Shown here: positions 1-64,000 of the stretch, piece by piece
How the letters are laid out: each line of letters opens with the position of its first letter
Numbering within the stretch: the first letter of the stretch is position 1
Assembly: GCA_965221125.1 (NCBI GenBank)
Contig: CBDCRW010000007.1
Coordinates: 544,001 to 608,000, forward strand
Direction of reading: 5' to 3'
DNA: 64,000 nucleotides
From: Alphaproteobacteria bacterium
GTDB taxonomy: Bacteria; Pseudomonadota; Alphaproteobacteria; UBA828
Made by a program: the position numbers and the translations under genes
The notes under the pieces: generated by a model
Told to the model about the DNA's origin: nothing
Database searches by the model: none
Seen by the model: only the letters and a program-made list of their open reading frames with translations

Positions 1-321
1 AAGGCTGCGGCCGAGGCGGAGCGGAAGGCGGGGCCGGGCAGGCGCCTGGTGCCGCTCGTCATCGACTCGCCGACGATCGACGGCGAGCCCATCGACGTCT
101 CGAACGACGAGGCGATCCTGCGAGAAGGCGCGGCGGTGGGCTACGTCAGCTCCGGGGGCTACGCGCACCACGTGGGGCAGTCCATGGCGCTGGGCTACGT
201 GCCTTCGGAATTCGCAACGACGGACGAGCGCTTCGATGTGGAAATACTGGGCGAGATGTTCCCGGCACGGGTTCACGCCGCGCCGCTCTACGACCCCAAC
301 GGCGGGCGGATGCGGAGCTGA
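1..321 (+). CDS. GcvT-family (aminomethyltransferase C-terminal domain) protein, dimethylglycine/sarcosine dehydrogenase-like; 5' part outside the window
   Basis: Frame open from base 1; VGYVSSGGYAHHVGQSMALGYV...PLYDPNGGRMRS is the typical GcvT_C tail. Confidence 0.8.
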   Translation, partial: KAAAEAERKAGPGRRLVPLVIDSPTIDGEPIDVSNDEAILREGAAVGYVSSGGYAHHVGQSMALGYVPSEFATTDERFDVEILGEMFPARVHAAPLYDPNGGRMRS

Positions 322-536
322 CATGAACCGGGCGTGCGCTCTCGCTCGGACAGGCCCGGCGAGCCGAGGCACCATGGTAACGTTCGGGCCGTTCGGCCGG
401 AGGGGCGACAGGGCATCCGCCATGGGTTAGGCTTGGCGGACCAGTTCGGTTTCGGCAGGGAGAAAGCGGCCGCGCGTATCTGTCCCGAGATCGGTGCGGC
501 GGTGGAGGCAACGGGCAACATTCGGAGGATCTACAG

Positions 537-2267
537 ATGAAAGACAAGAAAGTGCTAAGCCGCGATCCGCGGCGGTACACGCTGCCGTCGGAGCGCGCCC
601 TGGGTGCGGAAACGCATTCCTACATGCCGGAGCTCTGCGACCAGTTGCAGACCGGCAAGATCAACCGGCGCGACTTCCTGCGTCAGGCGGCGCTGCTCGG
701 CGTGGCGACCGGCACGGTCTATGCCATGGCCGACAAGCTGGTCGGCGGTGGCGACGTGACCGGATCGGCGATGGCCGACGAGATGCCCAAGGCGGGCGGC
801 ACGCTCAAGGTCTCGATGCGCGTGCAGGAGATGACCGACCCGGCGACCTTCCCCTGGACGGAGAGGTCGAACGTCTCGCGCCTCATGGTGGAGTATCTGA
901 CCAGGACTCAGTCGGACAACGTCACGGTCCCTTACCTTGCCAAGAGTTGGGAAGCCTCCGATGACCTCACGACATGGGTCTTCCACCTGAACGAGGGCAT
1001 CACCTGGTCGAACGGCGATGCCTTCACTTCGGCGGACGTCGCTCATACGGTCAACCGCTGGCTCGACCCGGCAGTCGGCTCATCGAACCTTGGGCTCTTC
1101 GGCGCCATGGTCGAGGAGGGCGAGGACGGCCAGCCGCGGGGCATCGCGGGCGCGGTGGAGGTGATCGACGACCACACCATCCAGTTCAACCTGAAGCAGC
1201 CCGCTCTGGCCATGCCGGAGAATTTCTACAACTACCCGACCGCCATCGTGCATCGGGGCTTCGGCGTGGACTACGAGGCCGATCTTTCGCAGAACCCCAT
1301 CGGCACCGGCCCGTTCGAGATGGCAGAGTACGCGCTCGGCGAAAGGGCCATCATGCGGAAGGTGCGCGACTGGTGGGCCGGGCCGTTCTACCTCGATGAG
1401 ATCCACTACTTCGACCACGGCGAGGACACCAACGCCTGGATCGCGGCGCTCGCGTCGCAGCAGGTGGACATGGTCTTCCGCCTGCCCAATAACCTCATCG
1501 ATGCGGCGGAGGCTCTGCCGTTCGTGAACCTTCATCCGGTGACGACGGCGCAGACCGCTGTCATGAGGTTCCGGATCACGGAGGCACCTTTCGACAATCT
1601 CAAGCTGCGCCAGGCGGTCGTGGCCTGCATGGACCACCAGGAGATCCTGGACAAGGCGTTCCAGGGCCGGGGTCAGATTGCCGAGAACCATCATGTCTGT
1701 CCCATCCATCCCGAGTACGCGACGCTGCCGCCGCTCACGCGGGACGTCGAGAAGGCCAAGGCGCTGCTGGCGGAGGCCGGTTACGCCGACGGGATCACCC
1801 TGGAGATCGCCAATGGCGACACAGAGGGCCCGTGGATGACCGATGCCTGCGCGATCTTCAAGAACCAGGCGGCGCCGGCAGGCATCAACATCAACATCAA
1901 CAAGATGCCGGCCAATCAGTACTGGGAGGTCTGGGACAAGGCGCCGTGGGGCTATACGGCGTGGACCCATCGCCCGCTCGGCACGATGGTGCTGGGGCTC
2001 GCCTACCGCAAGGGCGTGCCGTGGAACGAGGTCGCCTACGACAATCCGGCCTTCGATGCGGCGCTCGACGATGCGGAAGCCACGCTCGACGTGGGCGAGC
2101 GTAGAAAGAAGATGGAGGTCTGCCAACAGCTTCTGCAGGACGATGCAATCATCCCGCAGCCCTTCTGGCGCTCTGTCTACAAGGCGGCAAACAAGCGGGT
2201 GAAGGGCCACCAGACCCACCCGACGCTGTACCACCAGTTCCACAACGTGTGGTTGGACGACGCGTAA
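537..2267 (+). CDS. ABC transporter substrate-binding protein, family 5 (DppA/OppA-like), Tat-exported; start may be 624
   Basis: NRRDFL twin-arginine motif; PYLAKSWEAS and PIGTGPF motifs; heads a permease/ATPase operon. Confidence 0.9.
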   Translation: MKDKKVLSRDPRRYTLPSERALGAETHSYMPELCDQLQTGKINRRDFLRQAALLGVATGTVYAMADKLVGGGDVTGSAMADEMPKAGGTLKVSMRVQEMTDPATFPWTERSNVSRLMVEYLTRTQSDNVTVPYLAKSWEASDDLTTWVFHLNEGITWSNGDAFTSADVAHTVNRWLDPAVGSSNLGLFGAMVEEGEDGQPRGIAGAVEVIDDHTIQFNLKQPALAMPENFYNYPTAIVHRGFGVDYEADLSQNPIGTGPFEMAEYALGERAIMRKVRDWWAGPFYLDEIHYFDHGEDTNAWIAALASQQVDMVFRLPNNLIDAAEALPFVNLHPVTTAQTAVMRFRITEAPFDNLKLRQAVVACMDHQEILDKAFQGRGQIAENHHVCPIHPEYATLPPLTRDVEKAKALLAEAGYADGITLEIANGDTEGPWMTDACAIFKNQAAPAGINININKMPANQYWEVWDKAPWGYTAWTHRPLGTMVLGLAYRKGVPWNEVAYDNPAFDAALDDAEATLDVGERRKKMEVCQQLLQDDAIIPQPFWRSVYKAANKRVKGHQTHPTLYHQFHNVWLDDA

Positions 2268-2365
2268 ACAGTGAGCGGCGCGGGCGTCTCCGGGCTCCCG
2301 CGCCGCGTCTTTCCACCGCGGAGAACCGGGCGCGTGTGGGCATTGTCTGACGGTCGGAGACCGAT

Positions 2366-3298
2366 ATGGTCCAACTGATCGTAAGGCGCATCGGCATGAT
2401 GATCCTCATCATGCTGGTCGTCGCGCTACTGCTGTTCCTTATCAACGAGGGCGATCCCCGTCTCATCGCTCGCAGCATTCTCGGTCCCTACGCGCAGGAC
2501 CAGCAGCTCGACGCCTGGGTCATCGAGAATGGTTACGACCGCTCGGTGATTGTCCGTTACTTCGAATGGCTCGGCCGAATATTCGCCGGCGATCTCGGTG
2601 AGTCTGTCATCTACAAACGGCCTGTCAGCGAGATTTTCTGGGACCGCCTCGGCAACACCGGCATCCTCGCCGGCATCACCTTCGTTATCATGGTTCTGAT
2701 CGCGCTGACGCTGGGCGTGCTGGCGGGCATGAAGGAAGGCTCGCCGCAGGACCGCGTGATCTCGGTCTTCTCGATCATCACCACCTCGATCCCGGAATAC
2801 GCCAGCGCGGTCTTCCTCGTCGGCATCTTCGTCTTCTGGCTCGGCATACTGCCGGGCACCTCGTCGATGACGTCCGGGTTCGACCCGGTCCAGATGATCC
2901 TGCCTGTACTTGTGCTGACGCTATACGGCTTCGGCTACATCGCGCGGATGACGCGCGCGTCGATGGCCGAGGTGATGACCACGCCCTACATCCGAACGGC
3001 CGTGCTCAAGGGTCTGCCCTACCGGCACATCATCATGAAGCACGCGCTGCGGAACGCGCTGATCGCGCCGTTTACCGTGATCATGCTGCAGATCAACTGG
3101 CTGCTGTCCGGCGTGGTCGTGACCGAGTTCGCCTTCGGCTACAAGGGATTCGGCGCGCTGCTGCTGGAGGCGGCGCTCCGGCGCGACATCTTCGTCATCG
3201 AGGCCTGCGGCGTCGCGGCGGTCTTCGTCGCGGTCTTTACGCAGACCGTCGGCGATCTCGGCTACACCTATCTGAACCCGAGGATCAGGTTCAAGTGA
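2366..3298 (+). CDS. ABC transporter permease (DppB/OppB-like)
   Basis: Hydrophobic helices; GDLGES; EAA-loop region YIRTAVLKGL...KHALRNALI; C-terminal LNPRIR. Confidence 0.92.
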   Translation: MVQLIVRRIGMMILIMLVVALLLFLINEGDPRLIARSILGPYAQDQQLDAWVIENGYDRSVIVRYFEWLGRIFAGDLGESVIYKRPVSEIFWDRLGNTGILAGITFVIMVLIALTLGVLAGMKEGSPQDRVISVFSIITTSIPEYASAVFLVGIFVFWLGILPGTSSMTSGFDPVQMILPVLVLTLYGFGYIARMTRASMAEVMTTPYIRTAVLKGLPYRHIIMKHALRNALIAPFTVIMLQINWLLSGVVVTEFAFGYKGFGALLLEAALRRDIFVIEACGVAAVFVAVFTQTVGDLGYTYLNPRIRFK

Positions 3299-4200
3299 GC
3301 GACGTGCCCCGCATGAGCCCTGCCAGCACGCCGCTCAGCCGGCTCGGCGCGAGTTTCTCGGCGTCCCTCAAGCCTGTCCTTCTGCTTCGGGAGAGCCCGG
3401 TCGGCATTGTCGGGGGCGGAATCGTCCTCGGTTTCGTGATCCTGGCGATCTTCGCCGAGTACATCGCGCCCTTCGATCCCAATGCGACGATGGTGCCCTT
3501 CACTTTTCCCGGTGCGGAAGCGCCGGACGGGGGCATCTTCCTGCTCGGCACCGACCATCTCGGCCGAGACATCCTGTCGAGAATTATCTTCGGCGGTCAG
3601 CGGGTGCTCTTCTACGCGACCGTTGCCACCGCCGCCGCCTATGTCGTGGGCATCCTCATGGGCCTCGCGGCGGGCTACTTCCGGGGCTACCTGGACGAAC
3701 TCCTGTCGTTCGTCGCGAACGTCATTCTCTCCTTCCCCATCATGGTGCTCTACGTGCTGATCATCGCGAAGGTCGGCGCGTCGGGGATCAACATCATCTT
3801 CGCGGTCGTGTTCGCGTCCTCGCCCGGCATCATGCGCATCGTGCGGGGCGTGACCATGGACATCGCGACCCGCGACTACATCGCCGCCGCCCAGACCCGG
3901 GGCGAGGGGCCCTGGTACATCATGCTGATGGAGATCCTGCCCAATGCGCGGGGGCCGCTGATCGTCGATTTCTGCCTGCGCATGGGCTACACGACCATCA
4001 CCATCGGGGCGCTCGGCTTCCTCGGCCTCGGCCTGCCGCCGCCGGATCCCGACTGGGGCGGCATGATCACCGAGACCCGCGCCTTCGTCTCCGGCGGCTT
4101 CCCCCACATGGCGATCCTGCCGGCCTGCGCCGTCTCCCTGCTGGTGCTCGGCTTCAACCTGCTGGCGGACGGCCTGCGCGAAGTGTCGCTGAAGGACTAG
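3295..4200 (+). CDS. ABC transporter permease (DppC/OppC-like)
   Basis: LLGTDHLGRDILSR, LGFLGLG..PP.PDWG, FNLLADGLRE; GTGA overlap with the upstream gene. Confidence 0.92.
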   Translation: MSDVPRMSPASTPLSRLGASFSASLKPVLLLRESPVGIVGGGIVLGFVILAIFAEYIAPFDPNATMVPFTFPGAEAPDGGIFLLGTDHLGRDILSRIIFGGQRVLFYATVATAAAYVVGILMGLAAGYFRGYLDELLSFVANVILSFPIMVLYVLIIAKVGASGINIIFAVVFASSPGIMRIVRGVTMDIATRDYIAAAQTRGEGPWYIMLMEILPNARGPLIVDFCLRMGYTTITIGALGFLGLGLPPPDPDWGGMITETRAFVSGGFPHMAILPACAVSLLVLGFNLLADGLREVSLKD

Positions 4201-4208
4201 GAGGCGAT

Positions 4209-6320
4209 ATGACCGACCAAGGCTCCGATCCTCCGGTCCTCGAGATCAACGGCCTCTGCCTCAGCTACTACACCCGCGCCGGCGAGGTGCCGGCGGTCTA
4301 CGACTTCGACCTCACCGTGGCCAAGGGGGAATCGGTGGGGCTCGTGGGCGAATCCGGCTGCGGCAAGTCCACCGTCGCCAACGGCATCATGCGCTACATG
4401 GGGCACAACGGCGACATCGTCGGCGGCACCATCAGGTTCAAGGGCCGCGACATGGCCGAGATGTCCGAGGAGGAGATCCGCCGCGTGCGCGGCAAGGACA
4501 TCGCCATGATCTACCAGGAGCCCATGGCGTCGCTCAACCCGAGCCTGACCATCGGCCAGCAGCTCATGGAAGTGCCGATGATCCACGAGGGGGCGAGCCG
4601 GGCCGAGGCCTTCGAGCGCGCCCACGACATGCTGGCGGCGGTGCACATCCCGGACCCGAACCGCCTGATGATCTCGTATCCGCACCAGGTCTCCGGCGGC
4701 CAGCAGCAGCGCGTGGTGATCGCCATGGCGCTGCTCTCGCGGCCGGCGCTGCTGCTGCTCGACGAGCCGACGACGGCGCTCGACGTGACGGTGGAGGCGG
4801 GCATCGTCGAGCTGATCGCCGAGCTCAGCCGCCAGACCGGCTCGTCGCTGCTCTACATCTCCCACAACCTCGGCCTGATGCTCGAGGTCTGCGACCGCAT
4901 CTGCGTGATGTATTCCGGCGAGGTGGTGGAGGAGGGGACGATCGATTCGATCTTCTCCTGGCCCAAGCACCCCTACACGCAAGGGCTCTTCGGCTGTATC
5001 CCGCTGCCGCACGCCGACAAGAACGCGCGCCCCCTCGTTTCCATCAAGGGCCAGCTGCCGCTGCCGCACGAGCGGCCCGAGGGCTGCAACTTCGGCCCAC
5101 GCTGCGGCTTCTTTCAGGGCGGGAAGTGCGACACGGGCCTGATCCCGATGGAGGGCGTGCACACGGACGACGATCCTGCCCATCGCGTGCGCTGCGAGCG
5201 CTGGAACGAGATCGACGTCTCCGAAGTGGTGCGCGTCGACGAGAGCCGCGAGCCCATCGCGGTCGGCGAGACGGTTCTCGAGGTCGCCGACATGCGCAAG
5301 TACTACAAGGTGCGCGACCGCTCGCTGGCGGCGCTCGTCTCGGGCGGCGCCGTGCGGGAAGTGAAGGCGAACGAGAGCATCAGCTTCCGCGCGGGCGAGG
5401 GCGAGACGGTCGCCATCGTGGGCGAATCCGGCTGCGGCAAGTCCACCTTCGCCAAGGTGCTGATGGGGCTGGAGACCGCGACCGACGGCGCGGTCACGCT
5501 GGACGGGACCGACCTCGGCAGCATTCCGGTCAACAAGCGCACGGCGGCGCAGCTCTCCTCGCTGCAGATGGTGTTCCAGAATCCCAACGACACGCTCAAC
5601 CCGTCCCACTCCGTCGGCTACCAGATCGGCCGGGTGATCAAGCGCTTCGGCATCGAACGCGATTCGATCAAGCGTCGGGAGCTGGTGTACGAGCTGCTGG
5701 ATACGGTGAAGCTGCCGCGCGAATTCATGACGCGGAAGCCGCGCCAGCTCTCCGGCGGGCAGAAGCAGCGCGTCGGCATCGCCCGCGCCTTTGCCGGCAA
5801 ACCGAAGACGGTGATCGCGGACGAGCCGATCTCGGCGCTGGACGTCTCGGTGGCGGCGGCGGTGACGGAGCTGCTGATGGACATCCAGCGCGAGCACCGC
5901 ACCACGCTGCTCTTCATCAGCCACGATCTCTCCGCCGTGCGCTATCTCTCGGACCGCGTGGTGGTGATGTACCTCGGCCAGATCATGGAGCGCGGCTCGA
6001 CGGAGCAGATCTTCGCGCCGCCCTATCATCCCTATACCGAGGCGCTGCTCTCCGCCGTGCCGATCGCGGACCCCGAGATCGAGCGGCGGCGCATCGTCCT
6101 GGAAGGCTCGCTGCCGAGTCCGCTCGACCCGCCCAAGGGGTGCCCGTTCTCCACGCGGTGCCCGCGCAAGCTCGGCGCCATCTGCGAGGAGGAGGCGCCG
6201 CCGCTGCAGACCAACGCCGAGCGCCACGTCATCGCCTGCCACATCCCGCTCGATGAGCTGCGCGAGGTCGAGCCCGTGATCTCCATTCCCGACCGCGACG
6301 AAGTCCACGCCGCCCAGTGA
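4209..6320 (+). CDS. Fused dual-domain ABC ATP-binding protein (DppD/DppF-like)
   Basis: Two GESGCGKST Walker A motifs, two SGGQ signatures, two HPYT oligopeptide C-terminal domains. Confidence 0.95.
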   Translation: MTDQGSDPPVLEINGLCLSYYTRAGEVPAVYDFDLTVAKGESVGLVGESGCGKSTVANGIMRYMGHNGDIVGGTIRFKGRDMAEMSEEEIRRVRGKDIAMIYQEPMASLNPSLTIGQQLMEVPMIHEGASRAEAFERAHDMLAAVHIPDPNRLMISYPHQVSGGQQQRVVIAMALLSRPALLLLDEPTTALDVTVEAGIVELIAELSRQTGSSLLYISHNLGLMLEVCDRICVMYSGEVVEEGTIDSIFSWPKHPYTQGLFGCIPLPHADKNARPLVSIKGQLPLPHERPEGCNFGPRCGFFQGGKCDTGLIPMEGVHTDDDPAHRVRCERWNEIDVSEVVRVDESREPIAVGETVLEVADMRKYYKVRDRSLAALVSGGAVREVKANESISFRAGEGETVAIVGESGCGKSTFAKVLMGLETATDGAVTLDGTDLGSIPVNKRTAAQLSSLQMVFQNPNDTLNPSHSVGYQIGRVIKRFGIERDSIKRRELVYELLDTVKLPREFMTRKPRQLSGGQKQRVGIARAFAGKPKTVIADEPISALDVSVAAAVTELLMDIQREHRTTLLFISHDLSAVRYLSDRVVVMYLGQIMERGSTEQIFAPPYHPYTEALLSAVPIADPEIERRRIVLEGSLPSPLDPPKGCPFSTRCPRKLGAICEEEAPPLQTNAERHVIACHIPLDELREVEPVISIPDRDEVHAAQ

Positions 6321-6324
6321 CCCC

Positions 6325-7533
6325 ATGAGCACGGTGCCGCCGGCGCCCGACGAGACGGCTCTCCGGCTGGGCCGGCTCGCCCGCTTGCGCGCGGAGATGG
6401 CGCGGCTGGATTTTGCGGCGCTGGTGCTGACCGACCCGCACAACGTCCGCTACGCCACCGGCGCGCGGAACATGCTGCCCTTCGTGCTGCGCAACCCGGC
6501 CCGCTACGTGTTCGTGCCGCAGGAAGGGCCCGTCATCCTGTTCGAGTTCGCGGGCTGCGAGCACCTGGAGCGGGACAATCCGGCGATCGACGAGATCCGA
6601 GTTTCGACGACGGTCTCCTACGTGGCGCGCGGGCCGCTGCTGGACGAGACGGCGAAGGCCTGGGCGCGGGAGATCGCCGCGCTGATGCGCCGGCACTGTC
6701 CGGGCGAGACGCGGATCGGGCTGGAGCGGATCGATGCGCGCGCCGTGGGCTACCTGGCGGAGATGGGGTTTGCGATCCTCGACGCGCAGGCGCCGGCGGA
6801 GAGGGCGCGCTCCGTCAAGACGCCGGAGGAAATCGCCTGCTCGCGGCGCTCGATGGCGTCCGTCATGGCGGCGGAACGGGCGCTGCAGGATGCGGCGCGG
6901 CCGGGGATCACGGAGAACGCGCTCTGGGCGGAATTCCATCGCCACGTCATCGCCAACGACGGGGACTACGTGGAGACCCGGCTGCTCAGCTCGGGCGCGA
7001 GAACCAACCCCTGGTTTCAGGAGACCGGCACGCGCACGATCCAGGCCGGCGAGCTGATCGCCCACGATACCGACGTCATCGGACCGCACGGCTATTACGT
7101 CGACTTCTCGCGGACCTTCCTCTGCGGCGATGGCCGGCCGACCCCGGAGCAGCGAACGCTCCACCGGCTTGCTTACGAGCAGATCCAGCACAACATGGCG
7201 CTGATCGCGCCGGGGCGGACGTTCCGCGAGATCACGGAGGCGGCCTGGACGATCCCCGAGCCCTATTACGCGAGACGGTACTACCTGATGATTCACGGCA
7301 TCGGCGCCGCGGGCGAGTATCCCTACATCGTGTACGAAGCCGACTACGACGGCGGGCAGGACTACGACGGCATCGTCGAACCCAACATGACGCTCTGCAT
7401 CGAGAGCTTCATCGGTCGCGAGGACGGCGGCGAGGGCGTGAAGCTGGAGGAGCAGGTCCTGGTCACGGAGAGCGGGATCGAGCCGATGAGCACGTTCCCC
7501 TTCGACGAAAGGCTGCTCGGCCGCGAGATCTGA
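6325..7533 (+). CDS. M24 (Xaa-Pro peptidase fold) protein, DddP DMSP-lyase-like, paralog 1
   Basis: ETRLLSSGARTNPWFQE, DTD..G..G...D.SRT, HGIG, CIE and KLEEQV metal-ligand motifs typical of the DddP clade. Confidence 0.78.
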   Translation: MSTVPPAPDETALRLGRLARLRAEMARLDFAALVLTDPHNVRYATGARNMLPFVLRNPARYVFVPQEGPVILFEFAGCEHLERDNPAIDEIRVSTTVSYVARGPLLDETAKAWAREIAALMRRHCPGETRIGLERIDARAVGYLAEMGFAILDAQAPAERARSVKTPEEIACSRRSMASVMAAERALQDAARPGITENALWAEFHRHVIANDGDYVETRLLSSGARTNPWFQETGTRTIQAGELIAHDTDVIGPHGYYVDFSRTFLCGDGRPTPEQRTLHRLAYEQIQHNMALIAPGRTFREITEAAWTIPEPYYARRYYLMIHGIGAAGEYPYIVYEADYDGGQDYDGIVEPNMTLCIESFIGREDGGEGVKLEEQVLVTESGIEPMSTFPFDERLLGREI

Positions 7534-7535
7534 AC

Positions 7536-8180
7536 ATGGGGACGCTGTTTCCGCCTCTGCCGCCCGGCCCGTTCGACATCGTCTACGCTGACCCGCCGTG
7601 GGACTACAAGGGGCAGCTCCAGCACGCGGGCGAAGGCAGCGGGGATACCGGCGGCGCGGCCAGGCACTATCCGACCGTGACGCTGGACGACCTCAAGACG
7701 CTGGGTGTCCGAAGCATAGCGGCCGAGGACTGCCTGCTCTTCATGTGGGCGACCAATCCGCACCTGGATCAGGCGATCGACCTGGGCAAGGCCTGGGGCT
7801 TCGCCTGGGCCACGGTCGCCTTCGTCTGGGACAAGGAGAGGGTGAACCCCGGCTTCTACACCATGAGCCAGTGCGAGCTCTGCCTCGTGTTCAAGAGGGG
7901 GAAGATCCCGTCCCCGCGCGGCGCGCGGAACGTGCGCCAGCTCGTCACCGCCCGGCGCGAGGCGCACTCGCAGAAACCCGACGAGGTGCGGTTGCGGATC
8001 GAGAGGATGTTCCCTCGTCTGCGGAAGATCGAGCTGTTCGCACGCGAGCAGGGCGGGCGCGGCCCGGCCGACGGCGGCTGGCAGACATGGGGGGTCGACG
8101 CGAATGACACGCGAGCGCCCGCAGGGGCACGAAGGCTGGCAACCCAGGGCTTCCATGAGAGGGAAGGAGCCAAACCATGA
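7536..8180 (+). CDS. MT-A70 family N6-adenine methyltransferase
   Basis: FDIVYADPPW catalytic motif, LFMWATNP, FVWDK, HSQKP, KIELFAR. Confidence 0.88.
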   Translation: MGTLFPPLPPGPFDIVYADPPWDYKGQLQHAGEGSGDTGGAARHYPTVTLDDLKTLGVRSIAAEDCLLFMWATNPHLDQAIDLGKAWGFAWATVAFVWDKERVNPGFYTMSQCELCLVFKRGKIPSPRGARNVRQLVTARREAHSQKPDEVRLRIERMFPRLRKIELFAREQGGRGPADGGWQTWGVDANDTRAPAGARRLATQGFHEREGAKP

Positions 8181-9415
8181 GGCGTAGCGCAGATCGCACC
8201 AACACCGCGCGCCAGCACGGCGCGATGGAGCACACCATCCCGCCGTGCGATCTCGACGCGGTGAGGCGCTATCGGCTGGCGCGCGTGCGCGAGGCGCTCG
8301 CGGCGCGCGATCTCGCCGGCATCATCCTCTACGACCCGGTGAACGTCCGCTACGCCGTCGACTCGTCGAACATGGAAATCTGGTGCTCGCGCAACGAGGC
8401 CCGCTACCTCTACGTGCCGACGGAGGGGCCGACCAGCCTCTTCGAGTTCGGCGGCGGCAGCGACCTGCTCACCACGGGCCTGCCCACCGTCGACGAGGTG
8501 CGCCCCACCATCTCCTTCCTCTACTTCATCGCCGGCCGGCGGCACGAGGACAAGGCGAGGGAATGGGCGGCCGACATGGACTCGGTCATTCGCGCGACCA
8601 ACGGCGGCAACCGGCGCGTCGCGCTCGATCGCGTCATGCCGCTCGGCGTCTTCGAGCTGCAGCGGCTGGGCTACGAGATCGTCGACGGCTTCGAGGTGAT
8701 GGAGAACGCGCGCGCCATCAAGTCGCCGGAGGAGATCGCGTTGATGCGCCACTCCATCGCCGTGTGCGAGCAGGCCATCGGGCAGATGCGGGACGCGCTG
8801 CAGCCCGGCATCACCGAGAACGCGCTCTGGGCGGAGCTTCACCGCGGCAACATCGCGGGCGGGGGCGAGTGGATCGAGTGCCGGCTGCTGGCGTCCGGGC
8901 CGCGCACCAACCCGTGGTTCCGCGAATGCTCCATGCGGGTCATCGAGCGGGGCGACATCGTGGCCTTCGACACCGACCTCGTGGGCCCCTACGGCTACTG
9001 CAGCGACATCTCGCGCACGTGGGTGTGCGATGCGCGGCCGAACGACGAGCAGCGGCGCCTCTACGCCGAGGCCTACGCGCACATCCAGGAGAACAAGGCG
9101 CTGCTGAAGCCGGGCGTGACCTTCGACGAGCTGACGCAGAGGCTGCGCCCCCTCGGCGACGAGTTCGCCGAGCAGCGCTACGTGGCGGCGATGCACGGGG
9201 TCGGGCTCTGCGACGAGTACCCCGTGATCCACTACCCGGAGGACTGGGAGCCGGGCGACGACGGCGTGCTGCAGGAGGGGATGGTGTTCTGCGTGGAGGC
9301 GCTCACCTCGCCCGTCGGCGGCCGCGAGTCGATCAAGCTGGAGGAGCAGGTGCTGATCACGGCGGACGGCCACGAGCAGCTCTCGTCGTATCCGCTGGAG
9401 GAGGACTGGCTGTAG
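8177..9415 (+). CDS. M24 protein, DddP DMSP-lyase-like, paralog 2; start may be 8225
   Basis: GGEWIECRLLASGPRTNPWFREC, FDTDLVGPYGYCSDISRTW, HGVGLCDEYP, KLEEQVLIT. Confidence 0.82.
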   Translation: MRRSADRTNTARQHGAMEHTIPPCDLDAVRRYRLARVREALAARDLAGIILYDPVNVRYAVDSSNMEIWCSRNEARYLYVPTEGPTSLFEFGGGSDLLTTGLPTVDEVRPTISFLYFIAGRRHEDKAREWAADMDSVIRATNGGNRRVALDRVMPLGVFELQRLGYEIVDGFEVMENARAIKSPEEIALMRHSIAVCEQAIGQMRDALQPGITENALWAELHRGNIAGGGEWIECRLLASGPRTNPWFRECSMRVIERGDIVAFDTDLVGPYGYCSDISRTWVCDARPNDEQRRLYAEAYAHIQENKALLKPGVTFDELTQRLRPLGDEFAEQRYVAAMHGVGLCDEYPVIHYPEDWEPGDDGVLQEGMVFCVEALTSPVGGRESIKLEEQVLITADGHEQLSSYPLEEDWL

Positions 9416-9446
9416 GGGAGGGGGGCGAACCTCGGGGAGTACAGTC

Positions 9447-10265
9447 GTGAGATCGATTCTGGACCTCGATCGCTGGCCCGTGGATGCGCTCGATGGCGAG
9501 CGCGGCCGGGCGCTGGTCGAACGCTGCCGGGATGCGTTGCGCGACGCCGGCATGTTCAGCCTGGATGGGCTGATCCGGCCCGAGGCGCTGCGGGCCGCCA
9601 CCCGTGAGGTCGAGCCGCTCATCGACACCGCGTCCTTCACTCACGCCAGGGATCACAACATCTACTTCGACGACGACATCGAGGGCTTGGAGGCCGGGCA
9701 CCCGGCGCTCGGCCGGCACACGACCGTCAACCACACGATCTGCGGCGACCAGATCCCGGACAGCACGATCGCGCGGGTCTACGCGTGGCGGCCGCTCATC
9801 GACTTCCTGGCGGCGGCGATGGAGAAGCCCAGGCTCTACCCGATGGCCGATCCACTGGGGCGCGTCAACGTCATGGCCTACCGGGCGGGCGAGCGGCTCA
9901 ACTGGCACTTCGACCGGGCCGAGTTCACGGTCACGCTGCTCCTGCAGGCGCCGGATGCGGGCGGGGCGTTCCAGTACCGCAGCGGCCTCAGGAGCGAGAC
10001 CGATCCGAACTACGAGGGCGTCGCCCGGCTCCTGGCCGGCCGCGACGATCGGGTGCAGACCCTGCCGCTCGCACCGGGCACGCTCAACGTCTTCAAGGGC
10101 AAGAACACGGCGCACCGGGTGACGCCGGTCGAGGGCCGGCGGCCACGGATCATCGCCGTCTTCTCCTACTACGAGACGCCGGACGTGCGCTTCAGCGATG
10201 CGGAGCGCCTGGGATTCTACGGCCGGACCGGCCCCATCTCGGGCGGCCGGCAACCGCGGGCATAG
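9447..10265 (+). CDS. Fe(II)/2-oxoglutarate oxygenase (HalD/BesD-like family, HxD hydroxylase type)
   Basis: LNWHFD...F.VTLLLQAP..GG.F.Y...HRVTPV.G.R.R double-stranded beta-helix motifs. Confidence 0.75.
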   Translation: MRSILDLDRWPVDALDGERGRALVERCRDALRDAGMFSLDGLIRPEALRAATREVEPLIDTASFTHARDHNIYFDDDIEGLEAGHPALGRHTTVNHTICGDQIPDSTIARVYAWRPLIDFLAAAMEKPRLYPMADPLGRVNVMAYRAGERLNWHFDRAEFTVTLLLQAPDAGGAFQYRSGLRSETDPNYEGVARLLAGRDDRVQTLPLAPGTLNVFKGKNTAHRVTPVEGRRPRIIAVFSYYETPDVRFSDAERLGFYGRTGPISGGRQPRA

Positions 10266-10273
10266 GCGCGACC

Positions 10274-10588
10274 GTGGCCGTCTCCCTCTACTACAACGCG
10301 ACGTGCCCCGACTGCGTGCGCCAGGCGCAGCTCACGGCGCGGATGGACTGGCTGGGCCGGGTCGAGCTGCGGACGGACGATTCGCCGCTGGGCGAAGTGC
10401 CGGTCGGCGAGATCGTCGTGGTGGAGAAGGAAAGCAGCCGCGCCTTCACCGGCGTCTACGCGACGCGCAAGGTCTGCCTGCAGGTGCCCCTGCTGTTTCC
10501 CTACGGGCTCGCGCTGTACCTGCCGCCGGTCCGCGCCTTGCTCGGCCGCGGCAAGCAGGGCTGCAACGGCGACGCCTGCGAGATTTGA
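10274..10588 (+). CDS. Small CxxC protein, DCC1/DUF393-like thiol-disulfide oxidoreductase
   Basis: GTG start 9 nt after the upstream stop; LYYNATCPDC motif; C-terminal CNGDACEI. Confidence 0.6.
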   Translation: MAVSLYYNATCPDCVRQAQLTARMDWLGRVELRTDDSPLGEVPVGEIVVVEKESSRAFTGVYATRKVCLQVPLLFPYGLALYLPPVRALLGRGKQGCNGDACEI

Positions 10589-10604
10589 GGGGCGACGGTG
10601 CCGC

Positions 10605-11807
10605 TCAGCCGGCGCCGTTGGTCTCCGCCGCGTCTGCCATCTTCCCGGCCACCCAGCGGTAGAAGCAGTGGGTCGTGCGCTCCAGCGCAGGCGAGAGCAC
10701 GCCGCCCTTGTAGGCGGGCGAGGTGCGGCCGCGCTGCATCCCTTCGACGACGAAGCGGTCCTCCTCGAAGATGCCGCGCCACTGCCGCGTGTTGGCCTGC
10801 CTGAGCTCGGCGCAGCCCTCGCCGAGGGCTTCTGCGGCGAAGTAGTAGATGTCCACGTGCTCGAATGTGCGCCCGGTGCCTATTGGCATCAGCGTGCCGA
10901 CGAAGCAGTGATCGGCATGGACGCCCAGCACCGCGGTCGGGAACAGCGCCACGTATTCCGCCGTGCCGTGCCAGCGCTCCGGCAGGCCCGGCATGAGCGG
11001 AAAGCCGTTGCCGTTCTCCACGAGCTGCGGCCGGTAGGCGGTGCTGCCCTGGCCGGCGTAGCCGTCCTCCTCCTCCGCGATCTGGTAGTGATCCTCGAGC
11101 CTGGAGTAGCTGTTGAGGCTGGGGTGGATCCACGGCAGGTGGTAGGCCTCGCAAAAGTTCTCGACCGCGAGCTTCCAGTTGCAGGCGACGTCCAGGGTGA
11201 AGGAGGAGTCGCTCTCCTCATAGTGCAGGTCGGCGCCGTCGAAATCCTGCCAGCGCCCGGCCACCGGCGCGATGAAGGTCTCGAAGGGCGGCGCGTCGCC
11301 GCTCAGGTTGATGAACACGGCGTCGAACCACGTGGCGCAGCGCACCGGCTTCAGGCCGTGCTTCGCGCGCTCGAAGCCTTCGCAGGTGTTCTTGTCGGTG
11401 CCGCCGATCATCGGCGTCGACCGGAGCGAGCCGTCCAGGTCGTAGGTCCAGGAATGGTAGGGGCAGCGGATCGTGCCGCGCGTGCGCGCGGGCTTCTCCA
11501 TCAGCACCATGCCGCGGTGGCTGCAGACGTTGTGGAAGACGCGCACCTCGCCGTCGTTCCCGCGCAGCATGATGAGCGGCAGGCCCGCGAATTCGATGGG
11601 CCGCGCGTCGCCCACCTCGGGCACGCGCCTGCCGGTGCCGATGCACGCCCAGGTGCGCGCCAGGAGCACATCCTGCTCCCACGCGGCGAACTCGTCCGAG
11701 ACGTAGGCCTCGTTGGGCAGCCCGCTCGCCCACTCCTCGATCGGGCGCGTCACGTTCGCGAGCGTGGCGCTCACGCCTGCGCTGCTCTCCCACCAGCGGT
11801 CCGTCAT
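10605..11807 (-). CDS. Rieske ring-hydroxylating oxygenase alpha subunit (choline monooxygenase / betaine demethylase-like)
   Basis: NVCSHRG...CPYHSWTY Rieske motif; NWKLAVENFCEAYHLPWIH mononuclear Fe motif; EED..VVEGMQRG. Confidence 0.9.
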   Translation of the reverse strand: MTDRWWESSAGVSATLANVTRPIEEWASGLPNEAYVSDEFAAWEQDVLLARTWACIGTGRRVPEVGDARPIEFAGLPLIMLRGNDGEVRVFHNVCSHRGMVLMEKPARTRGTIRCPYHSWTYDLDGSLRSTPMIGGTDKNTCEGFERAKHGLKPVRCATWFDAVFINLSGDAPPFETFIAPVAGRWQDFDGADLHYEESDSSFTLDVACNWKLAVENFCEAYHLPWIHPSLNSYSRLEDHYQIAEEEDGYAGQGSTAYRPQLVENGNGFPLMPGLPERWHGTAEYVALFPTAVLGVHADHCFVGTLMPIGTGRTFEHVDIYYFAAEALGEGCAELRQANTRQWRGIFEEDRFVVEGMQRGRTSPAYKGGVLSPALERTTHCFYRWVAGKMADAAETNGAG

Positions 11808-12001
11808 GGCTGCGTTTCCCACTAGCCGGGGGCCTCTCCAGGCCGCGAAATCACGTTAGCGCGAATTAGCGTTAATCGCTGCAATCGCTAGGAATTCCGA
11901 GCTTTCCACTGGTAACATTTTCGTGATCGCGATGGCAATATCGTCAATCCGACATGTTTGCCGCTGCACGCGTCGCGCCATCCTGGCGGTGGCCCTCGCC
12001 A

Positions 12002-13159
12002 TCAACGGGATGTGTCGGCGGCGGGACCGATCGCGAACGCGGCGAGCGCGTCGGCGTTCAGCGTCACGCCGAGGCCGGGGCCGGATGGCACCGCGATCGT
12101 TCCGTCGCTGCCGATCGCCCCGAGGCCGTATACGAGCTCGCGCCGCAGGCGCGACGGGCTCGTCGAGTACTCGACCAGGCCCGGCTCCTGCCGCGTGGCC
12201 AGGAAGTGGAGATTGGCCGCGATGGTGATGTCGGTGTTGTAGGCGTGGGGGACGATGCGCCGGCCGGTGCCGTCCAGCATCCGGGCGAGGCGCAGCGCCT
12301 CGGTGAAGCCGCCGAACACGGTGAGGTCGGGCTGCGCGATGTCGAAGGCGTCGGCCGCGAGAAAGGGCGCGAACTCCCTGCAGGTGGTGAGGCCCAGGTC
12401 GCCGACGCCGACGGGAATGCGGGTCGCGGCGCACAGACGCGCGTGCTCCGCCACGTCGTCCGGCGGGAAGGGCGCCTCGATCCAGGCGAAGTCGAGGTCG
12501 GCCAGCAGGTCGAGGAAGGGCGCAAGCTGGTCGAGGCGCGTGAACTCCTGCGCGACATCGAGCATCAGGCCGCGCTCCGGCCCCACGAGGCTGCGCAGAT
12601 GGGTGAGGTTTCGCTGCACCCGCGCGGGCTCCGCCCACCAGGGCTCGACGCAGACCTTGAGATGGCGAAAGCCCTGGTCGAGCAGGGGCGTGACCTGCGC
12701 CGTGATGCGCGCGGGCGTCTCCTCCAGCGGATAGATGGTCGCGTAGGCGGGGAGGCGCGCGTGATGTGCGCCGCCCAATGCCGCGCAGACCGGGACGCCC
12801 GCAGACCGTGCGAAGAGATCCCAGATCGCGATGTCGAGCGCGCTGATGGCGTGAATGGCGGCGCCGCGCCGGCCGAACCACTGCGTCCGCGCGTACATCT
12901 CGTCCCACAGGCGGCGCGGGTCGTCCACCGCCTGCCCGGTGACGATGGCGGCGAGCCCCTCCGCCAGATGGTTGTACGGCGCCATCTCGATGGCCGCCTT
13001 GACGAGCTCGGGCGGGGCGTCGCTCTCGCCGATGCCGGTATGCCCGTTGTCGCCGTGGACGAGGACGACGACGTTCCGATAGCTGCCCTCGAAGCGGTAG
13101 TAGGGGGCCTGCGGGTCCTGGAGGCAGACGACCTCCACCCGCTCGATCCTGACGGTCAT
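12002..13159 (-). CDS. Mandelate racemase/muconate lactonizing enzyme family protein
   Basis: AISALDIAIWDL, KVC, LMLDV, WIEAP, DIAQPD, IVPH, VPSGPGLGV; ATGA coupling to the upstream paralog. Confidence 0.88.
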   Translation of the reverse strand: MTVRIERVEVVCLQDPQAPYYRFEGSYRNVVVLVHGDNGHTGIGESDAPPELVKAAIEMAPYNHLAEGLAAIVTGQAVDDPRRLWDEMYARTQWFGRRGAAIHAISALDIAIWDLFARSAGVPVCAALGGAHHARLPAYATIYPLEETPARITAQVTPLLDQGFRHLKVCVEPWWAEPARVQRNLTHLRSLVGPERGLMLDVAQEFTRLDQLAPFLDLLADLDFAWIEAPFPPDDVAEHARLCAATRIPVGVGDLGLTTCREFAPFLAADAFDIAQPDLTVFGGFTEALRLARMLDGTGRRIVPHAYNTDITIAANLHFLATRQEPGLVEYSTSPSRLRRELVYGLGAIGSDGTIAVPSGPGLGVTLNADALAAFAIGPAADTSR

Positions 13160-14280
13160 GCCGGGAACGTCCGCCGCGCGTAGACGCAGGGCTCGATCCG
13201 ATCCCAGTCCATCTCGACCCCCAGCCCCGGCAGGCCGCTCGGGCGGACGACGCCGTCGGCGTCCGGCCGAATGACCCGCATTGCCCCGAACTCGTACTTC
13301 TCGAACGGCGCCGCCTGCTCGAAGTGGTCGCAGATTGCGTGGCTCAGCATGTGGTGCAGGTTGGCCGCCTGCGTGAGCGTGTATCCCCAGCTCTGCACCT
13401 CGCAGGTCTTGCCGAACGCGCGCGTGGCCGCCACGACCTCGGCGGCGCCGGTGAAGCCGCCGATGCCGGTCACGTCGAATCGGCTGCGGTCCCACGCGCC
13501 CGCCCGCAGCGCGAACGCGATCAGCTGCGGCCAGGGGAGGGTGTTTCCGCCGCAGATCACGTCGATGTCGAGGGCCTTCGCGAGGTCCTGGTAGCCCTGC
13601 AGGTCCGCGTCGGGGAGCGGCGCCTCGAAGAATTCCCAGCCGGCCGTGTCCAGGATTCGGCCGATGCGGAGCGCCTCGGCGTGCGTATAAGAGCCGTCCG
13701 CATCGAAGCTCAATCCGATGTCATGCTCGCCGAATTCTTCGGTCAGAACGCGAAGCAAGCGCTCGTCGTCGTCGGCCATGCAATAGGGATGAATCTTGAT
13801 CGCGCGATAGCCGTGATCCAGCATCGTTCGGCAGTAGTCGATGTAGGCTTGGTCCGACGCCAACAGCGGGCTGGATGCGTAGGCGCGGATTTCATGCCGG
13901 GCTGCGCCGAGCATCTCGTAGATCGGCTGGTTCGACGACTTCGCCTTGCCGTCGTGCAGCGCGATGTCGAAGAGCGATGTCGCCAGGTGGCCGAGCGGGA
14001 CATGGCGGCGGCGCATGTCGCGGTAGACTTCCGGGATGTCGAACGCGTCGCGTCCCAGCACGAAGGGCGCCATGAGGGCGGCCGCGTGAAACAGCGACCT
14101 GTCGAACTCGTGCTCGGTATAGGTGGTGGCGCCGGCCAGGGCCTCCACGCCGTTGGAGAGGGAGAGCCGCGCCACGATCATCGCCTCGTACATGGGGCCG
14201 AGACGGGCGGACCAGGTGACCCGCTCGCCCTCGGGCCCGATTGCCAGAAGCTCGATCCGATCGACGGTGGCGGCGCGCAT
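13156..14280 (-). CDS. Mandelate racemase/muconate lactonizing enzyme family protein
   Basis: FDIALHD, AYAS, AIKIH, FDAD, FFEAP, PGLGVEMDW. Confidence 0.85.
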   Translation of the reverse strand: MRAATVDRIELLAIGPEGERVTWSARLGPMYEAMIVARLSLSNGVEALAGATTYTEHEFDRSLFHAAALMAPFVLGRDAFDIPEVYRDMRRRHVPLGHLATSLFDIALHDGKAKSSNQPIYEMLGAARHEIRAYASSPLLASDQAYIDYCRTMLDHGYRAIKIHPYCMADDDERLLRVLTEEFGEHDIGLSFDADGSYTHAEALRIGRILDTAGWEFFEAPLPDADLQGYQDLAKALDIDVICGGNTLPWPQLIAFALRAGAWDRSRFDVTGIGGFTGAAEVVAATRAFGKTCEVQSWGYTLTQAANLHHMLSHAICDHFEQAAPFEKYEFGAMRVIRPDADGVVRPSGLPGLGVEMDWDRIEPCVYARRTFPA

Positions 14281-14324
14281 AGCTATCGTTTCAGGTTATG
14301 AAATACACAGAACACTCTGCTATT

Positions 14325-14338
14325 ATGTATGAATACAT
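14325..14338. promoter_or_regulatory. Candidate GntR-type operator in an AT-rich intergenic patch
   Basis: Palindrome ATGTAT-GA-ATACAT about 45 bp upstream of the enolase-family gene pair; regulator class is inferred. Confidence 0.35.
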
Positions 14339-14375
14339 CGATCTGTGAGAGGCAAGGGAGACGGCCACATAGGCT

Positions 14376-15752
14376 TCAACCTCCAGGGTCGTGCGCTCTC
14401 ATCCGCTCGGCGACGGCGACGCCGTCGATCTCCCGATAGGGCACGTCCTCCTTGATGGACATGTCGGTGGCGAGCGCGGCCGCGCGGCCGTACTCGAAGC
14501 ACTGGGCGGTCACACGGCAGCTCGCCAGCGCCTCGTGCTCGGCGCTGAGGCAGCGGCCCGCGACGATGATGTTGCGCCCTTCCCTGGGCACGAGGGTGCC
14601 GAACGGCACTTCGTAGTGGTCGTCGATCAGCCACTCCGTCCTGGGCTTGGCGCCGTAGTGCAGCTCGATGGGCCAGCTCGAGCGGGCGATGCAGTCGGGG
14701 CGCTTGCGCTTGCCGACCACGTCGTCGTTCATGAGGCGCTCGATACCGTCGATCGAGCGTGTCTGGCGCACGCCGACCTCGGCGCCGTAGTCGATGAAAT
14801 AGGCGTTCTCGCAGCCGGGAATGTTCTCCTTCATGAACGCGAAGAAAGCGCGGGCCTGGTAGATCGAGAACTGCTCCGCTTCGGTGTGATCGACGGGATC
14901 GGTCACGTCGAGAGCGCGCCCGTCGAAGCCGGTTATCTTGGTCGCGTTCACCAGGATTTCGCGCGGATTGACCGTGGGAAACAGCCAGACCTTCTTGCGG
15001 ACAAGCTCGTCCCGCGCCTCAAGCATCGAGATGACCTTGGGCGGGGAGATCGTGTCCTCGCCCCAGTAGTCGAGATAGCGGGGCACGTCGACGTTGCCGA
15101 CCTTGAACATCATGGTCGGGTTCTGAATGACGCCGTTATTCCCCTTGGTCGTGCGCAGGCCGGACCTGAAGACCACGTCCGCGTCGCCGCTGGCGTCGAC
15201 GATCCGCGCGGCGCTCACCTTGGCGAAGCCCGACTTGGTGTGGAGCACGAGGGTATCGGGCGTGCCGCCCTCGGGTGCGCCGTCGTCGGCCACCACGTCG
15301 ATCACCTGCGTGTGGTAGAGGGCAGCGACGCCGGCGGCGCGGATCAGGTCGGTCGCGACCCGCTTGTAGGAGGCGCAGTCATGCGTCACCACCCAGGTCT
15401 TGCCGTAGATCTGGGGCCGGGTGACGCCGCCAACCGCTTCCAGCGCGGCCCGGAAGCGCTCGGCAAAGCCGAAGATGACCTGCCGGGGCTGGGTCCGGCG
15501 CGGCTCGTCGACCGTCATGTAGAGGCCGCAGATCGTGCCGGACATGCCGGAGACCGCAGCGCCGCCGCAATAGCCGAGCCGCTCGATCAGAAGGGTCCTG
15601 TGCCCCAGCTCGGCGGCGGTGGTGGATGCCGCGATGCCGGCCGGGCCGCCGCCGACCACGACCACGTCGTAGTGGCCGAACGAGGGTACGTCCCGAAAGG
15701 CGTGCGCGCCGAGGCTCCGAAGAAATCCGTCCGTGCGCGTCGCGTCCTGCAT
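14376..15752 (-). CDS. FAD-dependent oxidoreductase (FAD_oxidored family)
   Basis: YDVVVVGGGPAG Rossmann motif; VDASGDAD; GVRQTR; YEVPFGTLVP..NIIVAGRCLSA. Confidence 0.88.
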   Translation of the reverse strand: MQDATRTDGFLRSLGAHAFRDVPSFGHYDVVVVGGGPAGIAASTTAAELGHRTLLIERLGYCGGAAVSGMSGTICGLYMTVDEPRRTQPRQVIFGFAERFRAALEAVGGVTRPQIYGKTWVVTHDCASYKRVATDLIRAAGVAALYHTQVIDVVADDGAPEGGTPDTLVLHTKSGFAKVSAARIVDASGDADVVFRSGLRTTKGNNGVIQNPTMMFKVGNVDVPRYLDYWGEDTISPPKVISMLEARDELVRKKVWLFPTVNPREILVNATKITGFDGRALDVTDPVDHTEAEQFSIYQARAFFAFMKENIPGCENAYFIDYGAEVGVRQTRSIDGIERLMNDDVVGKRKRPDCIARSSWPIELHYGAKPRTEWLIDDHYEVPFGTLVPREGRNIIVAGRCLSAEHEALASCRVTAQCFEYGRAAALATDMSIKEDVPYREIDGVAVAERMRAHDPGG

Positions 15753-15811
15753 GACGCGGACATCCTATACCCCGCCTCTCGGCGGGTGGGAGAGAAAGGG
15801 CCGCGCGCGGT

Positions 15812-17113
15812 CTATTCCGCGGCGGCAGCCACCCGGCGGCGCGGCTGCGGCGGCTTGTGGTACGCGCCGTCCTTCATGATCATCAGAATGTTGTTCTTGT
15901 CCTGGAACAACGTGAGGTCCGCCAGCGGATCGCCGTCGATCATGATGAGGTCGGCGAGATAGCCTTCCCTGACCTCGCCCATCTCGGCAATGCCGCTGCC
16001 CTGCGCGTTGGCGTAGGCGTAGAGCTCGCCGCCGAGCTTCGTGGCGGCGTGCAGCACCTCCGCCGGGGTGAAGTCGAAGTAGTTCACGAAATGCTCGAAG
16101 TCCCGCGCGTCCGTGCCGTGCGGCACCCAGGCGAAGGCGTAGTCGCCGAAGGGCAGGACGCGCACGCCGCGCGCGCGGATCTTCTTGATGGTCTCGCTGA
16201 CGATGGCCAGCTCGTGGTGGTGCCTGAGCGCGATCTCGCTCTCCGGCGGCATGCCGAACTCCGCCGACTCGTAGGCCGTGTTGTGGGTGATGCCGATGGC
16301 CGGGATGACGAAGACCTCGTCCCTGGCGGCCGCCAGCATGTCGATGGTCTCGTCGTCGGCGTAGGTCGCGTGGTGGATGATGTTGACGCCGTGTTTCAGG
16401 CAAAGCTGCACCGCCGCCGACGAGCGGGCGTGGGCGCCGACGCGGCGGTTGCGCTGCTTCGCCACCTCGCAGACCGCCGCGATCTCGTCCTCCGTCATGA
16501 CAGTGGTGTCGCCCCGGCCGTAGGGATAGACGAACTCGTCGCCCGACGGCATGATCTTGAGGACCTCGACGCCCTCCCGGCACAGCATCCGCGCGGTCTG
16601 GCGGAACTGCTCCGCGCCGTCGCAGATGATCGAGAACGCCCCGTGATACATGTGGAGCTGGCGCGCGTCGCCGAGGCCGCCGGTGACGGTAAGCTCGGGC
16701 GAGGCGGCGATGACGCGCGGCCCCGCCATCCTGCCCGCGTCGATCTCGTTGCGGATCACGATGTCCATGCGGGTCTTGCCCGTAGCGGCGCAGACCAGGG
16801 CGGTGAAGCCGTGGTCGTAGAGGATCTGCGCGTGGCGCATGGTGATGAGCGTGTTCTCCTCGGGCGGCGTGTCGCCGAGCGAGTAGAGGCTCGTCCCTTC
16901 CTCGGAGTAGCCGATGTGGGAGTGGCCATTGACGAGGCCCGGCATGAGCGTGGCCCCGCCGCCGTCCACCACCTCCGCGCCGTTCCGTTCGATCCGCTTC
17001 TTGCCCTTGGCCACCTTCTTGATGCGGTTGCCCTGGACCAGGACCTCGCCCCGATAGGATTTCTTGCCGGAGCCGTCGAATATCGAGATGTTGGTGAACA
17101 GCGTCTGCGTCAT
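15812..17113 (-). CDS. Metal-dependent amidohydrolase (prolidase-like subgroup)
   Basis: TLMPGLVNGHSH, VGAHARS, IIHHAT, PFGDY, GYLADLIMIDGDPL; ATG at 17113 after GAGAGGGG RBS. Confidence 0.88.
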   Translation of the reverse strand: MTQTLFTNISIFDGSGKKSYRGEVLVQGNRIKKVAKGKKRIERNGAEVVDGGGATLMPGLVNGHSHIGYSEEGTSLYSLGDTPPEENTLITMRHAQILYDHGFTALVCAATGKTRMDIVIRNEIDAGRMAGPRVIAASPELTVTGGLGDARQLHMYHGAFSIICDGAEQFRQTARMLCREGVEVLKIMPSGDEFVYPYGRGDTTVMTEDEIAAVCEVAKQRNRRVGAHARSSAAVQLCLKHGVNIIHHATYADDETIDMLAAARDEVFVIPAIGITHNTAYESAEFGMPPESEIALRHHHELAIVSETIKKIRARGVRVLPFGDYAFAWVPHGTDARDFEHFVNYFDFTPAEVLHAATKLGGELYAYANAQGSGIAEMGEVREGYLADLIMIDGDPLADLTLFQDKNNILMIMKDGAYHKPPQPRRRVAAAAE

Positions 17114-17422
17114 TCTCGCCCCCTCTCGCCCGCTCGTCCGGCGGTACGTGGCGAACGCGTGTTCTTGTTCTTGCCGGCGCCCGTCTCGCCCGTACCGCCA
17201 TGGGGTGCGGGCATGGGAAGCCACGCCTGCCGGCCGATTGCACCGATCAACGCCGGATGCACCTCGGTCGCTCAGCACAGCATAGAGCGTATCCGCTTCG
17301 CACGGAAACGCTCCGTGCGTCGATCGCTCACGCCCCGGACCATGGTGCGGTGGGCGGCGCCCGCCGCGTGGGTCAGCATCGCGCCATGAGCCGAGCAAAG
17401 TCCCACGCGACCACATCTTCAA

Positions 17423-17572
17423 CGCGCCTTCGGCGGTCCTTTGATTATGCGCGCCTTCGGCGGCCTTTCGATGCCGCGCGCCTTCGGCGGCCTTTCGATG
17501 CCGCGCGCCTTCGGCGCGACCGAATTCCGCGCGCCTGGCGGCGCGACCGATTCCGCGCGCCTGCCGGCGCGA
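17423..17572. repeat. Tandem array of about six 24-27-bp units with core GCGCGCC(TTC)GGCG (REP-like mini-hairpins)
   Basis: gcgcgccttcggcggcctttcgatgcc occurs twice exactly, flanked by degenerate copies. Confidence 0.8.
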
Positions 17573-17885
17573 CTGTTGCGGGGCTTTTCGGAACCTCGTC
17601 AGCCGTTCTGCCCTATCTCACCTTGTCTCGGCTTGTCTCGGCTTATCTCGGAATTTTGGCCAAAAAAATGGGAATTACATACCTGACTTGACAGCCCCGC
17701 GCTGACCTCTCCCGCCCAAACCGACCTATATGCGCTGGGCGGGAGTGGGGGTTACCTCACCACAGCTCGTCACGTCATGCCACACCATGCCTTGACGCTG
17801 ACCTCTCCCGTCCACACCGCCCTATCAGCCTAGGGTGCGCTCGCTCTAATCCCCACCCTGTGGGCCGTAATCCGCATTTGCGGTC

Positions 17886-17914
17886 TTGACCCGAAATTCC
17901 TGTCACCGTATAAA
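17886..17914 (+). promoter_or_regulatory. sigma70-like promoter
   Basis: TTGACC-N17-TATAAA, predicted start about 17920. Confidence 0.7.
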
Positions 17915-17918
17915 CGGC

Positions 17919-18054
17919 CCGGCGGGCCGCTCTGGTCCGTCAGTGTTTCGGATCCGATTTCAGGGAGAGTCATTCGAGCTCGATTCAGAATGGTGATCGG
18001 CGCGGTCGTCGCTCCTGCCCTTTTGGAGGGGCGTTCACCGCATCAACCCGCCGG
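17919..18054 (+). ncRNA. Putative structured ncRNA A (family not recognised)
   Basis: Begins at the predicted TSS; CCGGCGGG/CCCGCCGG closing stem; inner stems CCGAT/ATCGG, GTCATTC/GAATGGT, GCGGT/ACCGC, GCCCTT/AGGGGC with G.U pairs on +; strong hairpin at 18097-18123. Confidence 0.5.
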
Positions 18055-18642
18055 TCTGGGCTAAGTCGGTTGGACCCGACCGCCCGTTTCCATCCCGCGC
18101 CGCCCTGCCACAGAGGGCGGCGCAACTCCTTTGTATAGAGGGATTCTCGCTCCCGTCAACCGGCATCCCCGCCCGTTCTTAACCCTTTGCTTTTACGTTA
18201 TTTTCGTAGTTTTGGGTTCCTTCTGCCGCTGACCTTATCGCTCTCGCGTATATGACTTTGACGCGCCTCCGCCTCGCGGTGCCCTCGACTCCATCCATCC
18301 CCGCCGTGCCGGACGTGCCCGCGCTGCCCACGGTTCCCGAAATCTCCGCAGAGGCCGCTGAGCGCCCCGTCAGCGCCGCTGCCGATTCTCCCACCCCTCG
18401 CCCTTCAGCCGTCGAGCGCGCCTCTCCACCCGGTTTTCGTCGCGTCCGCGTCCGCGACTAGGCCCCGCGTCCCCATTCTGCCGTCCCCCTGACGGTCCGC
18501 AAATTTCTTTGCGGACCATCTGCAACTTTCCCCGTCCTGATCATTATATGCCTGGGTGCAGTCGGCTCTCCCTGCGCTCGCCCCTCCGCTCTCCCCGCGC
18601 GATTACCGCCAAACTTCTCAGCGGTGGCAGCGAATCCGGGGC

Positions 18643-19614
18643 ATGCCCCAAGCTGCACCCGGCAAGTTCTATCGTCAGGGCATCTCCTGGCCCGAACTGT
18701 TCGCCCGCTTCCCCGACGACGCGGCCGCCGAGGCGTGGTTCGAGGAGCAACGTTGGGGTACTCCTGGTCAGCCGTCCTACTGCCCGCTTTGTGGTGACAC
18801 GGAGCGCCTCCGCCCCACCCCCAACCGCCGCCCGCTCCCCTACTGGTGTGGCGCTTGTCGGTCGTACTTCTCCGTCCGCACCAACACCGTCATGCACCGT
18901 TCCAAGCTCCCGCTCCAGAAATGGGTCATCGCCATCTACCTCTGGGCCACCTCGCTCAAGGGCGTGTCCTCGATGAAGCTCCACCGCGACCTCGGCATTA
19001 CGCAGAAGTCCGCGTGGTTCCTCGCCCAGCGGCTGCGTGCCGCTTGGTCCGCCCCTGCCGACGCGCCGCCCCCGCCGCCCTTGTTCGCCGGTCCCGTGGA
19101 GGTTGACGAGACCTACCTCGGCGGCAAAGAGCGGAACAAACACGCCAAGAAGAAGTTGCGCGCCGGGCGGGGTGCCGTCGGCAAGACCCCCGTTGTTGGT
19201 GCGCTCGATCGCACCGCCAACCAGATCGCTCTCGCCGTGCTGCCCTCGACCGACCGTCCCACCCTGCACGGCTTTATCGAGCAGCACGTGCAACCGGGTG
19301 CCCAAGTGTATACCGACGAGGCCAGCGCCTATCAGCGCATGCCGTTCCCGCACGACGCTGTGAACCACTCGGTCGGCGAGTACGTCCGCGACCAAGCGCA
19401 CACCAACGGCATCGAGTCCTTCTGGGCGACCTTGAAGCGCGCCTACGCCGGCACCTACCACCACATCTCCCCCGAGCACCTCCACCGCTACGTCGGCGAG
19501 TTCGCCGCCCGCCACAACCTCCGCACCCAAGATACCGAGGCTATGATGGCCGAGGCGGTGGCGCAGATGATCGGCAAGCGCCTCACCTACAAAGAACTGA
19601 TCGGGAAGAACTGA
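18643..19614 (+). CDS. IS1595-family (ISXO2-like) DDE transposase
   Basis: N-terminal zinc ribbon CPLCG...WCGAC, HTH region, VEVDETYLGG, VYTDE, HTNGIESFWATLKR. Confidence 0.95.
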   Translation: MPQAAPGKFYRQGISWPELFARFPDDAAAEAWFEEQRWGTPGQPSYCPLCGDTERLRPTPNRRPLPYWCGACRSYFSVRTNTVMHRSKLPLQKWVIAIYLWATSLKGVSSMKLHRDLGITQKSAWFLAQRLRAAWSAPADAPPPPPLFAGPVEVDETYLGGKERNKHAKKKLRAGRGAVGKTPVVGALDRTANQIALAVLPSTDRPTLHGFIEQHVQPGAQVYTDEASAYQRMPFPHDAVNHSVGEYVRDQAHTNGIESFWATLKRAYAGTYHHISPEHLHRYVGEFAARHNLRTQDTEAMMAEAVAQMIGKRLTYKELIGKN

Positions 19615-19752
19615 CTTTATGCGAAGATTATTCCTTGTGGAAAACTTGTATTGTGTGGATAACTTGAATCGACTATCGTTGGGTTTTTAACGGTTTGTTA
19701 GACTCGAGTTTGGTCGAAGGTGTCGGTGGGGCCGCGAGGCTCGTCCGGTGTT

Positions 19753-19843
19753 TGGCGGAGGAGGTGGGATTCGAACCCACGGTACGGCACAGCCGTACAC
19801 CGGTTGCCTAGACCGGCGCCTTCGACCGCTCAGCCACTCCTCC
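19753..19843 (-). tRNA. tRNA with serine-type body and AGG (Pro) anticodon, CCA encoded
   Basis: GGAGGAG TG GCT GAGCGGTCGAA GGC G CCGGT CTAGGCA ACCGG T GTACGGC TGT GCCGTAC C GTGGG TTCGAAT CCCAC CTCCTCC G CCA; fully paired cloverleaf, long variable arm, G73. Confidence 0.9.
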
Positions 19844-19855
19844 GCGACCTTAGAC

Positions 19856-19885
19856 ACCATAACTTGATCGCGTGGCGGTCGTCAA
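19856..19885 (-). promoter_or_regulatory. sigma70-like promoter for the tRNA(AGG) gene
   Basis: Minus strand TTGACG-N18-TATGGT, ending 12 nt before tRNA G1. Confidence 0.55.
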
Positions 19886-19982
19886 CGCAACAGGTCGCCG
19901 GATACGCCAGATGTAGCAAGCCGGCGCCGGCTTGCTACATCCCGCCTGCCTCGTGAGGCGCATCAGTTCCAGCATCTAGCGA

Positions 19983-20011
19983 TTGCGCCCGCATTGTGCC
20001 TCCGTTACGCT
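19983..20011 (+). promoter_or_regulatory. sigma70-like promoter
   Basis: TTGCGC-N17-TACGCT, predicted start about 20018, matching the 5' end of the downstream stem. Confidence 0.5.
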
Positions 20012-20018
20012 CTCCCTC

Positions 20019-20144
20019 GTCAATGACACGCGGAGCCCGCACGTCGGGTCGCCCGCCGAATACAACAGCCGCACGACCCGGCACGGGGTAGCTCCCCGCG
20101 CTTGGCGAATAGGCGGGACTTCACGCTATCCGTGTGTCGTTGAC
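20019..20144 (+). ncRNA. Putative pseudoknotted ncRNA B (family not recognised)
   Basis: 16-bp closing stem 20019-20034/20129-20144 whose two non-Watson-Crick pairs are G.U on +; inner stem 20043-20051/20074-20082; loop CCCGCC complementary to GGCGGG at 20112-20117. Confidence 0.55.
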
Positions 20145-20213
20145 ACGGCCCGGCACCCGCCGGGCCGCGAGCCGCCCTATATCGGTCGGTTCCAGCGGGC
20201 AGCGGAGGGCGAC

Positions 20214-20588
20214 ATGTGGAAAGCCATTACTCTCAGTCTAGTTCTGGCCTTGAGTTCGGCTGCGCCGACCTGGGCGCAGGATTCTGGCAACGAATTCGTC
20301 ATCACTGTGCCAACAGACTTGGATACGCGCTTGTTCTTTGTGGCGGAGACGCTATCTCCCCATAGGGTGCAAGTGGGGTCGCCGTACAATTATGGTTCGA
20401 TGTACGAAGGTGAGCGGCAACGGCTGGTTCAATTCGCTCGCTGGGGGTGTCAACTCTATGGTCGGGATCGTCTTGCTTATGTCGGAATACAAACCAATGA
20501 TCAACGTTGTGACGAAATGGGTGCGGCCGCCGCCGAGCGCGATCCTCATTGCTACCACATCCACACCTTCGTGTGCGTTGAGCGGTGA
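20214..20588 (+). CDS. Hypothetical secreted protein (124 aa), transposon passenger
   Basis: GGAGGG RBS; signal peptide MWKAITLSLVLALSSAAPTWA; 4 Cys; AT-richer codon usage than host genes. Confidence 0.7.
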   Translation: MWKAITLSLVLALSSAAPTWAQDSGNEFVITVPTDLDTRLFFVAETLSPHRVQVGSPYNYGSMYEGERQRLVQFARWGCQLYGRDRLAYVGIQTNDQRCDEMGAAAAERDPHCYHIHTFVCVER

Positions 20589-20628
20589 GTCGAGTCTCTC
20601 GGCTCGACCTGATGCGCGCCAGTGTTGA

Positions 20629-20721
20629 TGGCGGCGCGTCTAGGAGTTGAACCTAAAACGCCCTGGGGGACGTTCGCTCGGATTGTCAATCCGGCCTCCG
20701 GACCGCCGGAGATGGCGCGCC
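20629..20721 (-). tRNA. allo-tRNA-like gene (8/4 fold, Sec-type D arm, long variable arm), anticodon GAC (Val), CCA encoded
   Basis: GGCGCGCC AT CTCCGG CGGT CCGGAG G CCGGA TTGACAA TCCGA GC GAACGTCC CCCA GGGCGTTT TAGG TTCAACT CCTA GACGCGCC G CCA; one C.A mismatch in the acceptor stem and one at the top of the anticodon stem. Confidence 0.75.
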
Positions 20722-21034
20722 GCCATCTCCGGGAACCCACAATGTAATTCGCAGATCGCTCTGCTTCGCGCTAAGTGATTGATTCCACGTGTCAAGTCAG
20801 GTATATAAATCCCAAAAAAATGTCCTGCCAAACCGAGATACGCCGCATGGGAGCGCCGCATGTTCTCTGTGTGTTCCATGCGGGGAGGTCGCGGATATGG
20901 TCGTCTAAGGCGGCATCGCGGATGCTCACATCGCGGATGCGCCGGCTGCGTTTCGCCCGCCGCCCGACTATCCTGAACGCCCGCCGGAACGGTTCCGCCC
21001 GCGCCGCACAACCCCACAGCCGGAGGCCAGACGC

Positions 21035-23077
21035 GTGCCCCGAAGCGAAGCGCCATCCCGCCCAGCCGAGAACGATCCGCTGCTCCAGCCCTTCCGGCTG
21101 AAGCACCTCGTGCTCAGGAACCGCATCATGAGCACGAGCCACGCGTGCGGGCTCGCCGACGGCGGCATGCCGAGCGAGCGCTACCAGCGCTATCACGAGG
21201 CGAAGGCGAAGGGCGGGCTCGCGCTCACCATGTTCGGCGGCTCGTCCAACGTCTCGCCCGAGTCCGCGTGGCAGCTGCCGCAGATCAACCTCTACGACGA
21301 GCGGGTCGTCGAGCATTTTCGGCGGTTCGCGCGCCGCATCCATGCCCACGGCGCCGCGCTCATGTGCCAGGTGAGCCATGTCGGCGGGCGGGCCGAGGCC
21401 TACGCGGGCGCGGCGCTCGCCCCCATCGGCCCATCGCCGGTGCGCGAGACCCTGCACCGGGCCTTCGCCCGGGAGATGGACGAGAGCGACATCGCGCGGG
21501 TCGTGGCCGACTTCGCCGAGGCGGCGGCGCGCTGCAGGGACGGCGGGATCGACGGCATCGAGACCTTCGCCGGCGCGCACCTCATCGGCCAGTTCCTCTC
21601 GCCCGCGACCAATCGCCGCAGCGACAGGTTCGGCGGCTCGGTGGAGAACCGCTGCCGCTTCGGGCTGATGGTGCACGAGGCGATCCGCAAGCGAGTCGGC
21701 GATGATTTCGTCGTCGGCATGCGCTTCGTCATCGACGAGGCCGCGCCTGACCGCATCACCTTCGAGGACGGCCTGAAGATGGCCGCCATCTTCGAGGCAT
21801 CGGGCACCATCGACTTCTTCAACGCGATCTACGGCCGCATCGACACGGAGCTGAAGCTCGCCGTGGACTGCATGCCGGGCATGGCCTCGGCCGAAGCGCC
21901 GTTCCTGGCCCGCGCCGGTGCCTTCAAGCAGGCGGTGGGGCTCCCGGTCTTCCACGCGACGCGCATCACCTCGCTTGAGACGGCGCGGCACGCGATCCGC
22001 GAGGGCCTGCTCGACATGGTGGCGATGACCCGCGCACACATCGCGGACCCCGACCTGGTGGCGAAGCTCGCGCGGGGCGAGGCGGAACGGGTGCGGCCCT
22101 GCGTCGGCGCCACCCACTGCATGAGCCCGCTACGCCCGACCTGCATTCACAACCCGTCGACCGGCCACGAGGCTGCGTTGCCGCACGCCATCGAGCGGGC
22201 CGGGACGAGGCGCCGGGTGCTGGTAGCCGGCGGCGGGCCGGCCGGGCTCGAGGCCGCGCGGGTCTCTGCCGAGCGCGGCCATGCGGTGCGGCTTTGCGAG
22301 GCATCCGCGAGGCTCGGCGGGCAGGTGCTGCTGGCCGCACGGGCAAGCTGGCGGCGCGAGCTTGCCGGGATCGTCGAGTGGCGTGCCCGCGAGCTGGAGC
22401 GGCTCGGCGTCGAGGTCCGGCTCGACGCGCCCGTCGAGGCGGAGGGCGACGGCGCGCCGGAGGCCGATGTCGTCATCGTCGCGACCGGGGGCGTGCCCGA
22501 TCTCGACTGGATCGACGGCGCCGAGCACTGCACCAGCGTCCGGGACGTGCTCACCGGCGCGGCGGGCGCGGGCGAGGATTCGATCGTCTACGACGGGACC
22601 GGCCGCCACGCCGCGCTCACGGCGGCGGAGGCGATCAGGCAGGCGGGCGGGGAGGTCGCGTTCTTCGGCCTCGACGGCCACCTCGCGATGGAGATGTCCT
22701 ACGCCGAGCAGGTGGTCTGGCGGCGGCGCACCTACGAGATCGGCATCGAGCCCCGGCTCGACCGGCGCCTGGAACGTGTCGCGCGCGAGGGCAACCGGCT
22801 GCGCGTGACCTTCCGCAACGAACTCACGGACGAGGCGGAAGAGCATGAGACCGGCCGCATCGTGGTCGAGCACGGGACGCGCCCGGCCGACGCGCTTTTT
22901 CGGGGCCTCGCGGGCCGGTCGTCCAACCGGGGCGCCCTCGATCAGAAGGCTCTGCTCGCGGGGGAGCCGCAGCCGGAGGGCGAAGGTTTCCAGCTCTTCC
23001 GCATCGGCGACGCGGTCTCCAGCCGCAACATCTACGCCGCCGTGCTCGACGCCTTCCGCCTGTGCCGCACGATTTGA
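21035..23077 (+). CDS. NADH:flavin oxidoreductase (OYE-like + FAD domain), N-methylproline demethylase/DgcA-like
   Basis: LRNRIMSTSH, HLIGQFLSPATNRRSDRFGGS.ENR, VLVAGGGPAGLEAAR, LFRIGDAVSSRNI. Confidence 0.88.
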   Translation: MPRSEAPSRPAENDPLLQPFRLKHLVLRNRIMSTSHACGLADGGMPSERYQRYHEAKAKGGLALTMFGGSSNVSPESAWQLPQINLYDERVVEHFRRFARRIHAHGAALMCQVSHVGGRAEAYAGAALAPIGPSPVRETLHRAFAREMDESDIARVVADFAEAAARCRDGGIDGIETFAGAHLIGQFLSPATNRRSDRFGGSVENRCRFGLMVHEAIRKRVGDDFVVGMRFVIDEAAPDRITFEDGLKMAAIFEASGTIDFFNAIYGRIDTELKLAVDCMPGMASAEAPFLARAGAFKQAVGLPVFHATRITSLETARHAIREGLLDMVAMTRAHIADPDLVAKLARGEAERVRPCVGATHCMSPLRPTCIHNPSTGHEAALPHAIERAGTRRRVLVAGGGPAGLEAARVSAERGHAVRLCEASARLGGQVLLAARASWRRELAGIVEWRARELERLGVEVRLDAPVEAEGDGAPEADVVIVATGGVPDLDWIDGAEHCTSVRDVLTGAAGAGEDSIVYDGTGRHAALTAAEAIRQAGGEVAFFGLDGHLAMEMSYAEQVVWRRRTYEIGIEPRLDRRLERVAREGNRLRVTFRNELTDEAEEHETGRIVVEHGTRPADALFRGLAGRSSNRGALDQKALLAGEPQPEGEGFQLFRIGDAVSSRNIYAAVLDAFRLCRTI

Positions 23078-23220
23078 GCGTTTCCGCTTTGCGCGGAAAC
23101 GCTCAAAGCACTTTTCGCTCACGGCAGCCGGCTTTCAGCCGGCGCCTCCGCGAGGGCGCCGCATTCGCGGCGGGCCGCTGTCGCGGCCTGTCGCGCGTCC
23201 GTCAAAGTCGGACGCGCTCC
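23076..23220. repeat. Dispersed multi-hairpin repeat (~145 bp; MITE/RIME-like), intact copy
   Basis: Starts with palindrome GAGCGTTTCCG-N7-CGGAAACGCTC; inverted copy reconstructable from 44702-44735 + 49357-49471; palindrome alone also at 17285-17313. Confidence 0.8.
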
Positions 23221-23278
23221 GGACTACTGTGGGCGAGAGTGGCTGCCGCGCCGTGCGCGTCCGTCTTTGACGGACGCT

Positions 23279-25657
23279 CTACGTTTCCGCGCGGGCAGCG
23301 CGGCGGCCGCGCACGAGTTGCGAGAGAAAGACCAGACCGAGCAGCGCGAGGCCGGCGGGATAGATCAGCTCCTTGGGCGGCAGGTCGGTCTGCTCCACGT
23401 CGACGTCCGTGACGTAGTCGCCCCAGTCGATGCCGGCCTGCTCGCCCAGACCGTTCCAGGCGAGGTCGACCACGGCGTAGCGGCCGTCTTCCTCCCGCTC
23501 CAGCCCGACGCCAAAAGTCTCCGCCGGGGTCGCCGCCAGCTCGTCCGGGGTCTCCAGCACGAACAGCTTGTAGCGCTCGCCGTAGTCGGTCTCCCGCGTC
23601 ACGTGCAGGCGGACCTTGCGGCCGGGCTCGGGTGTGAACGTGCCGGAGGCGAAGGACTGGAAGGCGACCGGCTGGAAGGGCGGCGCGATCTCGTCCATGA
23701 AGAAGCCGGGGCGGAACAGCATGAAGCAGGCCGCGGCGAGCAGAATCGCCTCGTACCAGCGCACCTTGACGAACATCCAGCCCTGCGTGAGCGAGCTGAA
23801 GGCGAGGATCGCGAGCAGCGACATGATCGCGACGAGGGCGCCGTGCCAGATGCTTTCCACGCCGATGAGCAGCAGCTCGGTGTTGAACAGGAAGACCAAC
23901 GGCAGGATGGCGGTGCGGATGTCGTACATGAAGGACTGCACGCCGGTCCTCAGCGGGTCCGCCCGCGATATGGCCGAGGCCGCGAAGGCGGCAAGGCAGA
24001 CGGGTGGCGTCGAATCCGCCAGCAGGCCGTAATAGAAGACGTAGAGGTGGACCGCGATCAGCGGCAGGACGAGGCCGGCCGCGTTGCCGAGCTCCACCAG
24101 CACGCCGGCCAGCAGCGAGGCGACCACGAGGTAGTTCGCGGTCGTCGGCAGGCCCATGCCGAGGATGATGCAGAGGATCGCGGTGAGCCCCAGCAGGATG
24201 TAGACGTTGCCGCCGGCGATCGCCTCGACCACGCCCACCATGGCGTTGTTGAGGCCGGTGGACGAGACGGCGCCGACGATGATGCCGGCGGCGGCGACGG
24301 CGACCGCGATGCCCACCATGTTGCGCGCGCCCGCCACCATGCCGACGTAGATCTCGGTGAAGCCGTCGCTCACCGCTTCGCGCATCGGCTGCTCCCCGCC
24401 CCGGGCGGAGGCGATGACGCGCCGCGCGACGATGATGACCATCACCGAGACGATCGAGTAGAAGACCGCACTGTGCGCGCTCCAGCGCTCGACCATCAGC
24501 AGGTAGACCAGCACGACGATGGGAATCAGGTGGTGCGCGCCGCTGAGGAAGGTCTTGCGCAGCGGCGGGATCTCGACGCGCGGCAGGCCCTTGAGGCCGA
24601 GCTTCTTCGCTTCCAGGTGGGAGATGTAGAGCAGCGCGAGATAGCTGAGCACGGCGGGGATCGCCGCCGCCGCGACCACCTCGAAATACGAGATGCCGAT
24701 GAACTCGGCGATGATGAAGGCGGCGGCTCCCATGATCGGCGGCATGAGCTGGCCGTTGGTCGACGCCGCGACCTCGATGGCGCCGGCCTTCACCGCGGGC
24801 ATGCCGATGCGCCGCATCACGGGGATGGTGAAGGTGCCGGTGGTGACGACGTTGGCGATCGACGAGCCGGAGATCATGCCCGTCATGCCCGATGCCAGGA
24901 TCGCCGCCTTGGCCGGGCCTCCGCTGAAGCGGCCCACCATGGCGAAGGAGAGCGCGAGGAAGTACTGGCCCGCGCCCGCCTTGTCGAGCAGCGCGCCGAA
25001 CAGCACGAACAGGAAGACGAAGCCGACCGAGACGCTGAGGGGGATGCCGAAGACGGCCTCGCCCGTCAGCCACTGGTAGCCGATCAGGCGGTTCAGGCTG
25101 AGCCCCTTGTGCGAGACGATGTCCGGCATCGACTGGCCGAAGATCGAGTAGACCAGGAAGACCCCGCAGACGATCACCAGCGGGATGCCGATCGCGCGTC
25201 GCGTCGCGTCGAGCAGCAGCAGGATGCCGACGCCGCCGAGGATGGCTTCGACCGGAACGCCGTTCCAGACGTAGAGCAACCCGTGGCGGGAGACCAGCCC
25301 GTCCCAGCCGAAGAACAGGTAGAGGGCGGCGACGCAGCCGGCGAGCGCGCAGGCGACGTCCCAGGGCGGCAGGCCGCGCTCGCCGAGCCGACGCGAGACC
25401 GGATAGATCAGGTAGCAGAGCAGCAGCGCGAACGAGAGATGGATGCCGCGCGCGGGCACGTCGCCGATGATGGCGAAGTCGAACATGAAGGGGAGGGGAG
25501 AGGCGATCCAGAGCTGGTAGACCGACCACAGGAAGCAGAGCAGGCTGATGAGCAGGGCCAGGCGCGGACCCTGCCGGCGACCCTGGTACTCGACCTTCTC
25601 CAGGGTTTTCTCGGCCTCGGCCTGGGCCGCGGCCGTATTCGGCTGGCTATCCGTCAC
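23279..25657 (-). CDS. TRAP transporter fused permease (4TM/12TM, TAXI type)
   Basis: GGPAKAA, SGSSIANVVTTGTFTIP, GQLMPPIMGAAAF, LGMGLPTTANY, TPPV. Confidence 0.93.
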   Translation of the reverse strand: MTDSQPNTAAAQAEAEKTLEKVEYQGRRQGPRLALLISLLCFLWSVYQLWIASPLPFMFDFAIIGDVPARGIHLSFALLLCYLIYPVSRRLGERGLPPWDVACALAGCVAALYLFFGWDGLVSRHGLLYVWNGVPVEAILGGVGILLLLDATRRAIGIPLVIVCGVFLVYSIFGQSMPDIVSHKGLSLNRLIGYQWLTGEAVFGIPLSVSVGFVFLFVLFGALLDKAGAGQYFLALSFAMVGRFSGGPAKAAILASGMTGMISGSSIANVVTTGTFTIPVMRRIGMPAVKAGAIEVAASTNGQLMPPIMGAAAFIIAEFIGISYFEVVAAAAIPAVLSYLALLYISHLEAKKLGLKGLPRVEIPPLRKTFLSGAHHLIPIVVLVYLLMVERWSAHSAVFYSIVSVMVIIVARRVIASARGGEQPMREAVSDGFTEIYVGMVAGARNMVGIAVAVAAAGIIVGAVSSTGLNNAMVGVVEAIAGGNVYILLGLTAILCIILGMGLPTTANYLVVASLLAGVLVELGNAAGLVLPLIAVHLYVFYYGLLADSTPPVCLAAFAASAISRADPLRTGVQSFMYDIRTAILPLVFLFNTELLLIGVESIWHGALVAIMSLLAILAFSSLTQGWMFVKVRWYEAILLAAACFMLFRPGFFMDEIAPPFQPVAFQSFASGTFTPEPGRKVRLHVTRETDYGERYKLFVLETPDELAATPAETFGVGLEREEDGRYAVVDLAWNGLGEQAGIDWGDYVTDVDVEQTDLPPKELIYPAGLALLGLVFLSQLVRGRRAARAET

Positions 25658-25758
25658 GAGCGCCCCTGTCCGGCGCGTGTGTCCCCTCGTACCGCCGGGG
25701 CAGTGCGAAAACTAGCGGCCGGCACCCGGTTTGAGGTGCCGGCCGCCATGGTGCAGGG

Positions 25759-26760
25759 CTACATCCAGCCCTGTTCCGAATAGTACTTCGCGGCACCCGG
25801 ATGGAGCGGCGCGCTCAGACCGTTCTTGATCATGTTCGCGGGATCAAGGTTGGCGAAGGCGGGATGCAGGGACCTGAAGTCGTCCAGGTTCTCCATCACC
25901 GCACGCGTGACCTCGTAGACCACGTCCTCGGGCACGCTCTCGTGGCTGACGAAGGTCGCCATCACGCCGAACGTCGTCACGTCGCTGGCCGTGGTCTTGT
26001 AGGTGCCGGCCGGGATGGTGGTGAAGGCGTAGTAGGGATTCTCCGCCACCAGTTTCTGCTCGACCTCGCCGTTGAGGTTGACGATGTAGGCGCCGCAGCC
26101 GTCGGTCGCCACCGAGACGCCGGCGTTGGGCACGCCGACCGTGTAGCCGTAGGCGTCGATCTTGCCGTCGCAGAGCGCCTGCGACTGCTCGGTGGACGTC
26201 AGCTCCGTCGCCGCCGAGAAGTCGTCGGTGGACATGCCGTAGCCTTCCATCAGCACCTCGGTCGTGCCGCGCTGGCCCGAGCCGGGGTTGCCGATGTTCA
26301 TGCGCATGCCCTTGGTCTCGGTGAAGGAGCCGATCTCCGTGCCCGCGCCGGCGATCAGGTGGAAGGGCTCGCCGTGCACGGAGAAGACCGCGCGCAGGCC
26401 GGGGCAGTTCGTGACCTTGTCGGAGCTGCCGTTGACCGCATGGAACTGCCAGTCGGACTGGGCGACGCCGAAGTCCAGCTCGCCCTGGCAGATCTGGCCG
26501 ATGTTGTAGGTCGAGCCGCCGGTGGACGGCGCAGCGCAGCGGATGCCGTGCTTGCGGCCCGACTTGCGGCCCTCGGCGGCCTCCTTGTGGACCATGCGGC
26601 AGACCGAGTTGCCGACCACGAAGTAGACGCCGGTCGGCCCGCCGGTGCCGATGGAGATAAACCTCTTGTCCTGCGCGCTCGCGTCGCCCGCTGTTCCGAG
26701 GGTCAGGCCCATCAGGGCCGCCGCGGCCAGCGCGCACGTTGCGAGTTTGAGTGTTTTCAT
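25759..26760 (-). CDS. TAXI-family TRAP solute-binding protein
   Basis: Signal peptide; ISIGTGGPTGVYF, GVAQSD, IGNPGSGQR, PLHPGAAKYY; GAGG RBS before ATG 26760. Confidence 0.93.
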   Translation of the reverse strand: MKTLKLATCALAAAALMGLTLGTAGDASAQDKRFISIGTGGPTGVYFVVGNSVCRMVHKEAAEGRKSGRKHGIRCAAPSTGGSTYNIGQICQGELDFGVAQSDWQFHAVNGSSDKVTNCPGLRAVFSVHGEPFHLIAGAGTEIGSFTETKGMRMNIGNPGSGQRGTTEVLMEGYGMSTDDFSAATELTSTEQSQALCDGKIDAYGYTVGVPNAGVSVATDGCGAYIVNLNGEVEQKLVAENPYYAFTTIPAGTYKTTASDVTTFGVMATFVSHESVPEDVVYEVTRAVMENLDDFRSLHPAFANLDPANMIKNGLSAPLHPGAAKYYSEQGWM

Positions 26761-26874
26761 GACCTCGCCTCCTCGTATTGCGATCTGCCAACAATACACG
26801 CGGGCCGGAAACATCCCAACGGTTGTCGGCGTGACGGTTGTCGGCGTGACGAAGCGCCGCCTGTCGCGCTCGGC

Positions 26875-28020
26875 TCACTCCGTGAGGAAGGAGCGAAAGC
26901 GCCGCGCAACGTCGCGGGGGGTGATGGTGGGCCGCCCCAGGCCTGCGCGGGAGCCGGGCGCGATCAGCGCGTGGATCAGCACCGGCTTCGGGCTCTCGGC
27001 GAAGGCGGCTTCCAGCGCGCGGGCGAAGCCGGCCTCGCTGTCGCAACGGAAGGCGCACGGGTAGCCGCAGGCCTGGGCGACGGCGGCAAAATCCACGTTG
27101 GGGGAGACGGTCGCCTGGCCGCCGGTCGAATCGTGCATGCCGTTATCGAGCACGACGTGGATCAGGTTGCCGGGCGCGTGCGCGCCGACCGTCGCCACGG
27201 TGCCGAGCTTCATCAATGCCGCGCCGTCGCCGTCCAGCACCAGAACCGGGCGCCGCGTGTTGAGCGCGATGCCGAGGCCCATGGCGGAGGCGCAGCCCAT
27301 GGAGCCCACCTGATAGAGCTGCTGGGGGCGGTCCTCGCAGGTGAAAAGCTCGCGGCCGGTCTTGCCGGTGGTCGCCACCACCGCGGCCTCGCCCGGCGCG
27401 AGCGCCTGGCCTACGCGCAGCAGGTCGATCCGCGCGGGCCGTTCGCCGCCCTGGCGCAGGTCTTCGATCCTGCCGCGCGGGCGGATCGGCCGGTCGGGCT
27501 GATCGAGGCCGTCGTCGCGCACGCTGCCCTTCTCCATGATGAGCGCGAAGGGCAGGTCGTCGGCCGCCATGGCCCGCTCGGCGCAGTCGAGCGTCGCCGC
27601 CACGGCGTCGGCTTGGCCGGGAAAGCCCGCGTGGCCGATGGCGATGGTGTCGAGAAGCGCTGCCGTCACCTGGCCCATCAGCTCGTGTTGGGGCTCGTCC
27701 CCGAGTCCCGGCTGGCCCCGCCAGGTGACGATCAGGAGCGTCGGGATGCGGAAGGGGTGGTTGAGGGAGGTCAGCGGGTTGACGGTGTTGCCGAGGCCGG
27801 AGTTCTGGCACATCACGACCGTGCGCCGCCCCGCGAGCCAGGCGCCCGCCGCGATCGCCACGGCTTCGCCCTCGCTCGCCGCGCCCACGTAGTCGAGCGC
27901 GGGGCTGGAGATCACCCGGTTGATCAGCGGCGTGAGGAAGGAGCAGGGGACGCCGGCGTAGAACGAGAAGCCCCGTTCCAGCGCCGGCTCCAGGAAGGCG
28001 TCGGCCGCGATCATTCGCAT
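26875..28020 (-). CDS. aepY: Phosphonopyruvate decarboxylase-like ThDP enzyme (start 28020 or 28014)
   Basis: FYAGVPCS, EGEAVAIAAG, CQNSGLGNTVNPLTSL, DEPQH, VGSMG, DGDGAALM, NGMHDSTGGQ. Confidence 0.8.
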   Translation of the reverse strand: MRMIAADAFLEPALERGFSFYAGVPCSFLTPLINRVISSPALDYVGAASEGEAVAIAAGAWLAGRRTVVMCQNSGLGNTVNPLTSLNHPFRIPTLLIVTWRGQPGLGDEPQHELMGQVTAALLDTIAIGHAGFPGQADAVAATLDCAERAMAADDLPFALIMEKGSVRDDGLDQPDRPIRPRGRIEDLRQGGERPARIDLLRVGQALAPGEAAVVATTGKTGRELFTCEDRPQQLYQVGSMGCASAMGLGIALNTRRPVLVLDGDGAALMKLGTVATVGAHAPGNLIHVVLDNGMHDSTGGQATVSPNVDFAAVAQACGYPCAFRCDSEAGFARALEAAFAESPKPVLIHALIAPGSRAGLGRPTITPRDVARRFRSFLTE

Positions 28021-28150
28021 GTCTCCGGTGGTGGGAGATCGCGGGCATGATAGACCCGCACGCTGCCTGGAGGCACAGGCTGGTAACGAGAGCATCGTGC
28101 CCGGCCTGTCGTCAGTTGTCGTTTGACAGGCGACACATTAGAGTCCCTCA

Positions 28151-28429
28151 ATGATAGAGTCGTTCAGGCATCGGGGCTTGAAGGCGCTGTATCACGGCAG
28201 GACGGCCCGGTGGGTGGCTCCAGAGCACGTTCAGCGGCTAAGGGACATTCTGGCGGCTCTCGACAGCAGCCGAGAGCCGGAGGGCATGGACCTGCCGGGA
28301 TTTCGACTGCATGAGCTGACGGGGCGATTGAAGGGCCACTACGCGGTCTCGGTGTCGCGAAACTGGCGTGTGACCTTTCGCTTCGAGGACGAATCGGCGG
28401 TCGATGTCGATTACGTCGACTATCACTGA
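28151..28429 (+). CDS. higB: HigB-like RelE/ParE toxin
   Basis: MIESFRHRGL...RLHELTG..KGHYAVSVSRNWRVTFRF...DYVDYH; lies upstream of the antitoxin. Confidence 0.9.
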   Translation: MIESFRHRGLKALYHGRTARWVAPEHVQRLRDILAALDSSREPEGMDLPGFRLHELTGRLKGHYAVSVSRNWRVTFRFEDESAVDVDYVDYH

Positions 28430-28440
28430 GGAGGCCGGTC

Positions 28441-28728
28441 ATGGCGATGCACAATCCTCCACATCCGGGAGGGATCGTGAAACGGCAATGCCTGGAACCG
28501 CTGGGCCTCACCGTGACGCGCGCCGCGCAGGGCCTGGGGGTCACGCGTCAGGCGCTGTCCGAGCTTGTGAACGAACGGACCGGGGTCTCGGTCGACATGG
28601 CGATACGGCTCTCGAAAGCGTTCGGCTCGACGCCGGAATCCTGGCTCGGCATGCAGATGGCCTACGATCTTTGGCAGGCGCGCGACCGCGCGGGTCAGAT
28701 CTCGGTCGAGCGCTTTGTCGCGGCCTGA
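28441..28728 (+). CDS. higA: HigA antitoxin (HTH-Xre)
   Basis: MHNPPHPG..., LGVTRQALSELVN, MAIRLSKAFGSTPESWLGMQMAYDL. Confidence 0.92.
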   Translation: MAMHNPPHPGGIVKRQCLEPLGLTVTRAAQGLGVTRQALSELVNERTGVSVDMAIRLSKAFGSTPESWLGMQMAYDLWQARDRAGQISVERFVAA

Positions 28729-28830
28729 GGTCCGCTTCTCCGCTTCGCTCCGTGGCTCGTTCGACGGGGAAGCCGCCATTGACAGGGGCCCGGCTTCGAT
28801 AGACGGTCCGACGCAGGCTCCGGGCGGGGT

Positions 28831-29472
28831 GTGCCCGCGAACGCCGGCCGCCGCCACGACGCAGGAGTCGATCGGTTGCGCCGCTACCTGCTCCTCTACC
28901 GCTTCCTGATCGTCAACATCGTGGGCGCGGCCCTTCTCGGGCTCGCCGGCGCGCAGGGGTGGATCGCGCGCATCGCCGAGGCAGACCCCACGGGCCTCGT
29001 CTTCGTCATCTTCGGTGTCTTCGCGGTGGGCCTCGCGCTCTGCGGCTACCGCCTGTTCAAGACGAGCGCGGCCCTCAACAGGCTGGAGGAGGGCGGGGCG
29101 GCGGACCTCCCATCCGCCTGGACCCGGAGTACGCCCGTCCGCCCGGAATTCAGGGCCGAGGCGCTGAAGGCGCGGCTCTTCAGCCGCATCGCCGTGGTGC
29201 GTCAGATCGCGGCCGCGCTCGTCGTGCTGGGGCTGATCGGCACCGTGGCCGGCTTCATCATCGCGCTTTCCGGGGTCTCGGCGGAGGATGCCGGCACGCT
29301 CGCCGCCGTGCAGCCGATGATCTCCACCCTCATCAGCGGCATGTCGGTCGCCCTCTACACGACCCTGGAGGGCGCCATCCTGGGCCTCTGGCTCACCGTC
29401 AACTACCGTATGCTGGCGACCGGCACCGCCACGCTCTACAGCGAGCTCCTCGCGGCCGATGGACGAGTTTGA
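28831..29472 (+). CDS. MotA/TolQ/ExbB proton-channel family protein
   Basis: LGLIGTVAGFI...GMSVALYTTL.G transmembrane signature. Confidence 0.8.
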   Translation: MPANAGRRHDAGVDRLRRYLLLYRFLIVNIVGAALLGLAGAQGWIARIAEADPTGLVFVIFGVFAVGLALCGYRLFKTSAALNRLEEGGAADLPSAWTRSTPVRPEFRAEALKARLFSRIAVVRQIAAALVVLGLIGTVAGFIIALSGVSAEDAGTLAAVQPMISTLISGMSVALYTTLEGAILGLWLTVNYRMLATGTATLYSELLAADGRV

Positions 29473-30103
29473 CGACGACAGCGGCACGATCTTTCGCGAT
29501 GTCATTCTGCTGGCACTCGCGGCCTTCGTCGCGATGGTGCTCATGCTCCTGCCGTTCCTCAATCCGAGCGCGGAAGCCGAGATCGAGGCCGAGGGGATGG
29601 CCGACCCCGGCAACGTGATCATCGAGCTGCTGTGGGCGGCCGATCGCGACGCCGACATCGACCTCTGGGTCAAGGCGCCCGCCAGGCTGCCGGTCGGCTT
29701 CCCCAACAAGGGCAACGAGGTGGTCAACCTGCTGCGCGACGATCTCGGCTTGTTTCAAGACCTTACCGACATCAATTACGAGATTGTCTACAGCCGCGGC
29801 ATCGTCCCCGGCGAGTGGATCGTCAACGTCCAGGCCTACCGCCTGGAGGATCCGATTCAGCCGGTTCCGGTGCAGGTCCAGGTGGTCGTCAGCGTCAAGC
29901 GCGAGGGCGAGGACAGGCCGACGCCGATCCTGGAGAAGGAGGTCGAGCTGCGCTATCCGCGCCACGAGACGACCGTGTTCCGCTTCGCGCTCACCGGCAA
30001 GGGCGCGCTGGTGCACGGCAGCGTCAACGACGTGAGGCTCTCGCTGATACGGGAGTACGCCCAGAGCCAGCTCCGCTCCCGCGAGGTGCAGCCGGGTGGA
30101 TAG
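29459..30103 (+). CDS. Single-TM protein with membrane Asp (MotB/ExbD-like anchor) and atypical periplasmic domain
   Basis: IFRDVILLALAAFVAMVLMLL anchor followed by a DIDLWV beta-rich domain; overlaps the upstream gene. Confidence 0.7.
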   Translation: MDEFDDDSGTIFRDVILLALAAFVAMVLMLLPFLNPSAEAEIEAEGMADPGNVIIELLWAADRDADIDLWVKAPARLPVGFPNKGNEVVNLLRDDLGLFQDLTDINYEIVYSRGIVPGEWIVNVQAYRLEDPIQPVPVQVQVVVSVKREGEDRPTPILEKEVELRYPRHETTVFRFALTGKGALVHGSVNDVRLSLIREYAQSQLRSREVQPGG

Positions 30104-30608
30104 TTTCGCCTATCTCTACATCGCGCTCGCGCTGGTCGGCGCGGCCCTGGCCAGCATTGCGGTCTGGTCCCGGCGGCGGGCGATCTGGAAGGCTGCGGCC
30201 GTGGGGCTGCTCGCGGCGCTCGTCGTCATCGGCTATTTCAGCTATTCCATGCTGCTCTCGCGGCCGAAGGCGCTGTCTCCCGACATGGACGGCGTGACGG
30301 GCGCGCGGGTGCTCTCTGCCGCACTGCGCGAGGACGAAGCCATTTACCTCTGGCTTTCCATCGAGGGAACGCCGCGCTTCTACGCGCTGCCGTGGGACCA
30401 GGCGGTCGCCCAGCGGCTTCAGTCGGTCATGCGCGAGACCCGGCGCTCGGGCCACGACGTGGAGATCCGCTCGAACGAGACGGGCGGCGATAACAGCGAA
30501 GCGGAGGAGGCGGACCCCGAGGTGCACACGTTCTACGCGGTGCCGCCGCCGATCCTGCTGCCGACGAAGCGGCTGCACGCCATCCGCGGGCCAGCGGGCG
30601 AGATGTAG
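30096..30608 (+). CDS. Hypothetical membrane protein
   Basis: Two N-terminal TM helices, then LSRPK...IYLWL...PRFYALPW; overlaps the upstream gene. Confidence 0.7.
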   Translation: MDSFAYLYIALALVGAALASIAVWSRRRAIWKAAAVGLLAALVVIGYFSYSMLLSRPKALSPDMDGVTGARVLSAALREDEAIYLWLSIEGTPRFYALPWDQAVAQRLQSVMRETRRSGHDVEIRSNETGGDNSEAEEADPEVHTFYAVPPPILLPTKRLHAIRGPAGEM

Positions 30609-30610
30609 CG

Positions 30611-31816
30611 GTGAGAAGCACGTGCTCCACGGAGGCGGTCCCGGCGGCGTCGGCCGCCCGCCGCGCGGCTGCGCCCTATGCCTCGCGCCCGGAGCGGAGC
30701 CGCGGCCGGCTCTACTCCGAGCCGGAAAGCCGCACCCGCACGCCCTTCCAGCGCGATCGCGACCGGATCATCCACTGTGCGGCGTTTCGGCGCCTGCAGC
30801 ACAAGACGCAGGTCTTCGTCCACCACGAGGGGGATCACTACCGCACCCGGCTGACGCACAGCCTGGAAGTGGCGCAGATTGCGCGCTCGATCAGCCGCGT
30901 GCTCGGTGTGGACGAGGACCTCGCCGAGGCGCTCGCGCTGGCCCACGATCTCGGGCACCCGCCGTTCGGCCATGCCGGGGAGGCCGCGCTCGATCAGGCG
31001 ATGGGGGCCTACGGCGGCTTCGATCACAACGCGCAGACCGTGCGCATTCTGACCGCCCTGGAGCACCGCTATAACGGCTTCGACGGCCTGAACCTCACCT
31101 GGGAGACCCTGGAAGGGGTGGCGAAGCACAATGGCCCGCGCCCGGCGGATGCCGTGCCGGGCGACATCGAGGCCTATTCCACCCGGCACGACCTCGAGCT
31201 CCACACCCATGCCGGCCTGGAGGCGCAGGTCGCCGCACTGGCGGACGACATCGCCTACAACAACCACGACGTCGATGACGGGTTGCGGGCGGGCCTCTTC
31301 GGCGTGGACGACCTGCGGGATGTCCCGTTCGTGGACGCGGTCCTCGACGATGCGAGCGCGGACAATCCGGGCGGCGACGAGGGCCGCCTCATTCACGAGA
31401 CCGTCCGCCGCATGATCGGCACCATGGTCGAGGACGTGATCGATACCAGCCGGCGGCGCCTGGAAGAGGCCGGTCCCGAGGACGTCGACGCCGTGCGCCG
31501 GCACGGGGCCCCGCTGATCGCCTTCTCGGCGACGATGCAGACCCATGGCGATGCGCTGAGGGCCTTTCTGCACGCGCGCATGTATCGCCATCACAAGGTC
31601 AATCGGATGGCGAGCAAGGCACGCCGGACCGTGCGCGAGCTCTTCGAGCTTTTCATCGACGAGCCGCAGTGCCTGCCCGAGGAATGGCGGGAGCGATGCG
31701 ACGGGCCCCGGACGATGACGACGGCCCGCGTCGTCGCCGACTACGTTGCCGGAATGACGGATCGCTTCGCCATACAGGAACATCGCAACCTCTTCGAAAC
31801 GGTGCTGTGGAGATGA
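30611..31816 (+). CDS. dgt: Deoxyguanosinetriphosphate triphosphohydrolase
   Basis: [52 protein letters not shown]. Confidence 0.95.
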
Positions 31817-33567
31817 ACGTTTTCAGTTACTTGTCGGACAGTATTCGGGCAGAGCTTGAGGCGCTGTGCCAGGCCGGCGCGCTGCCCGCCGGCCTCGATC
31901 TCTCGTCCGTCTCGGTCGAGCCGCCGCGCGAGGCGGAGCACGGCGATGCGGCGTGCAACGCGGCGCTGGTTCTCGCCAGGCAGGCGCAGCGCAAGCCACG
32001 CGACATCGCCGAACGCCTGGCGGAGAGGATGGAAGCGCGCCCGGAAATCCGCGCCGCCGAGGTGGCCGGCCCCGGCTTTCTCAACCTCAGGCTCACGGAC
32101 GAATTCTGGTGGGCGCGGCTGGCCGAGCTGCTGGATACCGGCGCGGGCTACGGCGCCACGGATCTCGGCGGCGGCCAGCCGGTCAACGTCGAGTACGTCT
32201 CGGCCAACCCGACCGGCCCGCTCCATGTCGGGCACGCCAGGGGGGCGGTGGTGGGGGACGCCCTCGCCAACCTGCTCGCGCACATGGGCTTCGCCGTGAC
32301 GCGCGAATACTACGTGAACGACGCCGGCGCCCAGGTCGATACCCTGGCCCGCTCGGTCCACGCGCGCTACCGGGAGGCATGCGGAGAGACCGTCGGCGCC
32401 ATTCCGGAGGGGCTCTATCCGGGCGACTATCTCGTCCCCGTCGGCGCGGCGCTGGCGGCCCGCGACGGCCGGCGCTGGCTGGAAGAGCCTGAATCGGCCT
32501 GGCTGCCGGAGGTTCGCCGCTTCGCCACCGAGGCAATGATGGATCTCGTGCGCGCCGATCTCGATGCGTTGGGCGTGCGCCACGATCTGTTCCGATCCGA
32601 GCGCGAGCTGGTGGGCGAAGGCCGCGTCGACGATGCCTACGCCGCGCTGGAGGCCGCCGATCTGATCTATAGCGGCGTGCTTGAGCCGCCCAAGGGCAAG
32701 CGCGACGAGGACTGGGAGCCCCGCGAGCAGAGCCTCTTCCGTGCCACGTCCTTCGGCGACGACACCGACCGGCCGCTCAGGAAGTCGGACGGAACCTGGA
32801 CCTACTTCGCCACGGACATCGCCTATCACCGCGACAAGATCGAGCGTGGATTCACCGACCTGATCGACGTCTGGGGGGCCGATCACGGCGGCTACGTCAA
32901 GCGGATGAAGGCTGCCGTATCAGCGCTTTCCGGCGATTCGGCGAGTCTCGACGTGAAGATATGCCAGATGGTGAAGCTGCTCGACAGCGGCGAGCCGGTG
33001 GCGATGTCGAAGCGGGCCGGGCGCTTCGTGACCCTGCGCGACGTGGTCGACGAGGTCGGGCGCGATGTCGTTCGCTTCATCATGCTGACCCGGCGCAACG
33101 ACGCGCCGCTCGAATTCGACCTGCGCCGGGTCACGGAACAGTCGCGGGACAACCCGGTCTTCTACGTCCAGTATGCCCATGCGCGGGCCTGCTCGGCGCT
33201 CCGCCGCGGCTCGGAAATCGTGCCGGACTCGGACCTCGCGTCCGCCGCTCTCGCCGGCGCCGACCTCTCGTGCCTGGACCATGCGGCCGAGCTCGACCTG
33301 ATCCGGCGGCTGTGCCAGTGGCCGCGGGTGCTGGCGGGCGCCGCGCTCGCCCATGAGCCGCATCGAATCGCCTTTCATCTGCAGGAGCTCGCCGCCGCCT
33401 TCCACCTCTTCTGGACCAGGGGGAAGGATGACCCGCGGCTTCGCATCGTCGATGGCGAACGCCCGGCGGAGACACGCGCCCGGCTCGCATTGATAACCGC
33501 CGTCAAGATCGTTATTGCGGAGGGGCTGGCACTGTTCGGAGTCGATCCGGTGCAGGAGATGCGATGA
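31813..33567 (+). CDS. argS: Arginine--tRNA ligase
   Basis: [16 protein letters not shown] (HIGH), [26 protein letters not shown]; ATGA overlap with dgt. Confidence 0.97.
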
Positions 33568-34814
33568 GCGCCGGCGAAGACGGCCCCGAGACTCCATCGG
33601 CGCCGGAGCCGCCGAGGCCGGAGCCGCCGAGGCCGGAAACGCCGCAGGAACCGGCGGAGCCTGCCGTCGCGGAAGGGGCCGAGCCTGCCGCCGGTGAGGC
33701 GGTGGAGAGCGGGCGCCCCCGGCTGCTTCCCGTGTGGATTCTCCTTGGTGCCGCCGCGCTCTCGGGCGGTGCCTGGGCGGTCATGGACAATGTGGGGGGC
33801 GGTGGCCCGCCTGCCGACGACGCCTCGGTGCCGCTCATCACCGCGTCGACCGAGCCCTGGAAGGTTCGGCCCGCCGATCCAGGCGGGATGGAGATCCCCA
33901 ATCAGGGCACGCTGATCTACGAGACGTTGACCACGGCCGATCCCGAGGAAGCGCCGGAGCGCATCCTGCCGCCACCGGAAGAGCCGCTGAGCCCGCCGAA
34001 ACCGGAGACCGACCGCGCCGAAGAGCTGGCCGTCGCGGCATCCGGTGTGGCGAGGGACGACGGAGCGCCGCAACCGGACACTGGCACTGCTCCGGTCGAG
34101 GATGCGGCGCCGCCAGAGCCCGAGGCGCCGGAGCCTGACGGGGGCGAAGACGCATCCCCGATGGAGGTCGAGACGGCGGCGGAGCCGGACATGGTCGAGG
34201 CGGCCCTCTCGCCGGAAGACGATGCCTCCTGGCCTGACTCGATCGTAAGACCGCATCCGCCCAAGCCCGGATCGTTGGCGGCATTGCAGGCTGGTGCAGG
34301 GCGATTGTCCGAGTCCGACAGGCCCGCCACGGCCGAAGAGTTACCGGAGCTGGAGCCCGAGACGGTGGCTCTGCTGGAGGAGCTGCTGGAGCGCGACTCC
34401 GGGGAGCCCGCCGGCCCGGCAAGGCAGGAGTACGTCGATGGCGTGCCGTTGCCCGTCTCCAAGCCGGCCCGCGTTGCGCGAGCCGCGCCAGCCGAGCCTT
34501 CGTTTGAAGAAACGGTCAGGTCCGAGCCGGAAACGACGCTGGATCCGGTGCAATCCGGCTCCCGCACCTGGCGCTACGTTCAGCTCGGCGCGGCCAACGC
34601 CAGAGGCCCGCTGGAAGGTCATTGGGAGATGCTGCGCCAACGTCACGGCGACGTGCTCGTCGGCTTGAGCCCGCTGATCATGCCGGTCGACAGCGGCGAC
34701 AGCGGCATCACGTACCGACTGCGCGCCGGCCCGCTCAGCGACGCGGGCGCGGCGCAACGGGTCTGCGCGCAGCTCAAGGAGCGCGGGCTCGCGTGCTTCG
34801 TCCCTCGGGATTGA
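33564..34814 (+). CDS. SPOR-domain cell-envelope protein
   Basis: TM helix, [19 protein letters not shown], acidic/Pro linker, C-terminal YVQLGA...YRLRAGP...C..LK..G.AC; argS-SPOR-nagZ order. Confidence 0.85.
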
Positions 34815-34821
34815 GGCGGGT

Positions 34822-35856
34822 GTGACAGTGCGTGCCGCGCCGCGGGCGATGGTCCTGGGCTGCGCGGGCGTTGCGCTCGACGACGGCGAGCGCCGCCTCA
34901 TGGCCGATGCCGATCCGGCAGGCTTCATCCTGTTCAAGCGCAACTGCGAGAGCCCGGCGCAGACGCGGGCGCTGATCGAATCGCTCCGGGAGGCCGTGGG
35001 CCGGCCCGACGCGCCGGTGCTCGTCGATCAGGAGGGCGGGCGCGTAGTGCGGCTCGGCTCTCCCCACTGGCGCGAGCCGCCGGCGCCGGCCACGCTCGGC
35101 GCCTTGGCCGCGATCGATGAGACCGCCGGCGTGCGCGCGGCATGGTTGAACGCGCGGCTGGTGGCGGCGGATCTGCACGCGCTCGGCTTCAGCATCAACT
35201 GCGTGCCGGTGCTGGACCTCCGCTACGCCGGCGCGAGCAGGGTCGTGGGCGACCGTTCGCTCGGTGCCGACCCCCGCCCGGTGGCGAGGCTCGGCCGCGC
35301 GATCGCGGACGGCATGCTCGCCGGCGGCATCGTGCCGGCCGTCAAGCACCTGCCCGGTCATGGCCGGGCGGAGGCCGACAGCCACGCGGTGCTGCCGCAC
35401 GTGGACGCGCCGCTCGATGCGTTGCGCGCCCGCGACTTCGTGCCGTTTCGCACGCTCCGCGACGTGCCCGTGGGCCTCACGGCGCACGTCTGTTACGCCG
35501 CGCTCGATCCCGAGCGGCCGGGCACCCTCTCGCCAGAGGTCATCGCAAGGGCGGTGCGGGGCGATATCGGCTTCGACGGCCTGCTGGTGACCGACGATCT
35601 GTCCATGGGGGCGTTGACCGGCTCGGTTGGCGCCCGCGCGGCCGCCGCGCTCGCCGCCGGCTGCGACCTGGCCCTGCATTGCAACGGCAAGCGGGAGGAA
35701 ATGGAGGACGTCGCCGCGGCGGTGCCGCCGCTCGCCGGCCGGGCGCTGGAGCGATTCGAGCGCATGCTGGCGGCGCGACGGCAGCCGCAAGCGTTCGACG
35801 ATGCCGAGGGCCTTCGCGAGCTGGATGCCTTGCTCGCCAGGGTGATGCCGCAGTGA
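34822..35856 (+). CDS. nagZ: beta-N-acetylhexosaminidase (GH3)
   Basis: GFILFKRN, VDQEGGRV.R, KHLPGHG...DSH, TDDLSM. Confidence 0.93.
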   Translation: MTVRAAPRAMVLGCAGVALDDGERRLMADADPAGFILFKRNCESPAQTRALIESLREAVGRPDAPVLVDQEGGRVVRLGSPHWREPPAPATLGALAAIDETAGVRAAWLNARLVAADLHALGFSINCVPVLDLRYAGASRVVGDRSLGADPRPVARLGRAIADGMLAGGIVPAVKHLPGHGRAEADSHAVLPHVDAPLDALRARDFVPFRTLRDVPVGLTAHVCYAALDPERPGTLSPEVIARAVRGDIGFDGLLVTDDLSMGALTGSVGARAAAALAAGCDLALHCNGKREEMEDVAAAVPPLAGRALERFERMLAARRQPQAFDDAEGLRELDALLARVMPQ

Positions 35857-36557
35857 TCGAAGCCTGGCTGCTCGCCGCATCGGTCTGGGTGATTCCGGTG
35901 CTGTTCGCCATTACCCTGCACGAGGTTGCGCACGGCTGGGCTGCGCTCAAGCTCGGCGACGACACGGCGGCCCGTCTCGGCCGCCTCACCCTCAATCCCA
36001 TCAAGCACGTGCACCCCGTGGGCACGATCCTGTTGCCGGGGGCCCTCATCGCGCTCGGCGCGCCGTTCGTCTTCGGCTTTGCCAAGCCGGTGCCGGTCAA
36101 TCCGGCGCGGCTTCGCAACCCGCGCGGCGGCATGGTCCTGGTGGCGCTCGCGGGGCCGGGGATGAACATCCTCCTGGCCTGCCTCTCGGCGCTGCTGCTG
36201 CACGCTGCGCTGGCCTTTCCGCCGGTGTTCGCGGAGTGGTGGCGGGCGACCTTCACCCTCGGCATCGCCATCAATCTGGTGCTGGCGATCTTCAACATGC
36301 TGCCGGTGCCGCCGCTGGACGGCGGACGCGTGGTGCACGGGTTGCTGCCGCCGCGCTCCGCCGAACGTTTCGCGCGACTCGAACGCTTTGGTATCATCGC
36401 CGTGCTGGTCGGATTCTTTATCGTGCCGCTGATCGCGGCGGAGTTCGGCAGCGCGTTCAACCCGTTGGCCGAGGTCGTGTTGCCGCCGATGGCGGCGGGC
36501 TTCGAGCTGATCGTCGACGTGTTCGGCGTGGAGGCGCTGGTGTCATGGCGAATCTGA
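35853..36557 (+). CDS. Site-2 protease (M50) family protein
   Basis: ITLHEVAHG, VALAGP, FNMLPVPPLDGG; GTGA overlap with nagZ. Confidence 0.9.
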   Translation: MIEAWLLAASVWVIPVLFAITLHEVAHGWAALKLGDDTAARLGRLTLNPIKHVHPVGTILLPGALIALGAPFVFGFAKPVPVNPARLRNPRGGMVLVALAGPGMNILLACLSALLLHAALAFPPVFAEWWRATFTLGIAINLVLAIFNMLPVPPLDGGRVVHGLLPPRSAERFARLERFGIIAVLVGFFIVPLIAAEFGSAFNPLAEVVLPPMAAGFELIVDVFGVEALVSWRI

Positions 36558-37366
36558 CACCTTTCGAGGATGACGCGGGCGCGCGGGCCACCGCAGCCCC
36601 CGACCCCGCCGGTGCGAGCGACGAGGCCCGGCTGATCGTCAATCTCGACGGCTTCGAGGGCCCGCTCGACCTGCTGCTGACGCTGGCCCGCACCCAGAAG
36701 GTCGACCTCGCGCGCATCTCCATTCTGGCGCTGGCCGAGCAGTATCTGGACTACGTCGCCCAGGCGCGGCGGCTCCGCATCGAACTCGCGGCCGGCTATC
36801 TGGTCATGGCGGCCTGGCTGGCCTACCTGAAATCGCGTCTGCTCCTGCCCGACGACGAAGCGGACGCCGAAGAGCCGAGCGGCCCCGAGATGGCGGCGGC
36901 GCTCGCGCGCAGGCTGCGGCGCCTGGCCGCGATGCGCGATGCCGCTGCGGTTCTGATGGACCGCCCGCAGCTCGGCCGCGACGTCTTCGCCGGCGGCACG
37001 GCCGAGGGTCTGCCGGTCCACGAGGAGGCGCTCCACGAGGCCACGCTCCACGAGCTGCTGCGCGCCTATGCCGCGCACCGGATCCGGCGCAAACCCCGCA
37101 ACCTCTTGATCGAGCTTAGCGCCTACCACTCCATGGACGACGCCTACCGGCGCCTCTCGCAGATGCTGGGCAGTACGCCGGAATGGGAGACCCTTGAGGG
37201 CTTCCTGCCCCGCGGCGCCGGGACAGAGAGCGAGGCAGCCGCCCGCTCCGGCCTTGCGAGCACGCTGGCTGCATCGCTGGAGCTCGCGCGCGAGGGCCGC
37301 CTGCAGATGCGCCAGATGGAGCCCTTCGGCCCCATCTACCTCCGCCGGAGACAGGAGGAGCCATGA
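36545..37366 (+). CDS. scpA: Segregation and condensation protein A
   Basis: GFEGPLDLLL.LAR.QKVDL, YLVMAAWLAYLKSRLLLP, ASLELAREG. Confidence 0.93.
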   Translation: MANLTPFEDDAGARATAAPDPAGASDEARLIVNLDGFEGPLDLLLTLARTQKVDLARISILALAEQYLDYVAQARRLRIELAAGYLVMAAWLAYLKSRLLLPDDEADAEEPSGPEMAAALARRLRRLAAMRDAAAVLMDRPQLGRDVFAGGTAEGLPVHEEALHEATLHELLRAYAAHRIRRKPRNLLIELSAYHSMDDAYRRLSQMLGSTPEWETLEGFLPRGAGTESEAAARSGLASTLAASLELAREGRLQMRQMEPFGPIYLRRRQEEP

Positions 37367-38100
37367 CCATCGAACCGCTCGACCCTTCGCCCTCCCTGGA
37401 GCCGACCGAGGAGGACGAGCGCGCGGCCCGTGCGGCCCGCATCATGGAGGCCGTGATCTTCGCCTCGGACCGGCCCGTCGCTGCCGAGACGCTGGCGGCG
37501 CAGCTGCCGGACGGCTCCGATGTCGAGGCGGGGCTCGCCAGGCTCGCCGCGCATTACCGGCACCGCGGCATCCATCTCGTGAAGGTGGCCGGCGGCTGGA
37601 CCTTTCGCACCGCTCCCGACCTGGCCGAGCATCTCACGGTTCACCGTGTCGTCCGCCGACGGCTCTCGCGGGCTGCGCTGGAGACGCTCGCGATCATCGC
37701 CTATCACCAGCCGGTGACGCGGGCGGAGGTGGAGGAGATTCGCGGCGTCCACGTCGGGCGGGGCACGCTCGACCTGCTGCTGGAGGCGGGCTGGATCGCG
37801 CCGAAGGGACGCCGGCGCACGCCGGGCCGCCCTGTCACCTGGGTCACCACGACGGCGTTCATGGAGCACTTCGGCCTGGAGAGTCTCGACGACCTGCCCG
37901 GAGTCGACGAGCTGGAGGCCGTGGGGCTGCTGGACGACTCGGACCAGCCGACCGAAGGGCCGGGCGAAGTCTCGATTCAGTTACCCCTTGACGAGGCCGG
38001 AGACGCGGCGGACGCGACCGAAGAGCCTGAGGAGGGAGAAGCCTCCGATGGGGATTCGACGACGGTCGTCCCGCTCTCCGGCCGTGGGGGTGCTTCCTAG
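37363..38100 (+). CDS. scpB: Segregation and condensation protein B
   Basis: EAVIFAS, LSRAALETLAIIAYHQPVTRAEVEEIRGV, PGRP.T..TT..F..HFGL. Confidence 0.95.
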   Translation: MTIEPLDPSPSLEPTEEDERAARAARIMEAVIFASDRPVAAETLAAQLPDGSDVEAGLARLAAHYRHRGIHLVKVAGGWTFRTAPDLAEHLTVHRVVRRRLSRAALETLAIIAYHQPVTRAEVEEIRGVHVGRGTLDLLLEAGWIAPKGRRRTPGRPVTWVTTTAFMEHFGLESLDDLPGVDELEAVGLLDDSDQPTEGPGEVSIQLPLDEAGDAADATEEPEEGEASDGDSTTVVPLSGRGGAS

Positions 38101-38139
38101 CCCGACTCCACCGGCGGGTACGCCCCGCCTCAGCCTGCA

Positions 38140-40896
38140 CTATTCAGCCGCTTCGGCGGGGGCGTCCGTCCGGGTGACGCGGGCAGCGCAGTACTTGAAC
38201 TCCGGAATCTTGCCGAACGGGTCGAGGGCCGGATTGGTCAGCATGTTGCCGGCGGCCTCGGCGAAGCAGAACGGGACGAAGACAACGCCGGCAGGAACGC
38301 CGGCATCGGCGCGAGCCCGCAGCGCGATGGCGCCCCGCCGGGTCTCGACCGTGATCGGCGTGCCCGGCTCGATGTGCATGCGCTCCAGCTCCGCCGGAGC
38401 AAGATGGGCGACGGCTTCCGGTTCGAGATGGTCGAGCACGGATGCGCGGCGGGTCATCGCGCCGGTGTGCCAGTGCTCGAGCATCCGGCCCGTCGTCAGC
38501 ACCAGTGGGAACTCGTCGTCAGGCGTTTCGTCCGGCGGCACGATGCCGGCGGGCACCAGCTTGCCCCGCTTGCTCGGCGTCGGATAGCCGTCCTCGAAGA
38601 TGACGTCGTGGCCGGGCTCGTCCTCGCCGCTGCAGGGGTAGGTGACGGCGCTCTCGTGACGGAGCCTGTCCCAGCTGATGTTGTCGAGCGAGGGCATGCA
38701 GCCCGCCATCTCGGCGAAGACATCGGCCGGGCCGTCGTAGGTCCAGTCGAGGCCGATGCGGCGTGCGATCTCCTGGATGATCCACCAGTCCTGCCTGGCG
38801 CCGTCGGGCATCGCAAGCGCCGTGCGGCCCATCTGCACCTGGCGGTTGGTGTTGGTGACGGTGCCGTCCTTCTCGGGCCAGGCGGAGGCCGGCAGCACCA
38901 CGTCGGCGTAGCTGGCGGTCTCGGTGAGGAAGAGCTCCTGCACCACGAGATGGTCGAGCGAGGCGAGGGCTTCGCGCACGTGCCGCAGGTTCGGGTCCGA
39001 CATCGCCGGGTTCTCGCCCATGATGTACATGCCCTTGATGTCGCCCTCGTGGGCGGCGTTCATGACCTCGACCACGGTGAGGCCGGCGTTGGGATCGAGC
39101 TCGGCTCCCCAGAATTCCGAGAACTTCTCGCGCCGGTCGGGGTCGGTCACCTTCTGGTAGTCGGGATACATCATGGGGATGAGGCCGGCGTCCGAGGCGC
39201 CCTGCACGTTGTTCTGGCCGCGCAGCGGATGCAGGCCGGTGCCGGGGCGGCCCACCTGGCCCGCGATGAGCGCCAGCGAGATGAGGCAGCGCGCATTGTC
39301 GGTGCCGTGGATGTGCTGGGAGATGCCCATGCCCCAGAAGATGATCGCGGCTTCTGCGCGCCCGTACAGTCGCGCGACTTTGCGCAGGACGTCGGGCTCG
39401 ATGCCGCAGACAGGCCCCATCTCCTCCGGCGCGTATCCCGCCAGATGGGCCTTGAGCTGCTCGAACCCCTCCGTGTGGGCCGAGACGTATTGCCGGTCGT
39501 AGAGCTCCTCCTCGACGATGACGTGCATGAGCGCGTTGAGGAGCGCCACGTCGGTGCCGGACTTGAACTGCAGGAAGTGGCTCGCGTGCCGCGCGAGCGC
39601 CGAGCCGCGCGGGTCGATCACGATCAGGTTCGCGCCGCGCTTTGCGGCGTTCTTGAAGAAGGTCGCGGCCACGGGATGGTTCGCGGTCGGCTGCGCGCCG
39701 ATGACGATGATGACGTCCGAATGCTCGACCTGGTTGAAGCTTGCGGTGACGGCGCCGGAGCCGATGCATTCGAGCAACGCCGCCACCGACGAGGCGTGGC
39801 AGAGCCGCGTGCAGTGATCGACGTTGTTGGTGCCGAAGCCGGCGCGCACGAGCTTCTGAAAGAGGTACGCTTCTTCGTTCGATCCCTTGGCCGAGCCGAA
39901 GCCGGCGAGCGCGCCCGCGCCATGCCGGTCCCGGATCTGCCGCAGGCCCTGAGCCGCCCGGTCGAGCGCTTCCTCCCAGCTCGCTTCCCTGAAGTGGGTC
40001 AGCGGATTCGCCGGGTCGATGTCGATTTCGGCGGACTTCGGCGCGTCCTCCCTGCGGATCAGCGGCGTCGTCAGCCGGTGGGGATGACTCACGTAGTCGA
40101 AGCCGAAGCGGCCCTTGACGCAGAGCCTGCCGTGGTTGGCGGGGCCGTCCTTGCCGTCGACCCAGAGGATCTTGTTGTCCTTCACGTTGAAGGTGAGCTG
40201 GCAGCCGACGCCGCAGTAGGGGCAGACGCTCTCGACCTGCTCGGCCGGCGTCTCCTTGCCGACCTCCCTGGCCGGCATGAGGGCGCCGGTCGGGCAGGCC
40301 TGCACGCATTCGCCGCAGGCAACACAGGTGCTCTCGCCCATGGGATCGTCGAAGTCGAAGACGATCTTGTTGCGCGCGCCGCGGCCGGCCATGCCGATGA
40401 CGTCGTTGACCTGAACCTCCCGGCAGGCACGCACGCAGCGGGTGCAATGGATGCAGGCATCGAGGTTGACCGCCATCGCCGTGTGGCTGAGGTCGGCAGC
40501 CGGAGACTGGCGCGCGGGGAAGCGGCTCGCGGTGCGCCCCATGCTCTCCGCCCAGTCCCAGAGTTCGCATGACGGATCGTGGCTGGATTCCTGCACAGGC
40601 TGATCCGCGATCAGCAGCTCCATCACCATGTCGCGGGCCCGCACCGCGCGCTCGACGGAAGCCCGCACCTCCATCCCCTCGCTCGGCTTGCGGATGCAGG
40701 AGGCCGCGAGCACCCGCTCGCCCTCGATCTCCACCATGCAGGCCCGGCAGTTGCCGTCGGCCCGGTAGCCGGGCTCGGGCGTGTAGCAGAGGTGGGGAAT
40801 GTCGATCCCGTTCCGCTTGGCGACCTGCCAGATGGTCTCGTCCGGCTCCGCGGTGACGGCGCGGCCGTCGAGGGTGAAGCGGATCACATCGCTCAT
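38140..40896 (-). CDS. fdhF: NAD-linked formate dehydrogenase alpha subunit (Mo/W-bisPGD, Cys ligand)
   Basis: N-terminal 2Fe-2S and 4Fe-4S motifs, CPYCGVGC, NNVDHCTRLCH, PLRGQNNVQG, GKIPEFK; ATG 40896 coupled to the beta subunit. Confidence 0.93.
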   Translation of the reverse strand: MSDVIRFTLDGRAVTAEPDETIWQVAKRNGIDIPHLCYTPEPGYRADGNCRACMVEIEGERVLAASCIRKPSEGMEVRASVERAVRARDMVMELLIADQPVQESSHDPSCELWDWAESMGRTASRFPARQSPAADLSHTAMAVNLDACIHCTRCVRACREVQVNDVIGMAGRGARNKIVFDFDDPMGESTCVACGECVQACPTGALMPAREVGKETPAEQVESVCPYCGVGCQLTFNVKDNKILWVDGKDGPANHGRLCVKGRFGFDYVSHPHRLTTPLIRREDAPKSAEIDIDPANPLTHFREASWEEALDRAAQGLRQIRDRHGAGALAGFGSAKGSNEEAYLFQKLVRAGFGTNNVDHCTRLCHASSVAALLECIGSGAVTASFNQVEHSDVIIVIGAQPTANHPVAATFFKNAAKRGANLIVIDPRGSALARHASHFLQFKSGTDVALLNALMHVIVEEELYDRQYVSAHTEGFEQLKAHLAGYAPEEMGPVCGIEPDVLRKVARLYGRAEAAIIFWGMGISQHIHGTDNARCLISLALIAGQVGRPGTGLHPLRGQNNVQGASDAGLIPMMYPDYQKVTDPDRREKFSEFWGAELDPNAGLTVVEVMNAAHEGDIKGMYIMGENPAMSDPNLRHVREALASLDHLVVQELFLTETASYADVVLPASAWPEKDGTVTNTNRQVQMGRTALAMPDGARQDWWIIQEIARRIGLDWTYDGPADVFAEMAGCMPSLDNISWDRLRHESAVTYPCSGEDEPGHDVIFEDGYPTPSKRGKLVPAGIVPPDETPDDEFPLVLTTGRMLEHWHTGAMTRRASVLDHLEPEAVAHLAPAELERMHIEPGTPITVETRRGAIALRARADAGVPAGVVFVPFCFAEAAGNMLTNPALDPFGKIPEFKYCAARVTRTDAPAEAAE

Positions 40897-42623
40897 GCGA
40901 GCTCCTCCGGGAAATAGCGCAGGATCGAGAGCAGGGGGTTCGGCGCCGCCTGCCCCAGACCGCAGATCGAGGCGTCGGCCATGGCGGCGCTCAGCTCCCG
41001 CAGGAGCGGCGGGTCCCAGCGGCCGTCGCTCATCATGACGGCCGCCTTCTCGCAGCCGACGCGGCAGGGCGTGCATTGTCCACAGCTTTCGTCCTCGAAG
41101 AATCGCATCAGGTTGAGCGCGGCGCCCTTGAGATCGTCCTTGTCGGAGAGGACCACGACCGCGGCGGAGCCGATGAAGCAGCCGTGCGCCTCCAGAGTGC
41201 CGAAATCGAGCGGCAGGTCGGCCATGGAGGCGGGAAGGATGCCGCCGGAGGCGCCGCCCGGCAGATAGGCGCGGAAGCTGTGTCCGTCTGCCATGCCGCC
41301 GCAGTACTCCTGCAGCAGCTCGTTCATGGTGATGCCGGCCGGCGCGAGCTTGACGCCCGGCTCCTTCACCCGGCCCGACACCGAGAAGCTGTGGAAGCCA
41401 GAGCGCCCGTTGCGGCCCTCACCGGAGAACCAGGCGGGGCCTCGCTCCAGTATGTCGCGCACCCAGTGCAGCGTCTCGACGTTGTTGATGAGCGTGGGGC
41501 GGCCCCAGAGGCCGACCTGGGAGGGGAAGGGGGGCTTGTGCCTGGGCTCGCCCCGCTTGCCCTCGATGCTCTCCAGCATCGCCGACTCTTCGCCGCAGAT
41601 GTAGGCGCCCGCGCCCCGGCGGAGGATCAGCCTGGTCTGAGCCGTGAGGCCCGCCGCGTCGAGCTTCGCGATCTCTTCCAGCAGCACCTCGCGGATGCCC
41701 GGATATTCGTCGCGGAGGTAGATGTAGCACTCGGCGGCCTCGACGGCCCAGCCGGCGATCAGCGTGCCTTCGAGGAAGCGATGCGGGTCCTGCTCCATGT
41801 AGACCCGGTCCTTGATCGTGCCGGGCTCGCCTTCGTCGGCGTTGACGGCCATCAGCCGGGGCCCGGTCTCGGCCCGGACGAAGCGCCACTTGCGCCCGGT
41901 GGGGAAGCCCGCGCCGCCCTTTCCCTTGAGGCCGCTGTCTTCCAGCGCGCCGATCACGTCGTCGACGCGCCGCGCACCCGACAGGCACTCCCTGAGAACC
42001 CTGTAGCCCCCGCCCTCGACATAAGCGTCGAAATCGACGTAAGCCGGATTCACGGGCGAATGGTCCGGTCCTTCGACGCAGGCGAGGAGCCGTTCCACGG
42101 TCGCTCTCGTCACGTGGCGATGGCCGACCTCGGCCACCGGCGCCTCCTCGCAGCGGCCCATGCAGGGTGCCCGCACCACGCGCACGTCGTCGCCCACGGC
42201 CCCAGGCAACGCTTCCAACAGGTCCTGAGCGCCGAAACACTCGCACGTCAGGCTGTCGCAGACCCGCACCGTCAGCGGCGGTGGCGCGCTCTCCCCTTCC
42301 ATCACCACGTCGAAGTGAGCGTAGAACGTGGCGACCTCGTACACCTCGGCCATGGCGAGGCGCATCTCGGCCGCGAGCGCTGCCAGATGACGGGCCGCGA
42401 GGCAGCCATAGTGGTCCTGGATCCTGTGCAGATGCTCGATCAGCAGGTCGGGGCGCCTGGGCTCGTCGCCCAGCAGGGCCCGAATCTCTTCCTGCGCAGC
42501 CGGATCGACTTGACGGCCCTTTTCGGTGTAGCGCGCCCTGCGCCGCCCGCTGCCGGGGTGCCTGGGAGCCTGACGTTCGCCCGAAAGAGCCACCTGCGTC
42601 TCCGACGATGCTGTTCCGCCCAA
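40893..42623 (-). CDS. Formate dehydrogenase beta subunit (fused NuoE/NuoF-like); start uncertain
   Basis: EVATFY, GKGGAGFPTG.KW, NADEGEPGT, GAGAYICGEE, ESCGQCTPCR, SICGLG. Confidence 0.9.
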   Translation of the reverse strand: MGGTASSETQVALSGERQAPRHPGSGRRRARYTEKGRQVDPAAQEEIRALLGDEPRRPDLLIEHLHRIQDHYGCLAARHLAALAAEMRLAMAEVYEVATFYAHFDVVMEGESAPPPLTVRVCDSLTCECFGAQDLLEALPGAVGDDVRVVRAPCMGRCEEAPVAEVGHRHVTRATVERLLACVEGPDHSPVNPAYVDFDAYVEGGGYRVLRECLSGARRVDDVIGALEDSGLKGKGGAGFPTGRKWRFVRAETGPRLMAVNADEGEPGTIKDRVYMEQDPHRFLEGTLIAGWAVEAAECYIYLRDEYPGIREVLLEEIAKLDAAGLTAQTRLILRRGAGAYICGEESAMLESIEGKRGEPRHKPPFPSQVGLWGRPTLINNVETLHWVRDILERGPAWFSGEGRNGRSGFHSFSVSGRVKEPGVKLAPAGITMNELLQEYCGGMADGHSFRAYLPGGASGGILPASMADLPLDFGTLEAHGCFIGSAAVVVLSDKDDLKGAALNLMRFFEDESCGQCTPCRVGCEKAAVMMSDGRWDPPLLRELSAAMADASICGLGQAAPNPLLSILRYFPEELA

Positions 42624-42735
42624 CTCGGCGCGCGCTGCGGCGAATTGGCCCCGATGCCTAGCACCTAGCCGGTCGACGGTCGAGACCTAGTTTGAATCCT
42701 GGTCGCGGCCGTCAGCGCATCAAGGAGGCGGGAAA

Positions 42736-42936
42736 TCAGTCGGCCCAGGACTCCGACCGGGGGACAGGCGATTCGACACGGGTCAGGCTGACCACGGCCG
42801 CGTTGATCAGGCGTTTGCCTGCATTCTCGAAATTGGCCGTCACGCGGTCGCCGATGACGGACTGCACCTGACCCAGGCCCCATTCCGGCGCCAGCGGGTT
42901 TCTGACCCAATCACCCGGCGCAAGGCCGTCGACCAC
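42736..42936 (-). CDS. Small SH3-like protein (DUF3553-like)
   Basis: LAPGDWVRNP..PEWGLGQVQSV...VTANFENAGK; GTG start after GGGGAGGGG. Confidence 0.7.
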   Translation of the reverse strand: MVDGLAPGDWVRNPLAPEWGLGQVQSVIGDRVTANFENAGKRLINAAVVSLTRVESPVPRSESWAD

Positions 42937-43199
42937 CGCCTTCCCCTCCCCTGTCTGCCGCCGCGTCGTCCTGCCCGCAGCTCCGGCATGATAGCCGGGC
43001 GGCGCTTCGTCGGCCATTTCAGACTGCGCCGGCATGCGGCTCCCTCCCCGAAAGGCGTTCTACACGACTGAAATAAAGACATTTTTGTCGCGACGCGGAC
43101 ATCTATACAGCCGACCGGCCGATGCGTTGGAATGGCTTGCCGAGGCGTCGGCTCGTTCCTATACTCCGCGCCCATTTCGAGGTGGGATCCGGTACGGCA

Positions 43200-43625
43200 G
43201 TGACGGAGAAGAGAGTGGAGCTCCCGGCCAGGTACAGGCCAACGAGCAAGGAAGAGTTCATGTCGCCGCAGATGCGGGAGTACTTCCGGCGCAAGCTGGA
43301 AGTGTGGCGGCAGGACATCCTGGACGAGACGGACGCGACGCTGGAGAAGCTCAGGCTCGATACCGGGCACGAGGCAGACTTGGCGGATCGCGCCGCCGTC
43401 GAGTCCGAGCGGTCGGTCCAGCTTCGCACGCGAGACCGTGCCCGCAAGCTCATCTCGAAGATCGAGGCGGCATTGCAGCGGATCGAGGACGGCTCCTACG
43501 GCTATTGCGAGGAGACCGCCGAGCCGATCAGCATCCGCCGCCTCGAAGCCCGCCCGATCGCGACCCTCAGCGTCGAGGCCCAGGAGCGCCACGAGCGCCA
43601 CGAGCGCACCCACCGCGACGGTTGA
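43200..43625 (+). CDS. dksA: RNA polymerase-binding protein DksA
   Basis: EEFMS..MREYFR.KL, ADLADRA..E, RDRARKLISKI..AL.RIEDGSYGYCEET.EPI..RRLEARP.ATLS. Confidence 0.95.
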   Translation: MTEKRVELPARYRPTSKEEFMSPQMREYFRRKLEVWRQDILDETDATLEKLRLDTGHEADLADRAAVESERSVQLRTRDRARKLISKIEAALQRIEDGSYGYCEETAEPISIRRLEARPIATLSVEAQERHERHERTHRDG

Positions 43626-43652
43626 TCGCCGATTCGGCCCGTTTGCCGGGCA

Positions 43653-44621
43653 TTACTTTGACCCATCAGCCGAGGCGCGTTCAGCTGCGAGCGGATGTCC
43701 GTGCTCGGCCGCGAGCGCGAACCAGTGGCGGGCGCGTTCGAGATCGCGGGGCACGCCATGGCCGCGTTCGTGGATCAAGCCCAAGTTGAATTCGGCGAGC
43801 GCAAAGCCGCGTTCGGCAGCGGCGCGGTGGTGGGCGAGGCCGCGCGGGGTATCCGCTGCCGTACCGGCGCCCGCGAGCAGGGTCAGACCCACCCAGTACC
43901 GCGCGAATAGCTCGTCGCCCTGGGCGTCGCCGGCCGGTGGGGAGCGGTGTGCGGCGCGCGTGCCAGCAGCGGCGATTTCCAACCATTGGTCGGAGCCGGG
44001 GCCGAGGATGCCGGTGGCAGCATCGTGCCGCGCGTCGAGAACGGCCTTCATGGCGGCCGCCGCAGCGGAGCGGAACAGAACGGCGGCGTACGGCTCGTCG
44101 CGGATCGTACCGCCTCCGGCGTCGTGAAGTTTGCCGAGTGCGAGCAACCCTTGCGGATCGCCCGCCGCAGCCGCGGCGCGCAGATGCCGCAGCGCCGCCA
44201 TGTCGTTGCCGGCGACGTCCCGCGCGATCAGACCGAGGGCGAGATGAGCCGCCGCATCGCCTCGCGCGGCCATGTCGGCGAGGTGGGCACGCGCGCCTTC
44301 GTGCCGCTGGGCCGCGGCGCGCTCCAGCCACATGAACGCTTCGGCCCGGTCGTGAGTTGGCCCGTCCTCGTCGAGGTGCGCAAGCGCCAGCAGGTACTGG
44401 GAGGCCGCATGACCCTGAACCGCCATGTTGAGCAGAACCAAGTGGCCCTCCACGCCCGCATCGGGCGATGCCGTGAGCCGGTGGGTCATGGCTGCGCTCT
44501 GTTCGACGTCCGGCGCGGCGGCCGGCGTCGACGTATCCGGTTCCGCCGAGGCCCCGAGCGGAACGAGCAGGCACGCCGCGATGGGGACCAGGCGGGCAAG
44601 CAGGAGCGGGCGAGGGGGCAT
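43653..44621 (-). CDS. Secreted Sel1-like repeat protein
   Basis: Signal peptide; repeated A.W...AA..GH, AEFNLGLIHERGHGVPRD..RA..WF. Confidence 0.8.
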   Translation of the reverse strand: MPPRPLLLARLVPIAACLLVPLGASAEPDTSTPAAAPDVEQSAAMTHRLTASPDAGVEGHLVLLNMAVQGHAASQYLLALAHLDEDGPTHDRAEAFMWLERAAAQRHEGARAHLADMAARGDAAAHLALGLIARDVAGNDMAALRHLRAAAAAGDPQGLLALGKLHDAGGGTIRDEPYAAVLFRSAAAAAMKAVLDARHDAATGILGPGSDQWLEIAAAGTRAAHRSPPAGDAQGDELFARYWVGLTLLAGAGTAADTPRGLAHHRAAAERGFALAEFNLGLIHERGHGVPRDLERARHWFALAAEHGHPLAAERASADGSK

Positions 44622-45104
44622 GGGCGGAGCGTACCACCGGGCGCCGCCCCGCCCGAGGGTGGCCCTGCATCACCCCGAAGGAACGCTGACATCGTGTGGC
44701 GGGAGCGCGTCCGACATGCACGGACGCGCGACAGGTGTTGTTTTCCGGTCTAGCCGGATAGAAGCACGGGTTTTTTTCTCACTTTGATTGGTTGGTGGAT
44801 TTCCCGGGATGGTGGCCGAGTGCGGGAAGGACGCTGCCTGCGGCATTTTTTTGATCCTCAGCAGAATCCTCATTGCTGTTGAAGCTGTGGAGCGGTGGGC
44901 GCGAGATCGGCGAGTGTGGTCAGGCGGTGGGCAAGCGCCAGCTTGTCCACGGGCTGTCCACACGGTCCGCAGGACGCCGATCGGTCCGCAGGACGCGTCC
45001 ACGGCTCCACAGCTTGGCGGCGGCGGGGAGCGTCCGTAATCTTGGCCTCTCACTGAACGACAAAGAGAGGCCCGGGGGACGGAACTCCCGCCGGGCCAGG
45101 GCCG

Positions 45105-45740
45105 GTGCAGCTTCGCTACGAAACGGGGCTCACCAGCGAGGAATACGTTAAGACCGAGGCGTGGCGCGACGCAAGGCTTGAGCGCTGCCCGAATCACCCG
45201 CACGGCGGATGTTCTGTGGCAAGCCACGGCACCTACGAGCGGAAGACCCCGCCCGGCGCAAGGGTTCCTCGCTGGTATTGCCGTGAGAGCCATACGACCA
45301 TCGGCCTGCTGGCCGACTGTCTGGCGGCGCGGCTGCCGGGCACGCTCGATGCGCTGGAAGCGGTTGTTGTCGTGGCGGAGGAGGCCGGCAGCCTGGAGGA
45401 GGCAGCGGACGAGGTGCGCTGCCCCGAGGACGAGGACGCCATCGAGCTTCCCGGCGCCGTGCGTTGGATCCGCCGCAGGCTGAAGCTTGTGCACGACGCG
45501 CTTGTGCGCGTCATCGGCCTGATCCCCGACCTGCTCGCGGGCTGCGCGCCCACCATGAGCGCGGTGCGCGAGCGTCTGAAGAGCGACAGCGCGTTGATGG
45601 AACTGCGCGGCCTGGTCGCCGGGCAGCTCCGGACGCTACCCGCGCCTCTGGGCTTCCAACCCCACGGCATCGACGTGGGGAATCGCAAACCGCAGTTCCA
45701 ACAACGGGCGGGGCCGGACCCGCCGCCGGAGAGTTCGTAG
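45105..45740 (+). CDS. Transposon accessory protein with Cys/His-rich (possible Zn-binding) N-terminus
   Basis: CP.H..GGC...HGTY.R...RWYC...H.T..LL.DCL; first gene of the transposon operon. Confidence 0.65.
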   Translation: MQLRYETGLTSEEYVKTEAWRDARLERCPNHPHGGCSVASHGTYERKTPPGARVPRWYCRESHTTIGLLADCLAARLPGTLDALEAVVVVAEEAGSLEEAADEVRCPEDEDAIELPGAVRWIRRRLKLVHDALVRVIGLIPDLLAGCAPTMSAVRERLKSDSALMELRGLVAGQLRTLPAPLGFQPHGIDVGNRKPQFQQRAGPDPPPESS

Positions 45741-45785
45741 CGTGACGATCCCGGGGCCAGGGAGTCCCTGAACGAGGATCGCACC

Positions 45786-47114
45786 ATGAACAGCTCAGAC
45801 GACGACCTTCGCCAACAGATCGCGCTCTTCCGATACGACGTCATCGCCGATCTGGTGCATCTGCCCGTGGGTGCACCGGGTGCCGGCGCGATGATGCGCG
45901 CCAAAGCCGAGAAGACCTACACGATCCCCGGAACCACCAGGACCCGGGTCGCCGCCGAGACCATGCGGCGCTGGATCAAGGACTACCGCTACGGCGGCTT
46001 CGACGCGCTCTACCCCAAGCCCCGCACCGACCGGGGGAAGCCCCGGCGGCTGCCGCCCGAGGTCGCCGAGCGCCTCATCGCGCTGAAGACCGAGAACGAC
46101 GCATTGTCGGTTCGCGCCATCATCCAGAAGGTCAAGGAGGAGGGTATCGACCACCCGCTCGCCTCGTCCACCGTGCACCGCCTCTTCAGCCGCGAGGGCC
46201 TGTTCGACAAGAAGCCGCCCGACGGGGCGGATCGCCGCCGCTTCGCCTTCCGGCATGCCGGCGAGATGTGGATGAGCGACGTCATGCACGGACCCAAGGT
46301 CCGGCACGGCCGAACCCGGCGCAAGACCTACCTGATCGCCTTCATCGACGACGCCACCCGCGTCATCCCGTTCGCCGCCTTCGCCATGGCGGAGAACACT
46401 GCGGCGTTCCTGCCGGTGTTCAAGGACGCGCTGATCCGGCGCGGCCTCCCGGCCCGCTTGTACGTCGACAACGGAAGCGCCTACCGCTCCCGTCATCTCT
46501 CCCTGGTCTGCGCCAGGCTCGGCGTTGCGTTGATTCACGCAAGGGCGTTCCAGCCAGCGGGAAAGGGTAAGATCGAGCGCTTCTTCCGCACCCTCCGGGC
46601 CGGCTGGCTCCGCCACCTCGGCGATGACGTCGACAGCCTGGAGGCGCTCAACCGCAGCCTCTGGGCCTGGATCGAGGGGGAGTATCACAACAGCCCGCAT
46701 CGTGGCCTCGACGAGGGGCGCACCCCGCTTGAGCAGTGGGCGCTGGCCTCGGCCGGCGTGCGCTATCCCGACGCCACCATGGACCTCGACGATCTGTTCC
46801 TCTTCGAGGCCAGGCGCCGTGTCTACAAGGACCGCACCGTTAGTCTGAACGGCCGCGTCTACGAGGTCGACGCCCTCCTGGTGGGTCAGAACGTCATCCT
46901 GCGCTACGACCCGGCCGCGCCGCCCTCGCGCCCTCTCGACGTGGTCCATGACGGCAAGCCGGCCGGCAAGGCCAGCCCTCTCGACGCCTACGCCAATACC
47001 GCCGTCAGGCGCACCTACCCGGCCAGGGAGATCGAGGCCGAAGATCCGGCGCCCGAGCCTCCGCCCTCGCCGCTGGCCATGCGCAACCTCAAGGACAAGA
47101 AGGAGGACGAGTGA
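45786..47114 (+). CDS. DDE integrase/transposase (rve + Mu transposase C-terminal domain)
   Basis: WMSDVMHG, FIDDATR, LYVDNGSAY, GKGKIERFF.T, YHNSPH. Confidence 0.93.
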   Translation: MNSSDDDLRQQIALFRYDVIADLVHLPVGAPGAGAMMRAKAEKTYTIPGTTRTRVAAETMRRWIKDYRYGGFDALYPKPRTDRGKPRRLPPEVAERLIALKTENDALSVRAIIQKVKEEGIDHPLASSTVHRLFSREGLFDKKPPDGADRRRFAFRHAGEMWMSDVMHGPKVRHGRTRRKTYLIAFIDDATRVIPFAAFAMAENTAAFLPVFKDALIRRGLPARLYVDNGSAYRSRHLSLVCARLGVALIHARAFQPAGKGKIERFFRTLRAGWLRHLGDDVDSLEALNRSLWAWIEGEYHNSPHRGLDEGRTPLEQWALASAGVRYPDATMDLDDLFLFEARRRVYKDRTVSLNGRVYEVDALLVGQNVILRYDPAAPPSRPLDVVHDGKPAGKASPLDAYANTAVRRTYPAREIEAEDPAPEPPPSPLAMRNLKDKKEDE

Positions 47115-47914
47115 TGTACCTGCGCCACTTCGCCTTCACCCGCCTGCCCTTCGAGACCCCGGCAGAGACCGACGAGCTGTTCGAGTCCAACGCGCGCCGC
47201 GAGGCCGAGGCCAGGCTCGGCCACCTCATCGACCTGCGCGGCATCGGCCTGCTCACCGGCGAGGTGGGCTCCGGCAAGACCACCGTGTGCCGGCATCTGA
47301 CCGCGCAGCTTCATCCAGGCCTCTACCGGGTCCACTACGTCTCGCTGACCACGGGCAACGTGCTCGACATGTACAAGGCGATCGCGTGGGAGATCGGCCT
47401 GCCCATCGAGCGCTCCCGCGCCTCGGCCTATCAGGCCATCCGAAACGAGATCTCCCGCCTCGTCACCGAGGCCAAGCAGCTGCCGGTCCTCGTCATCGAC
47501 GAGGCCCATCATCTGCGCAACGACGTCCTTGAGGACCTGCGCCTGCTCACCAACTTCGCCATGGATGCAGAGCAGCGCCTGTGCCTCGTCCTCGTCGGTC
47601 TGACCGAGCTCAGGCGCCGCCTGGCCATGGCCATGCACGAATCCCTCAGCCAGCGCCTCGTCGTCCGCCACCACCTGAGCGGTCTCGACCGCGACGAGGT
47701 CGACGCTTACATCAAGCACCGCCTCAGGCTCGCGGGATGCGAACTGCCGCTGTTCGAAGAGCCCGCCGTCGAGGCCCTGTTCCAGGGCGCGCGCGGCCTG
47801 CCGCGCCAGATCAACCGCATCGCCCACTACGCGCTCTCCGCCGCCGCTCTCGACGAGGCGAGGACCGTCAGTGCCGACCACCTGCAGCACGCGCTCGAGG
47901 AACTGCGGCCATGA
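47111..47914 (+). CDS. ExeA-family AAA ATPase (TniB/TnsC/MuB-like role inferred)
   Basis: GEVGSGKTT Walker A, LVIDEAH Walker B, LVLVG, GLPRQIN. Confidence 0.9.
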   Translation: MMYLRHFAFTRLPFETPAETDELFESNARREAEARLGHLIDLRGIGLLTGEVGSGKTTVCRHLTAQLHPGLYRVHYVSLTTGNVLDMYKAIAWEIGLPIERSRASAYQAIRNEISRLVTEAKQLPVLVIDEAHHLRNDVLEDLRLLTNFAMDAEQRLCLVLVGLTELRRRLAMAMHESLSQRLVVRHHLSGLDRDEVDAYIKHRLRLAGCELPLFEEPAVEALFQGARGLPRQINRIAHYALSAAALDEARTVSADHLQHALEELRP

Positions 47915-48951
47915 CCGGCTTCCCGACCCGCGCCCCGATCGAGCTGGAGGAGCGGCCGCGCGAGCAGCAATGGCTGGTGGACACGCTATGGGGCGAGCAG
48001 GCCGTCGGCATCGTCGGCGGCGAGCCGAAGTGCGGCAAGTCCATCCTGGCGCTGGACCTCGCGGTCGCAGTCGCCGCCGGCGTCCCATGCCTGCGGCACT
48101 TCGCCCCGGCCCGGCCTGGCCCGGTCCTGCTGTTCGCCGCAGAAGACGCCGGCCACCTCGTGCGCAAGCGCCTGCAGGGGATCGCCCGCGCCGCAGGCGC
48201 CCGCTTCGAGACCCTCGACATCGCCGTCATCGACGTGCCCACACTGCGCCTCGACCATCTCGACGACCGCCGCCGCCTGCAGCAGACCGTGGAGCGCATC
48301 GCACCGCGCCTCGTGGTCCTCGACCCCCTGGTCCGCCTGCACGGCGTGGACGAGAACACGGTTGCGGACGTCGCCCCGATCCTCGGCTTCCTGCGCGACC
48401 TGCAACGCCGCTTCGAGACCGCCGTCCTCCTCGTCCACCACGCCCGCAAGAGCGGGGCCACGAGGCCGGGGCAGGCCCTGCGGGGCAGCAGTGAGCTGCA
48501 CGCCTGGGGGGACTCGAACCTCTACCTGCGCCGCCGGGACCGGCAGACCCTCATGACCGTCGAGCATCGCGCCGCACGCGGTCTCGACGACATCGAGATC
48601 GAGCTCAAGGAAGACGGAGAGGAGCCCTCCTTCCGGCTGCGCCAGCCGCCCACGGCCGGCGGCGGGGCGCCTCAGCCCGAAACACCCGAATGCCGCGTTC
48701 TCAAGGCGCTCGCCGACGCCGGGGCGCCGCTCTCGCAACGCCAGATCCGGGAACGCGCCGCGACCCGGCACAAGACCGTCGGCGTAATCTTGCAAAAGCT
48801 CGTCCAGGAGGGTCGCGTCGCGCGCAACGCCGAGGGCGGCTACAGCGTCGTCGCAGGCGCAGCGGACAAGCGGGCGGCGGCCGCCGCCGCCAACGGCAGC
48901 AGTCGGCCGCAGGCCCCGCGGTTCCCGGAGCCCGGTTCCGCCAACGCCTAG
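47911..48951 (+). CDS. AAA_25 RecA-family ATPase (RepA-like helicase) with C-terminal winged HTH
   Basis: WLVDTLW, GEPKCGKS, AAED, LVVLDPL, LLVHHARK, LRGSS; ATGA overlap with the ExeA gene. Confidence 0.88.
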   Translation: MTGFPTRAPIELEERPREQQWLVDTLWGEQAVGIVGGEPKCGKSILALDLAVAVAAGVPCLRHFAPARPGPVLLFAAEDAGHLVRKRLQGIARAAGARFETLDIAVIDVPTLRLDHLDDRRRLQQTVERIAPRLVVLDPLVRLHGVDENTVADVAPILGFLRDLQRRFETAVLLVHHARKSGATRPGQALRGSSELHAWGDSNLYLRRRDRQTLMTVEHRAARGLDDIEIELKEDGEEPSFRLRQPPTAGGGAPQPETPECRVLKALADAGAPLSQRQIRERAATRHKTVGVILQKLVQEGRVARNAEGGYSVVAGAADKRAAAAAANGSSRPQAPRFPEPGSANA

Positions 48952-49471
48952 GGGTTCGAGCCGGAACCGCCGTCGGGAACCACCCTTCCCCAACGGTCCG
49001 GAAGGCGCTGCGCCTCCACCGGGATACTACGTCAGGTGAGCGGCCAGTCCGTGGCCGGAAGCTTGCTTCAGGCCATGGCAGCACTTCGTCGTGTGGACGG
49101 TGGCGAGTCACCCGAAGGGCCGAAGCGAAGCGCAGGAGCGGCGCAGCCGCTTGACGCGCCGACGGCCGCGCGACACCTCGTCAGCTCTCCTCAAGCACCA
49201 GTCCAAACCTCAATCAGACAGCGACCCCGGACCGCCCGCAGAGACCATGAGCTCCTACGCTTCGATCCGGAAAAGACCGAGCAATCTGGGAAATCAGGGC
49301 AGCGATCACGTCAAATAATCTGGGAGATTCGGCGTCAAATAACGTGCGAAACAACAACAGGCCGCGACCGCGGCCCGCCGCGAATGCGGCGCGCCCGCGC
49401 AGGCGTTGGCCGCAGGCCAACTGCCGTGAGCGACAAAGAATCAGAGCGTTTCCGTGAAAAACGGAAACGCT

Positions 49472-50173
49472 CTAAGGCCCCTCGTCCGTCGCTGCCTCGA
49501 GGCGGCGTCGGTCGCGGATGACGACGCCGGAAAACGGCCGCAGGACGTCGATGACGCCGTCTCGCGCCAGTTGGGCGAGGGCCCGGCTCACCGTCTCCGA
49601 AGCCAGCCCGAGATAGTCGCCGATTTCCAGCTGGCTCATGGGTAGCGGGACTGTCTGGCGGCCGTCGTTGTCCGGCGCACCGCAGCGCTGCGCGCATTCC
49701 AGCAGGAAGCAGGCGATTCGCTCCCGCGCCGTCTTGCGCCCGAGCCACAACAGCCGCTCCTGAGTGGCGGCGACCTCTCGATCGAGGGCCACGAGCAGGT
49801 CTTCGTGCAGCGTCGGCGATTGCCTGGAGAGTTCCCCCACGCGCGTGCGGGGGACCGAGCAGACGCTGGCCCGGTCGAGGGCTTCGGCGCCGTAGGCGTA
49901 GTGCTCGCCGACGGTGAGCCCCACAAGGTCGCCCGGAAAGAAGAACGCGATGATCTGCCGCCGTCCGTCCTTGGTCGCCTTGTAGCCGGCAATGGTTCCG
50001 CTGAGCACGCGGTGGAAGCGGTCGGCGGAATCACCCTCGAGAACCAGCGATTCGTGGGGCGCCAGATGCCTGATGACGCCGATGGCGTCGAGCCGGTCGA
50101 AGACCGCCTGCGGCCTTTCGACGCGCACCCGATCGGTCAGTGGATGTGTGGCGGCAACCCTCATTGTGGGCAT
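49472..50173 (-). CDS. fixK: Crp/Fnr-family regulator, FixK-like
   Basis: DGRRQI.AF.FPGD, LGRKTARERIA.FLL, LPMS...IGDYLGL..ETVSR; no N-terminal Cys cluster; next to fixLJ. Confidence 0.8.
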   Translation of the reverse strand: MPTMRVAATHPLTDRVRVERPQAVFDRLDAIGVIRHLAPHESLVLEGDSADRFHRVLSGTIAGYKATKDGRRQIIAFFFPGDLVGLTVGEHYAYGAEALDRASVCSVPRTRVGELSRQSPTLHEDLLVALDREVAATQERLLWLGRKTARERIACFLLECAQRCGAPDNDGRQTVPLPMSQLEIGDYLGLASETVSRALAQLARDGVIDVLRPFSGVVIRDRRRLEAATDEGP

Positions 50174-50250
50174 TCCTCCCCGCGTCCGTCCCGGGTCTCC
50201 GGCGGGGAATGTGGTGGGTTTCGCCGCAGCATGTAATTGGGGCGGTTGCG

Positions 50251-50266
50251 TAAGGGATTGCCCTTA
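50251..50266. promoter_or_regulatory. Candidate FixJ-binding palindrome upstream of fixK
   Basis: TAAGGG-ATTG-CCCTTA about 80 bp upstream of the fixK start; assignment to FixJ is inferred from context. Confidence 0.5.
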
Positions 50267-50325
50267 TGGCGCACGCCGTAAGGCGTCCGGCATCGGCGCG
50301 GCGCTTCCTGGGTGGCCCAGGAAAT

Positions 50326-50952
50326 TCAGATGTCGCCCATGTCCACCTGCGCGATCACGGCCATGCGCACGAGATGAGACAGGCTGCGCGCCTGCAGTTT
50401 CTCCATGACCCGCGCGCGGTGCACTTCGACCGTGCGCGGGCTGATGCCGAGGTCGCGGGCGACGGCCTTGTTCGAGCTGCCGCGTGCCAGCCGCTCGAAG
50501 ACCTCGCGCTCCCGCGCGGTCAGCCGGCCGAGCCGTCGGCCGATGTCGTGACGCCGTGCCTCGCGGCCGAGGGCCTCTTCGCGCGAGGCAAGCGCCTGGG
50601 CGATGCCGTCCAGGATCGTGCGGTCCGCAAAGGGTTTTTCGACGAAGTCCACGGCGCCCGCCTTGATCGCCTTGACCGCCATGGCGATGTCGCCGTGGCC
50701 CGTGATGATGATGACCGGCAGCGTCGGTGCGGCGGTCGCCAGCCTCCGCTGCAGTTCCAGCCCGTCCATTTCCGGCATCCGCACGTCGACGAGGGCGCAG
50801 GCGGGCAGGGCCTCGGGCAGGGAGTCCAGGAAGGCCGGGCCCGAGGGATAGGTGTCCACCTCGTAGCCTTCCGCCTCCAGCAGCGCGCTCAGGGAATCGC
50901 GCACGGCGTCGTCGTCGTCGATGACCGCGACCAGGACGGCGCCGTCAGCCAT
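50326..50952 (-). CDS. fixJ: Response regulator FixJ
   Basis: VIDDD.AVRDSL, DVRMPEMDG, ITGHGDI.MAV.A.KAGAVDFVEKP, LuxR HTH ISPRTVEVHRARVMEK. Confidence 0.93.
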   Translation of the reverse strand: MADGAVLVAVIDDDDAVRDSLSALLEAEGYEVDTYPSGPAFLDSLPEALPACALVDVRMPEMDGLELQRRLATAAPTLPVIIITGHGDIAMAVKAIKAGAVDFVEKPFADRTILDGIAQALASREEALGREARRHDIGRRLGRLTAREREVFERLARGSSNKAVARDLGISPRTVEVHRARVMEKLQARSLSHLVRMAVIAQVDMGDI

Positions 50953-52093
50953 CGGCCTCGCTCCCGACCGGCAGCGTGAAGCGGAAGGCGGCGCCGCCCT
51001 CCGGCGGATTCTCGGCCCAGAGCTGACCGCCGTGGGAGTCGATGATCGTGTGGCTGATGGCGAGGCCGATGCCCATGCCATCCGCCTTGGTCGTCTGGAA
51101 GGGGCGGAACGGATCGTCCGCGACATGCGGCGCGAGGCCCGGCCCGTTGTCTCTGATATCGACCTCCACCTGGTGGGGGCCGGTTGCACGGGTCGAGATG
51201 CGAATCTTGCGCTCGCCCGTCCCCTCGAATGCCTCGATGGCGTTCCGCAGGATGTTGAGAACGACCTGCTGCACCTCGATCCGATCCATCAGCACGGGCG
51301 GCAGCGCATCGTCCAGGGAGAAGATCAGCTCGATATTGCGATCGCTCGCGCCGATCAGCGCCAGCGCCGCCGCTTCCTCCACCGCGGTGTTGATGGGCTC
51401 CAGGCGGCGCTCGCTTTCGTCCTTCCTGATGAAGCGCCGCAGCCGCTTGATGATTTCGGCCGCCCGCTCGGCCTGATGCCCCGCCTTGTCGACCAGATCC
51501 GCGATGGGGGCGGGGTCCGGTTCCGTCCGCTCCAGGCGCCGCCGCGCTGCCCTCGCGTAGTTCATGATGGCCGTGAGCGGCTGATTCAGCTCGTGCGCGA
51601 TCCCCGACGCCATCTCTCCCATGGCGGAAAGCCGCGAGGCGTGCATCAGCTCCTGCTGAAGAATGCCGGCGCGCCGCTGGATGTCCTGGCGCTCGGTGAT
51701 GTCGTGGAGGAAGCCGGTGAAGAGCCGCCCCTGCTCGAGCTCGATCTCGCCGATCGAGAGGCGCGCGGGGAAGGTGGTGCCGTCCTTCCGTCTGCCCACC
51801 ACGACGCGGCCGATGCCGATGACACGCTTCTGGCCCGTCTCGCGATAGCGCCCGAGGTGGGTGTCGTGGGCCTCGCGATAGGGCGAAGGCATGAGGATCT
51901 TCACGTTCTCGCCCACCAGCTCGTCGCTGGCGTAGCCGAAGAGGCGTTCCGCCGCAGGGTTGACCGTATCGATGATGCCGGTCTCGTCGATCACGACGAT
52001 GGCGTCGGGCGCGGTCTGGGTGATCGACCGAAGGCGCTCCTCACGCTCCCGCGCCGCGGCGATGACGGTGGCGCTGCCCCCCGAGTTCGCCAT
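50945..52093 (-). CDS. fixL: Heme-PAS sensor histidine kinase FixL (soluble, single PAS)
   Basis: LMPSPYREAHD..L.RY..TG.KRVIGIGR heme-PAS motif; IAHELNQPL, GMGIGL. Confidence 0.9.
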   Translation of the reverse strand: MANSGGSATVIAAAREREERLRSITQTAPDAIVVIDETGIIDTVNPAAERLFGYASDELVGENVKILMPSPYREAHDTHLGRYRETGQKRVIGIGRVVVGRRKDGTTFPARLSIGEIELEQGRLFTGFLHDITERQDIQRRAGILQQELMHASRLSAMGEMASGIAHELNQPLTAIMNYARAARRRLERTEPDPAPIADLVDKAGHQAERAAEIIKRLRRFIRKDESERRLEPINTAVEEAAALALIGASDRNIELIFSLDDALPPVLMDRIEVQQVVLNILRNAIEAFEGTGERKIRISTRATGPHQVEVDIRDNGPGLAPHVADDPFRPFQTTKADGMGIGLAISHTIIDSHGGQLWAENPPEGGAAFRFTLPVGSEADG

Positions 52094-52115
52094 CCGCTCG
52101 CCTGGTTCCGGCCGC

Positions 52116-52688
52116 TCAGTCGAGGTGCTTGCGCATGATCTGCGCCATCTTTTCCGGCCCCTGCCCGAAGACGAAGTGGGTCACGTAGTCGCCGTCGGGG
52201 TCCATGAAGTAGACATAGGACGTGTGGTCCACCAGGTAATTGCCGTCCTCGTCCGGCTCGTTGAGCCGGTAGAACACGCGGTAGGCCTTGGCCGCGGCGT
52301 GGATCTGCTCGTCGCTGCCGGTGAGCCCGACCAGGCGCGGGTGGAACGTCGGCACATACGCCGCGAGGTACTCGACCGTATCGCGTGCGGGGTCGACCGT
52401 GACGAAGAGCGGCTGCACCTCGTCGGCGAGGTCGTCCAGCTCGTCGATCGCCTGGCCCATGATGAGAAGCTCCGTCGGGCAGATGTCCGGGCAGTAGGCA
52501 TAGCCGAAATAGACCAGCAGGTAGCGGTCGTCGAAGCTCTCTTCGGTGACCGTCGTGCCGGTGTGGTCGACGAGCTCGAAGGGGCCGCCGATGGCTGCGG
52601 CCTGCGCGGGCGACGGCCCGCCCCAGAGGACGACGGCGAACGCCACGGCGAGCGCGGCGGCGATCATCGTGCGGGGCGTGCGGTACAT
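52116..52688 (-). CDS. SCO family copper chaperone
   Basis: IGGPFELVDH, YFGYAYCPDICP, YLVDHTS. Confidence 0.92.
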   Translation of the reverse strand: MYRTPRTMIAAALAVAFAVVLWGGPSPAQAAAIGGPFELVDHTGTTVTEESFDDRYLLVYFGYAYCPDICPTELLIMGQAIDELDDLADEVQPLFVTVDPARDTVEYLAAYVPTFHPRLVGLTGSDEQIHAAAKAYRVFYRLNEPDEDGNYLVDHTSYVYFMDPDGDYVTHFVFGQGPEKMAQIMRKHLD

Positions 52689-52801
52689 GGGCCGCGTCCT
52701 TTCTCTGCAGGCGGGCATACTCTAGTTCGCCGCGTCGGCGCGGTCGATGGTCCGGGCGCTGAGCGGGTACACTGCTGCCTCTCGAATGCGGGGAGGGCGG
52801 C

Positions 52802-53677
52802 ATGGGCGGAGAGGCCATCTACCGGGGCTACGATCGCGCGGCGCTCGATGCGCAGTACAACAACCGCGCGCGCATCCCCGAGTATGTCGACGACTTCGAG
52901 CGCTGGCTGGCCTGGAGCGCCGAGACCCGCGCGGCGCTGCCCGGCGCGCGGGACGTGGCCTACGGCGCCCTGCCGGTCGAGACGCTCGACATCTTCCCGG
53001 CCGAGGAGCCCGGCGCGCCGATCCTGATCATGATTCACGGCGGCTACTGGTACTCGCTCGACAAGCATCACGACAGCTTCGTGGCCGAGGGCTGCCGGCC
53101 GCACGGGGTTGCCACCATCGTCATCAACTACGGCCTCGCCCCCGACTACCGGATGGACGAGATCGTGCGCCAGAACCGTGCCGCGGTCGCGTGGGTCTGG
53201 CGCAACGCCGCCTCCTTCGGCGGCGATCCCTCGCGCATCCATGCGCTCGGCCAGTCGGCGGGCGGTCATCTCGCCGCCATGCTGCTGGCGACCGACTGGC
53301 CGGCCTTCGGCGCCGACTTGCCCGCGGACCTCGTGAAGAGCGCGGTCTCCATCTCCGGCATCTACGACCTGGAGCCCATCCGGCTCTGCTACCTCAACGA
53401 CAAGGTCGGCATGGACGAGGCGGAGGCGCGGCGGAACAGCCCGGTGGAGCAGCGCTACCCGGTGGCCGCGCCGCTGATGCTGGTCTCGGGCGACATCGAA
53501 TCGCAGGAATACGAGCGCCAGGCCGGGGCCATGGCCGCGGTGTGGGCGGCGCATGGCTACCCGCTCGGCCGGCTGTCTCTCCCCGGCTACAACCACTTCA
53601 CGATGGCCGACCAGCTTCGCGAGCCCGAGAGCGAGCTCACCCGAGCGACGATGGCGCAGATGCGAGTCGCGCTCTGA
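52802..53677 (+). CDS. Alpha/beta hydrolase (arylformamidase-like)
   Basis: IHGGYW, GQSAGGHL, SGIYDL.P, NHF. Confidence 0.85.
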   Translation: MGGEAIYRGYDRAALDAQYNNRARIPEYVDDFERWLAWSAETRAALPGARDVAYGALPVETLDIFPAEEPGAPILIMIHGGYWYSLDKHHDSFVAEGCRPHGVATIVINYGLAPDYRMDEIVRQNRAAVAWVWRNAASFGGDPSRIHALGQSAGGHLAAMLLATDWPAFGADLPADLVKSAVSISGIYDLEPIRLCYLNDKVGMDEAEARRNSPVEQRYPVAAPLMLVSGDIESQEYERQAGAMAAVWAAHGYPLGRLSLPGYNHFTMADQLREPESELTRATMAQMRVAL

Positions 53678-53680
53678 CGC

Positions 53681-54676
53681 TCATGCGCGCTCGTCCATCG
53701 TGAGCACGGCGGCGCCCTGGAGCCGGCCGGCGCGCAGGCGGTCCAGCGCGGTGTTGGCGTCCGCCAGCGGCATGGGGTCTGTGTGCATCGCGATCTCGGT
53801 CCGGGCGGCGAGCGCCAAAAAATCCTCGCCGTCGCGGCGCGTGAGATTGGCGACGGAGACGATGCGCCGCTCCCGCCAGAGAAGCCCGTAGGGGAAGGCG
53901 GGAATGTCGCTCATGTGGATGCCGGCGCAGACCACCGTGCCGCCCGGCGCGATCGCGCGCAGCGCAGCCGGCACCAGGGCGCCCACCGGCGCGAAGAGCA
54001 GCGCCGCGTCCAGCTCCTCCGGCGGCGCCTCGTCCGACGGGCCGGCCCACTCTGCGCCGAGGCCGAGGGCGAAGTCGACCGCCGCCCGGTCGCCCGGCCG
54101 CACGAAGGCGAACACCCGGCGACCCTGAGCCCGCGCGACCTGGGCGATGATGTGCGCCGCCGCGCCGAAGCCGTAGAGGCCGAGGCGCTCGGCATCGCCC
54201 GCCATCGAGAGCGCGCGGTAGCCGATGAGCCCGGCGCAGAGCAGCGGCGCCGCCTCGACGTCGCTGCGCTCGCCGCCGACCGGCAGGCAGTAGCGTTCGT
54301 CGGCGACGCAGTAGTCGCCGTAGCCGCCGTCCCGCGTATAGCCGGTGAAGAGCGCGTGCGCGCACAGGTTCTCCCGCCCGCTCCGGCAGTAGCGGCAGGC
54401 GCCGCAGGTCCAGCCGAGCCAGGGGATGCCGACGCGCTCCCCTTCGGAGAAGCTCTCCACGCCCGCGCCGACGGCCGCGACGTGCCCCACCACCTCGTGC
54501 CCCGGCACCACCGGAAGCCGGGGCTCGGCGAGGTCGCCGTCCACCACGTGAAGATCGGTGCGGCAGACGCCGCAGGCCGAGACACGCACCAGGACCTCGC
54601 CGGTGCCGGGCTCTGGCACCGGCCGCTCCTCCAGCGTGAGCCGGCGGCCCTCGCCGCGATAGACCATGGCGCGCAT
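53681..54676 (-). CDS. Zinc-dependent alcohol dehydrogenase family protein
   Basis: CGVCRTDLH, GHE, CGAC.YC..G.ENLC, APLLCAGLIG, GLYGFGAAAH. Confidence 0.9.
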   Translation of the reverse strand: MRAMVYRGEGRRLTLEERPVPEPGTGEVLVRVSACGVCRTDLHVVDGDLAEPRLPVVPGHEVVGHVAAVGAGVESFSEGERVGIPWLGWTCGACRYCRSGRENLCAHALFTGYTRDGGYGDYCVADERYCLPVGGERSDVEAAPLLCAGLIGYRALSMAGDAERLGLYGFGAAAHIIAQVARAQGRRVFAFVRPGDRAAVDFALGLGAEWAGPSDEAPPEELDAALLFAPVGALVPAALRAIAPGGTVVCAGIHMSDIPAFPYGLLWRERRIVSVANLTRRDGEDFLALAARTEIAMHTDPMPLADANTALDRLRAGRLQGAAVLTMDERA

Positions 54677-54701
54677 GGCGGCGGGAGGCGTCACCGCCGG
54701 C

Positions 54702-56741
54702 TCAAGCCTCGATGATCCTGAGAAAGCCCAGGTCGTCCACCCGCACGCGCTGGCCAGGGCAGACCAGCGTGGTCGAGGACGGCTCCTCGACGATGACGGG
54801 GCCATCCGCCGCGAAGCCGGGCGGCAGCAGGTCACGGTCGTAGACCCGCGTCTCGTGCCGGCCGTCCTCGCCGAATTCGACCGTGCGCCCGACGCGCGCC
54901 GCCGCTTCCGCCGAGCGGCCCGCCGCGTCCCACGGCGTGAGCTCCGGCCGGGCCACGTCGGCGGTCGCCGTGAGACGGAAGGTGACGAGCTCCACCGGCG
55001 TGTCCGCGAGGCGGAAGGTGTAGGCGCGCTCGTGCGCCGCGTGGAAGGCGTCGAGCAGCGTGTCGCGCGTCGTCCGTTCGAGGTCGATCGGCACCGTCAC
55101 CGCGTGCTCCTGGCCGGCATAGCGCATGTCGATGTGGCAGGCGGCGGTGAACGTGTCGTGCCCGCCTTCGGAGCGGAAGTAGCGTTCCGCTTCCTCGCGC
55201 AGCTCCGCGAAGAGAGCGCGCACGTCCGCGATCTCGAGAGACTCGGCGCGCCTCAGCGCCGTCAGCATGAAGTCCCGGCGGGGCGCGGTCGCCAGCATGC
55301 CCCAGGCCGAGAAGAGGCCGGGGAAGCGCGGCACCGCGATCTCCTTCACGCCGAGCTCGCGGCCGAGGCTCGCGCCGTGCATGGCGCCGCCGCCGCCGCC
55401 CACCATCAGCGCGAAGTCGCGCGGATCGTGGCCGCGCTGGATCGAGACCAGCTTGAGCGCGTTGATCATGTTGGCGTCGACCAGGCGGATCACGGCGACC
55501 GCCGCCTCGTCCACGCTGCAGCCGAGCCCGTCCGCGACCTTGCCCATGGCGGCGCGCGCGAGGCCCACGTCCAGCGCGAGCCGCCCGCCCGCGAAGTTCG
55601 CCGGGTTCAGCACGCCGGTAATCAGCTTGGCGTCGGTCACGGTGGGCTCGGTCCCGCCGCGGCCGTAGCTGGCGGGGCCGGGATCGGCGCCGGCGCTGCG
55701 GGGGCCGACGCAGAGCGTGCCGCCCTCGTCGAACCAGGCGATGGAGCCGCCGCCCGCGCCGATCTCCACGATGTCGATCACCGGCACCCGCACCGGGTAG
55801 CCGTAGCGGATGCGCGTCGCCTCCAGCCGGTAGTCGGTGGTGACCTTGGGCTCGCCGTCCTCGATGGTGGAGCACTTGGCCGTCGTGCCGCCGATGTCGA
55901 GGTAGATCACGTTGGGCTCGTCGCACAGCCGCCCGATCAGGGCCGCGCCGTTGACGCCCGCCGCCGGGCCCGATTCGAGCAGCGTGATCGGGTGCTCCCT
56001 GGCCCAGCCGAAGCTCGTGGTGCCGCCGTTCGACTGCATCGCCATCATCGGGCAGGCGAGGGAGAGCGCGTCGAGGCCGGCCTCCAGCGTGTCGAAGTAG
56101 CGCTGCACGATCGGCTGCACGTAGGCGTTGAGCACCGCCGTGTTCGCGCGCTCGTACTCGCGCCACTCGCGCGTGATCTCGTGGGAGGCGGTGACCGCTA
56201 CGCCGTCGAGGCGCTCGCGCAGGTAGGCCGCCGTCTCCTCCTCGTGCTCGGGCGCGGCGTAGGAGTGAAGGTACTGAATGGCGATGGCCTCCACCCCCTC
56301 GGCCCTGCACACCGCGATCACACGGTCCAGGTCTTCGAGATGCAGCGGCACCTTGACGCGGCCCCTGGCATCGACCCGCTCGCGCACCTCGAAGCGGAGC
56401 CGGCGCGGCACGAAGGGGACCTCCTTGCGGTAGCGCAGGTTGTAGAGATCGGGGCGGTTGCCGCGCGCGATCTCGAGGACGTCCCGAAAGCCCTCGGTGG
56501 TGACCAGCGCGGTCCTGGCGCCGGTGCGCTCGGTGATCGCGTTGATGACCGTCGTGCCGCCGTGCACGAAGTAATCCACGGCGCCGGCGTCGAGGCCGGC
56601 CTGGTCGATGGTGTCGAGCACGCCCCGCGTGAGGTCGTCCGGCGTGCTGAGCGCCTTGGCGACGCTGAGCGCGCCGGTCTCCTCGTCGAAGTGGACGAGG
56701 TCCGTGAAGGTCCCGCCGATATCGGTTGCCAGTCGGCCCAC
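54702..56741 (-). CDS. Hydantoinase/oxoprolinase A-type (ATP-dependent) subunit
   Basis: DIGGTFTD, HGGT, EYER.NT, ESGPAAG, DIGGTT, IGAGGGS, SAGADPGP. Confidence 0.92.
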   Translation of the reverse strand: MGRLATDIGGTFTDLVHFDEETGALSVAKALSTPDDLTRGVLDTIDQAGLDAGAVDYFVHGGTTVINAITERTGARTALVTTEGFRDVLEIARGNRPDLYNLRYRKEVPFVPRRLRFEVRERVDARGRVKVPLHLEDLDRVIAVCRAEGVEAIAIQYLHSYAAPEHEEETAAYLRERLDGVAVTASHEITREWREYERANTAVLNAYVQPIVQRYFDTLEAGLDALSLACPMMAMQSNGGTTSFGWAREHPITLLESGPAAGVNGAALIGRLCDEPNVIYLDIGGTTAKCSTIEDGEPKVTTDYRLEATRIRYGYPVRVPVIDIVEIGAGGGSIAWFDEGGTLCVGPRSAGADPGPASYGRGGTEPTVTDAKLITGVLNPANFAGGRLALDVGLARAAMGKVADGLGCSVDEAAVAVIRLVDANMINALKLVSIQRGHDPRDFALMVGGGGGAMHGASLGRELGVKEIAVPRFPGLFSAWGMLATAPRRDFMLTALRRAESLEIADVRALFAELREEAERYFRSEGGHDTFTAACHIDMRYAGQEHAVTVPIDLERTTRDTLLDAFHAAHERAYTFRLADTPVELVTFRLTATADVARPELTPWDAAGRSAEAAARVGRTVEFGEDGRHETRVYDRDLLPPGFAADGPVIVEEPSSTTLVCPGQRVRVDDLGFLRIIEA

Positions 56742-56924
56742 CGCGCGCTCCTGCCGCTTGGATCGGCGCCGATTATTCACCGGCGCGGGCGAGGGTCAAA
56801 CGGGGCGCCCCGGCGCGCCTGACAACGATCTGTCGCAAAACTGAAACAAGTTCGTCACCAAGCGTTATTGGCGAATCGGGATAAGTCGAGCCGCGGGCAC
56901 GGCCGGCGATCTCCAGGAGAGGGA

Positions 56925-57605
56925 ATGCAACAGTTCAATCTTGCGCGGCGGCTCTTCGCCGAATGGCTGGGGACGCTGCTGCTGCTCGCCGTGGTCGTGG
57001 GCTCCGGCATCATGGGCGAGACGCTCGCGGGCGGTAACGTCGCGCTCGCGCTGCTCGGCAACACGATCCCCACCGGCGCGATCCTGGTGGTGCTGATCGT
57101 GATCTTCGGCCCCATCTCCGGCGCCCACTTCAACCCCGCCGTCACGCTCTGCTTCCTGATACGCCGCGAGATCGGCCTGCGGGACGCCGGGCTCTACCTG
57201 CTGGCGCAGGTCGCGGGCGGCATCTGCGGGGCGATGCTGGCGCACGGCATGTTCGAGGAGCCGATCGTCGCCGCGTCGACCAACGCGCGCACCGGCTTCT
57301 CCCAGTGGCTCGGCGAGTTCACGGCGACCTTCGGCCTGGTGGCCACGATCCTCGGCTGCCTGCGCTTCCGGCCGGAGCTGGTGCCCTACGGCGTCGGCCT
57401 CTTCATCACCGCCGGCTACTGGTTCACGTCGTCCACGTCGTTCGCCAACCCGGCGGTGACCGTCGCCCGCTCGCTCACCGACACCTTCTCCGGGATTCAG
57501 CCGCTGCACATGCCGGCCTTCATCGTCGCCCAGCTCATCGGCGCGGTGGTGGCGACGCTCTTGTTCCGCTGGCTCGTCGGCACCCGGCCGGCGGCCTCCG
57601 GTTAG
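56925..57605 (+). CDS. MIP/aquaporin family channel (AqpS-like)
   Basis: ISGAHFNPAVT and SFANPAVT double NPA motifs; VVVGSGIMG. Confidence 0.9.
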   Translation: MQQFNLARRLFAEWLGTLLLLAVVVGSGIMGETLAGGNVALALLGNTIPTGAILVVLIVIFGPISGAHFNPAVTLCFLIRREIGLRDAGLYLLAQVAGGICGAMLAHGMFEEPIVAASTNARTGFSQWLGEFTATFGLVATILGCLRFRPELVPYGVGLFITAGYWFTSSTSFANPAVTVARSLTDTFSGIQPLHMPAFIVAQLIGAVVATLLFRWLVGTRPAASG

Positions 57606-58393
57606 AACGAGGCCAGGGCCACCTCGACCGCGCCCAACGCGCCGAAGTCGGCGCGGACGTGCTTCGCGTGCCTGATCGGCGCCGGCACGATGCAGGTGCC
57701 GGTGATGACGACCTCGCCGGCCTTGAGCGGCGCGCCGTGGCGCACCCGGTCGTTGGCGAGCCAGGTGAGCGCGATACGCGGATCGCCCAGCGCGTTCGCG
57801 CCCTTGCCGGTCGCGGCCTCCGCGCCGTCGACCGAGACGACCACCGGGTGCTCGGCGAGGTCCACGTCGCGCCAGCCCGCCGGCGCCTCCGGCCCAAGCA
57901 CGCAGTATTCCGAGCAGCCGTTGTCGGCAATGAGCTGGGCCGCGCCCACGACCGTGAAATCCCGGTAGCGCGAATCCGGAATCTCGATGGCCGGGTGCAG
58001 CGCCGCGACCGCGTCCATCACCGCGTCCACCGTGTAATCGCCGTTGCCGCCCGGCAGGTCCCTGCCCAAGCGGAACGCGAACTCCGCTTCGACCACCGCC
58101 ATGTGCAGGTGGCCCGCCGGCAGCTTGGTGCCGCTCTGGTGGAGCTTGCTCTCCCAGAGCCGCCCGGCGAGCGGGCCGTCCACGCCGATGTGTTTTTGGC
58201 CGGCGGCGCTGGTCGCCGCGATCTTCCAGCCCACCGGCCGCGCGCCGGCGATGCGCGCGAGCGCGTCCTGCGCCGCGTAGCCGTCAGCGGAGGTATCCGG
58301 GCGGCATGCGTCGGGCAGTCCGTCGATCAGGTGATGGCCGCACCAGGCCGTCCAGATGGCCTGCGCCGCCGCGTCGCTCTTCGTCTCTGTCAT
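57602..58393 (-). CDS. FAA-hydrolase family hydratase (2-keto-4-pentenoate hydratase-like)
   Basis: GWKIAATS, VEAEFAF, AIEIPDSR, IADN, WLAN, GEVVITGT. Confidence 0.85.
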   Translation of the reverse strand: MTETKSDAAAQAIWTAWCGHHLIDGLPDACRPDTSADGYAAQDALARIAGARPVGWKIAATSAAGQKHIGVDGPLAGRLWESKLHQSGTKLPAGHLHMAVVEAEFAFRLGRDLPGGNGDYTVDAVMDAVAALHPAIEIPDSRYRDFTVVGAAQLIADNGCSEYCVLGPEAPAGWRDVDLAEHPVVVSVDGAEAATGKGANALGDPRIALTWLANDRVRHGAPLKAGEVVITGTCIVPAPIRHAKHVRADFGALGAVEVALASF

Positions 58394-58402
58394 GGGCTCA
58401 AT

Positions 58403-59017
58403 CTAGCGAGTGGGGGATGCGGGCGACAAGCGCGCGAGCGGCACGTGCGGCGCCGCGTCGCGCGGGATGAGGCCCGCGAGCCTGGGGTCGTCGACGATAT
58501 CGATTTCGCTGTGGGTGACGGCGAAGCCGTAGCGCTGGTAGAAGCCCAGCGCGCCGGGGTGATCCAGCGTGCAGGTGTTGAGGATCATGCGGCGCGGCCG
58601 GTGCTGCGAGACCGCCGCGATCGCATACCGCAGCAGCCAGCCGCCGAGCCCGGTGCCGATGCGCGAGGGGATCACGCCGAAGTAGCGCAGCTCGATGTCC
58701 GGCGCGGGCCGCGGGTTCAGCTCGATGAGGCCGATCTCCTCGCCGTCCGACTCCACCACGTAGACCTCCGTCCGGTCTTCCGCGAGATGGGCGGTGAGCG
58801 TGGCCTTGTCCCACGTGAGCCGGCTCCACCACAGCCAGTCGTCGCCTATCGCGTGATAGAGCCGCAGGTAATCGCCGGCCGCCATGGCCCGCCGCCGCGC
58901 GATGGCGATACCGGGCGGCGGGGGAGGGGGCGCGTGCGGCGGCGGCGCCTCCATCGCGAGGTGCGTTATCACCGTGTGCAGCTTGCCGGGCGGAACGGCC
59001 TCCGCTTCCAAGTTCAT
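58403..59017 (-). CDS. GNAT family N-acetyltransferase
   Basis: YFGV....IG.GLG..LL, TCTLDHPGAL.FYQR.GF. Confidence 0.85.
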   Translation of the reverse strand: MNLEAEAVPPGKLHTVITHLAMEAPPPHAPPPPPPGIAIARRRAMAAGDYLRLYHAIGDDWLWWSRLTWDKATLTAHLAEDRTEVYVVESDGEEIGLIELNPRPAPDIELRYFGVIPSRIGTGLGGWLLRYAIAAVSQHRPRRMILNTCTLDHPGALGFYQRYGFAVTHSEIDIVDDPRLAGLIPRDAAPHVPLARLSPASPTR

Positions 59018-59026
59018 GCCGGGCGC

Positions 59027-59794
59027 TCAGAGGCCGCAAGAGATGCCCTCGTCGAGCAGCAGGAGCGAGCCGTGCGCGGCGCGGCCGTCGTCGGAGCAGA
59101 GGAAGAGCGCGGCCGATGCCATGTCGTCCGCGTCCGAATAGGTGCGCGTGCTCGGCGTCACCGCGGTCATGCCGTCCAGCATCTCCTTGAACTGTGGCTC
59201 GGTGCGGATCTTGACGTTCATCGGCGTCGCCGTGTTGCCGGGCAGGATCGCGTTCACCGCGACGTTGTGCGGGCTCAGCTCCAGCGCGAGCGAGCGCGTG
59301 AGCAGGTTGATCGCCGCCTTCGTCGCGCAATAGACGGAGAAGGTGTTGAACCCCATGTTGCCGCAGACGGACGAGAGATTGACGATCTTGCCGCCGCCCT
59401 GTTCGATCATGATGGGCGCGACCTCGTTGATGGCGAAGAAGCTGCCCTTCACGTTGATGTCCATCATCTCGTCGTATTGGCTCTCGGTCGTCTTGCCGAT
59501 GAAGTTCGGCTCGAAGATGCCGGCCGAGTTCACCAGGATGTCGATGCGTCCGAACGCCGCCTTCACGTCGGCGACCAGCGTCTTGACCGCTGCGACATCG
59601 CGCACGTCGCCCACGAAGGCCTGGGCCTGCCCGCCTACCGCCTCGATCCTGTCCGCCACGCTTTGCGCCTTGGCGAGGCTTGATGAGCCGGCGACGGCAA
59701 CGCGCGCGCCCTCCGCGGCGAACCGCATGGCGATCGCCTCGCCGATGCCTGAGGAGCCGCCGGTGACAAGCGCAGTCTTCCCTTCCAGTCTCAC
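59027..59794 (-). CDS. Short-chain dehydrogenase/reductase
   Basis: TGGSSGIG, LVNSAG, YCATK, VNAILPG. Confidence 0.92.
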   Translation of the reverse strand: MRLEGKTALVTGGSSGIGEAIAMRFAAEGARVAVAGSSSLAKAQSVADRIEAVGGQAQAFVGDVRDVAAVKTLVADVKAAFGRIDILVNSAGIFEPNFIGKTTESQYDEMMDINVKGSFFAINEVAPIMIEQGGGKIVNLSSVCGNMGFNTFSVYCATKAAINLLTRSLALELSPHNVAVNAILPGNTATPMNVKIRTEPQFKEMLDGMTAVTPSTRTYSDADDMASAALFLCSDDGRAAHGSLLLLDEGISCGL

Positions 59795-59972
59795 GATCCT
59801 CTCCTCCCCGGATTGTCGCGCCGCGGCATGGACGAACGCGCCGCCCGCCGGAGCCTGCGAGAATATCAGCCGCACGCGCGAAAGTCTTTTCGACCGGCGC
59901 TCCTGCGGCCGATAATGGCGCGCGGGCGGGGGCGAATCCGGTGCCCCGGCCGACCGAGTTCGAGGAGGAGCC

Positions 59973-61601
<1,629 letters not shown>

Positions 61602-61688
61602 AGCGGATCGACCGCCGCGGCCGCACCCCGCCCTCGCCGGCCACCCGACGACGACTTGGTCTTAATCCGGCACATTCCGGCATACGCC

Positions 61689-61786
61689 GGCACAAAGTGG
61701 CACAAAGTGGGACAAGGTGGCACAAAACGAGCGGCACAAAGTGGCACAAGATGGCACAAAGTGGCACAAGATGGCCCAAGCTGGCA
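61689..61786. repeat. Tandem 10-bp repeat (GGCACAAAGT/GGCACAAGAT), about 9 copies
   Basis: Directly visible intergenic array with one 4-bp phase break. Confidence 0.88.
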
Positions 61787-62023
61787 CGTCCCGGCGGCGG
61801 CCCAAGCCCGCTGGACGAGCGCCCGGCCATCGGGCGACTCCCCGGAGCCGCTCCGGCCCGGCTCCCCCGAAAGGGCGATGGTCTGCGTGCTGCATCCGCA
61901 GAGCCTGCCCCCACCCGCCGGCCCCGTGCACCGCACCATGGTCCGGGCCGATTGTCGTGGGCGGGCGTTCGGTCGTGAGGGAACGGGTTCCGCGGAGAGG
62001 AAAATGTCGGAAGGGCGCATCTG

Positions 62024-62704
62024 ATGGCTGATCGCGGGGACGACTCCGCCTCCGCCGTCGGCGCGGGCACGCCCCGTTTCGCGCTCCGCCGCGCCAGCAA
62101 CGTGGTCTGGCAGGAGGTCGGGATCGGCAAGGCCGCGCGGGCGCGGGCCATCGGTCAGAAGCCCTGCGCGCTGTGGCTCACCGGCCTGCCGGCCGCCGGC
62201 AAGTCGACCGTCGCCGACCGGCTGGAGCGGAAGCTCCAGGCCCTGGGCAAGCACACCTACCTGCTCGACGGCGACAACGTCCGCCACGGGCTGAGCCGCG
62301 ACCTCGGCTTCACCGAGCGGGACCGGGCGGAAAACATCCGCCGCATCGCCGAGGTCGCCCGGCTGATGGTGGACGCCGGGCTGATCGTCATCGTCTCCTT
62401 CATCTCGCCGTTCCGCTCCGAGCGCCGGATGGCGCGCGACCTGATGGAGGAGGACGAGTTCTTCGAGATCTTCGTCGATGCCCCGCTCGCGGTCTGCGAG
62501 GCGCGCGACCCCAAGGGGCTCTACGCCAGGGCCCGCAGGGGCGAGATCGCGAACTTCACCGGCATCGATTCGCCCTACGAGCCACCGGAGAGCCCTGAGC
62601 TGCGGCTCGACACGACGGCGCTGTCGGCCGATCAGGCGGCGGACGAGATCGTGGCGTTGCTGAGTTCGGCGCTCACCGGCGCGGGCCGCACCCCCGGCAG
62701 TTGA
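62024..62704 (+). CDS. cysC: Adenylyl-sulfate kinase
   Basis: [58 protein letters not shown]. Confidence 0.93.
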
Positions 62705-62782
62705 GAAACGTCTGCGGTTCAATCGGATCGTCTCGTATACGACGATTTCCGACCCTGCCGGATCACTGCGGTCCGACGAAAC

Positions 62783-62890
62783 CCACCTCCCCCTGTCCCC
62801 CTCCTCCCAGGAGGAGGGGGAACGAATGCGGTGCCGCCCCTTCTCCCTCTCCTCCCCTCGGGGGAGGAGAGGGCCGGGGTGAGGTGGGGG
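62783..62890. repeat. REP-like GC-rich palindromes between convergent genes
   Basis: CCCCTCCTCC-CA-GGAGGAGGGG and CCCTCTCCTCCCCTCGGGGAGGAGAGGG hairpins. Confidence 0.6.
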
Positions 62891-62969
62891 ATTCTTTTCG
62901 GCGCTGCGGCGCGCGAAGACGCGACCGCGCCCCAACCGGATACGATTCAATCTGCTCGGACCGTCCACG

Positions 62970-63788
62970 CTAACTGTAGAACGCAGGGGCGGTGGCGTAG
63001 CCGCAAAAATCCTCGCCGTCGTGGCCGACGAAGATCTCGGCGTCCCGCTCCAGCGCCACGTCCTTGAGCCGCTTCATCGAGTTCACCGCCTTAACCGGGT
63101 CGAGGTGGAAGCTCGGGATGATCTCCAGCTCCAGCCCCTTGCGCGTATAGGCCGCGTCCGCCGTGAACAGCATCGGCCGCCGCCCGGCGAGTTCCACCAG
63201 CAGGCTGTAGTGCCCCGCCGTATGCCCCGGCGTCTCGATCAGGTGCACGCCCTTGGCGATCTCCTGATCCCCGCTCAACAGCTCGAACCGGGGCGTCCAG
63301 ATGTCGCTCTCCGGGTCCTCCGGCACCTCGCGCCCCTGGCTCCTCAGCCGCTCGCGGTAGAGGTCCGCGTGAAAGCGCATGTCCGAATAGCCCAGCATCT
63401 CGAACGGCGCCGGCGCCTTGCTCTGGGCGAATTCCAGCGCGTGGCAGACCGTGCAGGCCTCGCGCAGGTGGCGGTTCCCGCCGCAGTGGTCGAAGTGGTA
63501 GTGCGAGTTGACGACGTAATCGACGTCCTCCGGCCGATAGCCCGCCAGCGCCAGCGCGCCGACGAGGGTCTGTTTCTCCGCCTGCACGGGCTTCTCGAAG
63601 GGCAGCACGGCGTTCACGTGGTCGCAGTCGAAGCCCGTGTCGAAGAGGTAGAGCCCGTCGGCGTGGTCGATCAGCACGCTGTAGACGGGGAAGCGCACCT
63701 CGCCCGCCGGCCCCCGGTTCCAGTAGATGTGGAAGCCGTCGATCACCAGCGTGCCGCCGTCGAGAATGAAGACCCGCGTCTCTTTCAT
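62970..63788 (-). CDS. 4-pyridoxolactonase (metallo-beta-lactamase fold lactonase)
   Basis: LDGG.LV.DG.HI.WNRGP.GEVRFPVYS.LI, LPFEKP.Q, NSHYHFDHCGGN, TPGHT.GH; resembles the rhizobial vitamin B6-degradation lactonase as recalled. Confidence 0.8.
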   Translation of the reverse strand: MKETRVFILDGGTLVIDGFHIYWNRGPAGEVRFPVYSVLIDHADGLYLFDTGFDCDHVNAVLPFEKPVQAEKQTLVGALALAGYRPEDVDYVVNSHYHFDHCGGNRHLREACTVCHALEFAQSKAPAPFEMLGYSDMRFHADLYRERLRSQGREVPEDPESDIWTPRFELLSGDQEIAKGVHLIETPGHTAGHYSLLVELAGRRPMLFTADAAYTRKGLELEIIPSFHLDPVKAVNSMKRLKDVALERDAEIFVGHDGEDFCGYATAPAFYS

Positions 63789-63815
63789 CGTCCCGCCCCT
63801 TCCTGCATCACCATT

Positions 63816-64000
63816 CTACCGCTGCCCGCGCACGTAGGGCAGGCCGAGCGCCGCCGGCAGGCTTGCGCGCCGCGCGAAGATCACCAGCACGATCATCACC
63901 ATGAGGAAGGGCAGCATCTGCACCACGTCCGTCGGCACGTTGACGCCGCCGACCTGCAGCGCCGTGGTGAGCGAAAGGCTGGCACCGAAGAGGAAGGCGC
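63816..64000 (-). CDS. ABC permease (BMP/nucleoside type), C-terminal fragment
   Basis: ...AFLFG...LQ.....MLPF.M..IVL.......PAALGLPY.R ending in TAG at 63816. Confidence 0.75.
   Translation of the reverse strand, partial: AFLFGASLSLTTALQVGGVNVPTDVVQMLPFLMVMIVLVIFARRASLPAALGLPYVRGQR

What the first reader, a model, noticed from the sequence alone, without database searches (positions are those of the whole stretch)
17670..20813. IS1595 transposon with an RNA cargo: two anticodon-mismatched tRNAs, two unknown structured RNAs and a secreted protein
Seen: 24-bp TIRs (22/24 match), a perfect 8-bp TSD and an intact transposase using only about 1 kb of 3.1 kb. The rest holds a Ser-body tRNA(AGG), an 8/4 tRNA(GAC), two stem-closed RNAs that begin at predicted sigma70 starts, and a 124-aa signal-peptide protein. 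Both tRNAs are internal, so they are cargo and not insertion targets. Known: IS1595 members make 8-bp duplications and some carry passenger protein genes; SerRS ignores the anticodon. Inference: a mobile cassette that could impose Pro->Ser and Val->Ser mistranslation (addiction, anti-phage or stress function) or supply decoy tRNAs. I do not know of an IS1595 element described with this cargo.
Basis: partly seen in the sequence, partly recalled or inferred. Interest (0 to 1): 0.95.

Follow-up and report, generated by a model that had tools for sequence, protein, structure and literature searches.

The report
Transposon carrying anticodon-mismatched serine-type tRNAs
A 3.1-kb jumping gene in an alphaproteobacterium carries two serine-type transfer RNAs with proline and valine anticodons, and related transposons carry similar odd tRNAs, so tRNAs that could misread the genetic code appear to be mobile.

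Summary
Window 17670-20813 is one IS1595-family element. It has 24-bp inverted ends, an 8-bp AAAAAAAT duplication, and an empty site in a congener.

Between its ends lie:
- an intact transposase;
- a perfectly paired serine-type tRNA with anticodon AGG, G73, an encoded CCA and a promoter-like site;
- an 8/4 "allo-tRNA" with anticodon GAC;
- a 124-aa signal-peptide protein behind a conserved leader RNA distantly like sRNA-Xcc1.

The predicted family exists. Six further IS1595 elements carry atypical tRNAs, four with clean ends and duplication:
- an 85%-identical metagenome relative (UCC and 8/4 GCG);
- elements in four same-genus genomes (GGA; GAC plus an 8-nt-loop tRNA; GUU; 8/4 GCG);
- a Dehalococcoidia element (8/4 GAG).

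Different tRNAs occupy the same slots. The stems covary and the anticodon loops diverge.

Only 3 of 160 transposase relatives carry tRNAs inside their ends. Allo-tRNAs and cargo-bearing IS1595 elements are each known. A defined transposon vehicle with exchangeable tRNA slots turned up in none of three literature searches.

Function is untested. My best guess (0.42) is low-level SerRS-charged missense suppression. Decoy or regulatory RNA and decaying captured copies remain live alternatives.

The parts
17662..17669 (.). left copy of the 8-bp target-site duplication AAAAAAAT
   Evidence: Read. The empty site in G007 has one copy.
17670..17693 (+). left terminal inverted repeat
   Evidence: I2. 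Unique in the genome. Same end type (GGnnATTATATAC...) as 74 cleanly bounded relatives.
17694..18642 (+). Upstream region. It holds two 30-nt direct repeats (17700-17729 and 17796-17825), several promoter-like stretches, a candidate stem-closed segment at 18041-18180, and a 69-codon Pro-rich frame at 18252-18461.
   Evidence: D3. Fold z -2.74 for 18041-18180, other segments not significant. The stretch 18258-18465 recurs at 94-97% in contigs of two other runs. No protein family matches the 69-aa frame. Function unknown.
18643..19614 (+). IS1595-family DDE transposase, 323 aa, intact
   Evidence: The start is conserved in L178.
19753..19843 (-). 7/5 class-II (serine-type) tRNA: anticodon AGG, loop CUAGGCA, G73, encoded CCA
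   Evidence: A near-identical body with a CCG loop exists in G006.
19856..19885 (-). sigma-70-like promoter (TTGACG, 18 nt, TATGGT) ending 13 nt before the tRNA(AGG) 5' end
   Evidence: the only promoter-like site in 17600-20900, against 0.8 expected by chance, so suggestive only. A -10-like box sits at the same place in the G006 paralogue.
19615..20006 (.). 392-bp tRNA(AGG) module, the variable 'slot 1' between the transposase stop and the leader cassette. It includes a perfect palindrome with 17-nt overlapping arms at 19910-19941.
   Evidence: A contig of run X5 joins 19614 directly to 20007 (table 5). L178 has a different 72-nt tRNA in this slot. The palindrome is (I4); fold z -3.39.
20007..20172 (+). 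Conserved structured leader RNA (core 20043-20167), distantly like sRNA-Xcc1, placed upstream of the secreted-protein gene
   Evidence: Rfam RF02221 at 33.7 bits, below the gathering score of 53, E 0.0033. 35 distinct copies. 36-sequence alignment and consensus fold. Downstream ORFs listed.
20214..20588 (+). 124-aa protein with an N-terminal signal peptide and 4 Cys; 55% GC against a 69% genome
   Evidence: No family match. One homologue at 53% identity among 5.8 billion clusters.
20629..20721 (-). 8/4 allo-tRNA-type gene: anticodon GAC, 6-bp D-stem with a tetraloop, 8-bp variable arm, 4-bp T-stem, G73, encoded CCA, one C.A mismatch in the acceptor stem
20790..20813 (-). right terminal inverted repeat
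20814..20821 (.). right copy of the target-site duplication AAAAAAAT

Best explanation
SHOWN. This is a 3,144-bp IS1595-family transporter IS that inserted into an AT-rich intergenic site. Besides its transposase it carries three cargo modules:
(1) a serine-type 7/5 tRNA with a promoter-like site upstream and the proline anticodon AGG;
(2) a conserved leader RNA plus a small secreted protein;
(3) an 8/4 allo-tRNA with the valine anticodon GAC.
Related IS1595 elements carry other atypical tRNAs at the same positions, so these positions behave as exchangeable tRNA slots.

INFERRED. SerRS reads the long variable arm and the discriminator base, not the anticodon. Both tRNAs are therefore most likely charged with serine. 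They would then act as weak or conditional missense suppressors: Ser at CCU, and Ser at GUC/GUU. The transposon spreads them between genomes. What the element or its host gains is not established; stress-linked proteome diversification, addiction and interference with invaders are all possible.
For: Mobility. TIRs, TSD and an empty site.

tRNA(AGG). All four stems pair perfectly. It has G18G19, a canonical T-loop, U33, G73 and an encoded CCA like the host's own tRNA-Ser genes. A promoter-like site lies just upstream.

Selection on the body but not the loop. WIN(AGG) and G006(CCG) differ at 5 of 7 loop positions but only 6 of 84 other positions (Fisher p = 1.8e-4). One acceptor pair changed A-U to G-C.

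The 8/4 fold. Across 5 sequences 97% of cells pair and 19 of 30 pairs show compensatory change. Controls with partners slid by 1-3 columns pair at 36-53%. The 8th acceptor pair covaries (the alignment was fitted to the model).

Recurrence inside IS1595 ends.
- L178: UCC and 8/4 GCG.
- G000 sister element: GGA.
- L086/G004: two tRNAs.
- G020: GUU.
- G003: 8/4 GCG at 70.3 bits.
- L102: 8/4 GAG.

Precedent. 8/4 and 9/3 allo-tRNAs inserted Ser at Leu codons in E. coli, and their induction caused growth arrest and cell death. SerRS accepts 8/4 and 9/3 bodies (PMC5389517, sections 13 and 15, read).
Against: No transcript, charging or proteome data exist.

GUC makes up 35.4 per 1000 codons and 47% of Val codons. 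An efficient Ser-tRNA(GAC) should therefore be very toxic.

The GAC tRNA has a C.A mismatch in the acceptor stem, an irregular anticodon stem (a C.A pair or a bulge), and C3:G70 where 4 of 5 relatives have A:U.

The AGG tRNA has C at position 37, where tRNAs normally carry a purine (recalled), and an A34 that bacteria rarely use.

G35-G36, A35-C36 and C35-G36 are, from recall, identity elements of ProRS, ValRS and ArgRS. The tRNAs could therefore be charged with the cognate amino acid, or with both.

Several tRNAs in the same slots have no long arm: GGA with U73 in the sister element, and UCC in L178. They cannot be SerRS substrates, so serine charging is not a unifying theme.

Only 3 of 160 transposase relatives have a tRNA inside their ends.
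Confidence: 0.42

Rival explanations
1. The tRNA-like genes are made but do not decode. They would act as tRNA mimics: decoys or sponges for tRNA-targeting toxins, nucleases or modification enzymes; regulators; or donors for a tRNA-dependent transferase. Selection would keep the body and leave the anticodon loop free.
For: The body is conserved while the loop is scrambled. The AGG tRNA has the unusual C37. Bodies of mixed type occupy the same slots, including tRNAs without a long arm. PMC5389517 (passages of section 16) reports allo-tRNA genes near toxin-antitoxin systems, inactive allo-tRNA(UAU) species, and suggests non-translational roles. A toxin that prefers serine tRNAs exists: MenT3, PMC11541572 (search listing and abstract start only). 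The host has one AbiEii/MenT-family match.
Against: No tRNA-targeting toxin or tRNA-dependent enzyme lies in any of the elements examined. The host's single AbiEii match is on another contig. G73, CCA, U33 and the 7-nt loops are all kept, as expected for decoding tRNAs. Tested allo-tRNAs of the same fold were active in translation (PMC5389517, section 15).
Confidence: 0.3
2. They are hitch-hiking tRNA copies with no function. IS1595 elements often land beside tRNA genes and sometimes capture one. The redundant copy then drifts.
For: Relatives sit 45-200 bp from ordinary tRNA genes: L093, L216, L069 and L059. tRNA(AGG) is closest to the genus's own tRNA-Ser(GCU). The GAC tRNA and L178's UCC tRNA carry mismatches. 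A variant without the AGG module exists. Cargo tRNAs are rare (3 of 160).
Against: Drift should hit stems and loops alike, yet changes concentrate in the anticodon loop (p = 1.8e-4) and stems change by compensation. The 8/4 bodies are not copies of any host tRNA. Atypical tRNAs recur at the same slot in three sister-clade elements behind a shared upstream motif. Promoter-like sites are kept.
Confidence: 0.18
3. They are ordinary supplementary tRNAs. The cognate synthetases (ProRS, ValRS, ArgRS) would charge them through the anticodon, and they would add decoding capacity for the low-GC cargo genes, as phage tRNAs do.
For: The cargo ORFs are AT-richer than the host: 55% GC and GC3 0.58 against a host set selected for GC3 of at least 0.80. 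CCU and GGA are rare host codons. The anticodon bases are identity elements for these synthetases (recalled).
Against: The serine-type and 8/4 bodies with G73 lack the acceptor-end identity elements of Pro, Val and Arg tRNAs (recalled). GUC, CGC and AAC are already abundant host codons served by host tRNAs. The 124-aa ORF has only 1 CCU and 5 GUY codons.
Confidence: 0.08

Closest known systems
Allo-tRNAs (8/4 and 9/3 tRNAs with serine identity and non-serine anticodons; Mukai et al. 2017, PMC5389517)
   Same: The GAC gene has the 12-bp acceptor branch split 8/4, a 6-bp D-stem with a tetraloop, a long variable arm, G73 and a non-serine anticodon. GCG and GAG versions occur in related elements. 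The paper reports allo-tRNAs in Proteobacteria and Acidobacteria, near toxin-antitoxin genes, and one pseudogene overlapping a transposon-related ORF.
   Different: Here the genes sit inside defined IS1595 ends with a TSD and an empty site, at recurring slots, beside 7/5 serine-type tRNAs whose anticodons have also been switched. A Val anticodon was seen only once in that survey. No activity has been measured here.
IS1595-family insertion sequences with passenger genes ('transporter IS'; Siguier, Gagnevin and Chandler 2009, recalled and not read here)
   Same: DDE_Tnp_IS1595 transposase, TIRs that start with GG, an 8-bp AT-rich TSD, and extra genes between the ends. Of 74 cleanly bounded relatives, 63 are at least 1.7 kb long.
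   Different: As I recall them, the described passengers are protein-coding genes. Here the passengers include tRNA genes and a structured leader RNA.
Dedicated bacterial mistranslation systems (tRNAProA with ProRSx in Streptomyces; Vargas-Rodriguez et al. 2021, recalled and not read here)
   Same: A natural tRNA whose body and anticodon disagree, kept in a genome alongside the normal set.
   Different: That system brings its own synthetase, and as I recall it is not transposon-borne. Here no synthetase is carried, and the host SerRS is the presumed partner.
sRNA-Xcc1 (Rfam RF02221), an integron-, transposon- and plasmid-borne sRNA found upstream of symE in Xanthomonas cassettes
   Same: The leader has the same overall architecture: a closing helix, a nested three-helix arm, a second hairpin and shared single-stranded motifs. 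It is also mobile and lies upstream of a cargo ORF in the same orientation (passages of 10.1101/2025.06.18.660453).
   Different: It scores 33.7 bits, below the gathering score of 53. The downstream genes here encode signal-peptide or lipoprotein products, not SymE.
Selenocysteine tRNA (Rfam RF01852)
   Same: The best Rfam match of the GAC gene: a long acceptor stem, a 6-bp D-stem and a long variable arm.
   Different: The anticodon is GAC, not UCA. The split is 8/4, not the bacterial 8/5. Ordinary host tRNA-Ser genes score just as high on this model (52.3 and 51.2 bits), so the hit is not diagnostic.

Membership tests
IS1595 family insertion sequence | DDE transposase of the IS1595/ISXO2 type | tested here: met
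   PF12762 at 1.3e-43. NCBIfam NF033547 at 189.5 bits against a cut-off of 75.
IS1595 family insertion sequence | N-terminal zinc ribbon | tested here: inconclusive
   PF12760 scores 17.5 bits, below its cut-off of 25.4. Two Cys pairs (CPLC ... CGAC) are visible in the translation.
IS1595 family insertion sequence | terminal inverted repeats and an 8-bp target duplication | tested here: met
   22/24 TIR and an 8/8 TSD. Empty site in G007. The same end type appears in 74 of 160 relatives with an 8/8 TSD.
ISNwi1 subgroup with passenger genes | characteristic end sequence and a length above about 1.7 kb (definition recalled from ISfinder) | not tested
   The ends begin GGGAATTA / GGGATTTA and the length is 3144 bp, which fits my recollection. 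No ISfinder reference was available to compare.
allo-tRNA (Mukai 2017) | 12-bp acceptor branch split 8/4 or 9/3 | tested here: met
   8-bp acceptor stem (7 pairs and one C.A) and a 4-bp T-stem. The 8th acceptor pair and the first T-stem pair covary among 5 sequences.
allo-tRNA (Mukai 2017) | long D-stem with a tetraloop, and a long variable arm | tested here: met
   6-bp D-stem, CGGU loop and an 8-bp variable arm in the minimum-energy fold.
allo-tRNA (Mukai 2017) | G73 or U73 discriminator with a non-serine anticodon | tested here: met
   G73 followed by an encoded CCA. The loop is UUGACAA.
allo-tRNA (Mukai 2017) | lengthened (6-bp) anticodon stem | tested here: inconclusive
   It reads either as 5 bp with a terminal C.A, or as 6 bp with a bulged A.
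allo-tRNA (Mukai 2017) | serylation by SerRS and use in translation | not testable with these tools
tRNA-Ser isoacceptor (for the AGG gene) | class-II body: long variable arm, serine-type D-arm, G73 | tested here: met
   It aligns with the host's tRNA-Ser GCU, UGA and CGA genes.
tRNA-Ser isoacceptor (for the AGG gene) | a serine anticodon | tested here: not met
   The anticodon is AGG, which reads the Pro codon CCU. It can work like a tRNA-Ser for the synthetase but is not a serine decoder.
tRNA-Sec | UCA anticodon and the bacterial 8/5 fold | tested here: not met
   The anticodon is GAC and the fold is 8/4.
sRNA-Xcc1 (RF02221) | a score at or above Rfam's gathering threshold | tested here: not met
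   33.7 bits against 53. The structure is similar and has covariation support of its own.

The most novel reading that the evidence does not exclude
IS1595 transporter elements have dedicated, promoter-equipped tRNA slots. Atypical tRNAs (8/4 allo-tRNAs, anticodon-switched tRNA-Ser, arm-less Ser-anticodon tRNAs) are swapped in and out of these slots like cassettes. This makes codon-reassigning or translation-perturbing tRNAs a horizontally mobile trait across phyla. The element would use it as a conditional mistranslation or addiction device, or to interfere with invaders.
Probability: 0.22. Interest if true: 0.88.

Novelty: new variant of a known kind. Interest (0 to 1): 0.72.

Why it matters
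Allo-tRNAs and other tRNAs whose body and anticodon disagree are among the few natural candidates for deliberate mistranslation. Their genomic vehicle, regulation and purpose are unknown; published work only suspected a link to transposable elements.

This finding supplies a concrete, bounded and recently active transposon, with an empty-site control. It also supplies a set of related elements that hold different tRNAs in the same slots.

That makes several questions directly testable with one 3-kb clone:
- Are these tRNAs expressed and charged?
- With which amino acid?
- At what cost to the cell?
- Do they help the transposon or the host?

It also shows that surveys of IS cargo should look for RNA genes, which standard tRNA finders and protein-based annotation miss.

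Tried and rejected
Detection tools that proved weak or non-diagnostic.
- ARAGORN at default settings did not find the GAC tRNA. At relaxed thresholds it forces a 7/4 reading with mismatches.
- The whole-genome RF01852 search did not list the GAC tRNA, because only 150 of 810 candidates were scored. It also showed that ordinary tRNA-Ser genes reach the same score. The Rfam tRNA-Sec hit alone is therefore not diagnostic, and I rejected a tRNA-Sec reading.

Searches for the element elsewhere.
- BLAST of the whole element against 60 related genomes listed no match to the GAC tRNA or to ORF124. 61 weaker matches were not listed.
- Model R1 found no further strong 8/4 hit in the 80 genome loci plus 19 genus loci. 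In the family search it found one, in G003.
- RF02221 has only this one weak match in the genome.
- The closest plasmid transposases are at most 43% identical.

Protein families. No Pfam or NCBIfam family matches ORF124, the 69-aa frame or L178's ORF152.

The rare-codon idea. I considered that the tRNAs target only codons that are rare in the host. That holds for CCU and GGA but not for GUC, CGC, AAC or CUC.

Expression and reads.
- No RNA holder was listed.
- Parts of the element had no cover in runs X5, X6 and X8.
- The letters by which the X8 and X5 contigs differ inside the two tRNAs were not shown, so I could not test them for compensation.

Boundaries.
- The automatic TIR caller failed on L178, which I then bounded by eye.
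- For L102 it gave weak ends (15/20) and no TSD.

Not done or not seen.
- No signal-peptide predictor was run. 'About 27 of 35' downstream ORFs with hydrophobic N-termini is my reading.
- Supplementary files of PMC5389517, which hold the allo-tRNA sequences and loci, were not seen. They may already show IS1595-type neighbours.

Literature. Three searches found no paper that describes tRNA genes as IS1595 or IS cargo. That covers only the open library searched.

Full report
**1. The element.**
- Window 17670-20813 is bounded by 24-bp inverted repeats that match at 22/24. (I2) gives 25 nt at 92%.
- These ends occur nowhere else in the 4.58-Mb assembly.
- AAAAAAAT stands directly outside both ends, at 17662-17669 and 20814-20821.
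- The flanking genes are syntenic in same-genus genomes. In G007 the two flanks are contiguous, with one AAAAAAAT and no insert. This is a genuine empty site.
- The only long frame is a 323-aa IS1595 transposase: PF12762 at 1.3e-43 and NF033547 at 189.5 bits against a cut-off of 75.
- The genome is high-GC (68-70%). It has a two-piece tmRNA and a full tRNA set, including Pro CGG/UGG/GGG, Val GAC/CAC/UAC and four Ser isoacceptors.

**2. The two tRNAs.**

*tRNA(AGG), 19753-19843, minus strand.*
- ARAGORN calls it 'tRNA-Pro(agg)', 91 nt. Rfam tRNA scores 50.7 bits.
- Its drawing shows a class-II serine-type body. The acceptor, D, anticodon, variable (7 bp) and T stems all pair perfectly.
- It has the same T-arm and D-loop as the host's tRNA-Ser genes, plus G73 and an encoded CCA.
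- The loop is CUAGGCA.
- The only sigma-70-like site found in 17600-20900 (0.8 expected by chance) ends 13 nt before its 5' end.

*tRNA(GAC), 20629-20721, minus strand.*
- It matches Rfam tRNA-Sec at 52.9 bits against a gathering score of 47. Host tRNA-Ser genes score as high on that model, so I judged it by structure.
- It has an 8-bp acceptor stem with one C.A, two linker bases, a 6-bp D-stem with a CGGU tetraloop, the loop UUGACAA, an 8-bp variable arm, a 4-bp T-stem, G73 and CCA.
- A descriptor for exactly this architecture found it and one other gene in 5.46 Mb.
- Its minimum-energy fold is that cloverleaf, z -3.1.
- These are the defining features of the 8/4 allo-tRNAs of Mukai et al. 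2017 (PMC5389517; I read the outline, sections 13 and 15, and passages of sections 14 and 16).

**3. The rest of the cargo.**

*The leader RNA.*
- The stretch 20007-20172 is a repeated, structured RNA. Its weak Rfam match is sRNA-Xcc1: 33.7 bits against a gathering score of 53, E 0.0033.
- I collected 35 distinct copies from this genome, the genus and five other loci, including a Terriglobia MAG.
- I aligned 36 sequences, with L178's copy added. RNAalifold predicts 26 pairs, and 12 of them show compensatory change.
- In about 27 of 35 copies, by my reading, an ORF with a signal-peptide or lipoprotein N-terminus starts within a few tens of bases downstream.
- So this is a leader of secreted-protein genes, not a free-standing unknown RNA.

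*The protein.* The gene here encodes 124 aa, with an N-terminal signal peptide and 4 Cys, at 55% GC. It has one homologue at 53% identity.

The segment 18041-18180 folds better than shuffles (z -2.74). No homologue was listed, and it had no depth in three other runs.

**4. Do relatives carry RNA cargo?**

*The background: cargo is normal in this clade.*
- I fetched 160 transposase relatives: 80 from genomes and 80 from metagenomes.
- An automatic search found ends of the same type with a perfect 8-bp TSD in 74 of them.
- 63 of those 74 are at least 1.7 kb long, with a median of 2.33 kb. Cargo as such is therefore normal here.

*tRNA genes inside the ends are rare.* They occur in L086, L102 and L178, that is 3 of 160. 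Several other relatives merely sit 45-200 bp from ordinary tRNA genes: L093, L216, L069 and L059.

*The positives.*
- **L178.** Its transposase is 85% identical. By eye its ends are 2801-5489, with a 7/8 TSD. It has the same layout as the window: transposase, a minus-strand 72-nt tRNA(UCC), the leader RNA at 94% identity, a different ORF (152 aa), and a minus-strand tRNA(GCG). That tRNA has an 8-bp acceptor stem, a 4-bp T-stem and a serine-type D-arm.
- **The sister clade within the genus**, about 50% aa identity. All three elements below have matching ends. G004 and G003 also have 8/8 TSDs; I did not examine a TSD for the G000 sister.
  - The G000 sister element carries a class-I tRNA with the serine anticodon GGA and U73.
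  - G004 (L086) carries a tRNA(GAC) and a tRNA with an 8-nt loop.
  - G003 carries an 8/4 allo-tRNA(GCG), 70.3 bits.
  - These tRNAs sit at the same place, divergent from the transposase, behind a conserved upstream motif.
- **G020.** A fourth lineage carries a serine-like tRNA(GUU) between the transposase and the leader, inside ends with an 8-bp TSD.
- **L102.** This Dehalococcoidia element has a textbook 8/4 tRNA(GAG) 320 bp downstream of the transposase. Its ends are weak (15/20) and it has no TSD.
- **G006.** A near-identical copy of the AGG tRNA body carries the loop UUCCGAG (anticodon CCG). It lies beside an IS4-like fragment and a Mu-like gene, not in an IS1595 element.

**5. Evidence from other samples.**
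- One contig of run X8 holds tRNA(AGG) with 4 differences in 87 nt, next to the leader with 1 difference in 184.
- Contigs of run X5 cover ORF124, the GAC tRNA and the right end, with 5 to 8 other letters per contig (96-97% identity).
- One X5 contig joins 19614 directly to 20007. That is an element without the 392-bp AGG module.
- Together with L178, this marks the stretch between the transposase stop and the leader as a variable slot. It can be empty, hold UCC, or hold AGG.

**6. Selection.**
- WIN(AGG) and G006(CCG) differ at 5 of 7 loop positions and at 6 of 84 other positions (Fisher p = 1.8e-4). One acceptor pair changed A-U to G-C.
- The host's tRNA-Ser(GCU) segment is identical in 20 of 21 genus genomes.
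- For five 8/4 genes aligned to model R1, 97% of cells pair and 19 of 30 pairs show double changes. Controls with partners slid by 1-3 columns give 36-53%. The caveats are that there are only five sequences, two of them trained the model, and the alignment was fitted to the model.
- This pattern argues against random decay.

**7. What it does.** Nothing here measures function, and no RNA run was listed.

*For serine charging and missense suppression.*
- The features SerRS reads are present.
- Published work shows that 8/4 and 9/3 allo-tRNAs insert Ser at Leu codons in E. coli and that their induction caused growth arrest and cell death (PMC5389517, section 15).

*Against.*
- GUC is 47% of Val codons (35.4 per 1000), whereas CCU is 5% of Pro codons.
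- The GAC tRNA has irregular stems.
- The AGG loop has C37.
- The anticodons may attract the cognate synthetases (recalled).
- tRNAs without a long arm occupy the same slots.

*My estimates.*
- Missense suppression: 0.42.
- A non-decoding mimic or decoy: 0.30. The same paper and the review PMC7609411 (passages) raise non-translational roles. MenT3 prefers serine tRNAs (PMC11541572, listing only). The host has one unlinked AbiEii match.
- Decaying captured copies: 0.18.
- Cognate supplementary tRNAs: 0.08.

**8. Known and new.**

*Known.*
- Allo-tRNAs.
- Passenger-bearing IS1595 elements (recalled).
- Mobile sRNA-Xcc1, which lies upstream of symE in integron cassettes (passages of 10.1101/2025.06.18.660453 and PMC12189769).

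*New as far as my three literature searches reach (supplements were closed).*
- tRNA genes as bounded IS1595 cargo.
- The recurrence of such cargo in several transposase lineages and two or more phyla.
- The slot-wise exchange of atypical tRNAs.
- 7/5 tRNA-Ser bodies with remodelled anticodon loops travelling with 8/4 allo-tRNAs.

I file the finding as a new variant of a known kind.

Noticed in passing
window 20007-20172; also G000:C4:446961-447121, L032:5566-5706, and 30+ loci in the genus: A structured leader RNA distantly like sRNA-Xcc1 stands in many copies per genome, directly upstream of unrelated genes. Most of these genes encode signal-peptide or lipoprotein products. The leader occurs both inside and outside IS1595 elements, and also in a Terriglobia MAG (L045). 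It may be a mobile 5' cassette or a regulatory element for exported proteins.
   Followed up: partly
window 17423-17651: Tandem repeats lie just left of the insertion site: units of 27 nt, 26 nt and 10 nt (GTCTCGGCTT-like). The 10-nt repeat also lies near the sister element. The stretch has dozens of short matches across the genus, so it behaves like a REP-type intergenic repeat.
   Followed up: no
G000:C7:84000-89204 and G000:C5:1607-6811: A duplication of at least 5.2 kb at 100% identity. It ends within 3 bp of the right end of the sister IS1595 element and runs on leftwards beyond the element's left end. It may be a larger composite unit or an assembly repeat.
   Followed up: partly
G000:C3:534997-535084: A fifth serine-like tRNA with a 6-nt anticodon loop (CUCGAA) and an A.C mismatch in the acceptor stem. 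It is probably a damaged copy of tRNA-Ser(CGA).
   Followed up: no
L105:760-835 and 2024-2110 (Chloroflexota MAG contig, 2236 nt): An IS1595 transposase is flanked by a tRNA(GCC) and by a class-II, leucine-like tRNA (A73) with the proline anticodon CGG. LeuRS also ignores the anticodon (recalled). The contig is too short to find the element's ends.
   Followed up: partly
L252:754-841 (metagenome contig): An 8/4 allo-tRNA(UAU), 43.2 bits on R1, lies 2.2 kb upstream of a compact 1.5-kb IS1595 element and outside its ends.
   Followed up: partly
L155:692-781 (G006:C54): A serine-body tRNA with anticodon CCG and A73, paralogous to the window's AGG tRNA including about 55 nt of 3' flank. It lies next to an IS4-like transposase fragment and a Mu-like phage gene near a contig end.
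   Followed up: partly
window 19910-19941: A perfect palindrome with 17-nt overlapping arms lies between the divergent tRNA(AGG) promoter-like site and the leader RNA (I4; z -3.39). It could be an operator or an insulator hairpin.
   Followed up: no
L093, L216, L069, L059: IS1595 relatives are inserted 45-200 bp from ordinary tRNA genes. This suggests a preference for AT-rich DNA beside tRNA genes, and a route by which tRNAs could be captured.
   Followed up: partly
window 18258-18465: The 69-codon Pro-rich frame region is 94-97% identical in contigs of two other runs, while the transposase in the same contigs is about 87-89% identical. In L178, however, only the first nine codons are conserved. 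It is unclear whether this is a peptide, an RNA or a binding site.
   Followed up: no

What the first reader, a model, noticed from the sequence alone, without database searches (positions are those of the whole stretch)
19753..19885. Serine-identity tRNA with a proline anticodon (AGG) and a pyrimidine at position 37
Seen: fully paired cloverleaf with G1:C72, G2:C71, A3:U70, G4:C69, C11:G24, G73 and a 7-bp variable arm. The anticodon loop is CU-AGG-CA where tRNA-Ser with this CCGGT stem normally has CU-UGA-AA or CU-CGA-AA, so three loop positions differ while every stem is intact. CCA is encoded and a TTGACG-N18-TATGGT promoter lies upstream. Known: these are the bacterial SerRS determinants; ProRS needs G72/A73; A34 tRNA-Pro is essentially absent from bacteria; position 37 is almost always a purine. 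Inference: charged with Ser and reads CCU, with C37 possibly lowering efficiency or promoting frameshifts.
Basis: partly seen in the sequence, partly recalled or inferred. Interest (0 to 1): 0.88.

Follow-up and report, generated by a model that had tools for sequence, protein, structure and literature searches.

The report
Transposon-borne serine tRNA reading proline codons
An intact serine-type tRNA gene with a proline (AGG) anticodon sits as cargo on a recently inserted IS1595-family transposon, so the ability to misread codons may move between bacteria as a mobile gene.

Summary
Window 19753-19843 (- strand) is a 91-nt class II tRNA with the bacterial tRNA-Ser features: G1:C72, G2:C71, A3:U70, C11:G24, G73, a 7-bp variable arm and an encoded CCA. 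Its anticodon loop is CUAGGCA (AGG, C37). A promoter-like site lies upstream.

New here: the gene is cargo of a 3,144-bp IS1595-family transposon (17670-20813). The element has 24-nt terminal inverted repeats and an 8-bp target duplication, and a congener has the empty site. It also carries an 8/4 allo-tRNA-like gene with anticodon GAC.

Related cargo occurs elsewhere:
- An 88%-identical tRNA in a congener has anticodon CCG. Five of the 11 differences lie in the 7-nt loop, and every stem change keeps pairing.
- Related transposons carry other irregular or suppressor Ser-type tRNAs: GCG in a metagenome contig, UUA in a congener.

Best reading (about 0.5): a mobile missense tRNA, charged by SerRS, that competes weakly for rare CCU codons. 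Expression, charging and decoding are untested. The closest known kind is the allo-tRNAs of Mukai et al. I file it as a new variant of a known kind.

The parts
19753..19843 (-). Ser-type class II tRNA gene (7/5 cloverleaf). Anticodon AGG at 19809-19807, C37, G73, CCA encoded.
   Evidence: ARAGORN; Rfam tRNA 50.7 bits; sequence; closest to the host Ser tRNAs.
19856..19885 (-). Promoter-like site TTGACG-18-TATGGT. The -10 box ends 12 nt before the mature 5' end.
   Evidence: Consensus scan. A TATAGT box sits at the matching place in the G006 homologue. Function not shown.
19712..19727 (-). Trailer segment complementary to tRNA positions 17-32 (D arm and 5' anticodon stem).
   Evidence: Inverted repeat I12, 16 nt, 88% complementary. 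The same feature is in the G006 homologue and is absent from canonical Ser(CGA) genes. Meaning unknown.
17670..17693 (+). Left terminal inverted repeat of the transposon.
   Evidence: 22 of 24 positions match the right repeat; unique in the genome.
20790..20813 (-). Right terminal inverted repeat.
17662..17669 (.). Left copy of the 8-bp target-site duplication AAAAAAAT.
   Evidence: Congener G007 has a single copy at the empty site.
20814..20821 (.). Right copy of the target-site duplication AAAAAAAT.
18556..19614 (+). IS1595-family (ISXO2-like) DDE transposase, convergent with the tRNA. The start is uncertain (GTG 18556, or the ATG at 18643 that I took as the query start).
   Evidence: Pfam PF12762, E 1.3e-43; 85% identical to the L207 transposase.
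20036..20167 (+). Conserved non-coding element of about 130 nt, shared with related transposons and found at other genomic sites.
   Evidence: 93.7% identical to L207. Weak Rfam sRNA-Xcc1 match, 33.7 bits, below the gathering score of 53.
20214..20588 (+). Small cargo ORF of 124 aa with a hydrophobic N terminus and no Pfam family.
20628..20721 (-). Second cargo tRNA, allo-tRNA-like. It has an 8-bp acceptor stem (one C.A mismatch), a 4-bp T stem, a 6-bp D stem with a tetraloop, a long variable arm, loop UUGACAA (GAC), G73 and CCA.
   Evidence: Rfam tRNA-Sec 52.9 bits; MFE fold is a four-arm cloverleaf, z = -3.17; sequence. ARAGORN does not call it.
19910..19941 (.). Perfect 32-nt palindrome, 25 nt upstream of the tRNA's -35 box.
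   Evidence: Inverted repeat I4. Role unknown; it could be an operator or a terminator of the transposase transcript.

Best explanation
The feature is an intact, horizontally mobile tRNA-Ser derivative whose anticodon loop has been changed to CUAGGCA.

Shown:
- It is one of two irregular tRNA genes carried as cargo by a 3.1-kb IS1595-family transposon.
- That transposon inserted recently into an intergenic AAAAAAAT site.

Inferred:
- It is transcribed from its own sigma-70-like promoter and needs no CCA addition.
- The single host SerRS charges it with serine, because SerRS ignores the anticodon.
- EF-Tu delivers it like the host Ser tRNAs, because its T stem is the same as theirs.
- A34-G35-G36 pairs with the rare Pro codon CCU, and perhaps weakly with CCC, in competition with the host tRNA-Pro(GGG/UGG). 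The result would be low-level Pro-to-Ser substitution.
- C37 rules out m1G37 and weakens stacking, so decoding is probably inefficient and may be prone to frameshifts. That would also keep toxicity tolerable.

It belongs to a pool of Ser-type missense and nonsense suppressor tRNA cassettes that ride on IS1595-type transposons in this genus and in related metagenomic bacteria.
For: Structure and identity:
- See the observation check.
- The T stem GUGGG/CCCAC is identical to that of host Ser(CGA), Ser(UGA) and Ser(GCU).

Selection on the fold:
- The 88%-identical homologue in G006 (anticodon loop UUCCGAG) differs at 11 positions.
- Five of these are in the 7-nt loop and six in the other 84 positions (Fisher p = 1.8e-4).
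- The four stem changes all keep pairing: 6:67 A-U to G-C, 12:23 U.G to C-G, 7:66 G-C to G.U.
- The flanks are otherwise barely alignable.

Mobility:
- Terminal repeats, target duplication and an empty site in G007.
- This lineage was found in only 2 of 21 genus genomes and 2 of 49 order genomes.

Recurrence of tRNA cargo on related elements:
- L207, whose transposase is 85% identical, holds a Gly-like tRNA(UCC) and an 8/4 Ser-type tRNA(GCG) in the same two positions.
- The G008 element (L310 4193-9780) holds a Ser-type tRNA(UUA) convergent with its transposase.
- G000 element B holds a class I tRNA(GGA) with U73.

Loops look fit for decoding:
- Among the 7 irregular tRNAs I compared (AGG, CCG, GCG, GAC, UAU, GGA, UCC), U33 is present in 7 of 7 and A37 in 6 of 7 (read).
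- The nonsense members have canonical loops CUUUAAA and CUCUAAA. The anticodon stem differs on both sides between them, U31-A39 against C31-G39.

Precedent: allo-tRNAs with Ser identity inserted Ser at stop and sense codons in E. coli (PMC5389517; abstract and passages, sections 14 and 16).

Tolerability: CCU is 2.6 per 1000 codons.
Against: - There is no evidence of transcription, processing, charging or decoding. No RNA run was listed.
- A pyrimidine at position 37 is, as I recall, very rare in working tRNAs, and it is the one exception among the 7 loops compared.
- A34 is rare in bacterial tRNAs (recalled).
- The neighbouring GAC tRNA and the G006 CCG homologue would target very common codons: GUC at 35.5 per 1000 and CGG at 22 per 1000 in this genome. 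This argues against efficient decoding by the family.
- In Mukai et al., six allo-tRNA(UAU) variants converted to amber anticodons gave no suppression in E. coli, and two G-1 tRNAs were charged but not used in translation.
- The tRNA-plus-trailer transcript is predicted to misfold through the trailer complement.
- The transposase shows no sign of needing the tRNA. Its 4 CCT codons align with Q, A, A and P in L207, never with Ser.
- 0 of 29 transposase-homologue loci from other genomes of the class have a tRNA within 1.5 kb.
Confidence: 0.5

Rival explanations
1. The RNA is made, and perhaps charged, but serves the mobile element rather than translation. It could be a toxin-like or addiction RNA. 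It could regulate the convergent transposase, either by antisense read-through or as a structured 3' end. It could also donate aminoacyl groups. Under this reading the anticodon loop is free to drift.
For: - These tRNAs are found on or beside mobile DNA in 4 of the 6 contexts examined.
- The anticodon loop is about as diverged as the flanks, while the body is conserved.
- C37 is present, and the trailer complement to the D arm is conserved in both homologues.
- No terminator-like site was reported between the tRNA and the convergent transposase gene.
[quoted passage not shown] Two variants killed E. coli.
Against: - U33 in 7 of 7 and A37 in 6 of 7 related loops would not be kept in a loop under no constraint.
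- The sister lineage has exact stop-codon anticodons in canonical loops.
- In G000 element B the tRNA is divergent from the transposase, not convergent, so there is no single antisense arrangement.
- No toxin-antitoxin or aminoacyl-tRNA-using gene was recognised in the element.
Confidence: 0.2
2. It is a decaying passenger. A duplicated tRNA-Ser gene picked up by a transposon has lost its anticodon and no longer has any function.
For: - Single copy, and rare: 2 of 49 genomes of the order.
- The loop carries three changes relative to UGA or CGA loops, including the unusual C37.
- The G006 homologue has A73 instead of G73.
- Clearly degenerate relatives exist. The G018 copy has an 8-nt loop and a mutated T loop. 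G000 C3:534997-535084 has a 6-nt loop and an A7.C66 mismatch. The G013 copy looks degenerate.
Against: - All stems are intact and CCA is kept.
- All four stem substitutions relative to the G006 homologue keep pairing, while the surrounding DNA has diverged past easy alignment.
- The -10 box is kept at the same distance in both copies.
- The insertion is recent, with an exact target duplication and 22 of 24 matching repeat positions.
Confidence: 0.2
3. It is a remoulded proline acceptor. ProRS recognises G35 and G36 and charges it with Pro, so it is simply an extra tRNA-Pro for CCU and causes no mistranslation.
For: G35 and G36, which I recall as the main anticodon determinants of bacterial ProRS, are present. 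ARAGORN labels it tRNA-Pro from the anticodon.
Against: - C72 and G73 replace the G72 and A73 seen in all three host tRNA-Pro genes.
- It has a long variable arm and a Ser-type D arm.
- C37 replaces G37.
- Body identity to host tRNA-Pro(CGG) is 68%, against 75-84% to the Ser tRNAs.
- Sister tRNAs carry Arg, Val and stop anticodons on the same kind of body, so a change of amino-acid identity each time is unlikely.
Confidence: 0.06
4. It is an assembly or binning artefact. The loop sequence or the placement in this genome is wrong.
For: The genome is scored 92% complete with 5.8% contamination. The only runs holding the stretch at high share come from one sample.
Against: - Contigs of run X1 cover 19754-19939 with 0 differences at the same depth as the flanks.
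- The element lies inside a 905-kb contig.
- The flanks are syntenic with congeners at 85-88% identity, with a precise empty site.
Confidence: 0.02

Closest known systems
Allo-tRNAs and the irregular tRNAs found with them (Mukai et al. 2016/2017, Nucleic Acids Res, PMC5389517; review PMC7609411)
   Same: - Ser identity elements combined with non-serine anticodons; that paper reports 35 different codons covered.
- Occurrence in Proteobacteria.
- Association with transposon-related genes.
- Co-occurrence of several irregular tRNAs at one locus.
- The neighbour at 20628-20721 and the L207 tRNA(GCG) have the 8/4 architecture. GCG is one of the predominant allo-tRNA anticodons in that paper.
   Different: - The AGG tRNA has the canonical 7/5 cloverleaf and an ordinary tRNA-Ser D arm, so it is not an allo-tRNA by definition.
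- C37.
- The passages and sections of that paper I read do not mention a Pro AGG anticodon. Its Figure 2 and supplements were not seen.
- Here the carrier is defined to the base: an IS1595-family transposon with terminal repeats, a target duplication and an empty site.
tRNA-ProX with ProRSx of Streptomyces and Kitasatospora (as described in the review PMC11415595, section 17; passage seen)
   Same: Natural bacterial tRNAs whose amino-acid identity and anticodon disagree. They carry A34 anticodons (AGC, AUU, AGU), as here (AGG).
   Different: - Those have Pro identity with Ala, Asn or Thr anticodons and come with a dedicated synthetase paralogue.
- Here the identity is Ser with a Pro anticodon. 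Only one serS scored over the family's cut-off in the genome.
- Here the gene rides on a transposon.
Yeast tRNA-Ser(CAG) of the CUG-Ser clades (review PMC11415595, section 16)
   Same: A duplicated tRNA-Ser with a changed anticodon. This is possible because SerRS does not read the anticodon.
   Different: That is a chromosomal, lineage-wide codon reassignment in eukaryotes. Here it is a sporadic, mobile gene that competes with intact cognate tRNA-Pro genes.
Engineered tRNA-Ser(UGG) mistranslators in yeast (PMC6827378, PMC9258585; search listings and abstract starts only)
   Same: [quoted passage not shown] These papers report that toxicity has to be kept down by changes that weaken the tRNA.
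   Different: Those are laboratory constructs in a eukaryote with a UGG anticodon. Here it is a natural bacterial gene with an AGG anticodon, and C37 may be the natural equivalent of such weakening.
IS1595-family insertion sequences
   Same: DDE_Tnp_IS1595 transposase, short terminal inverted repeats and an 8-bp target duplication. A plain 1.5-kb relative with near-identical repeat ends is seen in L281.
   Different: - The element is expanded to 3.1 kb by cargo that includes two tRNA genes.
- My two literature searches for IS1595 with tRNA passengers found no such report.

Membership tests
Bacterial tRNA-Ser (SerRS substrate) | Class II tRNA with a long, paired variable arm | tested here: met
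   7-bp stem and 3-nt loop.
Bacterial tRNA-Ser (SerRS substrate) | Acceptor G1:C72, G2:C71, A3:U70, with C11:G24 and G73 (determinants as I recall them from E. coli work) | tested here: met
   Read. The same features are in the host Ser tRNAs.
Bacterial tRNA-Ser (SerRS substrate) | Overall likeness to the host's own Ser isoacceptors | tested here: met
   75-84% identity to the four Ser tRNAs; the next best, Tyr, is 70%.
Bacterial tRNA-Ser (SerRS substrate) | Serine anticodon (NGA or GCU) | tested here: not met
   Anticodon AGG.
Bacterial tRNA-Ser (SerRS substrate) | Serylation by SerRS | not testable with these tools
   Needs an aminoacylation assay. One serS is present at G000:C3:372701-373945.
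Bacterial tRNA-Pro | G35 and G36 | tested here: met
   AGG.
Bacterial tRNA-Pro | C1:G72 and A73, as in the host tRNA-Pro genes, with a short variable loop and G37 | tested here: not met
   It has G1:C72, G73, a 17-nt variable arm and C37.
Allo-tRNA (Mukai et al.) | 12-bp acceptor branch arranged 8/4 or 9/3 | tested here: not met
   The AGG tRNA is 7/5. The neighbour at 20628-20721 is 8/4.
Allo-tRNA (Mukai et al.) | Ser identity elements with a non-serine anticodon | tested here: met
Allo-tRNA (Mukai et al.) | Long D stem with a tetraloop | tested here: not met
   Ordinary tRNA-Ser D arm. The feature is met by the neighbour.
IS1595-family transposon (the carrier) | DDE_Tnp_IS1595 transposase | tested here: met
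   PF12762, E 1.3e-43. The Zn-ribbon domain was not detected in this copy.
IS1595-family transposon (the carrier) | Terminal inverted repeats, a target-site duplication (8 bp for this family, recalled) and an empty site in a relative | tested here: met
tRNA pseudogene | Broken stems, lost conserved loop bases, or truncation | tested here: not met
   All stems pair; U33 and the T loop UUCGAAU are intact; CCA is present. Only C37 is abnormal.

The most novel reading that the evidence does not exclude
A subgroup of IS1595-family transposons acts as a vehicle for interchangeable suppressor-tRNA cassettes. The cassettes seen here are missense AGG, CCG, GCG and GAC, and nonsense UUA and CUA, mostly on Ser-accepting bodies. 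If so, a simple DDE transposon can change how its new host decodes particular codons. Mistranslation and stop read-through would then be horizontally acquired, selectable traits. They might be used conditionally, for instance through the palindrome next to the promoter or through trailer-controlled maturation.
Probability: 0.3. Interest if true: 0.88.

Novelty: new variant of a known kind. Interest (0 to 1): 0.78.

Why it matters
- Natural bacterial tRNAs whose amino-acid identity and anticodon disagree are known from very few systems: allo-tRNAs, tRNA-ProX and Sec/Cys hybrids.
- This one has a fully canonical tRNA-Ser body. Its carrier is defined to the base and inserted recently. Sister cassettes carry other missense and nonsense anticodons.
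- That makes an open question directly testable: are such tRNAs active decoders, and is mistranslation a mobile, possibly adaptive or selfish, trait?
- It offers a simple experimental handle, a 3.1-kb element that can be moved into a laboratory host.
- It is a natural case in which C37 may tune down a toxic tRNA.
- It is also a warning for annotation. ARAGORN labels the gene tRNA-Pro, so tRNA counts or inference of the genetic code from anticodons would be misled.

Tried and rejected
**A private code for the element's own genes: rejected.**
- The 4 CCT codons of the window transposase align with Q, A, A and P in the 85%-identical L207 transposase.
- Of 10 GTC/GTT codons, one differs (Gly).
- Of the 24 CGC/CGT codons in L207, the 5 that differ align with G, K, K, Q and K. 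None aligns with Ser.
- Reading TAA as Ser in the G008 element fuses no cargo ORFs.

**tRNA cargo as a general feature of this transposase clade: rejected.**
- 0 of 29 loci from other genomes of the class have a tRNA within 1.5 kb (ARAGORN).
- The first 20 of those 29 were also scanned with Rfam. One of the 29, L172, comes from G286, which is flagged unpublished.
- Of 80 metagenome loci scanned with ARAGORN, 9 had a tRNA or tmRNA call.
- I checked terminal repeats only for L207, L281 and L211. Only L207 has tRNAs inside the element. The L281 allo-tRNA(UAU) lies outside its 1.5-kb IS. L257 looks like a false call. L245, L258 and L286 carry ordinary-looking tRNAs and were not analysed further.

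**The 20632-20722 hit as a true selenocysteine tRNA: rejected.**
- Its anticodon is GAC, and no selA was found in the 92%-complete genome.
- Host tRNA-Ser genes also reach about 52 bits on the tRNA-Sec model, so that score alone is not special.

**More members of the AGG/CCG lineage: none found.**
- Backbone patterns gave 0 hits in metagenome contigs and viral contigs.
- The one viral hit to the anticodon-arm pattern is not a tRNA.
- The plasmid and phage collections gave only canonical tRNA-Ser-level matches of 82% or less.

**Expression.** No RNA holder was listed. The laid runs were contigs only.

**Sponge and marine metagenome runs X5 and X6.** They hold diverged pieces of the transposase and of 20494-20818. 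No piece of theirs among those listed covers the AGG tRNA, so they say nothing about it.

**Supplements.** The supplements of PMC5389517 (the lists and structures of allo-tRNAs and irregular 7/5 tRNAs) were not seen. They might include a Ser-type 7/5 tRNA with a Pro anticodon.
Full report
**1. The observation**

ARAGORN finds a single tRNA in the window, at 19753-19843 on the - strand, and calls it tRNA-Pro(agg). Rfam's tRNA model scores it 50.7 bits against a gathering score of 29.

The alignment and the sequence give:
- a 7-bp acceptor stem (G1:C72, G2:C71, A3:U70, G4:C69 and three more pairs);
- C11:G24;
- a 5-bp anticodon stem, CCGGU/ACCGG;
- the loop C32 U33 A34 G35 G36 C37 A38;
- a 7-bp variable-arm stem;
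- a standard T arm, G73 and an encoded CCA.

One D-stem position (G13.A22) is not a standard pair. The plain MFE fold does not reproduce the D and variable arms. These are the only qualifications. Logan contigs of run X1 match 19754-19939 without a difference, though that run may be the source sample.

**2. The gene is a tRNA-Ser by descent**

The genome is 4.58 Mb in 7 contigs, at 68-70% G+C by contig. It has the usual tRNA-Pro genes (CGG, UGG, GGG) and tRNA-Ser genes (GCU, GGA, UGA, CGA).
- The odd tRNA is 84, 82, 80 and 75% identical to the four Ser isoacceptors. It is at most 70% identical to any other host tRNA.
- Its T stem is the same as that of three host Ser tRNAs.
- The host tRNA-Pro genes have C1:G72 and A73, which the odd tRNA lacks.
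- One canonical serS is present.
- CCU makes up 4.7% of Pro codons, 2.6 per 1000 codons, in 2,422 long high-GC3 ORFs.

**3. The gene is transposon cargo**

The gene lies 139 nt downstream of an IS1595-family transposase and is convergent with it (PF12762, E 1.3e-43). Both sit in a stretch of lower G+C.

A 24-nt inverted repeat, matching at 22 of 24 positions, bounds 17670-20813. The repeat is unique in the genome, and AAAAAAAT flanks the element on both sides. In congener G007 the two flanks lie 16 nt apart around a single AAAAAAAT. So this is a 3,144-bp transposon that inserted after the two species diverged.

From left to right the element holds:
- an 860-nt region with no recognised gene;
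- the transposase;
- the AGG tRNA, with a perfect 32-nt palindrome just upstream of its promoter;
- a conserved element of about 130 nt, with a weak sub-threshold sRNA-Xcc1 match;
- a 124-aa ORF with a hydrophobic N terminus and no Pfam family;
- a second tRNA-like gene at 20628-20721 (-).

The second tRNA-like gene scored 52.9 bits on Rfam's tRNA-Sec model. It folds on its own into a four-arm cloverleaf (z = -3.17). It has an 8-bp acceptor stem with one C.A mismatch, a 4-bp T stem, a 6-bp D stem with a tetraloop, the loop UUGACAA, G73 and CCA. That is the 8/4 allo-tRNA architecture described by Mukai et al. (PMC5389517; passages). No selA was found, so it is not selC.

**4. Relatives**

The AGG lineage is rare. 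The backbone pattern occurs in 2 of 21 genus genomes. BLAST finds a match above the level of canonical tRNA-Ser genes (82%) in 2 of 49 genomes of the order.

The second member is G006:C54:692-781, 88% identical, with loop UUCCGAG (CCG, Arg) and A73. It lies next to an IS4-type transposase fragment and a phage Mu Gp27-like gene.
- Of the 11 differences between the two tRNAs, 5 fall in the 7-nt loop (Fisher p = 1.8e-4).
- The four stem differences all keep pairing, one of them by a change on both sides (6:67).
- The flanks align poorly. Exceptions are a -10 box at the same distance and a trailer stretch that, in both genes, is complementary to the tRNA's own D arm and 5' anticodon stem.
- Canonical Ser(CGA) genes lack this trailer.

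So the body has been under purifying selection while the loop changed freely or was selected to change.

**5. Related transposons carry other irregular tRNAs**

- *L207.* This metagenome contig has a transposase 85% identical to the window's. It sits in a 2,689-bp element with like terminal repeats and a target duplication matching at 7 of 8 positions. Where the window has the AGG tRNA, L207 has a Gly-like tRNA(UCC). Where the window has the GAC tRNA, L207 has an 8/4 Ser-type tRNA(GCG). The DNA between these positions is 94% identical (the 130-nt element), but the tRNA cargo is not homologous.
- *Element B.* G000 has a second, 57%-related IS1595 element in two identical copies. It carries a class I tRNA(GGA) with U73, 81 nt upstream of its transposase.
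- *Extra Ser-like hits in the genus.* I followed up 12 of them.
  - G008 has a Ser-type tRNA with loop CUUUAAA (UUA, ochre). It lies inside a 5.6-kb IS1595 element bounded by terminal repeats and is convergent with the transposase.
  - G001 has one with loop CUCUAAA (CUA, amber).
  - G018 has a degenerate copy with an 8-nt loop.
  - These three share flanks that include a hairpin followed by a T run.

At least 5 of 21 genus genomes therefore hold a Ser-type tRNA with a non-serine loop. I did not inspect every canonical-looking hit.

tRNA cargo is not general for this transposase clade, however. 0 of 29 loci from other genomes of the class have a tRNA within 1.5 kb (one of these loci comes from the unpublished G286). 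The allo-tRNA(UAU) in L281 lies outside its IS.

**6. How it most likely works**

Shown: the anatomy, the descent from tRNA-Ser, the mobility, and selection on the fold.

Inferred: transcription from its own promoter; serylation by the single SerRS, which as I recall does not read the anticodon; delivery by EF-Tu as for the host Ser tRNAs; and pairing of AGG with CCU in competition with tRNA-Pro(GGG/UGG), which would give low-level Pro-to-Ser substitution.

C37 excludes m1G37 and should weaken decoding. I recall that engineered tRNA-Ser(UGG) mistranslators in yeast need weakening mutations to be tolerated; of those papers I saw only the listings and abstract starts.

In favour of real decoding:
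- U33 in 7 of 7 and A37 in 6 of 7 related irregular loops;
- the exact stop anticodons in canonical loops in the sister lineage;
- the demonstration that allo-tRNAs insert Ser at stop and sense codons in E. coli (PMC5389517; abstract and passages).

Against it:
- no expression data;
- C37 itself;
- the very common target codons of the GAC and CCG relatives;
- the predicted misfolding of the precursor through the trailer;
- Mukai's finding that some irregular tRNAs are charged but not used;
- no sign that the element's own genes need the tRNA.

I put the missense-decoder reading at about 0.5, an element-serving non-translational role at 0.2, a decaying passenger at 0.2, a Pro acceptor at about 0.06 and an artefact at 0.02.

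**7. Comparison with what is known, and novelty**

- The closest known kind is the allo-tRNA group and the irregular tRNAs found with it. The AGG tRNA works like them in principle but fails their defining 8/4 or 9/3 architecture. It travels with a neighbour that meets it.
- tRNA-ProX with ProRSx of actinomycetes shares the identity-anticodon mismatch and A34, but in the opposite direction and with a dedicated synthetase (review PMC11415595).
- My searches found no report of IS1595 elements with tRNA passengers, or of a natural bacterial 7/5 tRNA-Ser with a Pro anticodon. Supplements were closed, and most subscription journals are not in the library.

I rate it a new variant of a known kind, with interest 0.78.

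Noticed in passing
window 20628-20721 (-): An 8/4 allo-tRNA-like gene with anticodon GAC (Val), G73 and CCA, 68 nt inside the right terminal repeat. ARAGORN does not call it. About 95%-similar pieces occur in contigs of the sponge and marine metagenome runs X5 and X6, with the changes in the variable loop and at a bulge.
   Followed up: partly
window 20036-20167 (+): A conserved non-coding element of about 130 nt. It occurs at 4 other places in G000 and in 6 of 400 other genomes of the class, several times near IS1595 transposases. It is 94% identical in L207. It gives a weak Rfam sRNA-Xcc1 match (33.7 bits, below the gathering score).
   Followed up: partly
window 19712-19727 and L002 about 650-670: The 3' trailer of the AGG tRNA and of its CCG homologue each holds 16-17 nt complementary to the tRNA's own D arm and 5' anticodon stem. 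The predicted precursor fold uses this pairing instead of the cloverleaf.
   Followed up: partly
window 19910-19941: A perfect 32-nt palindrome, 25 nt upstream of the tRNA's -35 box. It could be an operator or a terminator.
   Followed up: no
L031 5746-9207 (G000:C7) and L032 (G000:C5): A second IS1595-type element with 28-nt terminal repeats, 89% complementary. It lies within a stretch of at least 6.8 kb that is 100% identical between contigs C7 and C5. It carries a 76-nt class I tRNA with a Ser anticodon (GGA) but U73 and a C31.U39 mismatch, 81 nt upstream of the transposase. A DNA methylase gene and a DUF559 gene lie just outside it.
   Followed up: partly
L033 4998-5085 (G000:C3:534997-535084): A tRNA-Ser(CGA)-like gene with a 6-nt anticodon loop (CUCGAA), U3:A70 and an A7.C66 mismatch. 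No recognised transposase gene lies next to it.
   Followed up: no
L310 8049-8137; L312 54-141; L311 8041-8131: Ser-type nonsense-suppressor tRNA genes in congeners: UUA in G008 on a 5.6-kb IS1595 element, CUA with A73 in G001, and a degenerate copy with an 8-nt loop in G018. They share flanks that include a hairpin followed by a T run.
   Followed up: partly
L207 3301-5989: A metagenome relative of the window transposon, 2,689 bp, with a Gly-like tRNA(UCC) (G1.U72, G73, no CCA) and an 8/4 Ser-type tRNA(GCG). It also has a different 152-aa cargo ORF with a hydrophobic N terminus.
   Followed up: partly
window 17422-17668: Intergenic repeats just left of the insertion site: 27-nt tandem units (17422-17518), 26-nt units (17524-17575), and a 36-nt run rich in 'tctcgg' (17616-17651) that recurs on several contigs of the genome.
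   Followed up: no
G000 whole genome: ARAGORN also lists about eight GC-rich calls without CCA and with poor stems. Examples are 'Leu(gag)' at C3:369163 and C6:298670, 'Gly(tcc)' at C4:555953 and 'Ile(gat)' at C6:916013. They look like false positives inside coding DNA.
   Followed up: no

What the first reader, a model, noticed from the sequence alone, without database searches (positions are those of the whole stretch)
20629..20721. 8/4-fold allo-tRNA-like gene with a selenocysteine-type D arm and a valine anticodon
Seen on the minus strand: 8-bp acceptor stem (one C.A), 6-bp D stem with 4-nt loop, loop UU-GAC-AA, 8-bp variable arm, 4-bp T stem with UUCAACU loop, G73 and encoded CCA. Known: 8/4 and 9/3 allo-tRNAs with Sec-like arms and mismatched anticodons exist and many are serylated; ValRS requires A73. 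Inference: a second Ser-inserting missense tRNA (GUC/GUU codons), of a different structural class from its neighbour, which suggests selection for the function and not a single chance capture. Standard annotators are likely to miss it.
Basis: partly seen in the sequence, partly recalled or inferred. Interest (0 to 1): 0.85.

Follow-up and report, generated by a model that had tools for sequence, protein, structure and literature searches.

The report
Transposon-borne allo-tRNA with valine anticodon
A real but non-standard transfer-RNA gene, built like a selenocysteine tRNA yet carrying a valine anticodon, rides as cargo inside a jumping gene, so it may put serine where valine belongs, although nobody has shown that it is made or charged.

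Summary
Window 20629-20721 (-) folds as an 8/4 cloverleaf with a 6-bp D stem and 4-nt loop, a long variable arm, G73, an encoded CCA and anticodon GAC. Rfam's tRNA-Sec model scores it 52.9 bits (cut-off 47); ARAGORN misses it.

One divergent homologue (59 of 93 alignment columns identical, anticodon GCG) lies in one congeneric genome, G041. Against it, 9 of 38 pairs changed on both sides and still pair, including the eighth acceptor pair and two T-stem pairs. It is therefore a structurally conserved (8/4) allo-tRNA, a known class.

- Both odd tRNAs lie inside an intact IS1595-family insertion sequence (17670-20813), with terminal inverted repeats and an 8-bp target duplication.
- The G041 homologue, and other irregular tRNAs, also sit inside IS1595 elements.
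- Metagenome contigs carry a version of this element that does not align across the allo-tRNA module.
- The acceptor helix continues 5-6 bp into leader and trailer, covering the CCA. This is unexplained.

Serine charging and Val-to-Ser decoding are inferred only. There is no RNA evidence and no clear promoter, and GUC is a very common codon here. It is a new member of a known kind in a new mobile context.

The parts
20629..20721 (-). (8/4) allo-tRNA-type gene, 93 nt including the encoded CCA, anticodon GAC
   Evidence: Rfam tRNA-Sec 52.9 bits against a cut-off of 47. The MFE fold is the cloverleaf. Compared with the G041 homologue, 9 pairs are compensated.
20722..20727 (-). 5' leader that pairs with G73-CCA-UC (window 20627-20632) and extends the acceptor helix by 6 bp
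   Evidence: repeat I15 (12 nt, 100% complementary).. The same feature occurs in G041 (5 bp, with pair -4:76 changed on both sides) and in the IS-borne tRNA(GGA). Host tRNAs show runs of 3 or fewer.
17670..20813 (+). IS1595-family insertion sequence (3144 bp) that carries both odd tRNAs
   Evidence: Inverted repeats 17669-17693 / 20790-20814, 92% complementary (repeat I1). Flanks printed.
17662..17669 (.). Left copy of the 8-bp target-site duplication AAAAAAAT
   Evidence: Read directly from the flanks printed.
20814..20821 (.). Right copy of the 8-bp target-site duplication AAAAAAAT
   Evidence: Read directly from the flanks printed.
18556..19614 (+). Transposase ORF (352 aa; the true start may be further in)
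   Evidence: Pfam DDE_Tnp_IS1595 1.3e-43. NCBIfam transpos_IS1595 8.9e-56.
19753..19843 (-). Neighbouring 7/5 class-II (Ser-type) tRNA with anticodon AGG, G73 and CCA
   Evidence: ARAGORN. Rfam tRNA 50.7 bits. 82.7% identical to the host tRNA-Ser(CGA). Promoter-like site at 19885-19856.
20212..20794 (.). Module holding the allo-tRNA and the small ORF, to which related element copies do not align
   Evidence: read laying joints 20192->20795 (X7) and 20211->20795 (X8). What lies between the two sides is 'not known'.
20214..20588 (+). Hypothetical 124-aa ORF with a signal-peptide-like N-terminus, convergent with the allo-tRNA
   Evidence: translation. No match in Pfam or NCBIfam, and no protein-atlas score above 0.86. 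No paralogue in the genome or loci, and GC3 is 0.58. Whether it is a real gene is not shown.
20043..20164 (+). Repeat element also carried by the other IS1595 copies
   Evidence: Weak Rfam sRNA-Xcc1 match, 33.7 bits against a cut-off of 53. Copies in G000 and G041. Many metagenome contigs cover it.

Best explanation
The locus is a gene for an (8/4) allo-tRNA. This is a tRNA with an 8-bp acceptor stem, a 4-bp T stem, a selenocysteine-type D arm and a long variable arm. Here it carries anticodon GAC, and it is a passenger inside an intact IS1595-family insertion sequence.

Shown:
- The fold, and its conservation through compensatory change.
- Its place inside an element with inverted repeats and an 8-bp target duplication.
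- Its patchy distribution, in 2 of 21 genomes of the genus.

Inferred:
- It is transcribed as a precursor whose leader and trailer lengthen the acceptor helix.
- It is trimmed to about 93 nt.
- Seryl-tRNA synthetase charges it. That enzyme reads the long variable arm and G73 and ignores the anticodon.
- At a low level, in competition with the host tRNA-Val(GAC), it then puts Ser at GUC/GUU codons.
For: Structure:
- Rfam tRNA-Sec scores above its cut-off, and the MFE fold is the cloverleaf.
- The homologue in G041 scores 61.6 bits with a model built from the candidate alone and 56 bits with Rfam.
- On the two-sequence alignment, 95.9% of cells pair and 9 of 38 pairs changed on both sides. With the partners slid by 1-3 columns the figure is 0-3.
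- Those 9 include acceptor pair 8:82 (C-G against G-C) and two T-stem pairs, which supports 8/4 over 7/5.

Allo-tRNA features named in PMC5389517 (sections read) are all present: a 12-bp branch, a long D stem with a tetraloop, a long variable arm, a longer anticodon stem, G73 and a non-Ser anticodon.

Ser identity is the only fit among long-arm tRNAs:
- The host tRNA-Ser genes all have G73 and the host tRNA-Val genes all have A73.
- There is no G3:U70 pair, so no Ala identity.
- The G041 homologue starts GGAGGG, like the host tRNA-Ser genes.

Not a Sec tRNA:
- The anticodon is a sense anticodon.
- The branch is 12 bp, against 13 bp (8/5) in the four genuine alphaproteobacterial tRNA-Sec genes inspected.
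- No SelA was found in this 92%-complete genome.

Mobility:
- Inverted repeats and target duplication; transposase family.
- The G041 copy also lies inside an IS1595 element with perfect 24-nt repeats and an 8-bp duplication.

Precedent: allo-tRNAs with Leu anticodons inserted Ser in E. coli (PMC5389517, section read).
Against: - No run on record as RNA was listed as holding the stretch, so expression is unknown.
- The simple sigma-70 scan found no promoter upstream of the gene, whereas the neighbour has one.
- This copy alone has a C.A in the anticodon stem.
- GUC makes up about 33 of every 1000 codons in long ORFs of this genome, so an efficient Ser-tRNA(GAC) would be costly.
- The leader pairs with G73-CCA. 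In G041 the CCA is not even encoded (CCG), yet the pairing is kept. This looks like selection on the helix and not on a ready 3' end.
- ValRS reads the anticodon (established knowledge) and might charge it with Val despite G73.
- In PMC5389517 six allo-tRNA(UAU) variants were inactive in E. coli (section read).
- Covariation rests on two sequences only.
Confidence: 0.5

Rival explanations
1. The RNA is structurally conserved but is not used in translation. It serves the insertion sequence or acts as a regulatory or toxic tRNA-like RNA. On this reading the long leader-trailer helix, not an aminoacylated 3' end, is the selected feature.
For: - Leader-trailer pairing of 5-6 bp covers the CCA in the candidate, in G041 and in the IS-borne tRNA(GGA), and 10 bp at an offset in L049. 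53 of 56 ARAGORN calls in G000 show runs of 3 or fewer, and two of the three exceptions are the two copies of that IS-borne gene.
- Pair -4:76 changed on both sides.
- G041 encodes CCG instead of CCA.
- In G041 and L015 the tRNA sits 80-160 nt upstream of the transposase and diverges from it.
Against: - Most related IS1595 copies carry no tRNA: 42 of 45 loci and 26 of 30 have none by ARAGORN.
- The slot holds unrelated tRNA types and lies on either side of the transposase, which is how cargo behaves.
- The anticodon loop (U33, A37), the T loop and the GG of the D loop are all kept, as in working tRNAs.
Confidence: 0.25
2. It is a hitch-hiking gene in decay, a pseudogene with no present function.
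For: - The C.A at 28:44 is private to this copy.
- No promoter was found.
- There is no RNA evidence.
- An allo-tRNA pseudogene beside a transposon-related gene is on record (PMC5389517).
Against: - All other stems are intact.
- The contigs of X5 and X6 show 2 differences inside the 93 nt among those listed, against at least 8 in the 135 nt downstream. Table 3 was cut, so 2 is a lower bound.
- The transposase, the repeats and the target duplication are intact, which points to a recent and probably still mobile element.
Confidence: 0.13
3. It is charged with valine, or with both Val and Ser, and acts as an unusual and largely harmless extra tRNA-Val.
For: - The anticodon GAC carries A35 and C36, the main ValRS identity elements (established knowledge, recalled).
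- This reading would explain how the cell tolerates it although GUC is so common.
Against: - It has G73 where all three host tRNA-Val genes have A73.
- The long variable arm and 8/4 body are far from tRNA-Val.
- Its homologue carries the Arg anticodon GCG on the same body, so the body does not track the anticodon.
Confidence: 0.09
4. It is a degenerate selenocysteine tRNA (selC) whose anticodon has mutated.
For: - It passes the Rfam tRNA-Sec cut-off.
- My model of the family scores true alphaproteobacterial tRNA-Sec genes at 42-53 bits, above tRNA-Ser at about 38 bits.
Against: - The T stem has 4 bp, not 5, both here and in G041, and this is kept by compensatory change.
- Both family members carry sense anticodons.
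- No SelA and no true tRNA-Sec were found in the genome.
Confidence: 0.03

Closest known systems
(8/4) allo-tRNAs of Mukai et al. 2017 (PMC5389517; results and methods sections read)
   Same: 12-bp acceptor branch split 8/4. tRNA-Sec-like D arm with a long stem and tetraloop. Long variable arm, longer anticodon stem and G73. Anticodon that does not match the Ser-type body. Found as a high-scoring 'false positive' of the tRNA-Sec model. Association with transposon-related genes was noted there.
   Different: Here the gene lies inside a delimited, intact IS1595-family element with a target duplication, in what is probably an alphaproteobacterium. A Val anticodon was reported only once. The leader-trailer extension of the acceptor helix is not mentioned in the sections I read. 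I could not compare sequences directly, because the published sequences are in figures and supplements that I could not see.
Bacterial tRNA-Sec (Rfam RF01852; genuine examples L097-L100 and L144)
   Same: 8-bp acceptor stem, A at the first linker position, 6-bp D stem with an NGGU loop, long variable arm and G73.
   Different: tRNA-Sec has a 5-bp T stem (13 bp in all) and anticodon UCA. The candidate has 4 bp and GAC. No SelA was found in the genome.
Class-II tRNA-Ser genes with changed anticodons (the neighbour at 19753-19843; L079 tRNA(GUU))
   Same: Ser-type identity set (long arm, G73) with a non-Ser anticodon. Passenger of an IS1595 element.
   Different: Those are ordinary 7/5 cloverleaves derived from tRNA-Ser, 82.7% identical to a host gene. 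The candidate has no relative among the host tRNAs.
Dedicated mistranslation pairs such as tRNA-ProX/ProRSx of Streptomyces (recalled, not read here)
   Same: A natural tRNA whose anticodon and amino-acid identity disagree.
   Different: Those come with their own synthetase. No synthetase gene lies in this element.
IS1595-family insertion sequences with passenger genes (ISfinder groups such as ISNwi1; recalled)
   Same: DDE_Tnp_IS1595 transposase, terminal repeats starting GGG/GGA..ATTA and an 8-bp duplication.
   Different: The passengers here are tRNA genes. My four literature searches found no paper describing this.

Membership tests
(8/4) allo-tRNA | 12-bp acceptor branch made of an 8-bp acceptor stem and a 4-bp T stem | tested here: met
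   Pairs 1-8:82-89 and 67-70:78-81. Pair 8:82 and two T-stem pairs are compensated in G041. Caveat: C-1:G73 could add a ninth pair, and the mature 5' end is unknown.
(8/4) allo-tRNA | D arm like that of tRNA-Sec: a long stem and a tetraloop, with a pyrimidine at the last loop position (Y20) | tested here: met
   6-bp stem with loop CGGU here and GGGU in G041. One D-stem pair is compensated.
(8/4) allo-tRNA | Long variable arm | tested here: met
   8 bp with a 4-nt loop here. In G041 5 bp are conserved, with a 7-nt loop.
(8/4) allo-tRNA | Anticodon stem longer than 5 bp | tested here: met
   Five pairs, a one-base bulge and a closing pair 27:46. Two of these pairs are compensated in G041. In this copy pair 28:44 is C.A.
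(8/4) allo-tRNA | Discriminator G73 or U73, as in Ser-type tRNAs | tested here: met
   G73 here and in G041.
(8/4) allo-tRNA | Charged (mostly with Ser) and active on the ribosome | not testable with these tools
   No RNA holder was listed. Charging and decoding need bench work.
(8/4) allo-tRNA | Sequence kinship with the published allo-tRNAs | not tested
A scan of 151 genomes of the class that holds locus L022, whose record is titled Terriglobia, found only class-II tRNAs with ordinary D arms.
tRNA-Sec (RF01852) | Score above the curated cut-off | tested here: met
   52.9 bits against 47. Two host tRNA-Ser genes also score 51-52 bits, so the score alone is not specific.
tRNA-Sec (RF01852) | Anticodon UCA, a 13-bp branch, and Sec machinery in the genome | tested here: not met
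   Anticodon GAC and a 12-bp branch. No SelA match in a genome that is 92% complete.
tRNA-Val | A73, a 7/5 cloverleaf and a short variable loop | tested here: not met
   G73, 8/4 and a 20-nt arm, whereas the three host tRNA-Val genes all have A73 and 75-76 nt.
IS1595-family insertion sequence (the carrier) | DDE_Tnp_IS1595 transposase, terminal inverted repeats and an 8-bp target duplication | tested here: met
   That 8 bp is the family's usual duplication length is recalled from ISfinder.

The most novel reading that the evidence does not exclude
IS1595-family elements in this lineage, and in related marine and sponge-associated bacteria, serve as vehicles for exchangeable 'mistranslation cassettes'.

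The cassettes seen here are:
- allo-tRNAs with anticodons GAC and GCG;
- Ser-type tRNAs with anticodons AGG, AAG and GUU;
- a 7/5 tRNA with anticodon GGA.

Several of them are made as precursors in which a leader-trailer helix masks the CCA end, so that maturation, and with it proteome-wide recoding, would be gated. That would make missense decoding a horizontally mobile and conditionally deployed trait.
Probability: 0.18. Interest if true: 0.85.

Novelty: new member of a known kind. Interest (0 to 1): 0.6.

Why it matters
Allo-tRNAs are known mainly from metagenomic fragments, and their natural role is open. This locus provides several things that could help.

- A complete genomic setting: an allo-tRNA with a Val anticodon, inside an intact insertion sequence with its boundaries and target duplication.
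- Company in the same element: a second, structurally unrelated missense tRNA.
- A compensated homologue with a different anticodon, in a sister element.

This makes two questions testable. Do bacteria spread missense tRNAs on transposons? Is such a tRNA kept harmless by its precursor structure? The 8/4 body may also interest people who engineer orthogonal tRNAs. If the gene proves silent or uncharged, it is a well-documented example of a tRNA-like passenger and nothing more.

Tried and rejected
Searches for more homologues that found nothing useful:
- blastn of the 93 nt in 49 genomes of the order gave only partial matches of 28-37 nt in two other genomes.
- Two IUPAC pattern scans of metagenome contigs gave 0 matches. 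One scan of viral contigs gave 0.
- blastn against plasmids and phages gave no match.
- Model R1 on 45 transposase-related loci found no allo-tRNA.
- Model R2 on a sample of 151 genomes of the class matched in 53 at E <= 1e-4. I inspected only the four best non-self matches, and all four are genuine tRNA-Sec genes. The rest score 41 bits or less, like the host tRNA-Ser, and I did not look at them one by one.
- R2 on five genomes holding related transposases found one true tRNA-Sec.
- R1 on 151 genomes of the class around locus L022 matched in 4. Two of these are class-II tRNAs with G73 and anticodons UAC or UAU, but with ordinary D arms.

Expression: no RNA holder was listed by the look-up of sequencing runs.

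Habitat: only X5-X8 were laid. Small-share runs that I did not lay are not used.

The small ORF (20214-20588):
- No match in Pfam or NCBIfam.
- The best protein-atlas score is 0.86.
- It has no paralogue.

Other checks without result:
- The region 17694-18555 holds no RNA-family match worth noting.
- No shared promoter emerged from aligning the upstream regions.
- Most odd ARAGORN calls elsewhere in the genome look like false positives with poor stems.

Considered and set aside:
- A 12-bp perfect hairpin between the leader and tRNA positions 5-16 (repeat I21) might compete with the cloverleaf. The fold of the precursor keeps the cloverleaf, and G041 has no such hairpin.
- A partial copy of the element's end at 20742-20753 (repeat I23) may be chance.

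Not run: I did not look for an empty insertion site in relatives.

Supplements of PMC5389517 were closed, and they hold the allo-tRNA sequences and structures that a direct comparison would need.
Full report
THE OBSERVATION

tRNA positions count from the 5' G at 20721.
- An 8-bp acceptor stem with one C.A at pair 7:83.
- A two-base linker.
- A 6-bp D stem closed by the four-base loop CGGU.
- An anticodon arm with loop UUGACAA, anticodon GAC.
- A 20-nt variable arm (8 bp and a 4-nt loop).
- A 4-bp T stem with loop UUCAACU.
- G73 and an encoded CCA.

Three results put it beyond chance.
- Rfam's tRNA-Sec model scores it 52.9 bits against a curated cut-off of 47, with E = 7.9e-8 for the whole window. 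It also beats the general tRNA model in the clan competition.
- The minimum-free-energy fold of the 93 nt is this cloverleaf (-43.9 kcal/mol, z = -3.1). One of 200 shuffles folded as well.
It does not hold for an Infernal scan.

IS IT A CONSERVED RNA?

A plain BLAST of the 93 nt found no full-length relative in the other 48 genomes of the order. A covariance model built from the candidate alone (R1) matched in 2 of 49 genomes of the order: the window's own genome and G041, of the same genus. The G041 match scores 61.6 bits, and Rfam tRNA-Sec gives it 56 bits. The two sequences agree in only 59 of 93 alignment columns, and the G041 gene has anticodon GCG (Arg).

I named the structure and counted pairs on the two-sequence alignment with flanks.
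- 95.9% of cells pair.
- 9 of 38 pairs changed on both sides and still pair. With the 3' partners slid by 1-3 columns the figure is 0-3.
- The compensated pairs are three in the acceptor stem, one in the D stem, two in the anticodon stem, two of the four T-stem pairs and one in the leader-trailer extension.
- One of the acceptor pairs is the eighth pair, C-G against G-C. This argues against a 7/5 reading.

Two sequences are few, and the shuffle control is not a probability. The slid controls and the number of double changes still make structural constraint the plain reading.

THE TWO C.A MISMATCHES

- Pair 7:83 is C.A here and U.G in G041. Both put a pyrimidine 5' and a purine 3', and an A+.C wobble has the geometry of G.U (established knowledge). 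This may therefore be a conserved wobble and not damage.
- Pair 28:44 is C.A only in this copy. G041 has C-G. Contigs of two public runs, X5 and X6, show T>C at window 20678, which turns it into C-G.
- The family's anticodon arm is thus five pairs, a one-base bulge and a closing pair.

WHAT KIND OF tRNA?

The features that PMC5389517 gives for allo-tRNAs are all present. I read its results, its methods on identification, and its section on toxin-antitoxin association. The features are a 12-bp branch split 8/4 or 9/3, a tRNA-Sec-like D arm with long stem and tetraloop, a long variable arm, a longer anticodon stem, G73 or U73, and mostly non-Ser anticodons. That paper reports a Val anticodon on an 8/4 allo-tRNA once. 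It lists GCG, the anticodon of G041, among the commonest.

It is not a Sec tRNA.
- The four best non-self hits of my two-sequence model (R2) in a sample of 151 genomes of the class are genuine tRNA-Sec genes, with UCA and an 8/5 branch.
- They share the D arm but have a 5-bp T stem.
- The genome has no SelA match at 92% completeness and no true tRNA-Sec among the hits.

It is not a tRNA-Val. The three host tRNA-Val genes are 75-76 nt with A73.

Within the genus, R2 scores above 100 bits only in G000 and G041, 2 of 21 genomes. The other 17 genomes with a match each give 38.4 bits, the score of the host tRNA-Ser(GCU).

Both odd tRNAs lie inside one insertion sequence.
- A 25-nt inverted repeat, 92% complementary, sits at 17669-17693 and 20790-20814 (repeat I1).
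- The flanks printed show the same eight bases, AAAAAAAT, directly outside each end (17662-17669 and 20814-20821).
- Between the ends lies an intact 352-aa ORF (18556-19614) that matches DDE_Tnp_IS1595 (1.3e-43) and NCBIfam transpos_IS1595 (8.9e-56).

The order of parts within the element is:
1. left end;
2. about 860 nt without a recognised feature;
3. the transposase;
4. the neighbouring tRNA;
5. a repeat;
6. a small ORF;
7. the allo-tRNA;
8. right end.

The neighbour at 19753-19843 (-) is an ordinary 7/5 class-II tRNA. It is 82.7% identical to the host tRNA-Ser(CGA) and has loop CUAGGCA, anticodon AGG.

The G041 homologue is also inside an IS1595 element.
- It has perfect 24-nt repeats and an 8-bp duplication.
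- Its transposase is 52% identical to the one here.
- The tRNA lies about 160 nt upstream of the transposase and points away from it.

A second element in the window's own genome (locus L015) has a 76-nt tRNA(GGA) in the same slot. Rfam tRNA scores it 38.9 bits. I found no target duplication for that element.

In the genus, 19 of 21 genomes hold IS1595-type transposases. Of the 30 loci fetched, ARAGORN finds a tRNA within 1.5 kb in four.
- Two are the window's own genome.
- One (L081) is an ordinary-looking tRNA-Pro.
- One (L079) is a class-II tRNA with G73 and anticodon GUU, lying inside an element with repeats and an 8-bp duplication.

Among 45 more distant transposase loci from public genomes, ARAGORN finds a tRNA in three.
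- L026 holds a 95-nt tRNA-like gene inside the element. It is below Rfam's cut-off.
- L049 holds a 76-nt tRNA(GGA) near the transposase.
- L020 holds normal tRNAs more than 3 kb away.

Most copies therefore carry no tRNA. Irregular tRNAs nonetheless recur as passengers of this family.

MODULARITY

I laid the contigs of four public runs on 19650-20830.
- X6, labelled marine metagenome, has a 387-nt contig over 20494-20818, with 17 differences and 2 gaps.
- X5, labelled sponge metagenome, covers the same stretch in two pieces.
- Of the differences listed, two fall in the tRNA. One is 20678. The other is 20663, in X6 only, at the closing pair of the variable-arm loop. Eight fall in the 135 nt downstream.
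- The table was cut, so two is a lower bound, and the contrast is only a weak sign of constraint.
- In X7 and X8, contigs align up to 20192 or 20211 and resume at 20795 inside the right end. They thus do not align across the small ORF and the allo-tRNA. What lies between is 'not known'.
- The allo-tRNA therefore belongs to a module that some copies of the element lack or have replaced.
- In the X7 contig the neighbour's anticodon reads AAG instead of AGG (19808 C>T).

AN UNEXPLAINED FEATURE

The six bases before the tRNA pair with G73-CCA-UC (repeat I15), and the fold of the precursor extends the helix further.
- G041 has five such pairs. Pair -4:76 is U-A here and C-G there. G041 encodes CCG instead of CCA.
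- The IS-borne tRNA(GGA) has six such pairs. The L049 tRNA has ten, at an offset of two bases.
- Among the 56 ARAGORN calls in the genome, 53 have runs of 3 or fewer. The three exceptions are the two copies of the IS-borne gene (6) and one probable false positive (5).
- The neighbour (2) and L079 (1) lack the feature.

I cannot say whether the helix is a processing signal, a block on maturation or a trace of how such cassettes arise.

MECHANISM

Shown:
- a conserved 8/4 tRNA fold;
- a sense anticodon;
- a mobile carrier.

Inferred:
- Among tRNAs with long variable arms, G73 fits Ser identity only. Bacterial Leu and Tyr tRNAs use A73 (recalled), and there is no G3:U70 for Ala.
- SerRS ignores the anticodon, and allo-tRNAs with Leu anticodons inserted Ser in E. 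coli (PMC5389517).
- The likeliest action is therefore Ser at GUC/GUU, in competition with the host tRNA-Val(GAC).

Against strong activity:
- GUC is about 33 per 1000 codons in long ORFs.
- No promoter was found by the simple scan.
- This copy has a weakened anticodon stem.
- The CCA is paired in the precursor.
- Some allo-tRNAs were inactive in E. coli.
- No RNA data exist for this organism in the runs on offer.

I put the full chain at about 0.5. A conserved but non-translational RNA gets 0.25, decay 0.13, Val or dual charging 0.09 and a decayed selC 0.03.

NOVELTY

The tRNA is a new member of a known class. Two things appear to be new: the clean placement of allo- and other missense tRNAs inside IS1595 elements, and the leader-trailer helix. 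Neither is described in the papers I could search:
- 'IS1595, passenger, tRNA' gave 6 papers, none on this, judged from titles and abstracts;
- a mistranslation/transposon query gave none on bacteria;
- 'ISNwi1' gave 2 papers, both irrelevant;
- 'allo-tRNA, proteobacteria, transpos' gave only the two allo-tRNA papers already read.

PMC5389517 and the review PMC7609411 (passages read) mention only a pseudogene overlapping a transposon-related ORF and a loose association with toxin-antitoxin loci.

VERDICT

- Interest is 0.6.

Noticed in passing
window 19753-19843 (-): The neighbouring Ser-type tRNA has A34 and a pyrimidine (C) at position 37, in loop CUAGGCA. In a contig of run X7 its anticodon reads AAG (19808 C>T), so related element copies carry the same body with different missense anticodons.
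   Followed up: partly
window 20043-20164 (+): A repeat with a weak Rfam sRNA-Xcc1 match (33.7 bits against a cut-off of 53). It has several copies at about 78% identity in the genome, including one inside the L015 element, and one inside the G041 element. Very many contigs of runs X5-X8 cover it, with sharp ends at 20043 and 20117/20118.
   Followed up: partly
L015 2478-2550 (-), = G000:C7:85977-86049; a 100% identical copy lies at the start of contig C5: A 76-nt 7/5 tRNA with anticodon GGA and U73, hence no Ser-type body. It lies inside a second IS1595-like element (repeats at 2246-2273 / 5680-5707) and has a 6-bp leader-trailer helix. Its leader shares a 9-nt motif (GAUAAAUAG) with the leader of the G041 allo-tRNA.
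   Followed up: partly
L079 1166-1250 (-): A class-II tRNA (long arm, G73, CCA) with the Asn anticodon GUU, scoring 55.8 bits with Rfam tRNA. It lies inside an IS1595 element of about 2.2 kb with the 8-bp duplication TTTCAAAG, in genome G035 of the same genus.
   Followed up: partly
L026 6174-6268 (-) and L049 5635-5707 (+): Irregular tRNA-like genes beside distant IS1595 transposases in other phyla. L026 holds a 95-nt gene with anticodon UGC and a long arm, inside the element and below Rfam's cut-off. L049 holds a tRNA(GGA) scoring 69.4 bits, whose leader and trailer are complementary over 10 bp.
   Followed up: partly
L061 1501-1588 (-) and L063 1501-1588 (+): In two genomes of the class around L022 (record titled Terriglobia): class-II tRNAs with G73 and anticodons UAC (Val) and UAU (Ile). 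These may be the allo-tRNA(UAU)-like group of PMC5389517.
   Followed up: no
G000:C3:534997-535084 (+): A tRNA-Ser(CGA)-like gene with a six-base anticodon loop and an A.C at the seventh acceptor pair. It is probably a damaged paralogue.
   Followed up: no
window 19910-19941: A perfect 32-nt palindrome (16 + 16, no spacer) just upstream of the promoter-like site of the neighbouring tRNA (repeat I6).
   Followed up: no
window 17603-17670: The element is inserted next to a short repeat that occurs many times across the genome at 85-100% identity. The target itself looks like a hairpin, because the flanks on the two sides are inverted copies.
   Followed up: no
window 20742-20753: A 12-nt partial copy, with one mismatch, of the element's outer end lies 20 nt upstream of the allo-tRNA. 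It may be a relic of another end or chance (repeat I23).
   Followed up: no
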